DNA of 64,000 nucleotides. Origin: Chiloscyllium plagiosum. Lineage: Eukaryota. A program made the position numbers and the translations under genes. This document shows, piece by piece, positions 1-64,000 of this stretch. A model generated the notes under the pieces. That model worked only from the letters and a program-made list of their open reading frames with translations. It did not search any database and was not told where the DNA came from. The DNA lies in NCBI RefSeq assembly GCF_004010195.1, contig NC_057751.1:3347733-3411732 (forward strand). The letters run 5' to 3'. Position 1 is the stretch's first letter, and the number at the start of each line of letters is the position of its first letter.

Positions 1-134
1 CGCCCCCCCACCTCCCAACACCCCTCCGCCGGATGTCTGTTTGCCCCTCATTTCAGTAACGTGCCCATCCTTGCAACCTCCCGCCCCATTCATTACTGCA
101 TGTGTCTCTCTGTCGACATGTATGCCCTTGCCAA

Positions 135-305
135 GAGTCGTCGAGATGTTACAGCACGGTAACAGACCCTTCGGTCCAACCCGTCCATGCCAACCCAATA
201 TCCCAACCCAATCTAGTCCCACCTGCCAGCACCCAGCCCATATCCCTCCAGACCCTTCCCATTCACATACCCATCCAGATGTCTTCTGAGTTTTAATAAT
301 TTTCC
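135..305 (-). mobile_element. CR1-type LINE 3' end fragment
   Basis: Reverse complement reads ...LDGYVNGKGLEGYG..., followed by the 3'UTR seen in other copies (5438, 29050, 43835). Confidence 0.8.
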
Positions 306-1061
306 TGTCGTGGTGCTTCCTGTGTCTCCTCGAAACACATCTAACTCTTTCAGAGGGGAGTTGATCATGATCTGAAGAGGGGACTTGTGTAAGGCTTGTG
401 TAAGGGAAAGTGATGGGATGAAAGGGAGTTGCTCTGTCAGACAGAGATAGCGTTGACCTGACTGGCCAATTGGTGCTCTGTGATTTTGAGCTGCACAGTC
501 CCACAGCAGAACTCCAAAAATTTCCCACACTGGCTCGCTGTGTGTCTGGCTCTTCAAGTTGCCATGGTTACAGAGAAAACATGATCACTGGGCTGCCCGC
601 AGAGTGAGGACGTGTTGGGCAACAGTTATCAAGAGTGGAGATGGAGAGGGAATCCGACTGGAGGTGCTTGGTACTCAGGGATCCCAGTGCATGGGTGAAG
701 TATGGACAGCCATGCCTTCAGCTGTTTGCGTAGTCAGAGACTGGAAGGGAGGGAGGGATTGAGATGGGGAGATGGATTTTGGATTAGCATTGGTTCCAGT
801 TCTGAGCTGTGAGCAGGGTCTGGGAGGAGTCATAGAGATGTACAGCACGGACCTAAGGTTTGATTTCCGTATGCTCGCAGGATCTGTGTGATCCACCGTG
901 GTGTTTTCTGATTCCTGTTCAGTCAGATTGCTGGGTGGTATTCAATTCTGAATTTATAACCTGTATCCCCACTGGAAAACATCACAGCAAGATTTTCCAC
1001 AGAGTGATAAAACATGTTAAACTCACGTTGGTCATGGAGCACTTCACACCTGTCCTCTGTG

Positions 1062-1216
1062 GAGATTAGAGTGGTGCTGGAAAAGCACAGCAGTTCAGGC
1101 AGCATCCGAGGAGCAGGAAAATCGACGTTTCGGGCAAAAGCCCTTCATCTGCCTGTATTCCTGATTTCCAGATTTCATGATTCTGGTTTCCAGCATCTGC
1201 AGTCATCATTGTTTTT
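1062..1216. mobile_element. Short Penelope-like terminal-repeat insertion with an inverted tail and a broken hammerhead
   Basis: Flanked by the direct repeat ACCTGTCCTCTGTG (1048-1061 and 1217-1230). 1062-1149 and ~1180-1219 are parts of the same repeat (compare 37121-37222) in opposite orientations. The minus strand reads GAUGAAGGGCUUUUGCCCGAAACGUC. Confidence 0.8.
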
Positions 1217-3769
1217 ACCTGTCCTCTGTGTGCCTATCCTGAAGTGAAACTCTCGCACAAGGTGTTTTGTTCATTTATTAAGCAGTTTTAGTTTTTACCG
1301 TCTGTCAGGAAAGAAGGTTAAAAAAAAAAAGAGGGCCCAAAATATTTCACAGCCAACTCTGTACTTGCGAAGTGTTTAATTATTGAATTTTTAAGGAGGT
1401 ATGGAGACTTGTGAAGTTTGAGTGTGGAATATGATTTTCGTCAATACAGGAATCAATGACTTGAGGCTTTCCTTTGAGTTGCAAGGTCAGTTAGTGGATG
1501 AAAATTCAAGCTGGTGTTCATCCTGTTACTGTGAATGAAGCAATCAATCTGAAGTTGACTGTCAGAGACACCCACTGTGACTCCAAATGTTGGTGTGCAC
1601 CAAGAAATTTGTGTTGATATTTTACCTTCTCAGACCACATCACAGTGACTGTCATGCTCTAGAATTGCAATTGCTGTCATCACCTGGGCAAAAGGATGGC
1701 AGTTAGCGATGTGACCAAGTGAGTCATTTCACTGATGAGCATTGAAGCTCTTTGTTAAATGATGCTGTTTGTTCTTTTAAATCCTTGGGATGTGACGTTA
1801 CCCTAAAGATGTCACTTCTGGCAGTGCATTGCAAGGTCAAACATGGAGCAGCCGCATTCCAGATGTCTCAGGTGGGAATATTATTACTGAGTGAAAAGGA
1901 TGGGTTGTACAGTATGCAACATTGTCTTGGAGTTTTGTACGCACTTATTATCTGTGATTGTATTGTATGGTAATGTCCTCAAGTCTGCATCTAGAACTCA
2001 TTGATTGCTGTAAAGCCACAGAACTTTGCATTTCTTAAAGACTCTGGATGTCAACACAATGTGTCCAATGAGACACAGTTTTAAAAATGCACCTTATAAG
2101 GGCAATAGCCAATCTAGAGTTGATGGAAGTCACCTATCCTACAGAACTGCCACTCTGGTTGGTATCTCAGCTCTGAGACAGGAGCTTCTGCACTCTTGAT
2201 GTTTGATCAGATAATCTAGGTTTACGGTCCAATGCCATGCAGTTAGACATGAAACCTGAAACCGAGGTCCCATCAGCTCATGGTAAAGGTGCTGTTTCAA
2301 AGACAAAGCTGGAGAATTCTTGTGCATGCCCAAGCTAACGTCTGTCCTTCCGTTTTCGATCACATGAAAGAGCTATTGTTATTGCATTCAGTCTTCTTCA
2401 AAACTGTAGAGAGAGGTGACAAGATGATGGGTTCATATTGTCGGAAAAAGGTTGGGTTTGGGGATGATGGGGATTGAAAGGTCAGGTATCACAGAAGGAA
2501 TGGCACTGTGTTATCCCTGAATCAGGAGAAGTGAGGGAGATTCAGAGTAGGTGTCATTCAGAGGCGTGTTCCACCTCTGTCTTTAATCCTGAGACAGAGT
2601 TAGATTGGAGTTGAAACACGAACTCTGTTTTTCTCTCTTATGTGTGCAGGCTGCCTGACCTGCTGGGTTTCATCAGCACTTTGGTTTTATTTCGGATCTC
2701 CAGTATCCTCAGTGTAAGGCTTTTGTGTTATGACAACATTGCTATGTACAGAAATTAGCTGCCATGTTACAAACACACTTACATTTCACAAATCAGCTCA
2801 CTGGGTGTCAAATGGTTTGAAATGTCCTGTGGTTGTGCAAGTCACTGCAGAAATTCAAGTCTGGATTTTTCTTTGTTGTGTTGAGACAGCAGTTGGGATT
2901 CGATCATTGCAGGCTGTCAAGAGAATGGTCAGATATTTCACTTGAACACCACAGCTTGAGTACAGCAGTCCAGCCTCAAGGCTGAGTGGCTGAACATGAC
3001 CAAAAGTGAGGAGGATTGATTGAGAGAAACAGTTTTCTCGAGAGCCCAAAACCGATGTCTAGATCGTTGCAGTGATGCAGAAACATTGCAGATTGATGGC
3101 ACGGAAAGAGGTCATTCAGTCCAGGTCATTGGCAGCAGCTGTAAAAGAGCTGGCCTTGCCAAACCCATTTCCACAGCTTGATCTGTAGCTTGGTAGGTTC
3201 AGGAATGATGTGTGAATGAGATCCTCATTCGTCCTGATGTAATTGAACAGGAGGGTAGGTACAGGAGGCTGAGTGCTGTCTCTGTTTCCCACTTCTGCAT
3301 GAGTACAGAATGTAACCAATGTGTTGTGAGCTGTCTGTGTCTCAGAGTGACTTGGGTACACATGGGTTGTGGAGATGACTTCAAAAGCTCCTCAACAGCT
3401 TTGGTGCATTCATTTCACCTGGAGTGCGCTCAGTTGTCAGTCCAGTCAGTCATGTTTTCATCAGACTAGATATTGGGGAAACTGCTGCAAAGGATTATGC
3501 CAATCCATTACGATGGAAACCATCAAACCGAAAAGTCGTGTGGGTTCTTTTTCCTCCTCTTGCATTTCATTATGGCATGAAACTTCTTGATAGTTATGTC
3601 TTCTCTCTCCGGCCTGAAACGAAGTCTTTTTGCACCATTTATCTTGTCAACGATATGCTGTTATTTACTCCAGGATGAACCTGAGCTTGTTGAAGAGTCC
3701 ATCCTACTTCCTCTGCTGAGAGGAGAGTTAGCCACCTCCAGTCACCATGCAGATGATGCAAGTCAAATA

Positions 3770-3990
3770 CCACAGATGCTGGAGATCTGAAATAAAAACA
3801 TCAAGTGCTAGAGACATTCAACAGGGCCGGCAACATCCGTGGGAGAGCAGCAGAGTTAGCGTTTGAGTGCAGTGTGACTCCTCTTCTGCATAGAAACATT
3901 CTGACTTGAAACATTAACTCTGTTTTTCCTCTCCGTAGATGCTGCCAGACCTACTAAGTTTCTCTAGTACATTCTGATTTTGTTTCAGCT
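3770..3990. mobile_element. Old, degenerate inverted-repeat element related to the PLE terminal repeats
   Basis: Starts cagatgctggagatctgaaataaaaac. The ~3790-3870 arm is roughly the reverse complement of ~3905-3990. Related fragments lie near 2610-2725, 6500-6575, 19455-19535 and 56355-56430. Confidence 0.55.
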
Positions 3991-5437
3991 GCAGTTCTTT
4001 GGGTTCAATCACCCACCCTATTGCTGAGGAAACACTGGAATTGTTCTCAGGAAAACGCCCACCGACGTACTGGGGGTTGATGTCAGGAAGCACTTGTTCA
4101 CAAAGGGTCATGCAAACGTGGAACTCTGTGTTCCTCCACAGAAGCTGGTGAGGCCGTGGCTCACTTGAGGGTTTGAAAACGTAAGGCAGAACAAATTGGG
4201 TTTTGGGTGCAGATGAGCCGAACTATGTAACAGATGTGAAGGACTGACTGGGGTTTTGGGAATGGGGTACCTCCATTCCATGGGTGTTGGTGACAGCTGA
4301 GCCAAAGGCTGTCCGCTTCTGCTGTATCATTGCTTGTGGATATGAGAACCAAGATTCTGCGTTTTACCTTCATGAACCTGACACCAATCCTACAACAGCT
4401 CCGAGACTGAAGTGATAATCACTGAGCCGTGCAAAATGCACTTAAAAAATGCTGAAAGAAGTGTTTTTAAGGCCTCTGGTGAAGAAGAGAAGGGAGATGG
4501 AGAGGAGTTTAGAGATTCCAGGTGACTGAAGTCCATGTATGTTTGTCAGAAAGTGAACTTTATTCTTATTCCCATAGTCATTGATTTAATTGGTCAGCAC
4601 TTGTGCTTTAACAGAAGTAACAGAATTGTTACTTGTCTCATGAGGAGGAGAGCGGATCATCACAGTGAATTTGACGTACAACGCAACCCTTGTGAGCCCT
4701 CATTGTCTTGTGCTGCAGTAGCAGCTGTTCCAGAGCCAGGAGAAAGTTTGGCTCAAATAGCTCAATGGTTGAGGCAACAGGCAGCATTCAGCAGTGACAA
4801 AACAGTGTAAAACCCGGACACGTGGCTCTTTGTGTTGTCAGTACAATGTTCAAACCACCAACCATGTTCAACTCAGCGGCAAGACTAGCCTTTGTGACAT
4901 GAGAGAGAAATGAAACGGGCTGTTCATTCACTTCTTAAACTCTGAATGCCAAGGCTGTGCTGAGATATTTGAATTATTTCGCTGACAGTTTATCTTCTTT
5001 GAAACCTGTTTTCTTACTTTGTCAGCACTTGTGTTAAAGTGACCCTATTTGCATATGAACACAAGGCCCCTGGCATTGCAGGTTGGCTGCTGCAAGTCTG
5101 TACAATTGCCCTTGATAAAACTTTGAATGGCTGGCAGGCCGTGTTCATTTTAATAGTTGCAAAGTGCATGCAAGTGCGCAGTGTGCATAATGCTTGTTGT
5201 AATATGGTGAAAGAGGACTTTATTCAATATTAATAGGAATTTGAAGCATGTTGTCAATCACTTGCTGCCCCATGATCTCCAGTGCATAATCACTGCTCGG
5301 GTCAGCATTTATGAGAATCGAAGCTGGAATTTGAATGGCACTCCATCTGTCCTGCAATGCAACAAAATGATGGTACTCTCTCTTCCATCTTTGAGCACTT
5401 ACATTGTACAAACTGCATCCAAACAGGAGACAATCTT

Positions 5438-6080
5438 ATAGCACAGAAACAGACTCTTTGACCCAACCAGTCCATGCCAACCATAATCCCAAACTAAACT
5501 TGCCCCACCTGCCTGCGCTGGGCCCACATCCCTCCAAACACTTCTTATTCACGTACTTATCCAAATGTCTTTGAAACATTCTAACTATACCCGTATCCAT
5601 CACTGCCTCTGGCAGTTCACTCCACACACGAACCACATTCTGTATAAAAAAAGAATTGCCCTCATGTCTTTGTTAAATTTTTTTCCTCTTACCTGAAAGA
5701 TGTGCCCCCTCATCTTGAAATCCTCTGCCAAGGGCAAAGACACTTGATGTTCACCTTATATACACCCCTCAACAATCTATAAACCTCTATGTTCCAGTGG
5801 GAAAAGTCCAAGCCGATCCTACCTTTCCTTGTAAGTCAAACCTTCCATTCCTGGTAGCATCCTGGTAAATCTTTTCGGAACCATTTCCAGTTTCATAATA
5901 TCTTTCTAATCAATGGGAGACCAGCCCTGCACACAGTACTCCAGAGGAAGTCTCACCAACATCCTGTACACCCTCAACATCATGTCCCAATCCTATAATC
6001 AAAGGTCTGAGCAATAAGGCATGTGTATGAAATGCCTTCTGACCCACCCTGTCTGTATGTGATGGAAACTTCAAAGAATA
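5438..6080 (-). mobile_element. CR1-type LINE, 5'-truncated 3' portion
   Basis: Minus-strand ORF VRVWSELPEAVMDTGIVRMFQRHLDKYVNKKCLEG is the typical CR1 ORF2 C-terminus, with the upstream EYC.Q.WSP region. Confidence 0.85.
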
Positions 6081-6624
6081 ATGTGCTGGAACCTCGGTCC
6101 TTGAAAGCCAGTGGAAAGATTGAATTTGCAGCATTTCTTTCCTTGTCTGAGCTGCAGACTGAAGATGGTGGGCAGAGTCGTCGTTGGTCTGAACCTGTGC
6201 CCAGAGTTTTCTTTCTGCATGTTGCTGTGTGACCATTTGTTTAGTTTGGTCGTGATGCTGCTGTTTGTCAAATGAGTTGTTGAGCTCAAGCCCCAGGTGG
6301 ATGCACGAGATGAGACAGCAACATTGTGTGTCCTGGATAGGGTTTATCCCTGATTTATACCGCGTAGGTAGATTATTTAGTCATATCATTGCAGAAATTA
6401 TCATCTTTTTGTACGTTGCAGCAGTGACCTTACAACATTACCGAAGCACCCGGAACTGTTCTGTGTACTTCCCGGCATAGCCGAAAAGACTGCATTGCCA
6501 GGAAATGCTGGGAATCTTCCTCAGGGTCAGGCAGCATGTGTGAAGAGAGAATTTTGGATCTGTGACTCTTCATCTTTCGATTCGGTACACAAAACAAGTC
6601 CTTGAAATTTCATCACAGCAATTA

Positions 6625-6776
6625 CAGAGGAACCTCAATTATCCAAAGGACACAGGTGGGGAATATTTCGTTCGGATAATTGAATGCTGGATAACATAGT
6701 GAGCCAAGCATCGGGACCCTGTTCGGATAATCTGAAATTTGGTTCATTGAATGCCAGATAATCAAAGTTCCTTTTG
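6625..6776. mobile_element. Tc1/mariner-pogo(Tigger)-type MITE
   Basis: Imperfect ~20-bp terminal inverted repeats (CAGAGGAACCTCAATTATC / GATAATCAAAGTTCCTTTTG). TA on both flanks (6623-6624 and 6777-6778). Internal ggataa/ttatcc sub-repeats. Confidence 0.75.
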
Positions 6777-7574
6777 TAATCTGACATATCTTTTGCTTTT
6801 GCTTCCTGTGCAATGTACTGCCATTCGCAGCTCATTGGGACACAGCTTTTTTTGGACGAGTTGGTCACTGTAGCCGACTGCTGCCATCTGATGTCTGCCC
6901 TGCCCTATCTCCAGTCTTGCCGTGTTGTCTTTGTGTACTCGCTGAAAACATTTCTTGCTCCACAGTTGCTGCCTGGACTGCTGATTCTATCCGTTTTAAT
7001 TTTGGATCTCCAGCTTGATGTGACAGTTGTTAGTCGAGCTCCAGTTTCCCTCTTTGCAAGTTTTCAAATACCCATAAAGTTGCCATTGGCTGTTTTATGT
7101 GATAACCCGGTGATTGCAACAGGACAAGAGTGTTCTCAAGCTTTCTGTTTGTCTATCAAGACTTAACGCAAAATTGCACTCTGTTCACTCCCAGAGTTAA
7201 TTCAGCTGTAGTCACTAAGTCCTGGAGCAAACATCTGGCTGCCAGTTTAACAAAAACTACTCTTTTTTTTGAAACATTTGCCCCTCTGTTGCAGGGGGAG
7301 ATCCAGGCAACAGGAGCGAATTGGAGAGCCACTTTGGGATGAAATAATGTTGAACATTTTAGAGGAAGGCCCACCTGCATTTGAAAAAGAAAGGAGAGCC
7401 TAAGAATGGGTTGAATGGCAACGTTTTAACAGGGTTGGTGTTCATGGCTTCAGAAACTGCTGGAGCTGCCATGCTCTTTCTGGGGCTTGGAGTTCATGGA
7501 ATCAGCTTTCCCCGCTCTGTGGTTTCAATTTCAGCATGAGGTGATTTTTATTTGCCAATGAGTACCTCGATAAA

Positions 7575-8125
7575 AAAGAAGCTTGTTCATCTCTATTGGG
7601 CGGTGTCAATTGTGTTACAGTTTTGGTCACCTTCATTAAGGAGGGAATGTAAACCATTGCAGCTGATACCAAGGAGGTTTTCTCAACTGGGACCTGGATG
7701 TCCTATGAGGAAAGGTTGGTCCAGTTGGGTTGGCTTTCACTGGAATCTAGAAAGTGAGGAGTGACTTGATTGAAATGTCGAATATCCTGAATGGCCTTGA
7801 TGAGGGGTATGTGGATCTGATGTTTTCCCTTGTGGGTGATTCCAGAACAAGGGAATGCTGTTGAAAAATGATGGTGGCCATTTTTGGACAAATGAATCAT
7901 TTTTGTTGAGGGTTGTAGTACTTTGGAGCCCCCTGCCTCAGGAAGTAGGGTCATTGAATATTTTTCAGGCAGAGGTGGGTGGATTTCTGTCAGGCAGCAA
8001 GTCCAAGGTTATTGGGAGTCGATGAAAGTGTGTATTGTGAAACACGGGCAGATGAGCCATGGTCCCATTGAATGTCAGAACAGGATCAAAGGTCGAAGGG
8101 TCTCCTACTGCTCTGAGTTGATTTG
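7575..8125 (+). mobile_element. Old CR1-type LINE 3' portion
   Basis: Degenerate VLQFWSP..R..F motif followed by the usual CR1 3' sequence. Frameshifted. Confidence 0.65.
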
Positions 8126-9139
8126 GCCTCTTGAACACCTTTGAACAATCAATCAGGATTCCTCCCCAGTTTCTAATCAACTGGTTTAGCTGGCTGGTAT
8201 TATCAGACTTGGAGTTCGACGTGCTCTGCAGAAGGCTGGCATGGACTCTGGGTTCAATGGCCTCCTGTCAGGACCGTGATATCCCACTGAGTCTGCCTGA
8301 GCAAATTGTGGACCTGATGCATTGATATGGTTAGCAGGAGTGCCACACGGTCTTTGTGCATTTTGACTGGGTAAGCTTTCTCCTCTATTTTGAGGGATGG
8401 CCTGAGCAAACCCAAATAAGCCTGTAGACAGGCTGAGTTCAGGCCTGTTGGGGGATAAGAGCATTGTTTTCCCACATGAACCCATAAACAAAGTGTTTCT
8501 CCAAAGGCCTAATCCCAACATGGTATTCGGTCTGTTCAGGCCAAGCAAGATACTTCTCCCAAAAGGCTGGAACAGAGCCATGAGACACGAACGGACTTCC
8601 GTGGCAAGTGTATCATCAAATGGAGTCAAAGAGGACGTAGTACAGAGATAAGGGAAGCAAACATTGGCAGATGCCATCAGGTTTTTGATAAAAATAACAT
8701 GAACCCATTCCCCAACCAACAATGACTTTGAGTTAAATAAATATTTTGTTCTTGGTGGTGAGATGGTTAGCAAAAGATCTTAGACTGTTGGGTAATTGTG
8801 TCCAAAAACTGAAAATATTCTTGGTCTGAAAAGCAGTGGTTCCCAGGTTTTGGATTGAAGGAACCTGCCCTTTGCTTTGCATGATAAAATACCTGAATAG
8901 ACTCCCATGCTACATGTGCAAGCATGCAGAATACAAAGTGATGCAGAACTAAGGGTGAGAGCAATTTCTGCTTGTCTCTGATGTCTCCCAATAGCTGAGG
9001 AAGCTCCGGTCACTTAGCTATGCCTCATACATGAAGAGGAGTCCCAAGGTAAGTGCTGCAGGTTTGGAAGTCCTTGGAAGAAATGTCAACAAAGTGCAGT
9101 TGGGAGCGTATCCACCTCTGGGTCCCATGGCTTGACCAC

Positions 9140-9300
9140 GCATTCAGCCTGACACTGCAGTGTGCAGTACCGAGGGAGCACAGCACTGTCAGAGGTGCCT
9201 ACTCCCTTCCACCATTTTGAACAAGTGCAAGAGACTTCTCCCTGGTGTTCTAATATTTAATCATCAGTCAACATCACAGAAAGCAGATTCTCTTCCTACT
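9140..9300 (+). mobile_element. Possible DeuSINE-like (SacSINE1/AmnSINE1-type) fragment
   Basis: ctgacactgcagtgtgcagtaccgagggagcacagcactgtcagaggtgcc resembles the Deu central domain as I recall it. Similar fragments lie at ~19940-20010 (-) and ~39430-39540 (+). Confidence 0.5.
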
Positions 9301-11521
9301 CCCAACATTAAAACTGTGGCCTGTCTTCAGAAAGTACACAGTTAACTGTCAATTGGTTTGAGACATTAGATGGTCATGATATATATTTTACAAATATCAA
9401 ATGCTTCTGTTGAAGCAAAAGGTCTCGTTGTTTCACCATGTCCCTTGGCTGTCCTTTCCTGACCAAGTGCAGGGCTGCATTTTTAAGTAATGCTTCAAAT
9501 GGACATTGCAGAAGAGTTCAGAGGAACAAGGAATATCATTTCTCGGTCTGTACAAGATCTTGTGATCCCAGATATTGATCCGAGCATGGAACCTGGCTTG
9601 ATAGATCATATGTTTCGTTTCTGGAGTTGGCCACCATGGCTGTTAGTTACTTCAAGATGTTCACACAAAATGTTTGTGAACGACAGAAAATTGTTATCGT
9701 TTCTTTTTTGGTGAAAACTTTTTTGATATTTGTGTAAGACAGTTGGAAAGATTGTAACACCATTAGCAGGAGAAAAAGCTCATTTGTTCGTGAAAACTAT
9801 CTTTTGCAGATAGTTAATTTTGGAGAAATTTAACCCGTGTCTCAACTCTTGGAATTGTTACTTTGATGATTCCTTCCAATTTCTTTTCCTTGGACTGCGG
9901 AGACTGTTGTACAGTTTCTTCAAGTCTGGTGGCATGAACCTTCCATCATTTTGTTGCTGCTTCTGCTGAGTGATGCTGGTGGACTGAGTGAATGTGTGAG
10001 TACATGGTGCTTGATTGGCATCACATCTGCCAACGTTCACTTCCTCCCCCATCAGTGCTCAGTTGCTACCTTATGAACCATCCATAAGATGCACTGCCAC
10101 AACTCACCAAGGTAGATATTTGGGAACACTACCATTTGCAGTTTTGAGCGATTGTTCCTCGTTCTGAACTGAACTCAAAAGACTTGAAGCCTGTTGACTT
10201 TCTGGTCTGTTTCAAAATTAGCAATGTAAGCATTCAAGTGCCAACCAGGCCACTTGATGCAGTGATGTGCTGTCTTGGAATTGATTCGCTTAGGTCACAA
10301 TTGCTAATGACTTTCGACCAGTTTTATTTAAAAAATCTTTCACACAACTAACCCGTACAGATCTGCCTCTATTTTAAATCCAAATCCCCAAGATATCCCC
10401 TCTAACTTTACACCTTTCATCACAAAGGGCACCTTTGAGAATTTGCTTAGCATCGCTACCATTTCTGGGGAAAGGATATCTCTGTGAGCGTGTGAGTTAT
10501 CGTACACATATGCAGCTGAGATGGAAAGTGCTTTGATGGTGAAAGGTACTTAAAAATAAAAAAAAATCTAAATCAACGTAATTGCTTGGAGAACCCTTTT
10601 CTTTCTGCAGCCCACGATTAACCCCTTCCTTATTCAGGGTTATTTTTGACAATGACTCATCCACATCCTCCTCTTCCGACTCTGTATTTATCACTCAATC
10701 CAACTACGCTGGAAATCGTGTAATGAGAGATTTTTAGCCAGTCTGTATTGCAGCCATTCAACCGATAATTGGAGTGAAACAAAATAAAAAGAGAGCCCCC
10801 CCCCACCCCCACACCCCCCCACGATGATCAGAATGATGAAAAAACTGCTTTGTGTCATGTGCTTGTTTTGCCCAGCTGGATGAGGTCACATTTATCCCTG
10901 GTTTGTGAAAATCGTTGCAGTGCGGCTTGTATTTTGACCATGGTTTGATGTTGCGACACAGGGCCTTCATGTAATTAGGTCTAATCATGACCTCTGAGAG
11001 TCCACTGTGATTTACCCGCCTCCAAGATCATATTTCACAAGGCATTCAGCAATTTGTAAGAGTTTATGACATTTCCTAATGTGACAACAAAGCGTAAGTA
11101 ATTTACACATGGAAACAATTATTTAATTTCTGGTATCAGGAAAATATTTTAAAGATTGGTTTGCAATGAAAAATGGAGGAAACTGATTTGGCTCTGTTTA
11201 ATCTGTGTACCTTGATGAATATCTATTTAAAACTTTGAACCAGCAGTAATCCTGCGATGTGACCAGTGCACTGAGCTGGTATAGATGTCCCGGATGGGAT
11301 AGACAACTGCTGTAACCACTCTGTGAATGTTGCTTTTCCTTTCAGATGTGTTGTGCTGTTTCTCTTGTTCTGAAGTCAGATAGCTTTGCTCACAGATCAG
11401 TGCGTCTACTTTGGTTTGTCTGTCCTTTTATCTGTTATTTCAGAAATGATTGCCGCTGAGGAACAAAATGAGAATGGGAAGAGGATTTTTTTTTCAGATA
11501 CACCGTGCCTGGGAATATCAA

Positions 11522-11915
11522 CTCATAGAATATGGAAACTGATCCTTCGGCCCAACCAGTCCAATCCAACCAAATCTTAGACTAAACTAGTCCCACCTGC
11601 CTAGCCCTCCAAACCTTTCCTGTTCAGGAACTTATTCAAATCTTTATAAATCTTAAAAATCACACAACACCAGGTTATGGTCCAATAGATTTATTTGGAA
11701 GTCGAAGCTTTCAGAGCACCGCACCTTCATCAGGTAGTTGTCTCCACATCCACCACATGCTCTGGAAGTTCATTCCACACTCGAACGACTCTGTGTAAAT
11801 CTAACTTATGTCCTTTCTTAAATCTTTCTTCTCTCCCCTTAAAAATATGCCCCTATGCCTTGAAGTCCCTCACTGTGGGGAAAAGACACTTGCCGTTCAC
11901 CTTATCTGTATCCAT
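11522..11915 (-). mobile_element. CR1-type LINE 3' end, interrupted by a small PLE-derived insert
   Basis: Same 3' sequence as the other CR1 copies, broken at ~11652-11740. Confidence 0.75.
11652..11740 (-). mobile_element. Second family of hammerhead-bearing short repeat (PLE-like terminal repeat)
   Basis: The minus strand reads CUGAUGA-A-GGUGC-GGU-GCUCU-GAAA-GCU-U, then ..ccaaataaa..ttgga..taacctggtgttgtgtgatttttaa. The same family occurs as an inverted pair at 48971-49180. Confidence 0.7.
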
Positions 11916-12621
11916 CCCAGTGATTCCCATCCTCGCTGCATTATCCGATGCAGTCAGTTATTGATGTCTTAGGAGAAGTTTCAAAGATAGAACACTTCTC
12001 AGGCACTGAGTAAAGGTGCAAATGTATGTTCATTTCACTTCCCTGATTGTTTTTATGCTACCCTGGTGTTCACTTGCAGAAGGCCTCCCTGGTGCACTTC
12101 AGTCTCCATTTGTAGCCAGCTGGCTGTGGAATATTGGCAACTCAGGTTAAACCCATTCTTCACCCAGCTTCCTGTTGTGAGAGAGAGCCAAGAAATGAGA
12201 GCAAGCGTGTCTCCCGGAGTATCGCAGCCAGTGAACGGCATTGAATAAAACTGGAGATTTCCGTTAGTGCTCTCCTTCTGCGCTTTTCCCTCATCCCTCC
12301 AGCCCCTCACACTGGCATGTTAAAAATAGACAGGATCCTTGCGCTACCACCCTGCCCTCCTCCTCCAAACTTGTGAGGCATTGGCACACTCGAGAGCGGA
12401 GAATCTGGCTTGTCTGCTTCGAAACACCATGGACTTTGGATGTGTTTGTGTATCCTGTGTCCGTTAACTATCTTTTGTCACAGTATGGGGAGACATCTAG
12501 TGTGTGCAGTCAGTACATTGGAAAAGCAAGGTGTTATATTCTCAGAGCATTTTATGACATTGTCTGTTACAAGGGTCTCTGAGCACAAAGAATGGTGAAA
12601 TCTTGCATTTGGTTTTTACAG

Positions 12622-12670
12622 GATTCCTTTCAAGATCGGTCAGCCCAAGAAACAGATTGTGCCGAAGACT
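12622..12670 (+). CDS. BIN3: BIN3 coding exon 2 (49 nt): (W)IPFKIGQPKKQIVPKT
   Basis: Acceptor ttttacAG at 12620-12621 and donor GTaagt at 12671. The translation matches the vertebrate BIN3 N-terminus (MSWIPFKIGQPKKQIVPKT) as I recall it. The first G completes the Trp codon from an upstream exon. Confidence 0.95.
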
Positions 12671-14744
12671 GTAAGTATAAGATTTCAAAGCCAAAGAATA
12701 TTTTTATTCTCTCACGGTCAGCTAAATTCTTCATCAGTTTGCACTGTTTGGACAGGACTGTTGAATATTTTGATGCCATATATTAGCAGGAAGTGGTCTG
12801 AAATTGAAATGACCCCTTCTCTCCAAAATCTATATTGTGCAAATAGACATGTTGAGAATTCACTGTGGAAAGAACAGAGAGCTGAATATATTTCATGTCA
12901 CTTTGTGCGTTTCCAGTCAGATTTCCAACAAATGCTCATGGATGGAGAAAGACAGAAATCTGGAAGCTGATGTTGAGAAAGAACACTGCTTTATCTGGGA
13001 GAAGATGACACCTCACTGAGTTGGGCGCACATAGTTCCAACATTGACTTCAGATTCAGATTAAGCTTGCAAAGCTTGTTCCCCACGAAGTTTATATTCGT
13101 TAGAAGGTGTTCCTTCATCACTGTCTAACTCTCTCTTTCCACTTGGCTTGATGTTCAGATTGAGATTCCAGCTCCTGCTTTGGGCTCAGTGCTGCACCTT
13201 ACTAGTTCTGCTGGCTGAATTTTGTGAGACGCAGAGTGACGTACCTGTTGCCAGGTGATCTGCAGAGGGCACTGTGATATTTGGGTGACTTCACCTTGCT
13301 GAGTCTGAGAAACCATTCCTTCCAGCACACTCCAGGCTGCTGTGTCCAGCGGCCCGTCCCCACATTCCAGAGAAATCAGTCAGTCAGTCATTTAAGTGCA
13401 AATTGCTGGCCTGAAGCCTGAAACTTGTGAGCACTGTTCCTCCATCAAACAGCAGTAAACTCTGACCTGTGGCTGGGACTATTTCACAATTAGACTTTTG
13501 TGGCATTTGGGCACACAAGTGGATCTTGAAGGCTGAATAATGCATTGTGTGTTATGTGGTACGGTGCTCCTGTAATAATCCCTGATGATCAAAGTGTGCC
13601 AAATTGCCCCTTAACTGTTTCTTGTGAACACTTGGTCTGCTCTGAATTTTCTCATGTTATCCTACTTTATTGTAAAATATGAAACTATGCCCTCTGCCAA
13701 GCTGTCGGTTCAGATTTGTGCCAGGGTATTGATTCTGCTGCAGGATGGATGGGCACAGCCCCCTCTTGCACCTTGGTCATGTTTCTGCGTCACCTCTTCT
13801 CCGTCTGACCTTGGCTGCACGCCAGAATGCTGTGGGTCACGTAAGAATCAGAGTAGTCTGGCCTCGTGTTTGAAGGGTTTGACCCAAGAGCCAGATTGTT
13901 CAGCTTTTGGTGTTGGAAGTTGTTTTCTGGTTTTGAGGGTGGTTTGCACATGCAATCAATTGGTACAATGGCCTCCTCATTTGCTCACTGGACAATTCAG
14001 CATTGGTGTTCCGAGAAGTTGCAATGTATCTTGACAAGGTCATCAAAAATGCAAACCTGAGAACTCATGGTGATTATTATAGGATGAGATTTGGAAAGTA
14101 GGGCAGTTGTGTTAAATTGCTGTCCGATCAGGGATAAATTGCATTCGGACAGCTGTGATTTTCAAGTACGTATTTCGGAGCACTAGCAAAGGTCCCAAAT
14201 TGATGTGCAATTAAGACTGTGTTCAGTTCCAATCTCCCTGCTTTTGGAAAGGAATTGTAAAACTTGAGAGGCTGCAACAAAGATTTACAAGCATGTTACC
14301 GAACTTGGAGGATTTGAAGCACAGGGAGAGGCTGAGTAGTCTGGGGATATTTTCTGTGAAGCTTTGGAGGCTGAAGGGTGATCTTACAGAGGTTTATAAA
14401 ATCATGAGGGGAATGGATAGGGTAAATAGATAAAGTCTTTTCCCAGGGTTGGGGGAGTCCAGAACTAGAGGTCATAGGTTTAAGGTGAGAGGGGAAGGAT
14501 TTAAAAAGGATCTCAGGGGTAACTTTTCACGCAGAGGGTGGTATGTGTATGGAATGAGCTGCCAGAGGAAGTGGTGGAGGCTGGTACAATGACAACATTG
14601 AAATGGCACCTGGATGGGTATATGAATAGGAAGGGTATAGAGGGATATGGAGGAGAAAGTGAGGTCTGCAGATGCTGGAGATCAAAGTTGAAACTTTATT
14701 GCTGGAACAGCACAGCAGGTCAGGCAGCATCCAGGGAACAGGAG

Positions 14745-14780
14745 ATTCGACGTTTCGGGCACAGGCCCTTCTTCAGGAAT
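14745..14780 (-). ncRNA. Minimal type I hammerhead ribozyme motif (antisense to BIN3)
   Basis: The minus strand reads AUUC-CUGAAGA-A-GGGC-CUGU-GCCC-GAAA-CGUC-GAAU, the exact reverse complement of 15199-15234. Confidence 0.8.
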
Positions 14781-15198
14781 GAGCAGAGAGTGTTCAGCAG
14801 GAGAAGATAAAAGGTAGGGAGGAGGGACTTGGAGGAGGGGAGTTGGAAATGTGATAGGTGGAAAGAGGTCAAGGTGAGGGTGATAGGTCGGAGTAGGACG
14901 GAGGCGGAGAGGTCAAGAAGAAGACTACAGGTCAGGAAGGCTTGACCTGCAGTCTTCTTCTTGACCTGTCCGCCTCCATCCTACTCCGACCTATCACCCT
15001 CACCTTGACCTCTTTCCACCTATCACATTTAGCAGTCTTCTTCTTGACCTGCAGTCTTCTTCTTGACCTGTCCGCCTCCATCCTACTCCGACCTATCACC
15101 CTCACCTTGACCTCTTTCCACCTATCACATTTCCAACTCCCCTCCTCCAAGTCCCTCCTCCCTACCTTTTATCTTCTCCTGCTGAACACTCTCTGCTC

Positions 15199-15234
15199 AT
15201 TCCTGAAGAAGGGCCTGTGCCCGAAACGTCGAAT
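15199..15234 (+). ncRNA. Minimal type I hammerhead ribozyme motif with an intact core (sense to BIN3)
   Basis: Stem I AUUC(15199-15202)/GAAU(15231-15234). Core CUGAAGA 15203-15209. Stem II GGGC/GCCC with a CUGU loop. GAAA 15223-15226. Loopless palindromic stem III ACGU. Predicted cleavage after GUC at 15230. Confidence 0.82.
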
Positions 15235-15777
15235 CTCCTGTTCCCTGGATGCTGCCTGACCTGCTGTGCTATTCCAGCAATAAAGTTTCAACATAGAGGG
15301 ATATGGGCCAAGTGCTGGCAAGTAGACTGGATTAATTTAGGATATCTGGATGACAGGGATGAGTTGGTCCAAAGACTCTGTTTCCATGCTTTACATCTCG
15401 ATGACTGTCATGTTATTTGTGTCAGGTGTGACTTGACAGGTTGGGGTTCTTGTCTCCAGAGATGAGAAGGCTGAGGGGTCACTATAACGGGTGTCTTCAG
15501 AATTATGAAAGGCGAGGAGTGGAAAAGTGATCCCACTTGAAAGAATTCACAACTAGACGTGAGATGGTCACCAAGAAGTCCAGTTGTGAATTGAGGAGAA
15601 AGTTCTTCAGCCACGGACAAGGGTGAGAATATGAAAATCACAGCTTCAGAGAGTGCTTGAGGTGAAGTGAGGTAAATGAGGGAGAGGCAAGAGACATTGT
15701 TCAGTGTGAGGAAGCTCATGTTGAGCATAAACATCAGCATGGATAATTGGGTACATGGTCATTGAGCGATAAAATTC

Positions 15778-16465
15778 TGTTATGACAAAGGGTAAACCCT
15801 CCTGCTTAATTTAAAACGAGCAACACAGAAAAAACTTATCCCGTGCAGTAATCTGTGAAAATTCGAGAGGTCAAGAACTAGTTTAAAGTAAAAATTAACA
15901 ACTGTATTTCTTAAAGTATAACAGAGAATAATGAACTAACAACTATTTAAAACTCCTTTCTCGAAACTATCTTTTACTTTCCCTTCTATAATTCTAGTCT
16001 GATAAACCCCCGATTAAGATTTACCAAAAATTCAAATTTCAAAACCAACCAGCTGTCGAATCTTCCTTTATATCTTCCTCTGACTTTTTTTCTGCTTCTT
16101 AGGGATTTCTGCCTCACAGGTCACTGAACGATAAAGGTACCTTTAACAGAGCTATTCTCCGGGCAGTCTGCAGATGTCGTTGGCTTGGCAGTTCTCCTCT
16201 TAACTGTTCAATTCTCCCCAGTCTTATACCTCCAAAGCATCAGATTGTGTCATTGGTTTTAAGATTGTCAATGTACAAATTTCAAACTTGATTGGAGTTT
16301 GGTTTTTTTGTGGTACAATTTAAACGGATTGGCCGAATTCAAATTTGTTTTTGTCTCCAGGCAACCAACTACACTAGCTGCTGGACCACATGTTACACTA
16401 TATCTGGTTTAGAACACTTGGTGCTGTCAGGTAGTTCTGCTAGCTACCCTTACTCCTTCATAACC
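15778..16465 (-). mobile_element. Solo LTR (~690 bp)
   Basis: Ends TGTTATGA...TCATAACC (terminal A apparently mutated to C), with a 4-bp TSD ATTC at 15774-15777 and 16466-16469. Orientation is inferred from a degenerate polyA-signal region on the minus strand. Confidence 0.7.
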
Positions 16466-19400
16466 ATTCCATGTGACAAATAAAAGGTGGGTTACCCTCC
16501 AAATGTGTTGAAAGTGGTGGATCTGTTCCTGAAGATTATCTCCACGTTTGTCATTCTGAAAGTTTGCCCTGTCACTGGGCTTCTTATCCAGTAGCATTAT
16601 CTTCAAAGGATAATACTGATATGTGATACCCAGTGTGAAAATTCCCTGGCAATACCTGTGTGCCAACACTGATATGCACAAGCATCCTTGTCTTGTTTGG
16701 GCTAAATTCCCACTTGCTTTGTTTTAAAACTACACAGGGGAGTAAAAAGCTAAATATTTAAAAGCAAACGCACAAATATCTTGGGTTTATACAGAAACCA
16801 GTTGCATTGGTGTGGATTTGAAGGAGCAGCTGTGCTCTTGTGGCAACCCCTTTCCCATTGCCCCTCAACACGCCTCCTCCATGAATCAGAGTCTGGAAAG
16901 GAACTTGATTTTAATGCAAATGGTGATTTAAATAGTTCCTTGAAGGCTATATCTCGGTAAAATACTGGCTTTTGTTGATAATTGCCTGTGAGTCACTCTG
17001 TGTGAGCACCTCGTGCTCTGAAGCAGAGCAGCAGTTCAAATTTCATCTCGAGTTTGCATGATGACCTGTGTTTCTCACAAACAATTGGCAGTACATTCCT
17101 TCCAGGTATCATGGTTGAGCATCTTGTTGTCTTTTTTGAAAAAAAAGGTCCAAAATTTTAAAAACAACAACATGTATATCCTTCCCTTGACCACCCACAC
17201 CCCCCCGCCTTCTCACCCAGCTCTCCCAGCTCAGTCTGCAGTTAGAGGATTGAGCATTTGGGAAGGAGATGAGGGGAAATTTCCTCACTTCATGGCCGAT
17301 ATATCTTGGGAATTGCTGCAGCGTTCTGAGGTGACCGAGTATATTCAAGGCTGGTATTGGTGCGTGTTTGGACCCTCAACGAATGCAGGGAGAGCGCTAC
17401 AAAGTGCAACTTAAGCTGTGATCTTAGCAAGGGTCTGAGGGACAGATATATCCATTGCTTTTCACATTGGCCTTTGAGGAGAATTTTGTTCTTGTATGGG
17501 ATGTGTCACTGACAAAGCCAGCATTTGTTCTCCATTTCTAATTGGCCTTAAATCGAATGGTTGCTGAATCATCTCACGGTGCAGTTGAGAGTCAGACAGT
17601 TGGCTGTGGTATGGCACGTGTGAGAGGCCAGACTGGGCAAGGACTGCTGATATCCATTCCTGGAGGAAATCTGACCATCGGTGTGTGTTTTTATAAGAAT
17701 CCCTGATCGCTTCATGGTTACTATGACTGAGAATAGTTTTCCGTTCTCCAATTACTAATTACATGGAAACACCACTGTCTGCCATGATGGAATTTGAACC
17801 CAAGATCCCAGAGCATTGCTGGGTTACTTGTGATGACTAGTCCAGTGGTGTGACCACTATATCACCATCTCCTGGTGTTTTTTTTCAATGTTTCTGATTA
17901 TACCTTTTATACGGGATGGAATGATAATGAAGATGTGAGCTTTAAAATTGTCCGGCTTGGGGCAATAATGATTACTGGACAGCATGTAACTGCACAACAG
18001 ACCACCAGTCATGAACCATTGGTTTCATTGTCAGCTATTTGTTGTTCCAATGCTAATTGTATTAGCTGTTTCATTCCATTACCTTATCCTATCACATGAC
18101 ACATTGTGGAAGGTTGCACACCAGAAGTGATGCAGGAGTTGTATTCCGCTGAGTTTACAGAAGTTGCACTTGTTCAGAAGAGCCTCACTGATGTTAATCA
18201 TGTCACACTGAGCACCACAGTCTTGGAATATAGTCTGATCCAACCTCGAGTGTACACCTTAGACATGTTGAAGTTGTACAAACAGGTCTCGTCTGGTAGA
18301 CAGCGCAGCAGAGCAATACAGTATCGTTCATGTATTAAGATGTTCCCTGGGGCATATGTGGCTACCTTTTATTGAGCCACAGTTATGTTTGTCGTCAACT
18401 GATTGCAGAATGCTGCTTTGGGTGTGGTTGCAGTGTTACTTGATATTGATTGGCTCTGCAAATTTGTCAGCGTGTGTTTAAACCACCTTGTGTTCACTTG
18501 TATTTCCTCAGGAAGGTGTACAAATGTGAGCAGGAATCCTCCAGTGTTGCATGAACGAGTTCACAAGCTCACGGGTGAATTTTCACACAACCAATCCTTG
18601 TGCAATTCCAGGGATCTGACAGGAAGCTCCCAGTCTGACAGAGACTTGTGTTGTCTTCTATTCTTTTGCTTATGGCATTGTTTCCAAATGTGTCTGAAAA
18701 TTGTGAAAGAATTCTTCAATCTTTAGTGGCTGGCGTTGTCCTTTCACTGCCATGGCAGTGGATCATGCTGGTTGCCCATGTAAGTCTTGAAGACAAATTG
18801 TGTGAAAGTTAGGGCTTCATCTCTGTTGGCAGTATGAATTTTACCATCTGTAGCGAGGCAGGACCAGAGACTAGCTGCAGATTGTCCTATCATCTATCCT
18901 GAGGTGTTTCTTTATTGTGTATCTCTCTTGCAACCATTAAGAGCTCCTGATGGTATGTCCCATTTTCCCTACTTGAAAAAGAAATAAATCAAGAGCCAAA
19001 TAATGTGTATTGATGTTCACTATTTTGGGGCATCCCTGAGCATTTCACAGCCAGTGTCGGCACTGTTGTTTTGCAGAAAACACATCAGTTTCGTTGTGCA
19101 AAGCAAGCTTCCACAGTGTCTGTGTGATGTTACTTAAAAGGGAGGTAAATATTAGAGAGTGCTAAAGGCCACTCAAAATCTTTTAGCTTTGTGCCCCCTG
19201 TTCAATTGAGTGTGTAGACCGTTGATTATTTTTATTACAGGCTGTGCACACGTGGCCCCTCACGAGGATACTTGACTTGGATGGGAACTTGCAGCTTGCT
19301 GCAGACTATGTAGCTTCAGGCAATATTTAGGACCTGTCTCTACAACACCTGCAAGGCATGGGGGCCTCGGTTTAACTTCTCATCTGGGCATTGGGTGGAA

Positions 19401-22400
19401 GCTAACAGCTATGCATTTCTGCAAGTGGGGGGACATGAATTTGAAATTCACCTGGAAATTGCTGGAGAAACTCAGCAGCATCTATGGGAAGAAAGCAGAA
19501 GTAATGTTTTAAGTGCGGTGAGTCTTCATCAGGACCCTGATGCTGTCTTTGGATGGATGGAGTTTGGCAAAACCTGATTAAAGCAGCTGGAGGAGAATTA
19601 TAAATTGAGCAACAGTGAACATTATTATCAGAATGGTCAGATGTTTACAGGGTAAGCATGATCAGGATTCAAAGGGGGGGCATTCTTCCAACCGTTTGTG
19701 GCCTTGGAGAGATTGACATGACTGTCTCCCTACACTTCTGCTGTATTTCATTGGCTGTGAAGCAGTCGAGGATATCCCAACATAGTGAAAGATGTTCCGT
19801 GAATTCTTTGCTGTTTGTGGCTCTATGATGTAGGCTATTGCAACATTGCTCTGAGTGCTGATTGTTGCGTGATACAAGTTGGCCAGAATTCTCCTCTTCC
19901 TCCTTCATACGGTTCTGCATCAAACCTTGAGAGCAGACAGACAGTTCGCATTGGAAAGACGGCACCTCTTCACATTGCATTGGTCCCTCAGTACTGACCT
20001 GAAGTACCTTCCTGGGTGATGCACTAGAGCCTCTGGAATAGAGCGGCACTATGCCTTCGGTTCAACTCTCATCTGAAAGCTGCAAATGCTTGTGTGGATT
20101 GAGCACTGGCAAAACCCATTCTGCATGAGACATGTGGATTGAAGTGACAAGTGAGCATGTGGAGTGATTGTATGAGAATATGGTGTGGTTGTGAATTCAG
20201 AGCTTTATTATCAAACGGATTTGTTCCTAAGAATTCCCGTAAGCAAATGGACTACTTAACGCTGGAATGTCAGGTTAATTGTGGAGCTAATTCTCTGAGA
20301 CACACCCATGGCCCAGTTGTCGAAAAATATTGCTCCCAACTGCCCCTGCAAGTCTTATCAGGTAGCTTAGAGATTGCCATTTTGTTGGCTCTGATGTTAA
20401 AATGTCTGCATACCACAGAGATGTGAAGACAGGTACAAAGAGAGACAGGCACTGGAGCTAGTCTGCTCAGCAGCAACTCAATAATGTCCTGAATAGTTTC
20501 ACTGCGGCATCAATAATGTGTGTGCCCCTGATTACCTTGGTTGTGCTGTTGGTGAATATGCCTCCATCTCCCTTGGTCCTGAGTTTGGTCCTGAGTCCTT
20601 AACCTCTTTGCTTTTTAATCTTTTCCTGCAAATACCTCTTTCATCCGCGATCAAGTTTGTTTTTTGGCCTCAAGTCCTAGTTTCAAATTTGGATTTGATA
20701 AAACATTTGCCAAGTGCCTTGGGATTTCTCACCACATGAAAGATGTTACAAAGCAGCAGGAATTACCTCTGAATGTGCTTCACAGGAGTATTCCCAGCGA
20801 CAGGTTTGACATTGAGCCACACAGGAGATATTGGGACAGATAACCAAATGCTCAACCAAAGAACTAGATTGAAGGCTATTGGAAAAAATGCTCCTCCTTT
20901 CTGGCAATTCCATTTGCCCCCTGTTGTACAGGAACTGGCAGGTCCTGGAGCATGGCTCATTGGCTTTGAGCAAGTTCCCATTTGTCGCTGCAGTGACAGA
21001 GTGCCAGAGCTTGATGCTTTCCTCTGCCATTCTGTGTTTCTCCTTTCTCTTCTCTCCAGGTCATTCTGGGCTCTTCTGATGCTGTTTTGTCAGGAGACTG
21101 TGTGGCTGATCGTTTCATACCCACCAGAGATGCTCTGATCCACTGCAATGCTGTATGCCGGAAAGGAGCAGAGGGGAGAGAGAGAGAGTCTCTCACCCGC
21201 GATGCTGTTCCAATGCCATGAAAACGGGTTCCACACTTCCCTGACAATTTTATTTTCTGCAGTTTGTGTTTATGTCCAGCTTTCTCCTTTGGTGATTTTT
21301 ACCCTGCAGTGAGACTGGTCACACAGTGCCAGCCACTGTTGCCACTGCATGGAGCACCATTGCAATGTGGAGTGGCAGGTCTCTCTGTCTGTCTATCTTA
21401 TTCTCAGTCAGGCAGACAGTCTGGGCTACTGGCTCAGTGTATATGCAGAGATCCAGTGACTAGCAGAGTTTGTGACATGCTGAGTGGGGAGTGGTGAGGT
21501 TGCAGGTTGAGGAACAGAGGAAGAAGAGGTTGTGTAGAGAGAGTGCAGCTGAAATTCGCTTCTTGGCAAATGTAGAGGGAAGGGTGGCAGAATGTTGAGT
21601 ACAAGGGCCTATGCATAATGACTGATGTCTACATAACCTTGGTGCCATCTCACTTATAACCTCAATACCCTCTGAATATGGTAGGCCCCTGCATTATGAG
21701 GGATGTAGCAATGTAGTTCCTACTGGTGTGATAAATAAAGATTGTCAGTCTTTTTGTTCAGTCCCCACCTGATCTGAGAAGTGCTCTCTTGTTCTATGCA
21801 GTGCCCCGGAAAGGATCATATATTGTAGTTGTACATTGCATGAAATCCCGTTCTGGAACAGAACAGGACACTGATTTTGAAACTGAACTGATTCAAAAAG
21901 GCACCTCGAGTGTGTTTCTCAGAGCGGATTGATGGACTTTGTTTTAACTTTTTAAATTTCAAGTGACATGGGTGTCACTGGCAATGCCGTAATTTATTGC
22001 CCAATCCTTTGAACTGATTAACTAGATTGGGACGTTCTGGAGGGCAGTTAGAAGTCAATCAACCATATCAGTGTGGGTCTGGAGTCCAATGTCGGCCAGA
22101 CTGGGTGAGGATAGCACATTTCCTTCACTGAAGAACATGAGAGAACCTGCTAGAGATTTGTGGCTATTGATGATAGTTTCATGATCCTGAGGCTTGAGAC
22201 TGGTTTTATATTCCTGATATTAATTGAATTTAAGTTCCACCATTTGCTGTGGTGGGATTGGCCCATGTGCTTCCAGTCCAGTGATATCACATACTGCCGT
22301 GGTCTCCCCATTTTGTGAAGGGAAGTGACTCTGGCACCCAGTACCATGTAACAGTGTGAGCTGTCTTCCTGTGGGTAATTGAGACTGAGTACAGTACTCT

Positions 22401-23412
22401 GAAGGGGTGATGTGGGGCGCTGAGCGATCGTGGATCTGGTTTAGTGTAAAGCTTGGTAGGCAAATGCTGACTGGATGGAGAATTGCAAAACAAGCCCCTA
22501 TGGGTGAAGACCTGTTTCCTCACCTCATTCTTAAATGACTGACCCAGCAGCATAGAAGGAAGCCATTCAGCCCATTGTGACTGTTCTGGCTCTCAGAACG
22601 TTTTGATGCCATTCTGCTGCCTTGTCCCTGGAAGACTGCACGGTGATGACTAGTCAAATAGAAATAATAACCTCTGGAATACCTGGATTGAACTTGCCTC
22701 CTGTCACTTCCAGGCAGTGCATTCCATACCCGAAACAAATCAGTGTGGCTATTCCCTTACACTCACCCGCTGCAGTCAATGCGACCTGCTGCTTCTTGAC
22801 ATAATTATGTTCACCGTCATTGTTTGGTAAGTGTAAAAACACTCTGAGATTTGAACTGGTGAAGAGGGCACAATAGTCATGTCTTCTTGTCTAAATGGTG
22901 GCCAGAACGATGACGTTCAGGAGTATGTTGTTTTGAGATGGCTGTAAACAGAAATATTACAACTCAGCAGAACATCAGAGTTTACTTCAGATTGAAAAGA
23001 AATCTTTGGCTTGAGGCAAGTGCAGATAAACAGCAGCTTTGTTCAACCACAAACTAATTAAGCTTTGCCTCACTCAATACCCGTATTGGTAAGTCTTTAA
23101 TTAAATGAGTGCAATTGGTTCTGCAGTCTGTTTGGAAATCCAGGTTGAATACCATTTTCATGTTAACCAAAGTTGTTCAGTACCCAGCTTCCTGACACTG
23201 AATTTCTGTGCAGTTGGAACTCTGACTGACGTGACACATGGTACAACCTTGTTGCCACTTGCACAGAACGTGGGGGCTTTTAAAGCTGTGGGAAAACTAC
23301 AGGTCTGAATATGAAATAGTTCTTGCAGTGCAGACTGAGAGAGGTTAGGATTTCTGTTTCTGTAACTGGTAAATGATTCATTGGGTCCTGTGCCTGTCAG
23401 AATACTTCCCGG

Positions 23413-26400
23413 GCATGGACAGGGAGATATTCCGGTTAGAGGCGCAGACACGGACAGGGAGATATTCTGGTTAGAGCCGCAGACACGGACGGGGAGATAT
23501 TCCGGTTAGAGCCACAGACACGGACAGGGAGATATTCCGGTTAGAGCCACAGACACGGTCAGGGAGATATTCCGGTTAGAGCAGACACAGACAGGGAGAT
23601 ATTCCGGTTAGAGCAGACACAGACAGGGAGATATTCCGGTTAGAGCCACAGACACGAACAGGGAGATATTCCGGTTAGAGCAGAAACGGACAGGGAGATA
23701 TTCCGGTTAGAGCAGACACAGACAGGGAGATATTCCAGTTAGTGCAGACACAGACAGGGTGATATTCCGGTTAGAGCCACAGACACGGACAGGGAGATAT
23801 TCCGGTTAGAGCCACAGACACGGACGAGATATTCCGGTTAGAGCCGCAGACACGGACAGGGAGACATTCCGGTTAGAGCAGACATGGACTGGGAGATATT
23901 CCGGTTAGAGCCGCAGACACAGACAGGGAGATATTCCGGTTGGAGCCGCAGACACGGACAGGGAGATATTCCGGTTAGAGCCACAGACACGGACACGGAG
24001 ATATTCCGATTAGAGCCGCAGACACGGACAGGGAGATATTCCGGTTAGAGGCGCAGACAGGGAGATATTCTGGTTAGAGCAGACACGGACAGGGAGATAT
24101 TCCGGTTAGAGCCACAGACACGGACAGGGAGATATTCCGGTTAGAGCAGACACAGACAGGGAGATATTCCGGTTAGAGCCACAGACACAGACAGGGAGAT
24201 ATTCCGGTGAGAGCCACAGACACGGACAGGGAGATATTCCGGTTAGAGCAGACACCAGACAGGGAGATATTCCGGTTAGAGCCACAGACACGGTCAGGGA
24301 GATATTCCGGTTAGAGCCACAGACACGGACAGGGAGATATTCCGGTTAGAGCAGACACAGACTGGGAGATATTCCGGTTACAGCAGACACGGACAGGGAG
24401 ATATTCCGGTTACAGCAGACACGGACAGGGAGATATTCCGGTTAGAGCCACAGACACGGACAGGGAGATATTCCGGTTAGACCCACAGACACGGACAGGG
24501 AGATATTCCAGTTAGAACAGACACGGACAGGGAGATATTCCGGTTAGTGCAGACACGGACAGGAAGATATTCCGGTTAGAGCAGACACGGACAGGAAGAT
24601 ATTCCGGTTAGAGCAGACAAGGACAGGAAGATATTCCGGTTAGAACAGACAGGGACAGGGAGATATTCCGGTTAGAGCAGACACAGACAGGGAGATATCC
24701 CGGTTGGAGCCACAGACACGGACAGGGAGATATTCCGGTTGGAGCCACAGACACGGACAGGGAGATATTCTGGTTAGTGCAGACACAGACAGGGAGATAT
24801 TCCGGTTAGAGCCACAGACACGGACAGGGAGATATTCCGGTTAGAGCAGACTTGGACTGGGAGATATTCCGGTTAGAGCCACAGACACGGACAGGGAGAT
24901 ATTCCGGTTAGAGCAGACACGGACAGGGAGATATTCCGGTTAGAGGCGCAGACACGGACTGGGAGATATTCCGGTTAGAGCCACAGACACGGACAGGGAT
25001 ATATTCCGGTTAGAGCAGACACGGACAGGAAGATATTCTGGTTAGAACAGACACGGACAGGGAGATATTCCGGTTAGAGCAGACACGGGCATGGAGATAT
25101 TCCGGTTAGTGCAGACACGGGCAGGAAGATATTCCGGTTAGAACAGACACGGACAGGAAGTAATTCCGGTTAGAACAGACAGGGACAGAGAGATATTCCG
25201 GTTAGAGCAGACACAGACAGGGAGATATTCCAGTTAGAGCAGACACAGACAGGTAGATATTCCGGTTAGAGCCACAGACACGGACAGGGAGATATTCCGG
25301 TTAGATCCACAGACACGGACAGGGAGATATTCCGGTTAGAGTCACAGACACAGACAGGGAGATATTCCGGTTAGAGCAGACACGGACAGGGAGATATTCC
25401 GGTTAGAGCAGACACGGACTGGGAGATATTCCGGTTAGAGCAGACACGGACAGGGAGATATTCCGGTTAGAGCAGACACGGACAGGGAGATATTCCGGTT
25501 AGAGCAGACACGGACAGGGAGATATTCCGGTTAGAGCAGACACGGACAGGGAGATATTCCGGTTAGAGCAGACACGGACAGGGAGATATTCCGGTTAGAG
25601 CCACAGACACGGACAGGGAGATATTCCGGTTAGAGCCACAGACACGGACAGGGAGATATTCCGGTTAGAGCCACAGACACGGACAGGAAGTAATTCCGGT
25701 TAGAGCAGACACAGACAGGGAGATATTCCAGTTAGAGCAGACACAGACAGGTAGATATTCCGGTTAGAGCCACAGACACGGACAGGGAGATATTCCGGTT
25801 AGAGCCACAGTCACGTACAGGGAGATATTCCGGTTAGAGCTGACACGGACAGGGAGTTATTCCGGTTAGAGCCGCAGACACGAACAGGGAGATATTCCGG
25901 TTAAAGCAGACACAGACAGGGAGATATTCCGGTTAGAGCAGACACAGACAGGGAGATATTCCGGTTAGAGCCACAGACATGGACAAGGAGATATTCCGGT
26001 TAGTGCAGACACAGACAGGGAGATATTCCGGTTAGAGCCACAGACACGGACAGGGAGATATTCCGGTTAGAGCAGACACGGACAGGGAGATATTCCGGTT
26101 AGAACCGCAGACACGGACAGGGAGATATTCCGGTTAAAGCAGACACGGACAGGGAGATATTCCGGTTAGAGCCACAGACACGGACAGGGAGATATTCCGG
26201 TTAGAGCAGACACGGACAGGAAGATATTCCGGTTAGAACAGACACGGACCCGGAGATATTCCGGTTAGAGCAGACACGGACAGGGAGATATTCCGGTTAG
26301 TGCAGACACAGACAGGGAGATATTCCGGTTAGAGCCGCAGACACGGAAAGGGAGATATTCCGGTTAGAGCCACAGACACGGACAGGGAGATATTCCGGTT

Positions 26401-27256
26401 AGAGCAGACACTGACAGGGAGATATTCCGGTCAGAGCCGCAGACGCGGACAGGGAGATATTCCGGTTACAGCAGACACGGAAAGGGAGATATTCCGGTTA
26501 GAGCCACAGACACGGACAGGGAGATATTCCGGTTAGAGCAGACACGGACAGGGAGATATTCCGGTTAGAGCAGACACGGACAGGGAGACATTCCAGTTAG
26601 AGCCGCAGACGTGGACAGGGAGATATTCCGGTTAGAGGCGCAGACACGGACTGGGAGATATTCCGGTTAGAGCAGACACGGACAGGGAGATATTCCGGTT
26701 AGAGCCACAGACACGGACAGGGAGATATTCCAGTTGGAGCCTCAGACACGGACAGGGAGATATTCCGGTTAGAGGCTCAGGCACGGACAGGGCGATATTC
26801 CGGTTCGAGCCACAGACACGGACAGGGAGATATTCCGGTTCGAGCCACAGACACGGACAGGGAGATGTTCTGGTTAGAGGCGCAGACACGGACAGGGAGA
26901 TATTCCGGTTGGAGCCGCAGACACGGACAGGGAGATATTCCGGTTGGAGCCGCAGACATGGACAGGGAGGGAGATATTCCGGTTAGAGCAGACACGGACA
27001 GGAAGATATTCTGGTTAGAACAGACACGGACAGGGAGATATTCCGGTTAGAGCAGACACGGGCATGGAGATATTCCGGTTAGAGCAGACACGGGCAGGGA
27101 GATATTCCGGTTAGAGCAGACACGGACAGGGAGATATTCCGGTTGGAGCCGCAGACACGGACAGGGAGATATTCCGGTTGGAGCCGCAGACATGGACAGG
27201 GAGATATTCCGGTTAGAGCCACAGACACGGACAGGGAGATATTCTGGTTCGAGCAG
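23413..27256. repeat. Minisatellite of about 115 interspersed 32-bp and 35-bp units
   Basis: Consensus GGACAGGGAGATATTCCGGTTAGAGC(CAC/CGC)AGACAC. A 32-bp period is measured at 25441-25473, and the long variant adds 3 nt. Copy number is estimated from length. Confidence 0.98.
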
Positions 27257-28408
27257 CTTTGCAACTGTCTTTGTTTCAATTTCAAGCACAACAGAAGTGT
27301 TTTTTGTGTTGAATATTGTCTGGTGGTCATCATTTATGAACGTCTCTGCTTTCTGAATGCCACTTGCGTATTTTGGCACCTGAACTGTTTGATCCTGTCT
27401 TTCATGCAGTTCGGTGTTACGTGGATGACATAACTCATTGTGTAATCCTGAGACCTGGACTAACACTCTACAGATGAGTTCAGATCCCAACAGATCAGCT
27501 GAACAAGTTAAATAATTCATAATTAAAGTAAATTTCAAATGTAAAAAAAAATTCATGCATGAAGCTGTTGTAAAAACCCATCTCGTTGACTGATGATCTT
27601 CAGGAAAGGAAATCAACCATCTTGACCCAATCTGGTGCCCTGTGGCCCCATTGCCATCAAATTTGAACTGTCTCTGAAATGGCCCAAAAACCCAACCAAT
27701 TGGTTTGACAAATAGCTGACCCTGACTTTAAGGGAAAGACTTTCAACATACTGAGTTGTCATCGAACTCAGACAGTTTTCTCTCAGTGTCTTGGGCATGG
27801 CAGTTCGCACAAGTTTCACATGTTAATTCTGCAAGAAATGATCTGATTTTCATCTGAATGAATGAATGTTGTCTGCTTCTGCCACATCTTGATCATTGAG
27901 CCACTTGCCAACTGGAATCAGTGTTTCTGCAGGAGTTTGGTGCTATTAAACTTGGAGCCACACAACTTTGGGCCTTGGGACAGTTTCTGACCTTGGTGGG
28001 AATGTGCTGTGCTGGGAAGTTGCTCACTTAAGTAGGTATGATCAGGGCAGTGATATTCCTGGCTTTTCAGGGATCGCCACTTTCAGCTGCATGTTGATGA
28101 CCAAAGAGACATGCACTTTGTCCTGCACTCAGGATCAGTGCGATCACCCCCAAATAATAATGAGCGCTATTTATATGAAGAGATGAAAGAGTGCTGAGTG
28201 GTTGACAAGTCAGCTATGATTGTTTGAGACATTGCTGTGGAGAAAGCAATGGGGAGCTCTGAGTGCTTCAAACTCCTTGTTGGTACAAATGATCGAACAC
28301 AGAGAATGAGCAGATTGCTTTAGTTTGCAGGGAATGAGTCCTTGTACAGGAATGGATGTCACTTATCAAACCACCAGCTGATGAGCCAGATTACAAATTT
28401 GACTGTGT

Positions 28409-28707
28409 TTAGATTATATTAGATTCCCTACAGTGTGGAAACAGGCCCTTCGGCCCAACCAGTCCACATCAACCCTCCGAAAAGTAACCCACCCAGACCC
28501 CCTCACTATACGGGCAATTTAGCATGACCAGTTCACCTAACCAGCACATCTTTGGATTGTGGGAGGAAACCGGAGCATCTGGAGGAAACCCACGCAGACA
28601 CGGAGAGAATGTGCAAACTCTACACAGACAGTTGCCCGAGGCTGGAGTCGAACCCACGTCTCTGGGGCTGTGAGGCAGCAGTGCTAGCCACTGAGCCACT
28701 GTGCCGC
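28409..28707 (-). mobile_element. tRNA-derived SINE (shark HE1-like)
   Basis: Minus-strand A box TGGCTCAGTGG (28688-28698) and B box GGTTCGACTCC (28644-28654). LINE-like 3' end with an (AATCT)n-type tail. Confidence 0.88.
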
Positions 28708-29049
28708 TGATGATCTTCACTTGGTTGTTTGTTTGTGTCGTGGTAACGTTCCAGGTTTGGTAACCCAGAACCCCAGGCTGATGTTCTGGTGGGTGGTGCC
28801 ATGCCTTAGTCTAGAGGAGCGCCTGCCTCATAAACAGGATATCCCAAGGTTTGATCTCTGCAGTGTGTGTTCTTCGAAAATGCTTGCTGGTAAAGGGGCT
28901 GATGAATGTTCCGAGTGACGATAGAGTATGAGCAGCCCACAACATTTGCTTTTGGGCTGTTATGGTGCAGAGGTAGTGTCCCTCCCTCTGGTACAGGAGG
29001 TAGAGTTTAAGAAGTCTCAGGTGGGGAATCATGTCTCGGAACAGATTAT

Positions 29050-29470
29050 AGAGTCCGACAGCACGGAGACAGGCCCTTTGGTCCAAACTGCTCCATGCTG
29101 ACCAAAATGTCCATCCACACAACCCCCATTTCCCTGCACTTGGCCCATCCCCTTGTAATCCTTTTCTATCCATGTATTTGTCCAAATGCCTTTTAAACAT
29201 TGTTAATATACTTGCCTCAACCACTTCCAGTGGCAGCTCATTCCATATCCGTACCATCCTCTGTGTAAAAAAGTTGCCCCTCAGGTTCCCTTTTTATTCT
29301 TTCCCCTCTAACCTTAAACTGATATCCTCTAGTCCTCAATACCCCAACCTTGGAGAAAAGACCGAGTGCATTCACCCTACGAATGCCTCTCATGATTTTA
29401 TACACCTCTATAAGGTCTCCCCTCAGTCTCCTACGCTCTGAAGAAAATGTCCTAGCCTGTCCAACCTCTG
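29050..29470 (-). mobile_element. CR1-type LINE 3' portion
   Basis: Minus-strand ORF VRIWNELPLEVVEASILTMFKRHLDKYMDRKGLQG. Confidence 0.85.
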
Positions 29471-31554
29471 CCTATGAGTGACCCCAGCCACCACTTTCAG
29501 TATCTCTTCCACTGACACACACTGGCAACACTGTGTGCCATCTACGAGATGCATGGTAGAAATTCACCAAAGCTCCCTTGACACTGCCTTCCAAACCTGT
29601 GGACTTGACCACTGTAAGGGCAAGGGCAGCAGATAGAGGGACTTTGTCCACCTCAAAACCTCTCATCATCCTGACTTGGAAAAACATTGCCATTGTTTCT
29701 GTCACTGGGTCAAGATCCTGGAACTGCCTCCTCAGTCATGCTATGGGTGTACCTGCAGTGATTGCAGAAGCTCAAGGAGTTGGTTAGGCCCTGTCTTCTT
29801 GAGGGGAATGAAGAACAGCAGGAACTGCTGGCAATGCCACTGACACCCACGTGGGAGGCCATTGAGTGTATCACTCATTTATGGGCCTGAAATTAACTCC
29901 ACTTGCATGATCTTTTCCCATAGGCTTTCAACTAATCATAATTTAGTTTGGAAAGGTTGTATTTAATCTGATTGCACTATTTTTTCAAGCGACGAATTCC
30001 TGTTCATAAGAAATGCCTGTGTCTTTTTTTTTAAAAAATCCTCACATCACCTCTGGCTTTATTGCTAATTATATTAAATTTGTATCTCTTTGGTACCAAC
30101 CCTGATGCCGGAGGAAACAACTTTTATCTTTATTAACTCTGTCAAAACCCATCATGATTTGGCAACTGTTTCTTCAACACTGCTTTTCACAGTAATTATG
30201 CAATGTCAGGGCTATCTACATATTCCATTTACTTCCTCAATTATTCTATTGTTATCTGTGATTATATTTGTGACATTTTTAAATGTCGGAACTGGTTGAG
30301 TTGGAGATTGCTGTTCCTGTTGCACTGATCACTGTGAATGGCCAACCCTTAATACTGTGAATGATTCATCGATCTGAGCGTTTAGCAGGTCAAATAGTGT
30401 CGTCTGAATCATCCACGTTGCAATGAAAATAGTTTGTTTTGAGTGCTGAATGCGCTGCCCAATTAATGCTCTTGCATCGTTCCCTTGGAAAGAAGCACTG
30501 AAACCATGGAGTTGCACATTTGTGCTCAGCTGCAAGGGTCTAATATCACAAGGTTTGAAGGCAGTTAGGTGTGATTCCTCCCACCAAGATTGAAATGTTT
30601 TCTCGTAAAAGAAACGGCTATATTTTGGAGATGTGATATGGACATATTGAGGAGATCTCTCTCAGACAACTTAAATGTTTCTGTGAATTCATTTCCACAG
30701 CATAACAGCAGAGAAATTACAGTCCAATTGCAGAGTCCAATGGCCCAAGCGCAGGGGGTGTCTGATGGATGGGTTTGACACCAGTAATTGACTGGGCTGT
30801 CAAGCTTGACTTGAAATATGCTCCATTCGCTGATGAGTCACTGTGCAAAATGTTGCACTTTATTTGCAGTTGTTTAAAGAGGGGAGATTTTCTTGCAACC
30901 CATGTCAGTAGCTCATGTTTTACTGCTGGCAACAAGAGGATTGAACATGGAATTCAGCAGGATTTTCAGGAACTGTGCCTGGGATGAGGGATTGCAATTG
31001 GGATTCAGTGATCTTAAGTTGACTGTCGCATTGGGATCCGTACTGTGCCCTTCGATCTCAAAGTATGTGCAAGCCGAAAGAAGTTGGAAGGCCGAGGAGG
31101 AGAAGAGCTTGAAATGATTTGATGTCATGCGTTTGAGTGAATTGGGTTGTGAGACTGTGCACTCAATCTTGGAGACCAGTTGAGCAGAGAGGTGGAAGGA
31201 AAAAGCAGCTAGTCTCACCAACCTCACGGTAATGATCGTGAGGTAACACGGAAAAAGCTCGTGTTAACATGCTACTGGGTTTCTCTCTGAGCCACTCTCA
31301 CCTTTACCAATCTAAACCACTGCAGGAGATCCCTCCGATCTCAAATTATCCATCCATTCCCAGTCATGCAGCACCCTAACTCACCAAAGCCTGGAGACAG
31401 TCAGCACAGACAGGATTGAATTCGCCTCAAGTCAGTCCCTCCTCTCCCCTTTTCAATCTGGTAAACTAGCACAAAACAATCCTTTTGTGGTTTCATAGAT
31501 TTCCTGTCATGTCCCTCCTCAGTCTAAGCTGCTGCGTAGTAAACTGAATTACAG

Positions 31555-31790
31555 TCCATACAGTGTGGAAACAGGACCTTCGGCCCAACAATTCCACACC
31601 AACCCTCCAAAGACTAACCCACCCTGACCCATTCCCCTACCCTGTGTTTACCCCTAACTAATGCACCTAGCCCACACATCCCTGAGCACTGTGGGTAACT
31701 TAGCATGGCCAATTCACCTGACCGGCACATCTTTGTGACTGTGGGAGGAACCCGGAGCATCCGGAGGAAACCCAGGTCCTTGGTGCTATG
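31555..31790 (-). mobile_element. tRNA-derived SINE, internally deleted
   Basis: Same 3' and core sequence as 28409-28707, lacking part of the 5' region. Confidence 0.8.
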
Positions 31791-32266
31791 ATGCCCCTGT
31801 CAAGTAAACAGGTCTGTGGATTTGCAATTCAGTACAAGTCTGGGAGAAGGCATTTCTGACAGTGTTGTCAAGTGTAGGGGGAGAGAGAGAGAGAGACACC
31901 AGGAAATTCGAATGAAAGGGGAGGGATCCAGAGACGTGATTATCTGTTATGTGCATGCAGACTGGAGGAATTTGCAATCCAGCTGATCTCGGAAAGCACC
32001 TTTCCTCTGACAGAATACGTAAATAATGGAATGAAATATTCTCCTTGTATTGAAGGGGAAACCCGATCAACACCTGAGGCAGAATGGAGCGAGGGAATAG
32101 CTGGAAGGGTGGAAAATACTCTAAGAACAGTTCATTGGACAAATAGTTTTAATTGGATGTTGAAATGAGCATGCGGAAGTAATTTGCTCATTGACTCATT
32201 TGTTGAGGTTTTTGTTTGAATGCCTGACCTTCTGAAAACGTTGACCTCGATTGGATGCTACTCATT

Positions 32267-32618
32267 GAATCCCTGCAGTGTGGAAGCAAACCATTCGGCC
32301 CATCGTGTCCACACTGACCCTCTGAAGAGTAACCCTGCCAGATCTGACTCCCTGCAACATCCCTGTAACCTGCCATTTCCCACAGATAATCCACCAAGCT
32401 GGCACATCCCTGAACACTGTGGGCAATTTCCCACGGCCAATCCACTGGATCTGCACATGTTTAGACTGTGGGAGGAAACCAGAGCACCCGGAGGAAACCC
32501 ACACAGACACAAGGAGGATGTGCAAACTCCACACAGACAGTCGCCCGAGGGTGGAATTGAATCCAGGTCCCTGGTCTTGTGAAGCAGCAGTACTAACCAC
32601 TGAGCCACTGTGCCACCC
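32267..32618 (-). mobile_element. tRNA-derived SINE (HE1-like)
   Basis: The minus strand begins gggtggcacagtggctcagtggttag, with a B-box-like GATTCAATTCC and the shared core. Confidence 0.88.
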
Positions 32619-34088
32619 TACTGTCCATGTCTGTGATTCTATGGAGTCAATCTCAACAGGCAGCCTGGAACTTGTGTCCACGCGATTTCAGGAGCTGTCT
32701 GCCAGCTACATTGCTGTAACACTTTCTGATGCTGCTGACTTGTCTGCCCAGTCGTGTTTCTTCAGGAAAAGTGTGAAGGAGCATTTTTCAGGAATGTAAA
32801 TGAGAAAGGAGCTGCGTGTGTCTGTGTTTTCTGATGTGAGTGTGAAGGACGCCTGTAAAATAAAATTCAGAAGTGTGCTCAGCTGAGGGAGAGTAGTTTC
32901 CTCCCTCCCCTTGGACGATTGTGTCTGACAGAGTTCCTTTGACGATGCGGTGAGTGAGCACATTTGGAGGTCCAGCAATCCTTGCTGCACTCTCGAGGGG
33001 GGTGGTTTCACCATATGAATAATCAGTTGTTGGTGCATCCGTTTGGAAAACCAGAGTGTTCAAATGATGAGCTCTGAGTTTAATAATTACACATAATCGC
33101 ACTGGTCGTTAAGTTCCAAGTTCAGAAATGACTGTGTAATAGCATAGGAAGACTTGAAGCATCCATGCAGTGTTCCTCCGTGATTTTAATGACCATGTTC
33201 CAAGGGCCTATGTCCTGTCTTCATTACGATAATATCCGAAGATATTAAACATCTTGTCTTGTAATGTTGTAAATATAATGTCTGTGTTGCTGCCTTTTAG
33301 ATCTTTCTGTGCTATGAGTATTTGTTTTCAAACAGTTACAAATTTGTCACTGTTGTGGCCATTAAAAGTTTCATGAGTGATGGAGTTTGGAACAACCAGA
33401 TAGGAAACTGTGGATATCCTCCCCGTTAGGGATATGGTCCATTGCTGGTCAAACCTGTGGCTAAGGTGAGGCCTGAATCGAATAATGCCAATGCCTGAAA
33501 ATCCTCACAGCTGCCTCCCTGCTCCAACCCACTCCTGATGGAATTAGGGATCACTAGGAGCGACAGCTTTGCAGGGCCGAGATGATGCGGGAGAGCCAGA
33601 AAGAGGCACAAGTGGATGGTTAATAATCCCTGGAGGGTTTGACAGGAGGTTCCAGTCGGGAGATGGTGGACTGGTTAACTGCAGCTTATTGTTGAAGCAC
33701 CCATGCATCCCTGTTTGAAGGGAATGAGGAGTTATTTAAGGAGACAGTATGAGCACTGGTATGGTGACTGAGATAGCATTGAGTAGCCCAGCTGAAGAAG
33801 CGTGCTGCTGCAGAGTTGATGGGCTGAATGGTCTTTCTATTTGCATTGACACTTTGATTCTGCAACCATGTTCAATGATAGGGTGAGGAAAGATTGGGAG
33901 TATCCGAATGACTTTCCATTCAAGTGACCCTGGCTGATTGCCATTGACTTGTACCACAGTGTCCTGCTCAAGATGTTGCATTCCGACTGAGAGCTCAAGT
34001 GTCGTGTACCTTGTCAAGATTGTATTATTCAAACTGGGAAAGAAATGGTTCACATTAATAATGTACTCTCTGACAGGATACTGGGTAC

Positions 34089-34406
34089 AGATTAGATTCC
34101 CTCCAATGTGGAAACAGGCCCTTCAGCCCATCAAGTCCACACTGACCCTCTGAAGAGCAACCCACCCAGACCCATTCCCCTACATTTACCCCTTCACCTA
34201 ACACTACGGGCAATTTCGCATGGCCGATTCACCTAATCTGCACATCTTTGGACTGTGGGAGGAAACCAGAGCACCGCAGAAGAAACCCACGCAAGCACTG
34301 GGAGGGTGTGCAAACTCCACACAGACAGTTGCCCGAGGCAGCAATTGAACCCGGGTCCCTGGCGCTATGAGGCAGCAGTTCTAACCACTGTGCCACTGTG
34401 CCGCCC
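34089..34406 (-). mobile_element. tRNA-derived SINE (HE1-like)
   Basis: The minus strand begins gggcggcacagtggcacagtggttag, with B box GGTTCAATTGC and an AATCT tail. Confidence 0.88.
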
Positions 34407-34751
34407 TAATCTGTTGTTTTTTCCAGAAAAAAGATTTGAACAAGTACTTGGAGCAATGAAAATATGAGGGATTTTATGCAGGAATGTGGGAGTTTGATGA
34501 ACTGGATTACTCTTGGCAAGACGCGGCTCAGATTCCTTGTACTGAATGGCCTCATTCTGTGCCTGATGTACATTGATCAGTCTGTTGCTATGCTCTTGCT
34601 TCTGCTAACTCGGTGTTATGAATATTTAGTCGTTTTGTTTGCAAGCATAAATTCTGAACTGAAACTGTGCCACTCGAACCAGCATATCGAGAGCTTTGCA
34701 CTTCTCCTCTTTTTACTAATTGGTGCTTTTTCTCCCTTGTTAAATTTGCAG

Positions 34752-34792
34752 GTGGAGAGAGATTTTGAGCGAGAATATGGCAAGCTTCAGCA
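34752..34792 (+). CDS. BIN3: BIN3 coding exon 3 (41 nt): VERDFEREYGKLQ(Q)
   Basis: Acceptor ttgcAG and donor GTaagt at 34793. Phase is compatible with exons 2 and 4. The peptide is visible at the end of ORF 34464..34796. Confidence 0.95.
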
Positions 34793-34990
34793 GTAAGTAT
34801 AAGACTGAGAATTAAGCACAACCGATAACAATGTGTTGTCATTTGAAGCTTAAGCATCCTTAATTTTTGTGTTTCTTGCGTGCAGTATTTATGACTTGAG
34901 TTGAAATATTTAATGAAGACAGAAAACGCTATCTTTCCAGTGTTACTTGCGAGACTGTTGACTTTTTCTTTCCCCTTGTTTCCTGTTCAG

Positions 34991-35052
34991 GCTGGAAGAT
35001 CAGATTAAGAAACTCCACAAGGATATGAAGAAAAGCACTGAAGCAGATATCG
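34991..35052 (+). CDS. BIN3: BIN3 coding exon 4 (62 nt): LEDQIKKLHKDMKKSTEADI
   Basis: Polypyrimidine tract plus ttcAG ending at 34990, donor GTagga at 35053. Homologous to BIN3 LEEQTRRLQKDMKKSTDADL, and the phases fit the flanking exons. Confidence 0.93.
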
Positions 35053-37120
35053 GTAGGATTGTGCACTTGCCCTGAGCAGAACTGGGAGAGGTGTGGGTTA
35101 TGTGGAAAGCAAACCTCAAAGTGCCTGCAGATAGGGAGGCAAGCCAATCTTCACACCACATTCAAAAACATCTTTTTGTCTCAGTGGCCAAGGAGAAGGT
35201 TGGGCAAAGAACGATAAAACAGGCACAGACTTTGTGCTTGATGACAAGGTGTAACAGGAATGAGGATTCTCTGCTCCCTTTTCAGAGCGAGTTAGGAAAC
35301 CTGTTCCAAAGATCCGTAACACTCCCAGAAATCACAAATTTTCTGAAATGTAAGTTATTTCCAAGTTGACATTACTAAAAAGCACATCCTCTTGTTTCCC
35401 TCACTTAGCTCATATAAATAATCTAACCATGTGTCCACAGATCTTTTATCATTTAAATACTTCGTCTTTCAGGTCAGCCACAGTAACAAAGGAGCTTTTC
35501 CTGACCTTTGATTTCATGACAGGGTTGTTTAGAACTGAAGAAATACTTCTATGTAGCTCCTGGTGTAGGTAATGTGGCAGCCAGTTAATGTACAGCAAAT
35601 AGCATTGAGGTGAATGCCCAGATAATCTATTTTCTGTAATCTGGAGAAATTTGGGAATTGCTGGACCTGTGAAGTAAAAGCAAGCAGTGCTGGAAATTGT
35701 CAGGAGATGAGGCAGAATCTGGGCAAAGGAAAACCAAGTGAGCATTTCAGCTCAATGACCTTTGGTCTGAACTCTGCTGGAAGATGTGAGACAGTCATTG
35801 AAATAACTGCGCAATCGCCAGTATGCCATCACCCTTTGTTTCCACGTGGCGAGCCCTTGACAGCTCCCTCAGAGTCAGCTCTCAGAGTGAAGACACTCTC
35901 TGCTACTTCTGTCCAGCCTATTTGGACCAGGTTAACAGCCCCAATCAGGGATTTCCGATTGTCGGATGTCCACCTGGTTGACCTTGCTCCAAATCACTGC
36001 AGTCATTTTCCAGAAACACCTCAGTCTTGTTAGCCTTTCCACAGATGCTTTTTTCATCTGTTGGCTGGATTCTGTTTGAGGGTGAAACATTGGCTAGAAT
36101 GACATGGAAAACATTCTGCCCCCCCCCCCCCAAGTACTCCAACAAAAATAGTTTTTGTGGTATTTTCCCATTTCTGTCCAACAGACAACTTCTGGGGTGG
36201 TACAGCTCAATGTCTGTGTCTGCTGAGATTTGGTGAGAGTTGCTGCAGACTCTACTGCATCCCATTCATCCATTGCAACACTGCTAAATTATTGAGAGCA
36301 TGCTGTTTCATATCAAATGACAAGGAAAGATATCCTGCAAAACACATTCATCGAGGAACTTTGAATGAACATGAATTCCTCTTCATTTTACATTGTCGAT
36401 GAGTGATTATAATTTCTTTGTTTTTGAAAACAAGTCCTCTACTTGTCAGGAACCAATCAGAGGTTGGTTGGGTAACCAAAATATTGGTGAAAATTCGGGC
36501 CCATGTTACAGAGAGTGGGTCAATGTCATCAAGAATGAGCTGACTATCAGTATGGTGGGCTGCAAGAGAAACCACTGGGGCCTCCCACAAGGCTGTTGTC
36601 ATATAATTGGGACACATGCATGGAGCTGCAAATCATGGCTCCTTGAATGATGTCAAATGCAATACTTCAGAACCTCAAGATGTGCTTTGTTTTGCCTGAG
36701 CTCTGGCATCTATTATACTTCTACAGCAACATGAGAGGTTTGGATGCACGTTATGTAATAGAGCTAAATGGTCACTGACAAAAAAGAAACAGTGAATGTT
36801 GCATGACTCACACTAAAGTGATAATTGACACTTTGCAACTCAAGCTGGTTGTTTTATTTTAAAATATAAATGTTGGATGCTGCAAATAACATCCCTGTAA
36901 TGTCTTTCTTGTCTTCAGCCTGACAATACAGGTAGCTGCCTTTTGAGAAACCAGTTTTTCAGAGAAAAGCAATTGAAACATTCTTGACTGCACCACCTAT
37001 ATTTGCTGATTTACCAGATAGATCCACCAAAAACTCTCAGCTCTGTAATGCTTTTTAGGACCTCAGGGAATCCCAAAGCACTTAACAGCTAATTCAGTGC
37101 TTTTGCTTTTGAGGTGTTTA

Positions 37121-37222
37121 TCAATTTTCCTGCTCCTCGGATGCTGCCTGACCTGCTGTGCTCTTCCAGCACCACTCTAATCCAGAATCTGGTTTCCAAC
37201 ATCTGCAGTCATTGTTTTTACC
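37121..37222 (+). mobile_element. PLE terminal-repeat fragment downstream of the hammerhead cleavage site
   Basis: tcaattttcctgctcctcggatgctgcctgacc...catctgcagtcattgtttttacc. Same family as 1062-1216. Confidence 0.75.
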
Positions 37223-37472
37223 GAACAGTATAGGAAGCACAATTTGCATGCAGTCAAGGTCTTGCAAGTAACAACATGATAATGACCGGAAGATGTATTT
37301 CAGTGATCCAAGTTGAAGGTTCCATTTTAGTTTGGACACTTTGGAGATTCTTTTCACATCCACCAGAGAAAGCAGAGGGGTTCGAGATTTCATGTCTCCC
37401 TCAGAAACTGTCAGGTGAAATGACATGCCCTATTCTCTGGAGCAGGACTTGAATTGACACATTTCTGACTTA

Positions 37473-37559
37473 GATGGAAATGTGTTGCTGGAAAAGCGCA
37501 GCAGGTCAGGCAGCATCTAGGGAACAGGAGAATCGACGTTTCGGGCATTAGCCCTTCTT
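37473..37559 (-). mobile_element. ~87-bp PLE terminal-repeat insertion truncated in the hammerhead core
   Basis: 13-bp direct repeat CATTTCTGACTTA (37460-37472 and 37560-37572). The minus strand reads UGAAGAAGGGCUAAUGCCCGAAACGUCGAUU and lacks the first core C and the 5' strand of stem I. Confidence 0.85.
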
Positions 37560-38156
37560 CATTTCTGACTTAACTGTGAGCTGCTGAACCCCAACTGATC
37601 TGAATATTGTCACGCCACGGGAGCACTGCTCGATTCGGTGTTGAGTCGTTCAGTCCCAAAGTCACATGTCTGATAATGGAACAACGTGGAACCGAAGTGC
37701 CAGTATATTACTTTCTTGCTTTTCCAGACAAATTCATGTGTTGAAACTTAACTCGGTCTGGACCCTACGATTCTGTGTAGAAATTGAGGATGAATTTCCT
37801 GCACAAAATGAAAGCAGGGGTGCTATTAATAATCTGACCACATGAGTTGCAGTGAAGGGGTTAGAGAGAGTGCTTTGGGAGGGTGTAGCAGGGTGGGAGA
37901 GCTGGAGGATAACCCTGTCCTGAGGGTGCAAGGAGAAACAACTTCATGAGCATGAAAGGGTATGGGGACAGAATGCAAACAGCAGACCAGGATGGATGAT
38001 CAGCTGTTCCCACACTGAATGGTGGAGTAAGCTTGAAGGGGCGAATGCTCCTATATTCTCTGTTTCTATCTCAACACATTTTCACGGTAGTTCTCTGTGT
38101 TATTTTAATGGAAGCACAAACTCATTTACACTGGTGAATGAAGTCGTGTTGCCATT

Positions 38157-38747
38157 TGTCACAAAGCTGTACCTTTACTCAAGGATACTGTGTCCTTGGT
38201 TTTTTTTCTCAGAGGGGTAAACAACTCCGGCTCCAAATCAACTGGTTTGCTACAGAGATGAAAGGCCTTTTTATTTATACATAAACAGATGAGACTTAAG
38301 GCCTAAGCTTTTCTGTTTTTAGAAGTGACCTGTATAATGAAAGGAGAGTGGTCAGTCCTGAAAACTGAAGTTAAGTTTGAGTCAGTTCAGCAGTGGAGCT
38401 GTGTGGAAACAGGCTGCTAGACTCTCTCTCTTTCTGCCCTTCTAACTTCGAACTATAAGCCTTTGATTCATTTTGACTGTGTTTAAGGGGTTTGTTTCTT
38501 GGGACTGTTGTGTGTATTTGGAACAGCATTATGAAGTCTCGTTTGGATAGACTGAGTTCTGTGGGTATTCTATATTCTATACTTTGTGTCTCATTGTGTA
38601 ATTTTATGAATAAATATTTGTCTGTTTTAAAATCTGGCAGCCATCTTGCTAACTTACTCCGGGTAATTTTCACTGTACACTTACCAAAGCAAATTGCAAA
38701 GTTAGTCTGGGCTGCCTGCTTAAGAATATTTTGAGTGGTCCATGACA
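38157..38747 (+). mobile_element. Solo LTR (591 bp)
   Basis: TGTCA...TGACA termini, 4-bp TSD CATT (38153-38156 and 38748-38751), AATAAA at 38609-38614. Confidence 0.82.
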
Positions 38748-38892
38748 CATTAAATGTTCACTCACCAATCATCAGTTTTGGCTTCAGTCTCCAGTCACAT
38801 GGAATTACTTGGCAGAATTGAAGGTAGGTGTGTTCTTAACATAAGTGCCTCAGATTTTTTTTTAAAAAGAGGTTCTGTGATGTTCTTTCCAG

Positions 38893-39029
38893 CCATGTCC
38901 AAGTCAGCGGTGAAAATTTCTTCGGATTTGCTGGCCAACCCTTTGTGTGAACAAGATCAGATGTTTATGGAGACGGTGACCGCTCTGGACACTGCAATGC
39001 GCAGAATGGATACGTTCAATCAGGAAAAG
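38893..39029 (+). CDS. BIN3: BIN3 coding exon 5 (137 nt): AMSKSAVKISSDLLANPLCEQDQMFMETVTALDTAMRRMDTFNQEK
   Basis: Acceptor ttctttccAG at 38891-38892 and donor GTttgt at 39030. Strong match to the BIN3 BAR-domain segment, within ORF 38754..39041. Confidence 0.97.
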
Positions 39030-40340
39030 GTTTGTAATTAACTAAGATTTCAACTTGACATGATCTCAGTGATATCATATGTGACAACAATGGGAAGCAC
39101 GTTTGATGTTTCTGGTTCCTCATTTGTCACTCAGTGGCAGTCAGTCCTGCATCAATAAATCACAGAATCACAACTTACTGATTCATTGGTTAGCACAACT
39201 TCAAATCAGCCAGACAAGATAGTGTGCTTCTGTGAAAAACCATCAGGTTTCCAAATACCCCAAGATGCCCTGAGTGTAACCTGATTCACACTGAGGCTTT
39301 CTGTAACTGAGTTTTCATACCCTCAAAAGTAACCTCGCTAACTGTCCAGTTGCCAAAAGAATCACAGTGTGTTTTGAAATGGACACCGTACCTTTTCACG
39401 AGAAACTATGGGTTAAGCGCCACCCTGCAGTTTGAGCACATCATCCAGGGCTGTCACTCCACTGCAGGGCTCAATGAGTGCAGCATTGCCAAAAGTGTTG
39501 TCTTTCAAATGAGGCATTACACCCAGCCCCTGTCTGCTGGCTCCCATGGAGGTGGTCTCAAGAAGGATTTGCAGTAGCGTAAAGCACAGACCTAAGGCCC
39601 AAATGTTACTGGTTCATGGACTGTCGAAATCATAACGCTGCAAATCGACTGAGCTGACTGGTCTTTTATTTTGGATGTACGTTTCAATCTCAGCAGAATT
39701 TACATTCATGGCTGAGAGTCTGTTTCAGGCTCAGGACACACTTGTGCTTGAGTGTTCCCTCGGAATTTGTGAGAAGTCAGGAAACAATGACCAGCTGGTT
39801 GTGAAACTGGACTGGTGATCCTAATGAAGTTACTGCAGTCTCACCAAGGCACGGTGTGACTCTCAAAGTCATGTCATCAGTGGCAGTTGTTGGGTTGTCC
39901 ATGCAGGAAAATTCAGTCCAAGTTGCCATATTCTCATGCAAGCAATTAAATTGTTTGGTCATGTCATCGAAGCATGGGTGAGGATACAGCTGTATCTCAT
40001 GGCTTGAGTCAGACATCATTTCACAGTTTGTGGTTGACTATTTTTTACCCATGGAACAGGAACCACTTGTATAATGTTGACATGGTGTTTGGTATCACAT
40101 ATCTTAGACTTGCATCCATAGTGTTTAATCATTTGTTGACTAGGGGTCCCTGTTTTGGAGCGCCCTCCCTTAATTGTCTGTCCCATCCCTTCATGACTTT
40201 CAAACCTGTGTTAAATCACCTGGAGTCTCTGTTGTTTCAACAATTTCCAAGTCTTTGTACTTGGTCTGGTGGAAGGCAATTCATGTCCTGTTCACTGTGC
40301 TTCAGCATCAGTCTTCCTGCAGCATCCTTCACATAATGGG

Positions 40341-40660
40341 TTAGATTAGATTAGGTTGCCTACAGTGTGGAAACAGGCCCTTCGGCCCAACCAGTCCACA
40401 CTGACCCTCTGAAGAGAAACCCACCCAGACCCATTTCCCTCTGACTAAAGCACCTAACACTACGGGCAATTTACCATGGCCAATTCACCTGAGCTGCACA
40501 TCTTTGGACTGTGGGAGGAAACCGTAGCACCCGGAGGAAACCCACACAAACATGGGAGAATGTGCAAACTCCCCAGAGTCAGTCACCCAAGGCTGGAATT
40601 GAACCTGGGACCCTGGTGCTGTGAGGCAGCAGCGCGAACCACTGAGCCACCATGCCGTCC
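40341..40660 (-). mobile_element. tRNA-derived SINE (HE1-like)
   Basis: A box TGGCTCAGTGG and B box GGTTCAATTCC on the minus strand, with a ttagattagattag tail. Confidence 0.88.
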
Positions 40661-41419
40661 CAATGTGGAAGTAAACCTCATCCATCCAAACCGGCTGTAG
40701 TATTCTGGTTTTCTGTCATTTTGTTATGAAACATGATACGTCTGGCTGTGAAAGTCGGTTTGTCGTGGCAAAACCAGGCAGCATTCAGTAATCAGCAGCT
40801 TCAAGGGCAGCTAAAGAAAAACTGCATCATCTTTGGGAAGCAAACATTGGGAGAGGGGTTTCAGAGCTTGGTCCAAGTGCTTGGGGAAGAGACATAATTG
40901 TGAAGAGATGAGGGAGTTCAAGGAAATAATTCCTGACGATTCTCTGGGTTTTGATCCTTGCACCTCTCTCCTCTGTTCAGACCCCTCGAAACTTTGAATA
41001 TTTGTGTCAAATTCACTAATATCCTTTAGACATGGAGACTGCCATCCTTACCTGGTCTGGTCCCCATGTGGCTCCAGATCCACAGCCATGTGGTTGACTC
41101 TTAAATGCTCTCCAGGCAATTCAGGATGGGCAATAAATGCTGACCCACCCAGTGGCACCCCCATCTCGGTAATGTACAAAAAGAGTTGCAAATCTCATCT
41201 TAATCTCCTTTCTCTGAGGAGAACAGTCGCAGCTTCTCAAATCGATTTCCATGCCTGCATTTCCTCTCACCTGGCACTAGTTTGATGAGTTGCATCTGCT
41301 GCCCTTCAAAATCCTTCACATTACTTTGCAATTTGTGGGCCCCAACTTTTCCGTGTCTTCTTGAAGTTTAGTACTCATCACTGTAATAATCTCTTTGTGT
41401 TTGTCACATTGCCAAGTTG

Positions 41420-41900
41420 GAAAGGTGAGAACGTCCGCCTTATCAATGGAGATATAGTCTGCAATGGTGAGGACATTATGCTAAGCATTTACAACTCACT
41501 GGTAAAACCTCAGCTCAGCTCAGCTCTGGGCACCACACCTCATAAAGGACGTCAGGGCGTTGGAGAGGGTGCAAAGACATTTCCTGATATGGTCCCAAGG
41601 AAAAGGGACTTACGGTACATGAAGAAACTGAAGCTCTTCTCCCTGAATGGAGATGAAGCAGAGATGCACCAAAGTGTGAATTCATTCCAGAGAAAATGAG
41701 AAGGGAGTGCTTGAACGTGTAAGCAGAGGGACAATGAGTCAATTTGCACCGGCCTGCCTGAAAGAACAATGGAAATGGGTAAATTAATAAAATTTCAAAA
41801 AGAAATTCTAAACGGGTAAGAGAGTGAAGTGGGTTGCCACTGGATGATTGTACCAGTGAGCTGGCATGGGGAAAAGGGGCCAAATGGCATCCTGTTCTTC
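41420..41900 (+). mobile_element. Old CR1-type LINE 3' portion
   Basis: Degenerate DIMLSIYNSLVKPQL (homologous to ML.LY..LVRP.LEY), followed by CR1-like 3' sequence. Confidence 0.65.
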
Positions 41901-42262
41901 CAGTCGTATGGAAGCTAAGAGAGACGGTGATGATTTAATTGGTCGGATTTACATGTGCTGTTGTGATGGGTTATCGGCCAAGAATTCTCTCCTTGCCCAT
42001 TTCAATCATGCCTGTGCCATCAGAACCTTGTCAATTAATCACTTGCTTTCTGCTTAGTGTTTGAGAAAATCCCCTAAATTTGATGACACTGAAGGTAGTC
42101 ATGTGTAAAAGCTGTTTAATTTGTCCCATGTGCTTGACTCAAAGTGATTGGCATTGTGGTTTCTTTCTATCTTTAGCCATTTATCTCACACACACAAGTT
42201 ACATTTCATCTCAGTTCAATGTGGTTAGTCAATATAAAAAATTCTATGTTTTTTTTCATCAG

Positions 42263-42303
42263 GTCAATCAGATTCAGAAAACTGCCATTGAACCACTGAA
42301 AAA
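42263..42303 (+). CDS. BIN3: BIN3 coding exon 6 (41 nt): VNQIQKTAIEPLK(K)
   Basis: T-rich tract plus catcAG acceptor, donor GTaagt at 42304. Matches BIN3 VNQIQKTVIEPLKK. Confidence 0.95.
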
Positions 42304-42789
42304 GTAAGTGCAACACTTTTCATGGTGATATGTAAACTCTTAACTCTTGCTGTGGAACTAAATCAAGCTGGAGATAATCTGTTTAAACAAGGTGAATGAC
42401 CTGAGTAGATGCAATGAAAGCCTGGCTGACTTTGCTTGTTTATTGGAATGTTGTTAAAAACCACTCGCCATGGATTAATCACTGCTTGTTCAGTCAGCAA
42501 GTATCTCGCTAGATCAACAGTGGAAGCCAGAAGAATTTGATTGAGTAAGCATTAGAATTAGCTCGAGGAACTTCCAGTAATAAACAGCGGCACAGCCTGG
42601 ATGTAATGGCTCGCAACCTTGTCCTGAGCACTTTGGAGTGGGAAGTAAAGGAAGTGGATGAGGGGGTGGGTTTGGAGCTGCTTGGATATGAATCAGCCAA
42701 TGACTGCGAATCACAAGCCAAACAAATCTGAGTCACAAGGATCCTTGTCTGTTCTCACAGAAGATTAAAATATTTTTAAAAAACCCATT

Positions 42790-45700
42790 CAACTCAGCAT
42801 TTGAAGGACCCCAAGATGAGTCTTTGAAACTTAAGCAAGGGCAGTTAGAAGGACATGAAAACTGAGCTAACTGAAGTGAAGTGGCCAATCTGGTTGATGG
42901 ATAGGTCATTTGAGATGCAGTGATAGGTGGTTAAGGGGACATTTCAGAATACACAGAATAGACACTGCAAGAAGAAAGAAAAATTCCATGGGGAGAACCC
43001 ACTGTACGCAGTTAACTAAAACAGTGAAAGATATGATCAAACTTGAAGAAATGATGTATACAATTGCACAAAGTTGGGCAGAACTGGAGAGGTGAACACA
43101 GATAGGAAAATAAATGTTGAAACCATCAAAAGCCATCCATACAGCACAGAAACAAACCCTTCGATCCAACCAGTCCATAATCCCAAGCTAAACTCCTCCC
43201 ATCTCCCTCCAAACCGTTTGTATTCATGAACACATCAAAATGCCTTTTAAATGCTGTCACTGTACCCATATACACCACTTCCTCAGGAAGCTCATTCCAC
43301 ACGCAAACCACCCTCCGTGTAAAAAAACAGACATTGCATGCGAAAGGTGAACATTCAGTTGCTGAAGGTATTTGGGAAATACTGCAATGTTATCCTGTTT
43401 GTGAGGGGAACATGGAACAGTTATACACTGCACTGGTGAGATCACACCTGGAGTACTGTGCACAGTACTGGTCTCCTCCTGAAGGAAGGATGCGAACGCA
43501 TTTGCACTTCAGAGAAGGTTTAATAATAATTTAATTAATGACACATGGACTGGGCAGGTAGTTTCAGGAAGAAAGGTTGGTTGTGCTCAGTTTGTATGCA
43601 CTGGGGTCCAATATCCACTGGGTGAGGACAATTTAATTGAAACATAAATGATTCTGAAGGTGGATGTGCAAAGGACGATTCCTCTTGTGAAGGACTGTTT
43701 CAATACCAAGGGTTGCCTATTTAAAACAAGAGTTTCGGCGCAAATCATTTGCTTCAGAGGGTTGTTAATCTTTGGAACTCTGTTCCTGAAAAGCCAGTCA
43801 AAGTAGAGACTTTGAATATTTTCATGACAGAGGGAGATAGAGTCATACAGCACAGAAACAGACCCTTCAGTCAAACCAGTCCGTGCCAACCACAATCCCA
43901 AACTAAACTTGTCCTACCTGCCTGCCTGTGGCCCATGTCCCTCCAAATCTTTCCTATCCATGTCCTTATCCAAATGTAATTCAGACGTTCTAATCGTACC
44001 TACATCAGCTACTTCCTCAGCAAACTCAATCCACAAGTGAACCACCTTCAGTGGAAACAAAAATAAACAAGTTGCCCCCATGTCTTTTTTAAATCTCTCT
44101 CCTCTCGCCATTAAAAATGTGCCTCAATTTTGAAATCCCCCACGCTAGGGAAAGAACAACGATCATTAACCCTATCTATATCCTTCATGATTTCATAAAC
44201 CTCGATAAGGTCACCTGTCAGCCTGGTACACTCCAGTGGAAGCATGTCCCAGTCTATCCAGCCTTTCTTTATCATTCACACCTTCCATACCCGACAAGAT
44301 CCAGTAAACCTCTTCTGAACCCTCTCCAGCTTTATGATATCCTTACTATAACGGGGCAACCAGAACTGGACACAGTACTGGAAAACAGGTCTGACCAGTG
44401 TCCTGTATAACTTCAACATGACATCCCTGCAGGGACTGAGCAATGAAGGCGAGAAATTCTTGGAGAACAAGAGGGTGATCTTATCAAACAGCAGCACAAG
44501 CTCAATGAACCTGAAGTGTCAGCGGGGGGGTGGGGGCTATCTCCTGCTCCTCAGTTGTTCATCATTGTACTTGTTTGCTGGACACAGGTTACTTGAAATT
44601 CCAGACAGGTGAGCGCCCGATTCCCTCCCCAGCCAAATCTTCCAACAAGCCAGACTTACCCACAACCTGTTTGGATCTTTCAAATAGATTGGTCAGGTGT
44701 ATTGAGTAGCACTTTGGAGGGGAATTTGAGATGGGTTCCTGATTAAATATGATTCAAGATTAAATGTATATTCTTGCATTCGAAAGGTTCAGCTTTAATT
44801 ACCGCCCTGCAGGAAGGATGTGGAAGCTGTGAAAATGGTGCAGAAGAGGTTTCCCAGGGTCTTGCCTGGATTGGACTGGATTAGTGTGAGGTTAGGTTAG
44901 ACAGACTTGGATTATTTTCACGAGGGTGGTTGTCGGCTGAGGGGTGACCTGATTGAAATGTGAAGAGGCATGGATAGGGTGGATTGTCACTCTTTTTTCC
45001 CAGGGTGGAAATGTCAAATACCAAGAGGGTTTTAAGTGTAAAGTGAGAGGAACAAAGTTTAATGGAGAGGTGCTTGGCAACTTGTTTTAAACACACAGGT
45101 GGTCAGAATACATAGAACATAGAACATAGAAAAATACAGCGCAGTACAGGCCCTTTGGCCCTCGATGTTGCGCCGATCCAAGCCCACCTAACCTACACTA
45201 GCCCACGATCCTCCATATGCCTATCAATGAAACGTCTGGATATCAAACNNNNNNNNNNNNNNNNNNNNNNNNNNNNNNNNNNNNNNNNNNNNNNNNNNNN
45301 NNNNNNNNNNNNNNNNNNNNNNNNNNNNNNNNNNNNNNNNNNNNNNNNNNNNNNNNNNNNNNNNNNNNNNNNNNNNNNNNNNNNNNNNNNNNNNNNNNNN
45401 NNNNNNNNNNNNNNNNNNNNNNNNNNNNNNNNNNNNNNNNNNNNNNNNNNNNNNNNNNNNNNNNNNNNNNNNNNNNNNNNNNNNNNNNNNNNNNNNNNNN
45501 NNNNNNNNNNNNNNNNNNNNNNNNNNNNNNNNNNNNNNNNNNNNNNNNNNNNNNNNNNNNNNNNNNNNNNNNNNNNNNNNNNNNNNNNNNNNNNNNNNNN
45601 NNNNNNACATCCTTCCTCACTGTCTACAACTCCTCCGACTTTCGTATCGTCCGCAAACTTGCTCACCCAACCATCTAGCCCCTCCTCCAGGTCATTTATA

Positions 45701-46050
45701 AAAATGACAAACAGCAATAGTCCCAAAACAGATCCTTGTGGAACATCACTAGTAACTGCACTCTAAGATGAACCTTTACTATCAACTACTACCCTCTGTC
45801 TTCTTCTAGCCAACCAATTCCTAATCCAAACCTCCAACTCACCCTCAATGCCATACCTCCATATTTTTTGCAGTAGCCTACCATGGGGTAATGTGCTGTG
45901 GGTTGGGGGAGGGGGGGAATGGTTGAGCAGATGTGTTTAAGACACGAACATGTAGGGAAGGGAAGTATGTGAACTATTTGGGATTAGTTGAGAGTGGCAT
46001 CATGGTCAGCACAGACGTGGTGAGCTGAGATGCTTGTTTCTGTGCTCTGC
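42790..46050. mobile_element. Nested cluster of CR1-type LINE fragments in both orientations
   Basis: Plus-strand pieces (LYTALVRSHLEYCAQYWSP ~43420-43480, QRVVNLWNS ~43755, 44770-45105, 45890-46050) are interrupted by minus-strand pieces (43135-43325, 43835-44445, and 45110-45890 with the RT motif [12 protein letters not shown] and a (CATAGAA)n tail). Confidence 0.8.
45249..45606. other. Assembly gap (N run) inside a CR1 copy
   Basis: Run of N. Confidence 1.
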
Positions 46051-48275
46051 TGTTGTATGTTTTCGACGTTCAGTTGATGATTTTAAGAAGAAGGTGCTCA
46101 TCTATGCAAATAGGCAGCAGAGACAGGACTCCTGTTTGGGATATGAATGGGCCTGGTTGATTGTTCTGTTGCTCACTCTTGGGATTCTTCATTCCGCTCG
46201 ATGGATTTCTGATTTCAGTGTTGCTTGAATGGCACTCAATTTTTCTTGAGTGCTGTCTGGGGATCTGACGGAATAATATCAGGGCCCAGTGGGAATCTCT
46301 TCAGGAAGGCCAATCGCATGCAATTCATGGGTTTGTGCCTCTGCTTCCTGCATTCGCTCTTCCCAAATTTGGTTCGTGTTCACAGGGAATTTCCGCAAAG
46401 CAGGCCCCCATGGACTTGAAGTCAGAATGGAAACACAAAGCCAATCCTCTGCCATCGTTTGCAATGCTGCTTGGTTCTGAAGACAGCCATTTAACAGGAA
46501 CTTACATGTCATCAACAATGACATCACTGAGCTCAGCGAAACAAGACTCTGCCTCCCACATGCGCTCAGACACACACACAAAACGCTGTTTTGCAAAACC
46601 AACTATTATTTTGTCTCTTTGCTTCCTTGTGTCCAATTATAAATTTGAGACCAGCTCATTCAAGCCATCATCCTGCCAGACATGGGAAGTGAAACCTACA
46701 TGAAAGAGAACTCTTTGGTGGTGGCAAATGTCAGTCGGAGGCATACCTTTGGTCACTGAACAGCACTGAAGTCATGAGTGTTTTTTCTTGTGTGTTCACT
46801 TATGTCAACTCCTGTTAAATACATGCAGGACCAAATGTCATTGAGGACATAGCAGTTATAGTTTTGTGTCATACCCACAGCCCTCCAATGGTCGGAAATG
46901 AGCCTTACAGATAGATTGGCGAAGGATCATTCAGAAGTCAGTCATGACTTGCAAAGTGATTTATCATCCTGTCCGGTTATTGTAGCAATGCCTCTCACTG
47001 TTGGGTGGTATTTTCTTTGGCTGCATGGCTCTGGCTTGCTCCACTGTACTTGGGTCAATTGCTCGCACTGCTGCCTCTGCTGCACTCAAGCAACTGATTC
47101 CAGAAATGAGGCTGATTCTCTGGCACCACATTGTTGGGGGATAATAGGCAGAGTCACTGCCTGCCAATTGTGATGCACCATGGGAGCTGCTGCTACCTGT
47201 CCTTGATTGGTGAAGGAGATGTACAGTTGCATGCCTTGTAACTGGCTCACATTCCAAGCAAGTTGCCGCAACAAGCAGCCCTCAGGCTTGGATGCCATCT
47301 TTCATCTAAGTTCTAAGGTGCTGAATAGGAACTTTATAAGACAAAAGTTTACACCAAGCCACATATTATGGACACACTACAGCTCATGACGAAAAGCTCA
47401 GAACAAAAACTATGCTTGTGACGCAAACAATCTGCAATCTGCAAACTGCAAGCACACAACTAACAAACTGCATTGTTAGATGCCCAGTTATGGTGAATTA
47501 TGGAGTATGAATTTTTTTCTGTAGCCAAGTGTCAAATAGTGTTCCGTCGCCTCACTGTGAAGTGCTTAGCCATGTTTTAGAATGTTAATGCTGTTATAGG
47601 AAGGCCACTTGTTGTTCCAATCCTCCACAATTGCTGGAATTCTGAAACAAGGATTAAATGGTCAGTACTGCAGTGTATTCCTGTCTGCCACTGATATCTT
47701 TCTAATTCTCACATACTCACACTGTGTCTCCAGCATTGACTGAGCTCAGACTTTATTAAGTTCTTCATTTTGATCCGATGTTAAAGCAAAAAAAAGTCTT
47801 ACGAAACATGAATAATCTGAGGCAGTGAACCACATTTCCACTTTTTTTTCCCAATAAAAATACAAGATGCTCTCTCTCAACTTACTGTATCAGTTAGATT
47901 CCTACCAATTCCCAATTGGCTTTTGATGGGTTTTCTTTCCTGGACATCCATGTGGTTAAAATCAACAATGAGAAAGTGAGGACTGCAGATGCTGGGGATC
48001 AGAGCTTAAAAATGTGTTGCTGAAAATACCGAACAACCCAGGTGGCCTCCTTCTTCAAAGACTGCAATTTCCCCTCAGACGTGGTTGACGATGCCCTCCA
48101 CTGCATCTCCTCCACTTCCCGCTCCTCCGCCCTTGAGCCCCGTCCCTCCAATCGCCACCAGGACAGAACCCCACTGGTCCTCACCTACCACCCCACCAAC
48201 CTCCATATACATCGTATCATCCGTCGTCATTTCCGCCACCTCCAAACGGACCCCACCACCAGGGATATATTTCCC

Positions 48276-48702
48276 NNNNNNNNNNNNNNNNNNNNNNNNN
48301 NNNNNNNNNNNNNNNNNNNNNNNNNNNNNNNNNNNNNNNNNNNNNNNNNNNNNNNNNNNNNNNNNNNNNNNNNNNNNNNNNNNNNNNNNNNNNNNNNNNN
48401 NNNNNNNNNNNNNNNNNNNNNNNNNNNNNNNNNNNNNNNNNNNNNNNNNNNNNNNNNNNNNNNNNNNNNNNNNNNNNNNNNNNNNNNNNNNNNNNNNNNN
48501 NNNNNNNNNNNNNNNNNNNNNNNNNNNNNNNNNNNNNNNNNNNNNNNNNNNNNNNNNNNNNNNNNNNNNNNNNNNNNNNNNNNNNNNNNNNNNNNNNNNN
48601 NNNNNNNNNNNNNNNNNNNNNNNNNNNNNNNNNNNNNNNNNNNNNNNNNNNNNNNNNNNNNNNNNNNNNNNNNNNNNNNNNNNNNNNNNNNNNNNNNNNN
48701 NN
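48276..48702. other. Assembly gap inside the PLE
   Basis: Run of N. Confidence 1.
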
Positions 48703-48794
48703 TTAACCTCCTTCCACCTATCGCATTCCCAACGTCCCTCCCCCAAGTCCCTCCTCCCTACCTTTTATCTTAGCCTGCTTGGCACACCCTCCTC

Positions 48795-48830
48795 ATTCCA
48801 GAAGAAGGGCTTATGCCCGAAACGTCGATT
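48795..48830 (+). ncRNA. Hammerhead motif with a mutated core (CAGAAGA), probably inactive
   Basis: AUUC-CAGAAGA-A-GGGC-UUAU-GCCC-GAAA-CGUC-GAUU, with the conserved U4 replaced by A at 48800. Confidence 0.65.
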
Positions 48831-48970
48831 CTCCTTCTCCTTTGATGCTGCCTGACCTGCTGCGCTTTTCCAGCAACACATTTTTAAGTCCTTGTGGTTA
48901 AGTCTATCTGTGAATTACATCAATATAAGTTTCTCAGTTGGCATTTGTACCAATGCTTGGCTAAACTCTG

Positions 48971-49180
48971 ATGTGGAGGTGCCAGTGTTGGACTGAGGTG
49001 GACCAAGTTCAAAAATCACACAACACCAGGTCATTGTCCACAGGTTGATTTGGAAGTACCTTGTGCTACCTCTTGGGGCGCTGCTCCTCCTTCAGCTACG
49101 AGGTGAAGGAGCAGCACTATGAAAGCTAATGCTGCCAAATAAACCTGTTGGACTACAACCTGGTGCTGGCTGAGTTCTGA
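48971..49180. mobile_element. Inverted pair of the second hammerhead-bearing repeat family, degenerate
   Basis: cacacaacaccagg...tttggaag (49017-49056) is mirrored by ..ccaaataaacctgttggactacaacctggtg (49135-49165). Degenerate core gtgaaggagcagcactatgaaagcta. Confidence 0.65.
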
Positions 49181-52100
49181 TATTCTCACAGCAGTGGTCT
49201 GTTCACACCGACTCAAGTGGAGTGGTTGTTTGATTTGATGGACATTTTTATTCTCTGTTTGAACGGAACTTTGAATATTTGCTTGAACAAAGGTGAAGAG
49301 TCATGTCAAGAGGTAAAGCTTCTGTTCGTCAGACTGTAATAACTATGACTGAAACTTGTGTGAGGTTGTCAGAGTTTTATTTTCAAGGCAAACTTTTGAC
49401 TGGGTGTATTTGTAAATGTATTTCAGCATTGGATAATGTGATATTGTGGTTTGTTGCTGAGTGAGTCGCATGGAGGACATAGGAGATGCACAGGCCCTTG
49501 AGGTGGGGGTGGGGGGGGGGAAGGGGGCATGGAGAACGGTCTGAAGGGGAATGGGAAGGCTCAAGGGGCTTCAGTGCCCCAGGATCAAATTAGCAGCAAA
49601 TTGCAGTGGGTTTGAAAGGATCCTGCCTTTGCACTTGTCTGCCTCCATGGTTGCATCTGAACAATGTCCAGGGTTTGCCGATCTGAGTCGCTTCTGTGCC
49701 CAGCTCTGTGGAGCAACAACAGAGTGTGTTAAAGAGGCATGTGCCTCGACGATGAGGAACTGACCTGAAAACAACGATTAATTGTTTGCTTTGCCTGGGG
49801 TGTCTGACTTTGAGAGATAATGGGTAGATATGGTCAACAGTGTGGACCGTGAACTTGGAGAATCGAGGGCAACAGGTTCACCAGACTGACTTCAGAAGGT
49901 GTGAACTGAGCGGAGGGACCTGCTCAGCCACTGTGGACTTTGTCCTGGAGTTGACCTTGTCAGGTTCCTCCATAAACAGGAGCTGACTTTGACACTGATA
50001 TTGAAGTGAGGGGCTGAAATGAAGTGGCAGCCAAGAAATGATGTTAGCATCTCATAAACTGGCATATATAACTATATGTAGCCCATATCACTTCCTTATC
50101 CCCTGGGCCCAGTCACATGCCTCTGTCTGGTGAAAACTTCAGTGTGAGTGAGGAAGGCAAGTGGGATCGGCTGATATGTTAAGTCAATGCAAGATGGTTA
50201 TTGTTGAGTCTGGGGAAGTGTGGTTGTCTTAGAGGCCAGGTTGATGGGTGTGCTCTGATTTACGGTAAAGAATGAAGTGGAGGAAACGGGAGAAGTTTGA
50301 TACAAAAACATCATGAAGGTCTGCAGTGTAAAGTAAATGAGAAGAAGGCTAGGTAGTTTAAATAAAGTAATTGCTTGTTATTTTATAATGAGAGTTAACC
50401 AGCAAAATAGTTGACAGCTCTGAGGCAAGGTGTTATAATATTGTAAAAATGTCAAAAGAATACACAGCTCTGATACAATGTGTACAGCTGCAAATGATTC
50501 ACTTTACCGGGTTGTTTAAGGAAGCAAAACAGATCAGGCTGTTTGTGACAAAGTGAAGGAGTTACTTTCCATGCTTATAGTAATTAGGCAGCAGGGTGTA
50601 CCGAAGACTCAGGCTGGCCTTGCTGTTAGATTAGTGTACACGGCTGCTGCAGTTTGTTTGTTTTCACCTCATTATGTAAGCTTTTCCTCCATGGACGTCC
50701 GGTGTCTTCCGCAAGGCAAACCCCAAACAAGTGCAAGAGGATGTTGGTAGCTGTGTGTTTAAGGACCATCCTTGTCCATATGCCACTCTGTGTTCCAAAT
50801 TGTCTGCATTGTTCTTCCCAGCCGACTCGATTTAAGCCCTCGAGATGTCTTATGCCGTGAGGTGACTGCCAGTGGCAGACAGGGCACTTAACACTGGCCT
50901 GTTTTTGAAAGGCTAGCGGTGCCATTAGTGTAACAGCAGATTAGACACTTGGCAGTTGTTCCTGTTGGGAGCTGAAAGAAGCAGCGCTGGTTGGGCAGCA
51001 TGTTGTCACCGCAGGCAAGGGAGCTGTGAGAGTTGGGCCACTGGGAATAAACTCAAGGGATGTGCAGAGAGACAACAATGCTGCAACATGGTTCCTGCCC
51101 CAGAGGGGCAAGCAAGTAAGAAAGCAACCACATGTGAACATGAACGTACTGGTCGCACTCAAGTTCTGTGTTCAAGGAGAGATGAGACAACTCTGACCAG
51201 GTCACCTTTGACTGAACACTGCAGAGTTGTTGTGGCACGTATCATAATCGATCCATTTTGCTGTGTAGCCAGGACTTAAAGCCAGCACTGTACTTGGCAT
51301 GTGCTGTTACAAAGTCATTACTCGGCCACATGGCTGCATTGGGCTGCCTTCCACGAACAGGAGCATCAACTCCTGGTGTGGCTGCAGCTTGTAGTGTTAC
51401 CCCTCAGCCAGGGGCAGCTGTGGGGAAGGATCTGGCAAGGACATGAAAGCCTCTTAGTCAGTTACACACACTTGTTTTGACAGTGAAAATTACTTTCAGA
51501 TCAGCCCGGCCATTCCCCTGGCTTGTTCTGAAGCTCATTGACTGACACCTTTTACTGTGGCCTGGATTTAGGATTCTGGCGCCAAGCTAACAAACTCTAA
51601 CAGCATTCCCAAGTGATTCTGTGAGCAGCCTGCCTGCACATTTCACTGCTCTAGCTTTGTGTCTCACAGTAATCACCAGTTCCGAGAGAGATCCTTCACT
51701 GAGTGGCTGGGGTTAACTTGAACAAAGCTGCAGCAAGATTGCATGAGGTGGTTTGCACTAATCCGTTCATTGGTTATTTGTCCATACCTGGGCAGTTCCC
51801 TTTGTTTGGTTACTACCTGACCTTTCTCTCAACCCTGCTCTGTCGCGCTCTCAGAAAATTGATCATGTTTGACAGTAAAATATTGTGATGGCAATAAGCT
51901 CTCTGATTTGTGCATCCTGTTGAGAGGTAGAAATATTTCTCCCCTTTTTGTTGTTCTTGTGAAACTTTGCAGTTTTTCTTTCACACTGAAATTCTGACGA
52001 CTCATTGGATCATGTCTGAAGTTCACTGAATGGATTCACATTTCCCTTTCATTAAGTCGTTGTGTTTTTTTGTGAAAAACAAATTCTGCCTGTGAATCGT

Positions 52101-52555
52101 TACATTTTAAACCACTTGGCCAGAATAGATTGGCTTCAAGTGTACTTCCTGGTGGGTGGATGGACAGACGGATGTGTAGGTTCACTTTGGGGAGAGCATG
52201 CATTCCTAAAGGCTGTTTAAATATCCGATGCCTTCTCTGATTGATCCTGTTAGGTTAGAAGCCTGAAGCTGCAGCTGCTGGGAGAAACCAAACTGCTGCA
52301 TGACGTTGGCTACAGAATACATGATGTCATCATGAACTCTGTCACTGAGTTTGTGAATACGAGCATGACTGATTTGTATTCGACAAGGGGTGCACATTCA
52401 CTTTGAACCTGAATAATTCCTATGTGTGAAGATCCTCACCGTTGGACATTTTGTATCTTTCTCTATCCTACGTGCACTGTCAGTGATTCTCATCACACAC
52501 CCACCCCTGCTCCCCAGGAGCTCTTCCCAGGTTCCAGGGCCCCCCCTTTGAAACA

Positions 52556-53004
52556 GGGAGAAAGTGAGGACTGCAGATGCTGGAGATCAGAGCTTAAAAA
52601 TATGTTGCTGGAAAAGCGCAGCAGGTCAGGCAGCATCAAAGGAACAGGAGAATCGATGTTTTGGGCATAAGCCCCTCTTCAGGAATGAGGCGGGTGTGCC
52701 GAGCGGGCTAAGATAAAAGGTAGGGAGGAGGGACTTGGGGGAGGGGCGTTGGGAATACGATAGGTGGAAGGAGGTTAAGGTGAGGGTGATAGGCCGGAGA
52801 GGGGGTGTCTCATTTCCCCTCCCCCCACCTTTTCTCAGTCCCAGCCCTCAGATTCATCACCGCCTTCCTAACCTGCAATCTTCTTCCTGACCTCTCCGCC
52901 CCCACCGCCTCTCCGGCCTATCACCCTCACCTTAACCTCCTTCCACCTATCGTATTCCCAACGCCCCTCCCCCAAGTCCCTCCTCCCTACCTTTTATCTT
53001 AGCC
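52556..53004. mobile_element. Penelope-like inverted-repeat insertion running into a gap
   Basis: Same tail (gagaaagtgaggactgcagatgctggagatc) and arm as 14651. ~52706-52801 is the reverse complement of ~52909-53004. The hammerhead at 52651-52686 (-) has GAAA changed to AAAA. Confidence 0.85.
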
Positions 53005-53083
53005 NNNNNNNNNNNNNNNNNNNNNNNNNNNNNNNNNNNNNNNNNNNNNNNNNNNNNNNNNNNNNNNNNNNNNNNNNNNNNNN
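53005..53083. other. Assembly gap at the PLE hairpin
   Basis: Run of N. Confidence 1.
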
Positions 53084-53808
53084 TCCACACACACCCCCCC
53101 CCCCCCCACATAGACATGCACGCACTCACTCACAGATGCGCTCACACAGGCTTGCACACACACACACCCTTTCCAATGAGATTATCAAATGTTTGTCTTA
53201 ACATTTAACCCACCTGTGACTGGAACATTTTCACCCCCAAAGTGCTGTATTTCTGAAGAGAAACGTTTTGATTCAGCAGGGATGGACTCAGCAGTATTCT
53301 GTGGTTGTATGCATTTTCACAGCTGGAGAATGGTGTGTACTCAGGGTGGAACCTAAAATGACAGGAGAGAGGGAAAAAAGCTAACCCAGAAAGGAGAGAT
53401 CAATACAGTGTTTGTAGCAGAAACCCACGTGTCTTCGAGAGAAATGTTTACTTGACACCTCAAAACAGTGCAATTCTGTTTGGAAGAAAAATATATTTTT
53501 CTCCTCTGCAGGCATTGCCAAACAAGGCAGTGGGTTAGAGGGTTAGCAGATGTTATGTTTTGTGGTCAGTGCTACCATAAAGTGTTGTGAGTCACTAAAG
53601 CTGATCCAAGTATATGGACTGGTCCAGGGCTTCAGGGATAAAGACCGAGCCGAAGTATGGCTTTAACCTTGAAACTTGAGCTCGAGTGGTTGATTTACAA
53701 CTTGACTTTAAAATATGCAATCGAAAGTCTGGATGAAGCAATTATGAAACCATGACTTTGTTGTTCAGAGCAGAGCTGAGTTTTCTCATGCACTTCATGA
53801 GAAAACTT

Positions 53809-54044
53809 CACGGTGGCACAGTGGTTAGCACTGCTGCCTCACAGCGCCAGTAGACCTGGGTTCAATTCCCGCCTCAGGCGACTGACTGTGTGGAGTTTGC
53901 ACGTTCTCCCCGTGTCTGCGTCTAAATTGCCCCTAGTGTTAGGTAAGGGGTAAATGTAGGGGTATGTGTGGGTTGCGCTTCGGCGGGGCGGTGTGGACTT
54001 GTTGGGCCGAAGGGCCTGTTTCCACACTGTAAGTAATCTAATCT
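53809..54044 (+). mobile_element. tRNA-derived SINE, internally deleted
   Basis: cacggtggcacagtggttagc A-box region, B box GGTTCAATTCC, and an aatctaatct tail. Confidence 0.87.
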
Positions 54045-55290
54045 CTAAAATCTTCAGGAAATATGTCGCACTGACCAAGTAAAGCCTACACAGGATTTGG
54101 GATTTGTGTTTTGCAATTTGCGATATGTCCAGTTGGACAAAGCTGCTGCAGCCACTTGCATTCCGTGGTTGACAGAAGGTCAAGAGGTCACACCACGTTA
54201 GGTCAATGAGCACTGGGCAACAACTTTGTCTCTTGGCAGCCTCCCAGTGAAGGAGTGACCAGCAAGTGCAAAAGACAGCCTGAGTTACAGTGCTGAACCC
54301 AAGCTGGGCCTCAGTGATCTGGTCCAGGGAAGGCAAAGTCACTCCGGCTGAACTCCCTACTTGGGTTGACCACTGGGCTCAAGCTGTCGCCATGGTCAAG
54401 CTAGTTTCCCAAACGTCGTGTTTCTTAGCCCGAAAGTGGAGAAGAGTCACTCCAGGAATACTTTTTGAGGCATGAGTCAGCACCTGGAGGGGAAAAAAAG
54501 ACGAGACAAACTGTAACAGTTGGAAGAAGTTGAATGGAAGCGTGGACCTGGGATTTCTTTGGGTTGTACCTGACAGTCATGTGTGACAGTGCCACCTGTC
54601 TGTGTGGGGAGCGCACAGTGTTGACGCAAAACCAAATTTCAGGGCAGCTTTTTGTTCAGGAATTTTTACTTTAAAAACGTGCTTGTGCTTGTGTTTGCTG
54701 CCACAATTTCTCTCCGAGCTTCTCGCTGACAGCCTCTGACTCTATTCCTCGCTTGCTCGCTATTATCCAAATCTGCGCCAGTGAAACTGTCAGAAGGCAA
54801 ACATTCCCACTTTGATCAGTGACTCTGAAAGCCAGCAATCCCATCAGTTTGATATGCACTGCTGTCGGAAATATTGAAATGAGTTCAGTGGTATTGCTTC
54901 TTTGGATGCGATGTCACTAAGCAACAAGTTATCAGCTAATTGGCAGCTATTCACTCTGTCTGTGGATTTTAGCACCAACCAGTGGATTTTTTTAAACCTT
55001 CTGTGGGAACAAATAAGCATGTCGGTCAACTAAACACCAATCACAGCTTAATCATTGAAATGAGTGAGAGAGCATGGAAATGTTTTTGCGATTGGTTGTT
55101 CATGATTTATTTCTTGTGGTGAAAGCAGCTGGAAGCTTTCTGCAAGAGGGCAAAGATTGTTTTCCTCCTTATTAGATACTTGAAGGAGAGAGAAAAAAAA
55201 CTCAGGGATATGGAGCATGAGACTAATTGGATCGCAGTTCAAACCAGTCAACTGGAGTTCTCCTTCAGTGGTGTGTTTGATCTAAACTGG

Positions 55291-55601
55291 ATGGTGGCAC
55301 GTTAGCACTGCTGCCTCATGGGCGCCAGGGACCCACGTTTGATCCCACCCTTGGACGACTGTCTGTGTGGAGTTAGCACGTTCTCCCCCTGTCTGTGTGG
55401 GTTTCCTCCCACAGTCTAAAGATGTGCAACTTGGATTGACCATGCTAAACTGCCCATCGTGTCTAGGGATGTGCAAATTAAGTTGATTAGCCAGGGGAAA
55501 TGTGGGGTCATGGGGATCGTTTATGAAGCTGTTTGGAGGGTTGTTGCAGAGTCAACAGGCTGCATGGCCTGTATCTGCACTGTAGGGATTCCATGATTCT
55601 A
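55291..55601 (+). mobile_element. tRNA-derived SINE, older copy
   Basis: Degenerate head and the shared core (gactgtctgtgtggagttagcacgttctcccc), with a gattccatgattcta tail. Confidence 0.8.
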
Positions 55602-56703
55602 TTGTATTGTTTGGCCATTTGTACTCACATGAGAATGCCTAACATTGGCACAAACCCTTTAAACTTTGCTTCTTGGAGCACTTAGTTGGCTGTGAAGTAT
55701 TTTCAGTCATCTGGAGGTTGGGAACGCAGTAATTTAAATGCAGTTGCTTTCTCAGTCAGTTCTTCCCGTGGATTTTGGAGCTGTCACTGCAGAGTGAAGG
55801 ACATGGTCAAAGCAGCAAACCAATTGAGGAGCCACTCTTGATCTAAAATCTGCAGTTAGTTCCTTTAACTGAGGGGTTACAGTCAATACTATTACAGCAA
55901 TGTGGAAATGGCATGCTGTAAAAGAGGAAGTCTTTTCAAAATTCACTTTCCAATATTTGGGAATGAACTTAATGACTGGTGTGTCACACCTTTGTTTGTT
56001 GAGATCGTTTTCATGTTGGAGTTAAGTTTCTCCTTTGCAAAGGGTCTGGTAGATCAGAATATTGCTGGGGTTCTCAACTTTTGGTGATCCATTGGTCTGT
56101 TCTCCTGCTGCCAGGCAATCTCTCTAGTTCAATCATCTTTCCTTTCCCATCTTCAGTATTTTCAAAACTGGTAACCAGTTGTGGAGAGAAACTAGAGGAA
56201 AAGGCCACTTTTTTTGCTTAACACTGTGATTTCTTTATCCCCCTGGATTGCTCACAGGAATGCCTCGGAAATTGATTCAGCAGTCTTGAACACAGCTGAC
56301 CAGACGAAAGCACGATCCTGCACGTGTTGCAATCTCTGACTTAACAGAGGAAAAGCTGTTCAGCCGGTCAGGCAGCAGCTTTGGAGAGGCAGAACAATTG
56401 ATGTTTCAGCTCCATGTCCTTTCATCAGAGCCGGAAATTGTGTGAACAGCAGAGATGCATGGCAAGGTTTGGACAAGTACAGACTGGAGGAAGGAGGGAG
56501 TGGCAAGGCAGGATCGAACATTGGGGAAGGTCTGTGACGTTTAAAGGGCTGGAGTGATTAACTGGCAGGAAGGCTGATAGGTTCAGAACAAAAAAAGGAG
56601 CACGATGGGCTATCAGAATGGTTGAGTATGCGTTGATCTAGTTGGGAGCAGAGTGTGATGTGATCAAGGTGTGTCACTGACAAGTGGCCGAGAAAGGAAA
56701 GTT

Positions 56704-56949
56704 GTTGAAGTGTGGTGCTGGAAAAGCACGGCAGATCAAGCAGCATCCGAGGAGTAGGAGAATAGACATTTCACGCATAAGCTCTTCATCTGGAATGTTG
56801 GGGGTGGGGTGGTGAAGGGGGCTGAGGGATAAATAGGAGCGTGGGGGTGGAGCTGGGGGCAATAAGTCAGTGGGAAAGGTGGAGCAGATAGGTGGGAAAG
56901 AAGATGGACAGATCAAGAGGACAGTGACCTGCAGTCCTCACTTTGTCCT
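56704..56949. mobile_element. PLE terminal-repeat insertion with an inverted tail and a degenerate hammerhead
   Basis: Imperfect 13-bp TSD agaa(a/g)ggaaagtt (56691-56703 and 56950-56962). Ends with ctgcagtcctcactttgtcc, the reverse complement of the family tail. Confidence 0.75.
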
Positions 56950-58289
56950 AGAAGGGAAAGTTCTCCAAACTAAACAGTGCTATCTGCATTTACTCACCTT
57001 ACCAGTTACCACTGTACTTATTCTTTCCCCATCTGTCAAAGCCGAGTGTTGTGAGATCTGAGCTCCTGTATGTGCACATGTACAGGAGTACCAATCTTGA
57101 TACTGGCCAGCTGATGGTGGTGAATGGATATTCCTGTGAAAATCCTCCCACTTCATATTGACAGAAAACATTTTGTCTGGCAGTCATGTCTCTTCCTTGT
57201 TCTCTCCCTGACCGAACAGCAGAGTTTTCCAGGATTCAAGTGTTATAATCATTACCGTGAAGTAATTTACATATTATAACATAACATGGGGTGGATGTAG
57301 GTCTCTAATTATATGGTTAATATGAAATCCATTTTGTAAGAAATAAGCCACCTCCATTCCCATGGCAAAACAGTCTGCTGTGGGAAACAGCAGCCACAGT
57401 CTCAGCACTTGACAATTCACAGTGATTGTTGCAGGAGTAACTCTTTCAGTAAAAGCAAGAAAACAGACAATAATTCCTGGAAAGGTTCCTTGCTTAATAT
57501 ACAGATAAGCGGCTCGTTAGACCTCAAATCCCATGTGAGGTGGCTCATGGTTCAGTTCAGGATCAAAACTTGTCAGTGATTCACGAATGCTTTCCCAAGG
57601 TTTTGATGGATATGTGATGGAACGTGAGTTCGGCATAAACCAGTATTTTAAGTAAAAAACATCTGCTGTGACCTTTTTCTTCAGGAGAGGTGGAAGGTTT
57701 CTCTTTGAGTCCTCCCTCACATAGAATGTAATGAATGATTCAAAAAGAGGAATATTGGCTCACGAAAGACAGATTATTGGAACGTTTTCACTGACCTGAG
57801 CATTGGGGAATATTTTCCATTTCTAGGAAGTATTTCAAACTTAACATTACCTTAGCAGCAGGGAGCAGTTCTGACTGAACTGCTCCCTTCCCTTTCTGGG
57901 TGAATCAAGTATGTCAAAAGTTCACATTTTGTCAAATTATCATGATGTGCCTTTTGTGCAATCCCACCATTTCACACTGACTCGTGGTGTGAGGTTGAGG
58001 CTCCATGTTTAATTTGGAGATCATTCCCCTCCCTGCTTCAGGACTTGTATTTTTAAAAAAAAGTAAATTTAACTAACCTGATATATGCCACACTATTAAA
58101 CATAAATAACATGTTTTATGACCTTTGCATTCACTCTTAGCTTTTGAAATAGTTATTTAGCAATGTGAGAAGAAGGGCAATTCTTCTCACAGCAAGGTTC
58201 CAGACAACTCTGGGCACCCAAACCTTGTATTTTATTGTGGATATTTCTCCTGTCACATTCACTTGTGTTACAGTATTGTACATGAACCC

Positions 58290-58316
58290 CACACACACAC
58301 ACACACACACACACAC
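58290..58316. repeat. (CA)n microsatellite
   Basis: Direct reading. Confidence 0.95.
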
Positions 58317-60454
58317 TGTCATAAAACTTGTTTGTTTTAATTAACAAGCCTTGGGAAATTATAACTCATGAATTTGAAAAGGTGATAATGTTTTTTTGGA
58401 AAAGTGATTTAGAAGTGATGTCCAAGGTATTGGGCAAGAATTTGGCTTGACTGAAATGTCTTTGTCTGATTCTTGTGGCTTAAGGTGGTCTGTTTGAATT
58501 GTTTCATGAGACAACTTGCTTGTAATTGAATCAAACACATCAACAATGATGAATCAATTGCTGACCACGTCATGTTGTTGCTCATGAATTCGCATTTTGA
58601 CCTGTACACTTGGAAATAGACAAGCAATTGTCAACTTGTTTCCCAGTCAGGTTTATTTTAGTGGAAGAATTTATCTTTTTTTTCATTTAATCTCTCAGAA
58701 ATTGCTTTCCTTTGTTATTCAAATTCCCAGTTATGTTATCACAACCAAAGTATTGTCTATTGAAGTCAATCATGAACCCTTTAAACTAGAAACTTGATTA
58801 CAGAGTATGAATCTCAGAATCTTTTCTGAAAGATTTTCACATTATGCTGAGCGGCAGTATTGGGAATTTGCTTTAATTTCTGTCTTTATTTTGATGAACA
58901 GAACTCACACTGTGCACAAGAAATCACATCTTTACGAAACATGCAAGATGACATTTGAAAACAAGTGGAATCTACGTAAATGGCAAAGGGCTAATTGGAC
59001 AAGTAGAGGCAAACACAGTGCAGCTTGGCCGAGTGACATTTTACCAGAGGCTATGTTTCAAACTGGGATAAACTTTCTTTTAAAAAGATATATATTCTAT
59101 GTACTCTGAAAGGCAATTTGCATGCTTTCTGCATCAGTCATCTTTCAGGCTACAGCAATCCGAATGAAATGTCAAAGCAGCACATATTCCACAAAGCTAT
59201 GACATTTTCTCATTAGAAAAGGTGGATAAGATCCCTTCGTCATAATGAGCATAATTCAATGACAATATCCTGCAAGGTCCAAGCACACAGTCTCCACAAT
59301 GCTGTATTTTATCTGAGTTTTCTTTTTGTTGCTTGCACAAGTGAGTACTTGTGCTGCACATGACAAGGGGTCAGCCTAAGTCTCTGGAAATGGGTTTGCG
59401 TGATGAAAGCTTTGTTAGATTTAAATACGATATTCATTGACTCATTTCACTCTGGCAACAGTTTGCATTGGGACTGAAAGTGATGATGCAAGCCTGTCAC
59501 TTCTGCTTGCAGCCTGATCTTGTCTCCCAGCAAGGGTTTGTCGCTGCAGCCAGACGGGCTGTCAGTGCGCTCCTGCTTTCGCTGCACTCCTCTGTCTCAC
59601 CATTGGCTGGATTGAGAAAAGCCTTCAGTGAAATTCCTCGAAAGTTCCTTCTCGGGTTCATCCAGCAACTGAAGGTTTTGGTCAGTGCGGCCTCTCATCT
59701 TGTGGTTGGTAACCTGGTGGATGTTGGTACAAGCAACTTTACCCTTGTTGCCAGGTTTGCAGTGATCACCAAAGTACCTTACAAACCCAGCATTCCAGTC
59801 TCACTCAGCCGAAGCAGTCAGAATCTGCTTGATTTTAAAATTCTGTCTCAAACCCAAGGCTGTGCCAAAGACAGCAATGATGCTCCACACTGATTCACAT
59901 TAGTGTAACCATTTGTAGTAATTCAATCGTGTACAAGAAGAATCTTCAGTGCAGAAGTAGCTGTTGGCTGTTCAGCCTATTGGAAAATAGGCAAACTGCA
60001 CTCAGGAAAATTCCAACCAGCTATTACACAGCTCAGCTAACCATCAGTGCTTGTCCTTGGGTGTAGTAGTTTGTGGTAACATTCTGTTATCTGACAGAGT
60101 TGTTAGAAGAACTGCAAAAGCAGCACAATGCTACAGCACACGAATCCCCTTAAACATCTTGTGGCTGTACACATTTACGGATTACTCATTTAATATTGTG
60201 CAGGCAATCTGACTTAAAATTCATGCCCGTGTGAGCCACTGTTTGCAAACCTTACTATCTGCTGCCAGTCTTGAGTTGAATCTTGGTAAACCCTATCCAT
60301 TTTCAGTTTCCCAGGTCAATGTTTTTGATGGAAACAAACTCTATTTCTTCATCTCTTTGTGATTGCCAAACACAAACATAAGGTGGTGCATGCCTGACTC
60401 ACCTTCTTTCTCCCCACCAACCCCCTCACCCCACCTACAAATTGTTCAAAATGC

Positions 60455-61085
60455 TTTTATTAATATAAAGTTTTATTGAAAAAGGGATTTTTAAATAATA
60501 CAACAAATCCAAAACAATACAATGCAAAACAGTTCAAAGAAAAAACCACAGAACTGCACTCATATACAAATATGTATATGTAAAAGAAAAAAGGACCAAC
60601 AAAATAAATAAGCAGAAACTAATAACTAACAACTAACTAATAAATAATAACATGGTGTAGCGAGACAAAACAATAGCTCTCAACCAGTGAGAGCATTAAT
60701 TTATACATATTCAAATGTTCATCATTCCTCCTCTCTGGGTGTTGGATTCATGAAACACAATTGTTATGGCAGTATAAAAGCCCTTATGAGCGTGGCAGAC
60801 AAATCTGTGACCAGGTAGTCCAAAAAGGGCCGCCACGTCTTCCAGAAATTCTCCGTTTTATGGTGCACCATATTTGGAAGAAAATCCAAAGGGGTATGCA
60901 CGCTTGACCCCTGGGGCATTTTCAGACACCCAACACAGCAGAAAGCTTTTTCTTGCAGAGGAAGTCAGGATATTGATAAGGTTTTTTTATGCGCATCAAA
61001 AGGAAGTACACCAGCCAGGCCAAGAACAAGAGAGACCAGGTCCATCTCCGCTTCTGTCCCTGAGATTCTCTCTACTTCACCTACC
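60455..61085 (-). mobile_element. L1/Tx1-clade LINE 3' fragment
   Basis: The minus strand translates to ...LINILTSSARKSFLLCWVSENAPG...NMVHHKTENFWKTWRPFLDYL, resembling the ORF2 C-terminus of non-mammalian L1. A T-rich 3'UTR and AATAAA (tttatt at 60472-60477) follow. Confidence 0.7.
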
Positions 61086-61089
61086 ACAT

Positions 61090-61195
61090 GGGTCTGGGTG
61101 GGTTACTCTTCGGAGGGTCGGTGTGGACTTGTTGGGCCAAAGGGCCTGTTTCCACACTGTCGGGAATCTAATTTAATATAGGTAATCTAATCTAC
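61090..61195 (+). mobile_element. SINE 3' fragment
   Basis: gggtctgggtgggttactcttcggagggtcgg...tttccacactgt followed by an aatcta tail. Confidence 0.8.
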
Positions 61196-62353
61196 CAATA
61201 AAAGCTAACACACTGTATGCCTTCTTAACAACTTTATCCACCTGGGTGGCAACTTTCAGGGTTCTATGTACATGGACACCGAGATCTTTGCTCTTCTACA
61301 CTTCCAAGAATCTTACCACTAGCCCAGTACTCTAAATTCCTGTTGTTCCTTCCAATGTGAAATACTTCACATTTTTCCACATTAAACTCCATTTGCCACC
61401 TTTCCGCCCAGCTCTGCAGTTTATCTATGTCCCTCTGTAACCTGCAACATCCTTCAGCACCATCCACAACTCCACCGACTTCAGTGTCATCTGGAAATTT
61501 ACTAACCCATCCTTCGACGCCCTCATCCAGGTCATTTATAAAAATGACAAACAGCAATAAATCCAAAACAGATCCTTGCGGTACACCACTATTAACTGAA
61601 CTCCAGAATAAATATTTCCCATCAAACACCACCCTCTGTCTTCTTTCAGTGAGCCAATTTCTGATCCAAACCGCAAGATCACCCTCAATCCGGTGCCTCT
61701 GTATTTTCTGCAATAGCCTTCCGTGAGGAACCGGATCAAATGCCTTACTGAAATACATATACATCGCATCAACCGCTTTACTGTCATCCACCCGTTTGGT
61801 CACCTTCTCAAAGAGCTCAATAAGGTTTGTGAGGCACGACCTACCCTTCGCAAAATCGTGTTGACTATCCCTAATCAACTTATTCCTTGAGGAATGATTA
61901 TAAATCCTATCTCTTCTAATCCTTTCCAAAACTTTGCCCACAACCGAAGTGAGGTTCACTGGTTTATAATTACTCGGGTTGTTGCTACTCGCCTTCTTGA
62001 ACAAAGGGACAACATTTGCTATTCTTAGTCTTCCGGCATTATTCCTGTAGACAATGACAATATCGAGATCAAAACCAAAGGCTCTGCAATCTCCTCCCTG
62101 GTTTCCCAGAGAATCCTAGGATAAATCCCATCCAGTCTAAGGGGACTTATCTGTTTCATACTTTCCAGAATTGCTAACACCTCTTCATTGTGAACGTCAA
62201 TCCCATCAATGACCTGTATCTCAGTATTCTCCTTGACAACGTTGTCTTTTTTCTGTGTGAATACTGATGAACAATATTCATTTAGCGCCTCTCCTATCTC
62301 CTTGGACTCCAAGCACAACTTCCCACTACTATCTATGACTGGCCCTAATCTTA

Positions 62354-62866
62354 GATTCGAGAGTGTGGTGCTGCAAAAGCATAGCAGGTCAGGCAGTATC
62401 TGAGGAGCAGGAGAATAGACATTTCAGGCAAAAGCCCTTCATCAGGAATGAAGCTGGAAGCTGAGGGGGTGGAGAGATTTGGGGGTGGGGGTTGGTGGGG
62501 CTGGGGGGAAGGTAGGTGAGAGTGCGAGAGGTAGATGGAGATGGGGGTAATGATGATAGGTCGGAGGGAGAGTGGAACAGATGGGTGGGAAGGAATATCG
62601 GCAGGTCATGAGGGCGGTGCTGAGCTGGAACTGGGGGGATGGGAAATGAGGAAACTGGTGAAATCCACTTTGATGCCATGGGGTTGGAGGGTCCCAAGGC
62701 AGAACGTGAGGCTTTCTTCCTCCTGGCGTCGGGTGGACAGGGCATGATGATGGAGACGGCATGTCCTTGGCAGAGTGGGAGGGGGAGTTGAAGTTTTCGG
62801 CTACAGGTCAGTGCGGTTGGTTGGTGTGGGTGTCCCAGAAATATTCTCTGAAGCGTTTTGCAAGGA
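62354..62866 (-). mobile_element. Penelope-like element 3' fragment (GIY-YIG endonuclease C-terminus plus terminal repeat) nested in CR1
   Basis: The minus strand reads LAKRFREY...PVAENFNSPSHSAKDM and RRQEEESLTFCLGTLQPHGIKVDF, typical of the PLE endonuclease C-terminus. TSD gg(c/a)cctaatctta at 62341-62353 and 62867-62879. Confidence 0.88.
62414..62449 (-). ncRNA. Hammerhead motif with near-intact core in the PLE terminal repeat
   Basis: AUUC-CUGAUGA-A-GGGC-UUUU-GCCU-GAAA-UGUC. Stem II has a G-U closing pair, stem III ACGU has decayed to AUGU, and stem I pairing is poor. Confidence 0.62.
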
Positions 62867-64000
62867 GGACCTAATCTTACCCTTCTTTTATTCCTGACAT
62901 ACCTGTAGAAATATTTGGGGTTTTCCTTGATCCTACTTGCCAAAGATTTCTCCTGTCCCCTCCTGGCTTTTCTTAGCTCTCTCTTTAGGTTCTCCCTCAC
63001 TAACCTGTAACTTCCAAGTGCCCTAACTGAGCCTTCACATCTCATCTTTACAAAAGCCTCCTCGTTCTTCTTGATGAGATTCAACTTCTTCCCTCACTCG
63101 ACCACTTCCTCCCTGCCTGACGGGTGCATACTTATCAAGGACATGCAGTAGCTGTTCCTTGAATAAGCTCCACATTTCAATTGTGTCCATCCCCTGCAGT
63201 TTCCTTCCCATCCTTTGCATCTGAAATCTTGCCTAATTGCTTCATAATTGCCTTTCCCCCAGCTTTTACTCTTGCCCTATGTTACATACTTGTCCTTTTC
63301 CATCGCTAAAGGAAACATAACCGAATTGTGGTCATTATCACCAAAGTGCTCACCTACCTCCACTTCTAACACCTGGCTGGGTTCATGACCCAATACCAAA
63401 CCCAATGTGGCCTCGCCCCTTGTTGGCCTGTCCACATACTGTGTCAGGAAACACATGGGACAAAAACTGACCCATCTAAAGTACTTGAACTATAGCGATT
63501 CCAGTCAATATTTGGAAAGTCAAAGTACCCCATAACAACTCCCCTGTTAGTTTCGCCACTATCCAAAATCATCTTTGCTATCCTTTCCTCTTTATCTCTG
63601 GTACTATTCTGAGATCTGTAGAAAACTCCCAACAGGGTGACCTCTCCTTGGCTGATTCTAACCTCAGCCTATACAACCCCAGGAGACGAATCCTCAAACG
63701 TCCTCTTTGCCACTATACTGTCCTTGATTAACAATGCTTCACCTCCCCCTGTTTTACCATCTTCTGAAACATCTAAATCCTGGAACCTGCAACAACTGTT
63801 CCAGTCACTGTTCTATCCATGTCTCCAAAATGGCCACAACATCAAAGTCTCAGGTACCAATCTATGCTGCAAGTTCACCCACTTCACTCCAGATGCTCTT
63901 GGTTTTGAAGTAGACACACTTCAAACCCCCTTTCTGCTGAGCGGAACACTCCTGTGATCTTAGAGTTATAAGAGATGTACAGCATGGAAACAGATCCTTC

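Follow-up and report, generated by a model that had tools for sequence, protein, structure and literature searches.

Can a hammerhead motif that lies in the sense strand of an intron cut the pre-mRNA that carries it? The question is raised by the sequence at 15199–15234 of the 64-kb window (the whole stretch of DNA that was analysed, 64,000 nt), which has every residue of a hammerhead catalytic core inside an intron of a BIN3-like gene. The motif belongs to a young, high-copy Penelope-like element (PLE) hammerhead in a head-to-head insert, where full pairing with the antisense arm that precedes it is predicted, and we consider it highly probable that it never folds or cuts there.

A minimal hammerhead in a BIN3-like intron

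Stem I is formed by ATTC (15199–15202) and GAAT (15231–15234), followed by the core box CTGAAGA at 15203–15209 with A as N7, by stem II, which pairs GGGC (15211–15214) with GCCC (15219–15222) around a CTGT loop, and by GAAA (15223–15226) and CGTC (15227–15230). Stem III is reduced to the loopless palindrome ACGT (15226–15229, ACGU in RNA), the G10.1–C11.1 pair is present (G15211–C15222) and the predicted cut, after 15230, follows a NUH triplet. The first-pass annotation had listed the core residues, the 4-bp stems I and II and the loopless ACGU, all of which are confirmed in the sequence, but it overlooked a single unpaired A (A15210) after A9 and before G10.1, as well as an identical copy on the minus strand (Table 1). 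A full descriptor (core, both stems and the stem III pair) had two matches in the window, the motif and its inverted twin, and none in any of the 200 first-order Markov sequences used as controls, so the motif is not a product of chance. An Rfam scan of 14000–16500 at E ≤ 10 found no hammerhead family, the hits being microRNA models on a long hairpin, each below its gathering score; as the motif is without helix III this miss is expected, and we count it as no evidence. Taken in isolation, the 36-mer folds no better than shuffled sequences (z = −0.8).

Five AG/GT-bounded exons on the plus strand, with lengths of 49, 41, 62, 137 and 41 nt, are all in phase and place the motif in sense orientation in an intron of 22,081 nt (12671–34751), in agreement with the location first proposed. 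We take the gene to be BIN3, both its name and the intron number being judged by peptide motifs and exon structure, and the exon upstream of the intron is presumably exon 2 by human BIN3 numbering. Look-ups of the 45-aa exon product in Pfam, PDB and Atlas returned no name, and neither the window nor the 10 kb on each side of it yielded the first exon of the gene or its last three. At the motif density of the genome (approximately one per 35 kb) there is a ~27% chance of a sense motif in an intron of such size, which makes the intronic location unremarkable. The same intron holds a long, strongly purine-skewed tandem array (23412–27257, with 88–89% self-identity at many offsets), and a multicopy repeat at 15780–16200 has high depth in DNA and in RNA-like contigs.

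Table 1 Features of the window around the hammerhead motif and elsewhere.
Feature	Coordinates	Strand	Remarks
Minimal type I hammerhead	15199–15234	+	Pseudo-LTR of young Penelope-like element; would-be cut after 15230
Identical hammerhead, opposite strand	14745–14780	−	Exact antisense of the motif in BIN3 pre-mRNA
Left arm, 5′-truncated pseudo-LTR copy	14651–14940	−	Ends in 36-nt tail, 14651–14686
Right arm, inverted 5′-truncated copy	14941–15292	+	Without tail; 102-nt partial tandem
TSD, left copy, 14 bp	14637–14650		Direct repeat
TSD, right copy, 14 bp	15293–15306		Direct repeat
Older interspersed repeat, insertion target	14320–14650, resuming 15293–15406		67–77% like other repeats of the window
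Other sense hammerhead-like copy, sole one in the window	48799–48826	+	Older subfamily; core U4 to A
Older Penelope-like fragments	1068–1151, 37121–37210, 37472–37561, 47964–48887, 52552–53004, 56707–56806, 62362–62807		
BIN3-like coding exon upstream of host intron	12622–12670	+	AG/GT-bounded, in phase
BIN3-like coding exon downstream of host intron	34752–34792	+	AG/GT-bounded, in phase
Further in-phase BIN3-like exons	34991–35052, 38893–39029, 42263–42303	+	AG/GT-bounded

The motif lies in a two-arm insert

The motif is carried by a 642-bp insert (14651–15292) flanked by 14-bp direct repeats, in which the minus-strand twin sits 420 nt upstream. The two arms are identical at 248 of 253 nt (five differences), and both extend ~160 nt upstream of the motif, which is unusual among the copies; the 102-nt partial tandem of the right arm (14941–15030 repeated as 15043–15132) holds no hammerhead. 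Published PLE insertion units consist of an inverted 5′-truncated copy with a 30–40-bp tail at one end (PMC8557442, PMC3846280), and opposite-strand hammerhead pairs 100–700 bp apart are known in PLEs (PMC4209133). On sequence grounds, the insert is this published head-to-head unit. EN+ PLEs as described have the same 5′ truncation, partial tandem, adjacent inverted copy, tail of 30–40 bp at one end and TSD (PMC8557442; PMC3846280; PMC11167929), although the TSD is 12–17 bp here and 8–10 bp in rotifer PLE examples.

The inverted arrangement might instead be an assembly artefact, the real insert having only one arm or being an element of much greater length, in which case the motif would be unmasked, partnerless and still silent. 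Many family copies in the assembly contain N gaps; the left-arm start recurs in L002 and L008, both of which begin at a gap edge, the left-arm haplotype is identical to that of L008 (291/291 nt), and the 102-nt duplication junction is found again in L013. Such sharing of arms and junctions, which extends to L011, reflects either a common source element or gap filling that reused reads, and the interior of the insert may be mis-assembled, with a true loop that is longer or shorter. However, the insert itself contains no N, the left-arm start in L011 is the same in the absence of a gap, a similar long head-to-head pair occurs in L095, and in its 14-bp TSD, the opposite polarity of its arms at the flanks and its one-sided tail the insert resembles 15 of the 17 other head-to-head pairs in L252–L302 (TSD of 12–17 bp, tail on one arm alone). 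We regard an artefact as decidedly unlikely. Neither hammerhead is more than ~130 nt from the flanks with the TSD, and the doubt about mis-assembly is thereby reduced, though not removed: the outer ends, the TSD and both hammerheads are likely right, the loop between the motifs being less sure.

Predicted masking by the antisense arm

In predictions that ignore RNA-binding proteins and editing, either of which could open the duplex, 14640–15320 folds into one hairpin (−555.5 kcal/mol, z = −39) in which each base of the motif is paired with the left arm at p ≥ 0.997, and hammerhead stems I and II have p = 0 when the left arm is present. Forcing the hammerhead fold costs +67.3 kcal/mol with the left arm vs. 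3.2–4.9 kcal/mol without it, and pairing with the antisense arm is already present in model transcripts ending at 15210, 15222 and 15234. The head-to-head geometry means that the antisense arm is always transcribed first; RNA polymerase would thus have made it before the ribozyme appears, and the ribozyme bases would be captured one by one on emergence.

Even for a free motif the double hammerhead is not favoured in the energy model: with the antisense arm omitted it reaches −13.1 kcal/mol, vs. −14.2 kcal/mol for two monomers and −18.3 kcal/mol for an alternative dimer, and its cost in L002, a direct tandem that occurs naturally, is 15.6 kcal/mol. Minimal hammerheads are reported to be inactive as monomers and to have low activity as dimers (PMC4209133), and the lizard PLE ribozyme as described requires protein for cutting, is not needed for insertion and yields no read ends at its cut site (PMC11167929). 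No intact sense partner occurs in the 64-kb window. Its one other sense hammerhead-like copy lies 33 kb downstream, where it terminates a Penelope-like remnant with gaps, and the next intact sense copy is 3 kb beyond the end of the window, again in a head-to-head pair.

The first-pass annotation had proposed a potential self-cleavage site in BIN3 pre-mRNA that would need a second copy. A usable site of this kind is not supported, given that the nearby copy is antisense, that pairing with it is predicted to be full and that the window has no intact sense partner; cleavage of BIN3 pre-mRNA at the motif is unlikely on these models. For the host, the effect would likely be an intronic double strand of ~250 bp, a possible ADAR substrate that is removed by splicing, whilst in an active element the motif would likely be under selection and would probably cut weakly, as a dimer and with the help of protein.

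RNA reads

Run X21 is poly(A) single-cell RNA from another individual, of which ~2% was read, and its reads may come from any copy of the family. Family reads were found in both orientations, their ends did not pile up at the motif in this ~2% of the run, and the unique flank at 15385–15744 had zero depth in the same sample. RNA depth falls approximately threefold at the 5′ edge of the hammerhead, and DNA depth does the same. Of the variant places, 49 of 118 were A>G or T>C in RNA vs. 17 of 62 in DNA contigs. At 15171, 15225 and 15226, A>G was seen in 5/52, 8/140 and 7/143 of the X21 family reads of one strand class vs. 0/31, 0/74 and 0/76 of the other (p = 0.15, 0.05 and 0.10, respectively; not significant singly). 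A>G changes in one strand class at 5–10% of reads, two of them on catalytic-core adenines, are possibly A-to-I editing; one strand-skewed A>G, at 14691, has the direction opposite to editing.

These data bear on a second reading, by which the BIN3 copy cuts at a low level in trans, pairing through ACGU with family transcripts once helicases or A-to-I editing have opened the hairpin, and so trims some of the pre-mRNA. The core and stems of the motif are intact, family RNA exists on both strands, an inverted arm is absent from 31 of the 60 core-intact copies sampled, which makes these possible partners, and A>G and T>C places are commoner in RNA than in DNA contigs. The same reading has to overcome the 67 kcal/mol penalty for the hammerhead fold, a double hammerhead that is no more stable than two monomers or the alternative dimer when the antisense arm is absent, and the low in vitro activity of such dimers (PMC4209133); family reads show no pile-up of ends, and A>G at 15225–15226 hits core residues and would disable the motif. 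We judge trans-cutting to be very unlikely, and keep to the masked, silent motif.

A young, high-copy Penelope-like family

The exact 36-mer is present in 8,512 copies in the 3.56-Gb genome, a subfamily-specific 32-mer of the 3′ end in 18,450 copies, and a relaxed 28-nt descriptor has 101,451 matches (reversed controls 0–1). As the best copies of 15133–15292 share 98–99% identity, the subfamily is young. Amongst the first 100 exact copies, neighbours less than 5 kb apart were arranged head-to-head in 14 cases, directly in four and tail-to-tail in none. In L136, L138 and L141 the identical 36-mer lies ~160–180 nt behind the end of an RT and GIY-YIG open-reading frame. The 893-aa frame of L138 matches Pfam RVT_1 above the cut-off (E 6e-8) and GIY-YIG just below it (E 4e-4), that of L141 has similar RVT_1 and GIY-YIG matches, both below the cut-off, and L006 has GIY-YIG above it. 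A C-x4-C-x2-C linker separates RT and EN in L135, L136, L138 and L141; a CX2-5CxxC linker is given as the mark of the Neptune and Nematis clades (PMC8557442), and EN+ PLEs of this type have the same linker and the same single RT-then-GIY-YIG frame (PMC8557442; PMC3846280; PMC11167929). By the linker motif the element would be a PLE of Neptune/Nematis type, a designation that spans the two clades. The insert in the window is without an RT/GIY-YIG frame, and no complete element, having both an intact open-reading frame and two pseudo-LTRs, was present among 20 longer stretches (18 of them scanned for open-reading frames).

The family agrees with the PLE minimal hammerheads described in PMC4209133 in its core boxes, the unpaired base between 9 and 10.1, the G10.1–C11.1 pair, the palindromic 15.2–16.2 and the 4-bp helix I, and likewise in its pseudo-LTR location, its thousands of solo copies and its opposite-strand pairs. 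It differs in helix II, which has 4 bp here vs. 7–8 bp in the Schistosoma families, and in copy number (~10^5 here vs. ~4,000 in coelacanth and ~9,000 in Xenopus, a rough comparison as the descriptors differ). The family evidence and that account together bear out the initial assignment to Penelope-like minimal type I hammerheads, a class presumed to act as dimers. The text on PLE hammerheads in PMC4209133 makes no mention of sharks, and our literature search found no report of a shark Penelope hammerhead or of a BIN3 hammerhead; a hammerhead survey (bioRxiv 10.64898/2026.07.22.740005) includes one cartilaginous fish.

Pairing is better preserved in stem II than in stem I. Both sides of stem II pair 2 are changed in 688 copies, and ~88 of the 100 double changes listed (counted by eye) are A–U in place of the original G–C, nearly all on one background, which points to one compensatory subfamily; double changes at pairs 3 and 4 (141 and 117) occur on mixed backgrounds. 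In an alignment of 35 copies (27 distinct, seven chosen for the A–U pair, with the core fixed by the search pattern), 97% of cells were paired in stem II and 69% in stem I, and between subfamilies loop II and N7 vary whilst stem II is kept. Older subfamilies (L061–L090, L113–L132) have ATTC opposite GATT or GACT in stem I, giving a U–U mismatch that speaks against a strictly kept structure, and all four bases are paired in the youngest subfamily only, from which it follows that an unmasked copy of the young subfamily could be competent. No true covariation was found in stem I among the genomic copies examined. The covariation by which the earlier annotation proposed to check the motif is therefore found to a modest degree, in one compensatory pair of stem II that represents a single event.

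Many copies begin at the 5′ edge of the ribozyme

Start points were sampled without bias at the first 100 3′-end anchors of contig C1 (L222–L302), giving 99 distinct copies after one duplicate was dropped, with two of the 99 starts misplaced by indels. Almost half (46/99) begin within −4 to +3 of the first base of stem I, 6/99 begin within 8 nt around the cut and 0/99 at the first base after it. An inverted arm is present in 54/99, and the core is intact in 60/99, 29 of these with and 31 without an inverted arm. A pattern requiring foreign sequence 11–12 nt upstream of the core recovered 3,733 copies, whereas the same design at the cut site recovered 1,193 with scattered starts. We rejected the cleavage site as the point where copies start, given the lack of any start at the first post-cut base in the 99 copies and the diffuse starts of the pattern search.

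Most copies of the family are stubs of 90–135 nt that begin at the first bases of the hammerhead, with lengths of ~94 or 130 nt according to the tail, and their start falls inside an initiator-like TCATTCC, which we take to fit the initiator consensus YYANWYY. Starts at the first bases of the ribozyme, and not at the cut site, fit transcription that starts there and templates that are uncleaved, which agrees with in vitro findings in PMC11167929; we infer that the element RNA begins at TCATTCC and that the stubs are run-off copies of uncleaved RNA. The Penelope promoter is reported to lie in the pseudo-LTR (PMC2377424), and our literature search found no description of stub starts at the 5′ edge of a PLE hammerhead. 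The lizard PLE protein is described as nicking and extending both strands, with reverse transcription starting at either of two internal positions of the RNA, one at each boundary of the tail (PMC11167929). At the BIN3 locus, the endonuclease of the element would have made a staggered 14-nt cut at the target, and reverse transcription would have been primed on both strands, on either side of the cut, one arm arising from each internal start site. The GUC/GAAU junction is continuous in each of the two arms, so their templates had not been cleaved at that point.

Relation to other intronic and mobile hammerheads

Amniote genomes have intronic hammerheads in RECK, CTCL and DTNB (PMC6155905), which are of type I and lie in sense orientation in introns, as here, and this precedent would allow a domesticated ribozyme in the intron, with a role in regulating the splicing of BIN3. 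Those ribozymes are described as rare, deeply conserved and canonical, whereas the BIN3 motif is recent, multicopy, minimal and masked, with neither a canonical stable helix III nor genomic rarity. The insertion is very young (98–99% identity to other copies) and the youth of the family argues against conservation at the orthologous intron; the motif is identical to 8,511 other copies and has no stem III, and its presence in sense is no more than the ~27% background would give. We attach next to no credence to domestication. The BIN3 motif is likely an ordinary transposon remnant, a silent part of a common insert, which carries little weight as a regulator of BIN3.

Non-LTR retrozymes (PMC7229834; bioRxiv 10.64898/2026.07.22.740005) are, like the copies here, short non-coding units with a PLE-related type I hammerhead. 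Their units are arranged as direct tandems, from which cleavage as dimers and circles become possible, whereas the BIN3 locus is an inverted pair and has no run of at least two consecutive direct units with complete hammerheads. Direct tandems of two intact hammerhead units do occur in L002 (minus strand, 286 nt apart) and L013 (490 nt apart); they are retrozyme-like and natural candidates for dimer cleavage, and have junctions and haplotypes in common with the BIN3 insert.

The family is more informative than the locus, as tens of thousands of near-identical recent copies amount to a genomic read-out of what the PLE hammerhead is for. With ~100,000 hammerheads sharing one ACGU, unmasked intronic sense copies might be cut in trans by family transcripts or with the protein of the element. 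The inverted arm, strictly head-to-head, would then serve as an off switch, masked copies such as that in BIN3 would be what selection against live ribozymes in introns has left, and unmasked sense copies with an intact core would be rarer in introns than antisense or masked ones; we hold this to be highly improbable. Where intronic hammerhead matches are found in such genomes, the presence of an upstream antisense arm and the background density of the motif should be checked.

Further Penelope-like sequences were seen beside the main family. Seven fragments of older subfamilies lie in the window, most on the minus strand with broken cores, and pieces of open-reading frame are retained at 48024–48275 and 62442–62807. 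About 3 kb past the end of the window (L095:2640–3070) lies a long head-to-head pair whose two hammerheads are intact and identical. Rare motifs with other stems (GTC...GAC; GGGT...ACCC) among the stem-variant matches may represent further small PLE families. In L097, several young copies lie within a minisatellite, which agrees with the preference for repeats that Neptune elements are reported to have.
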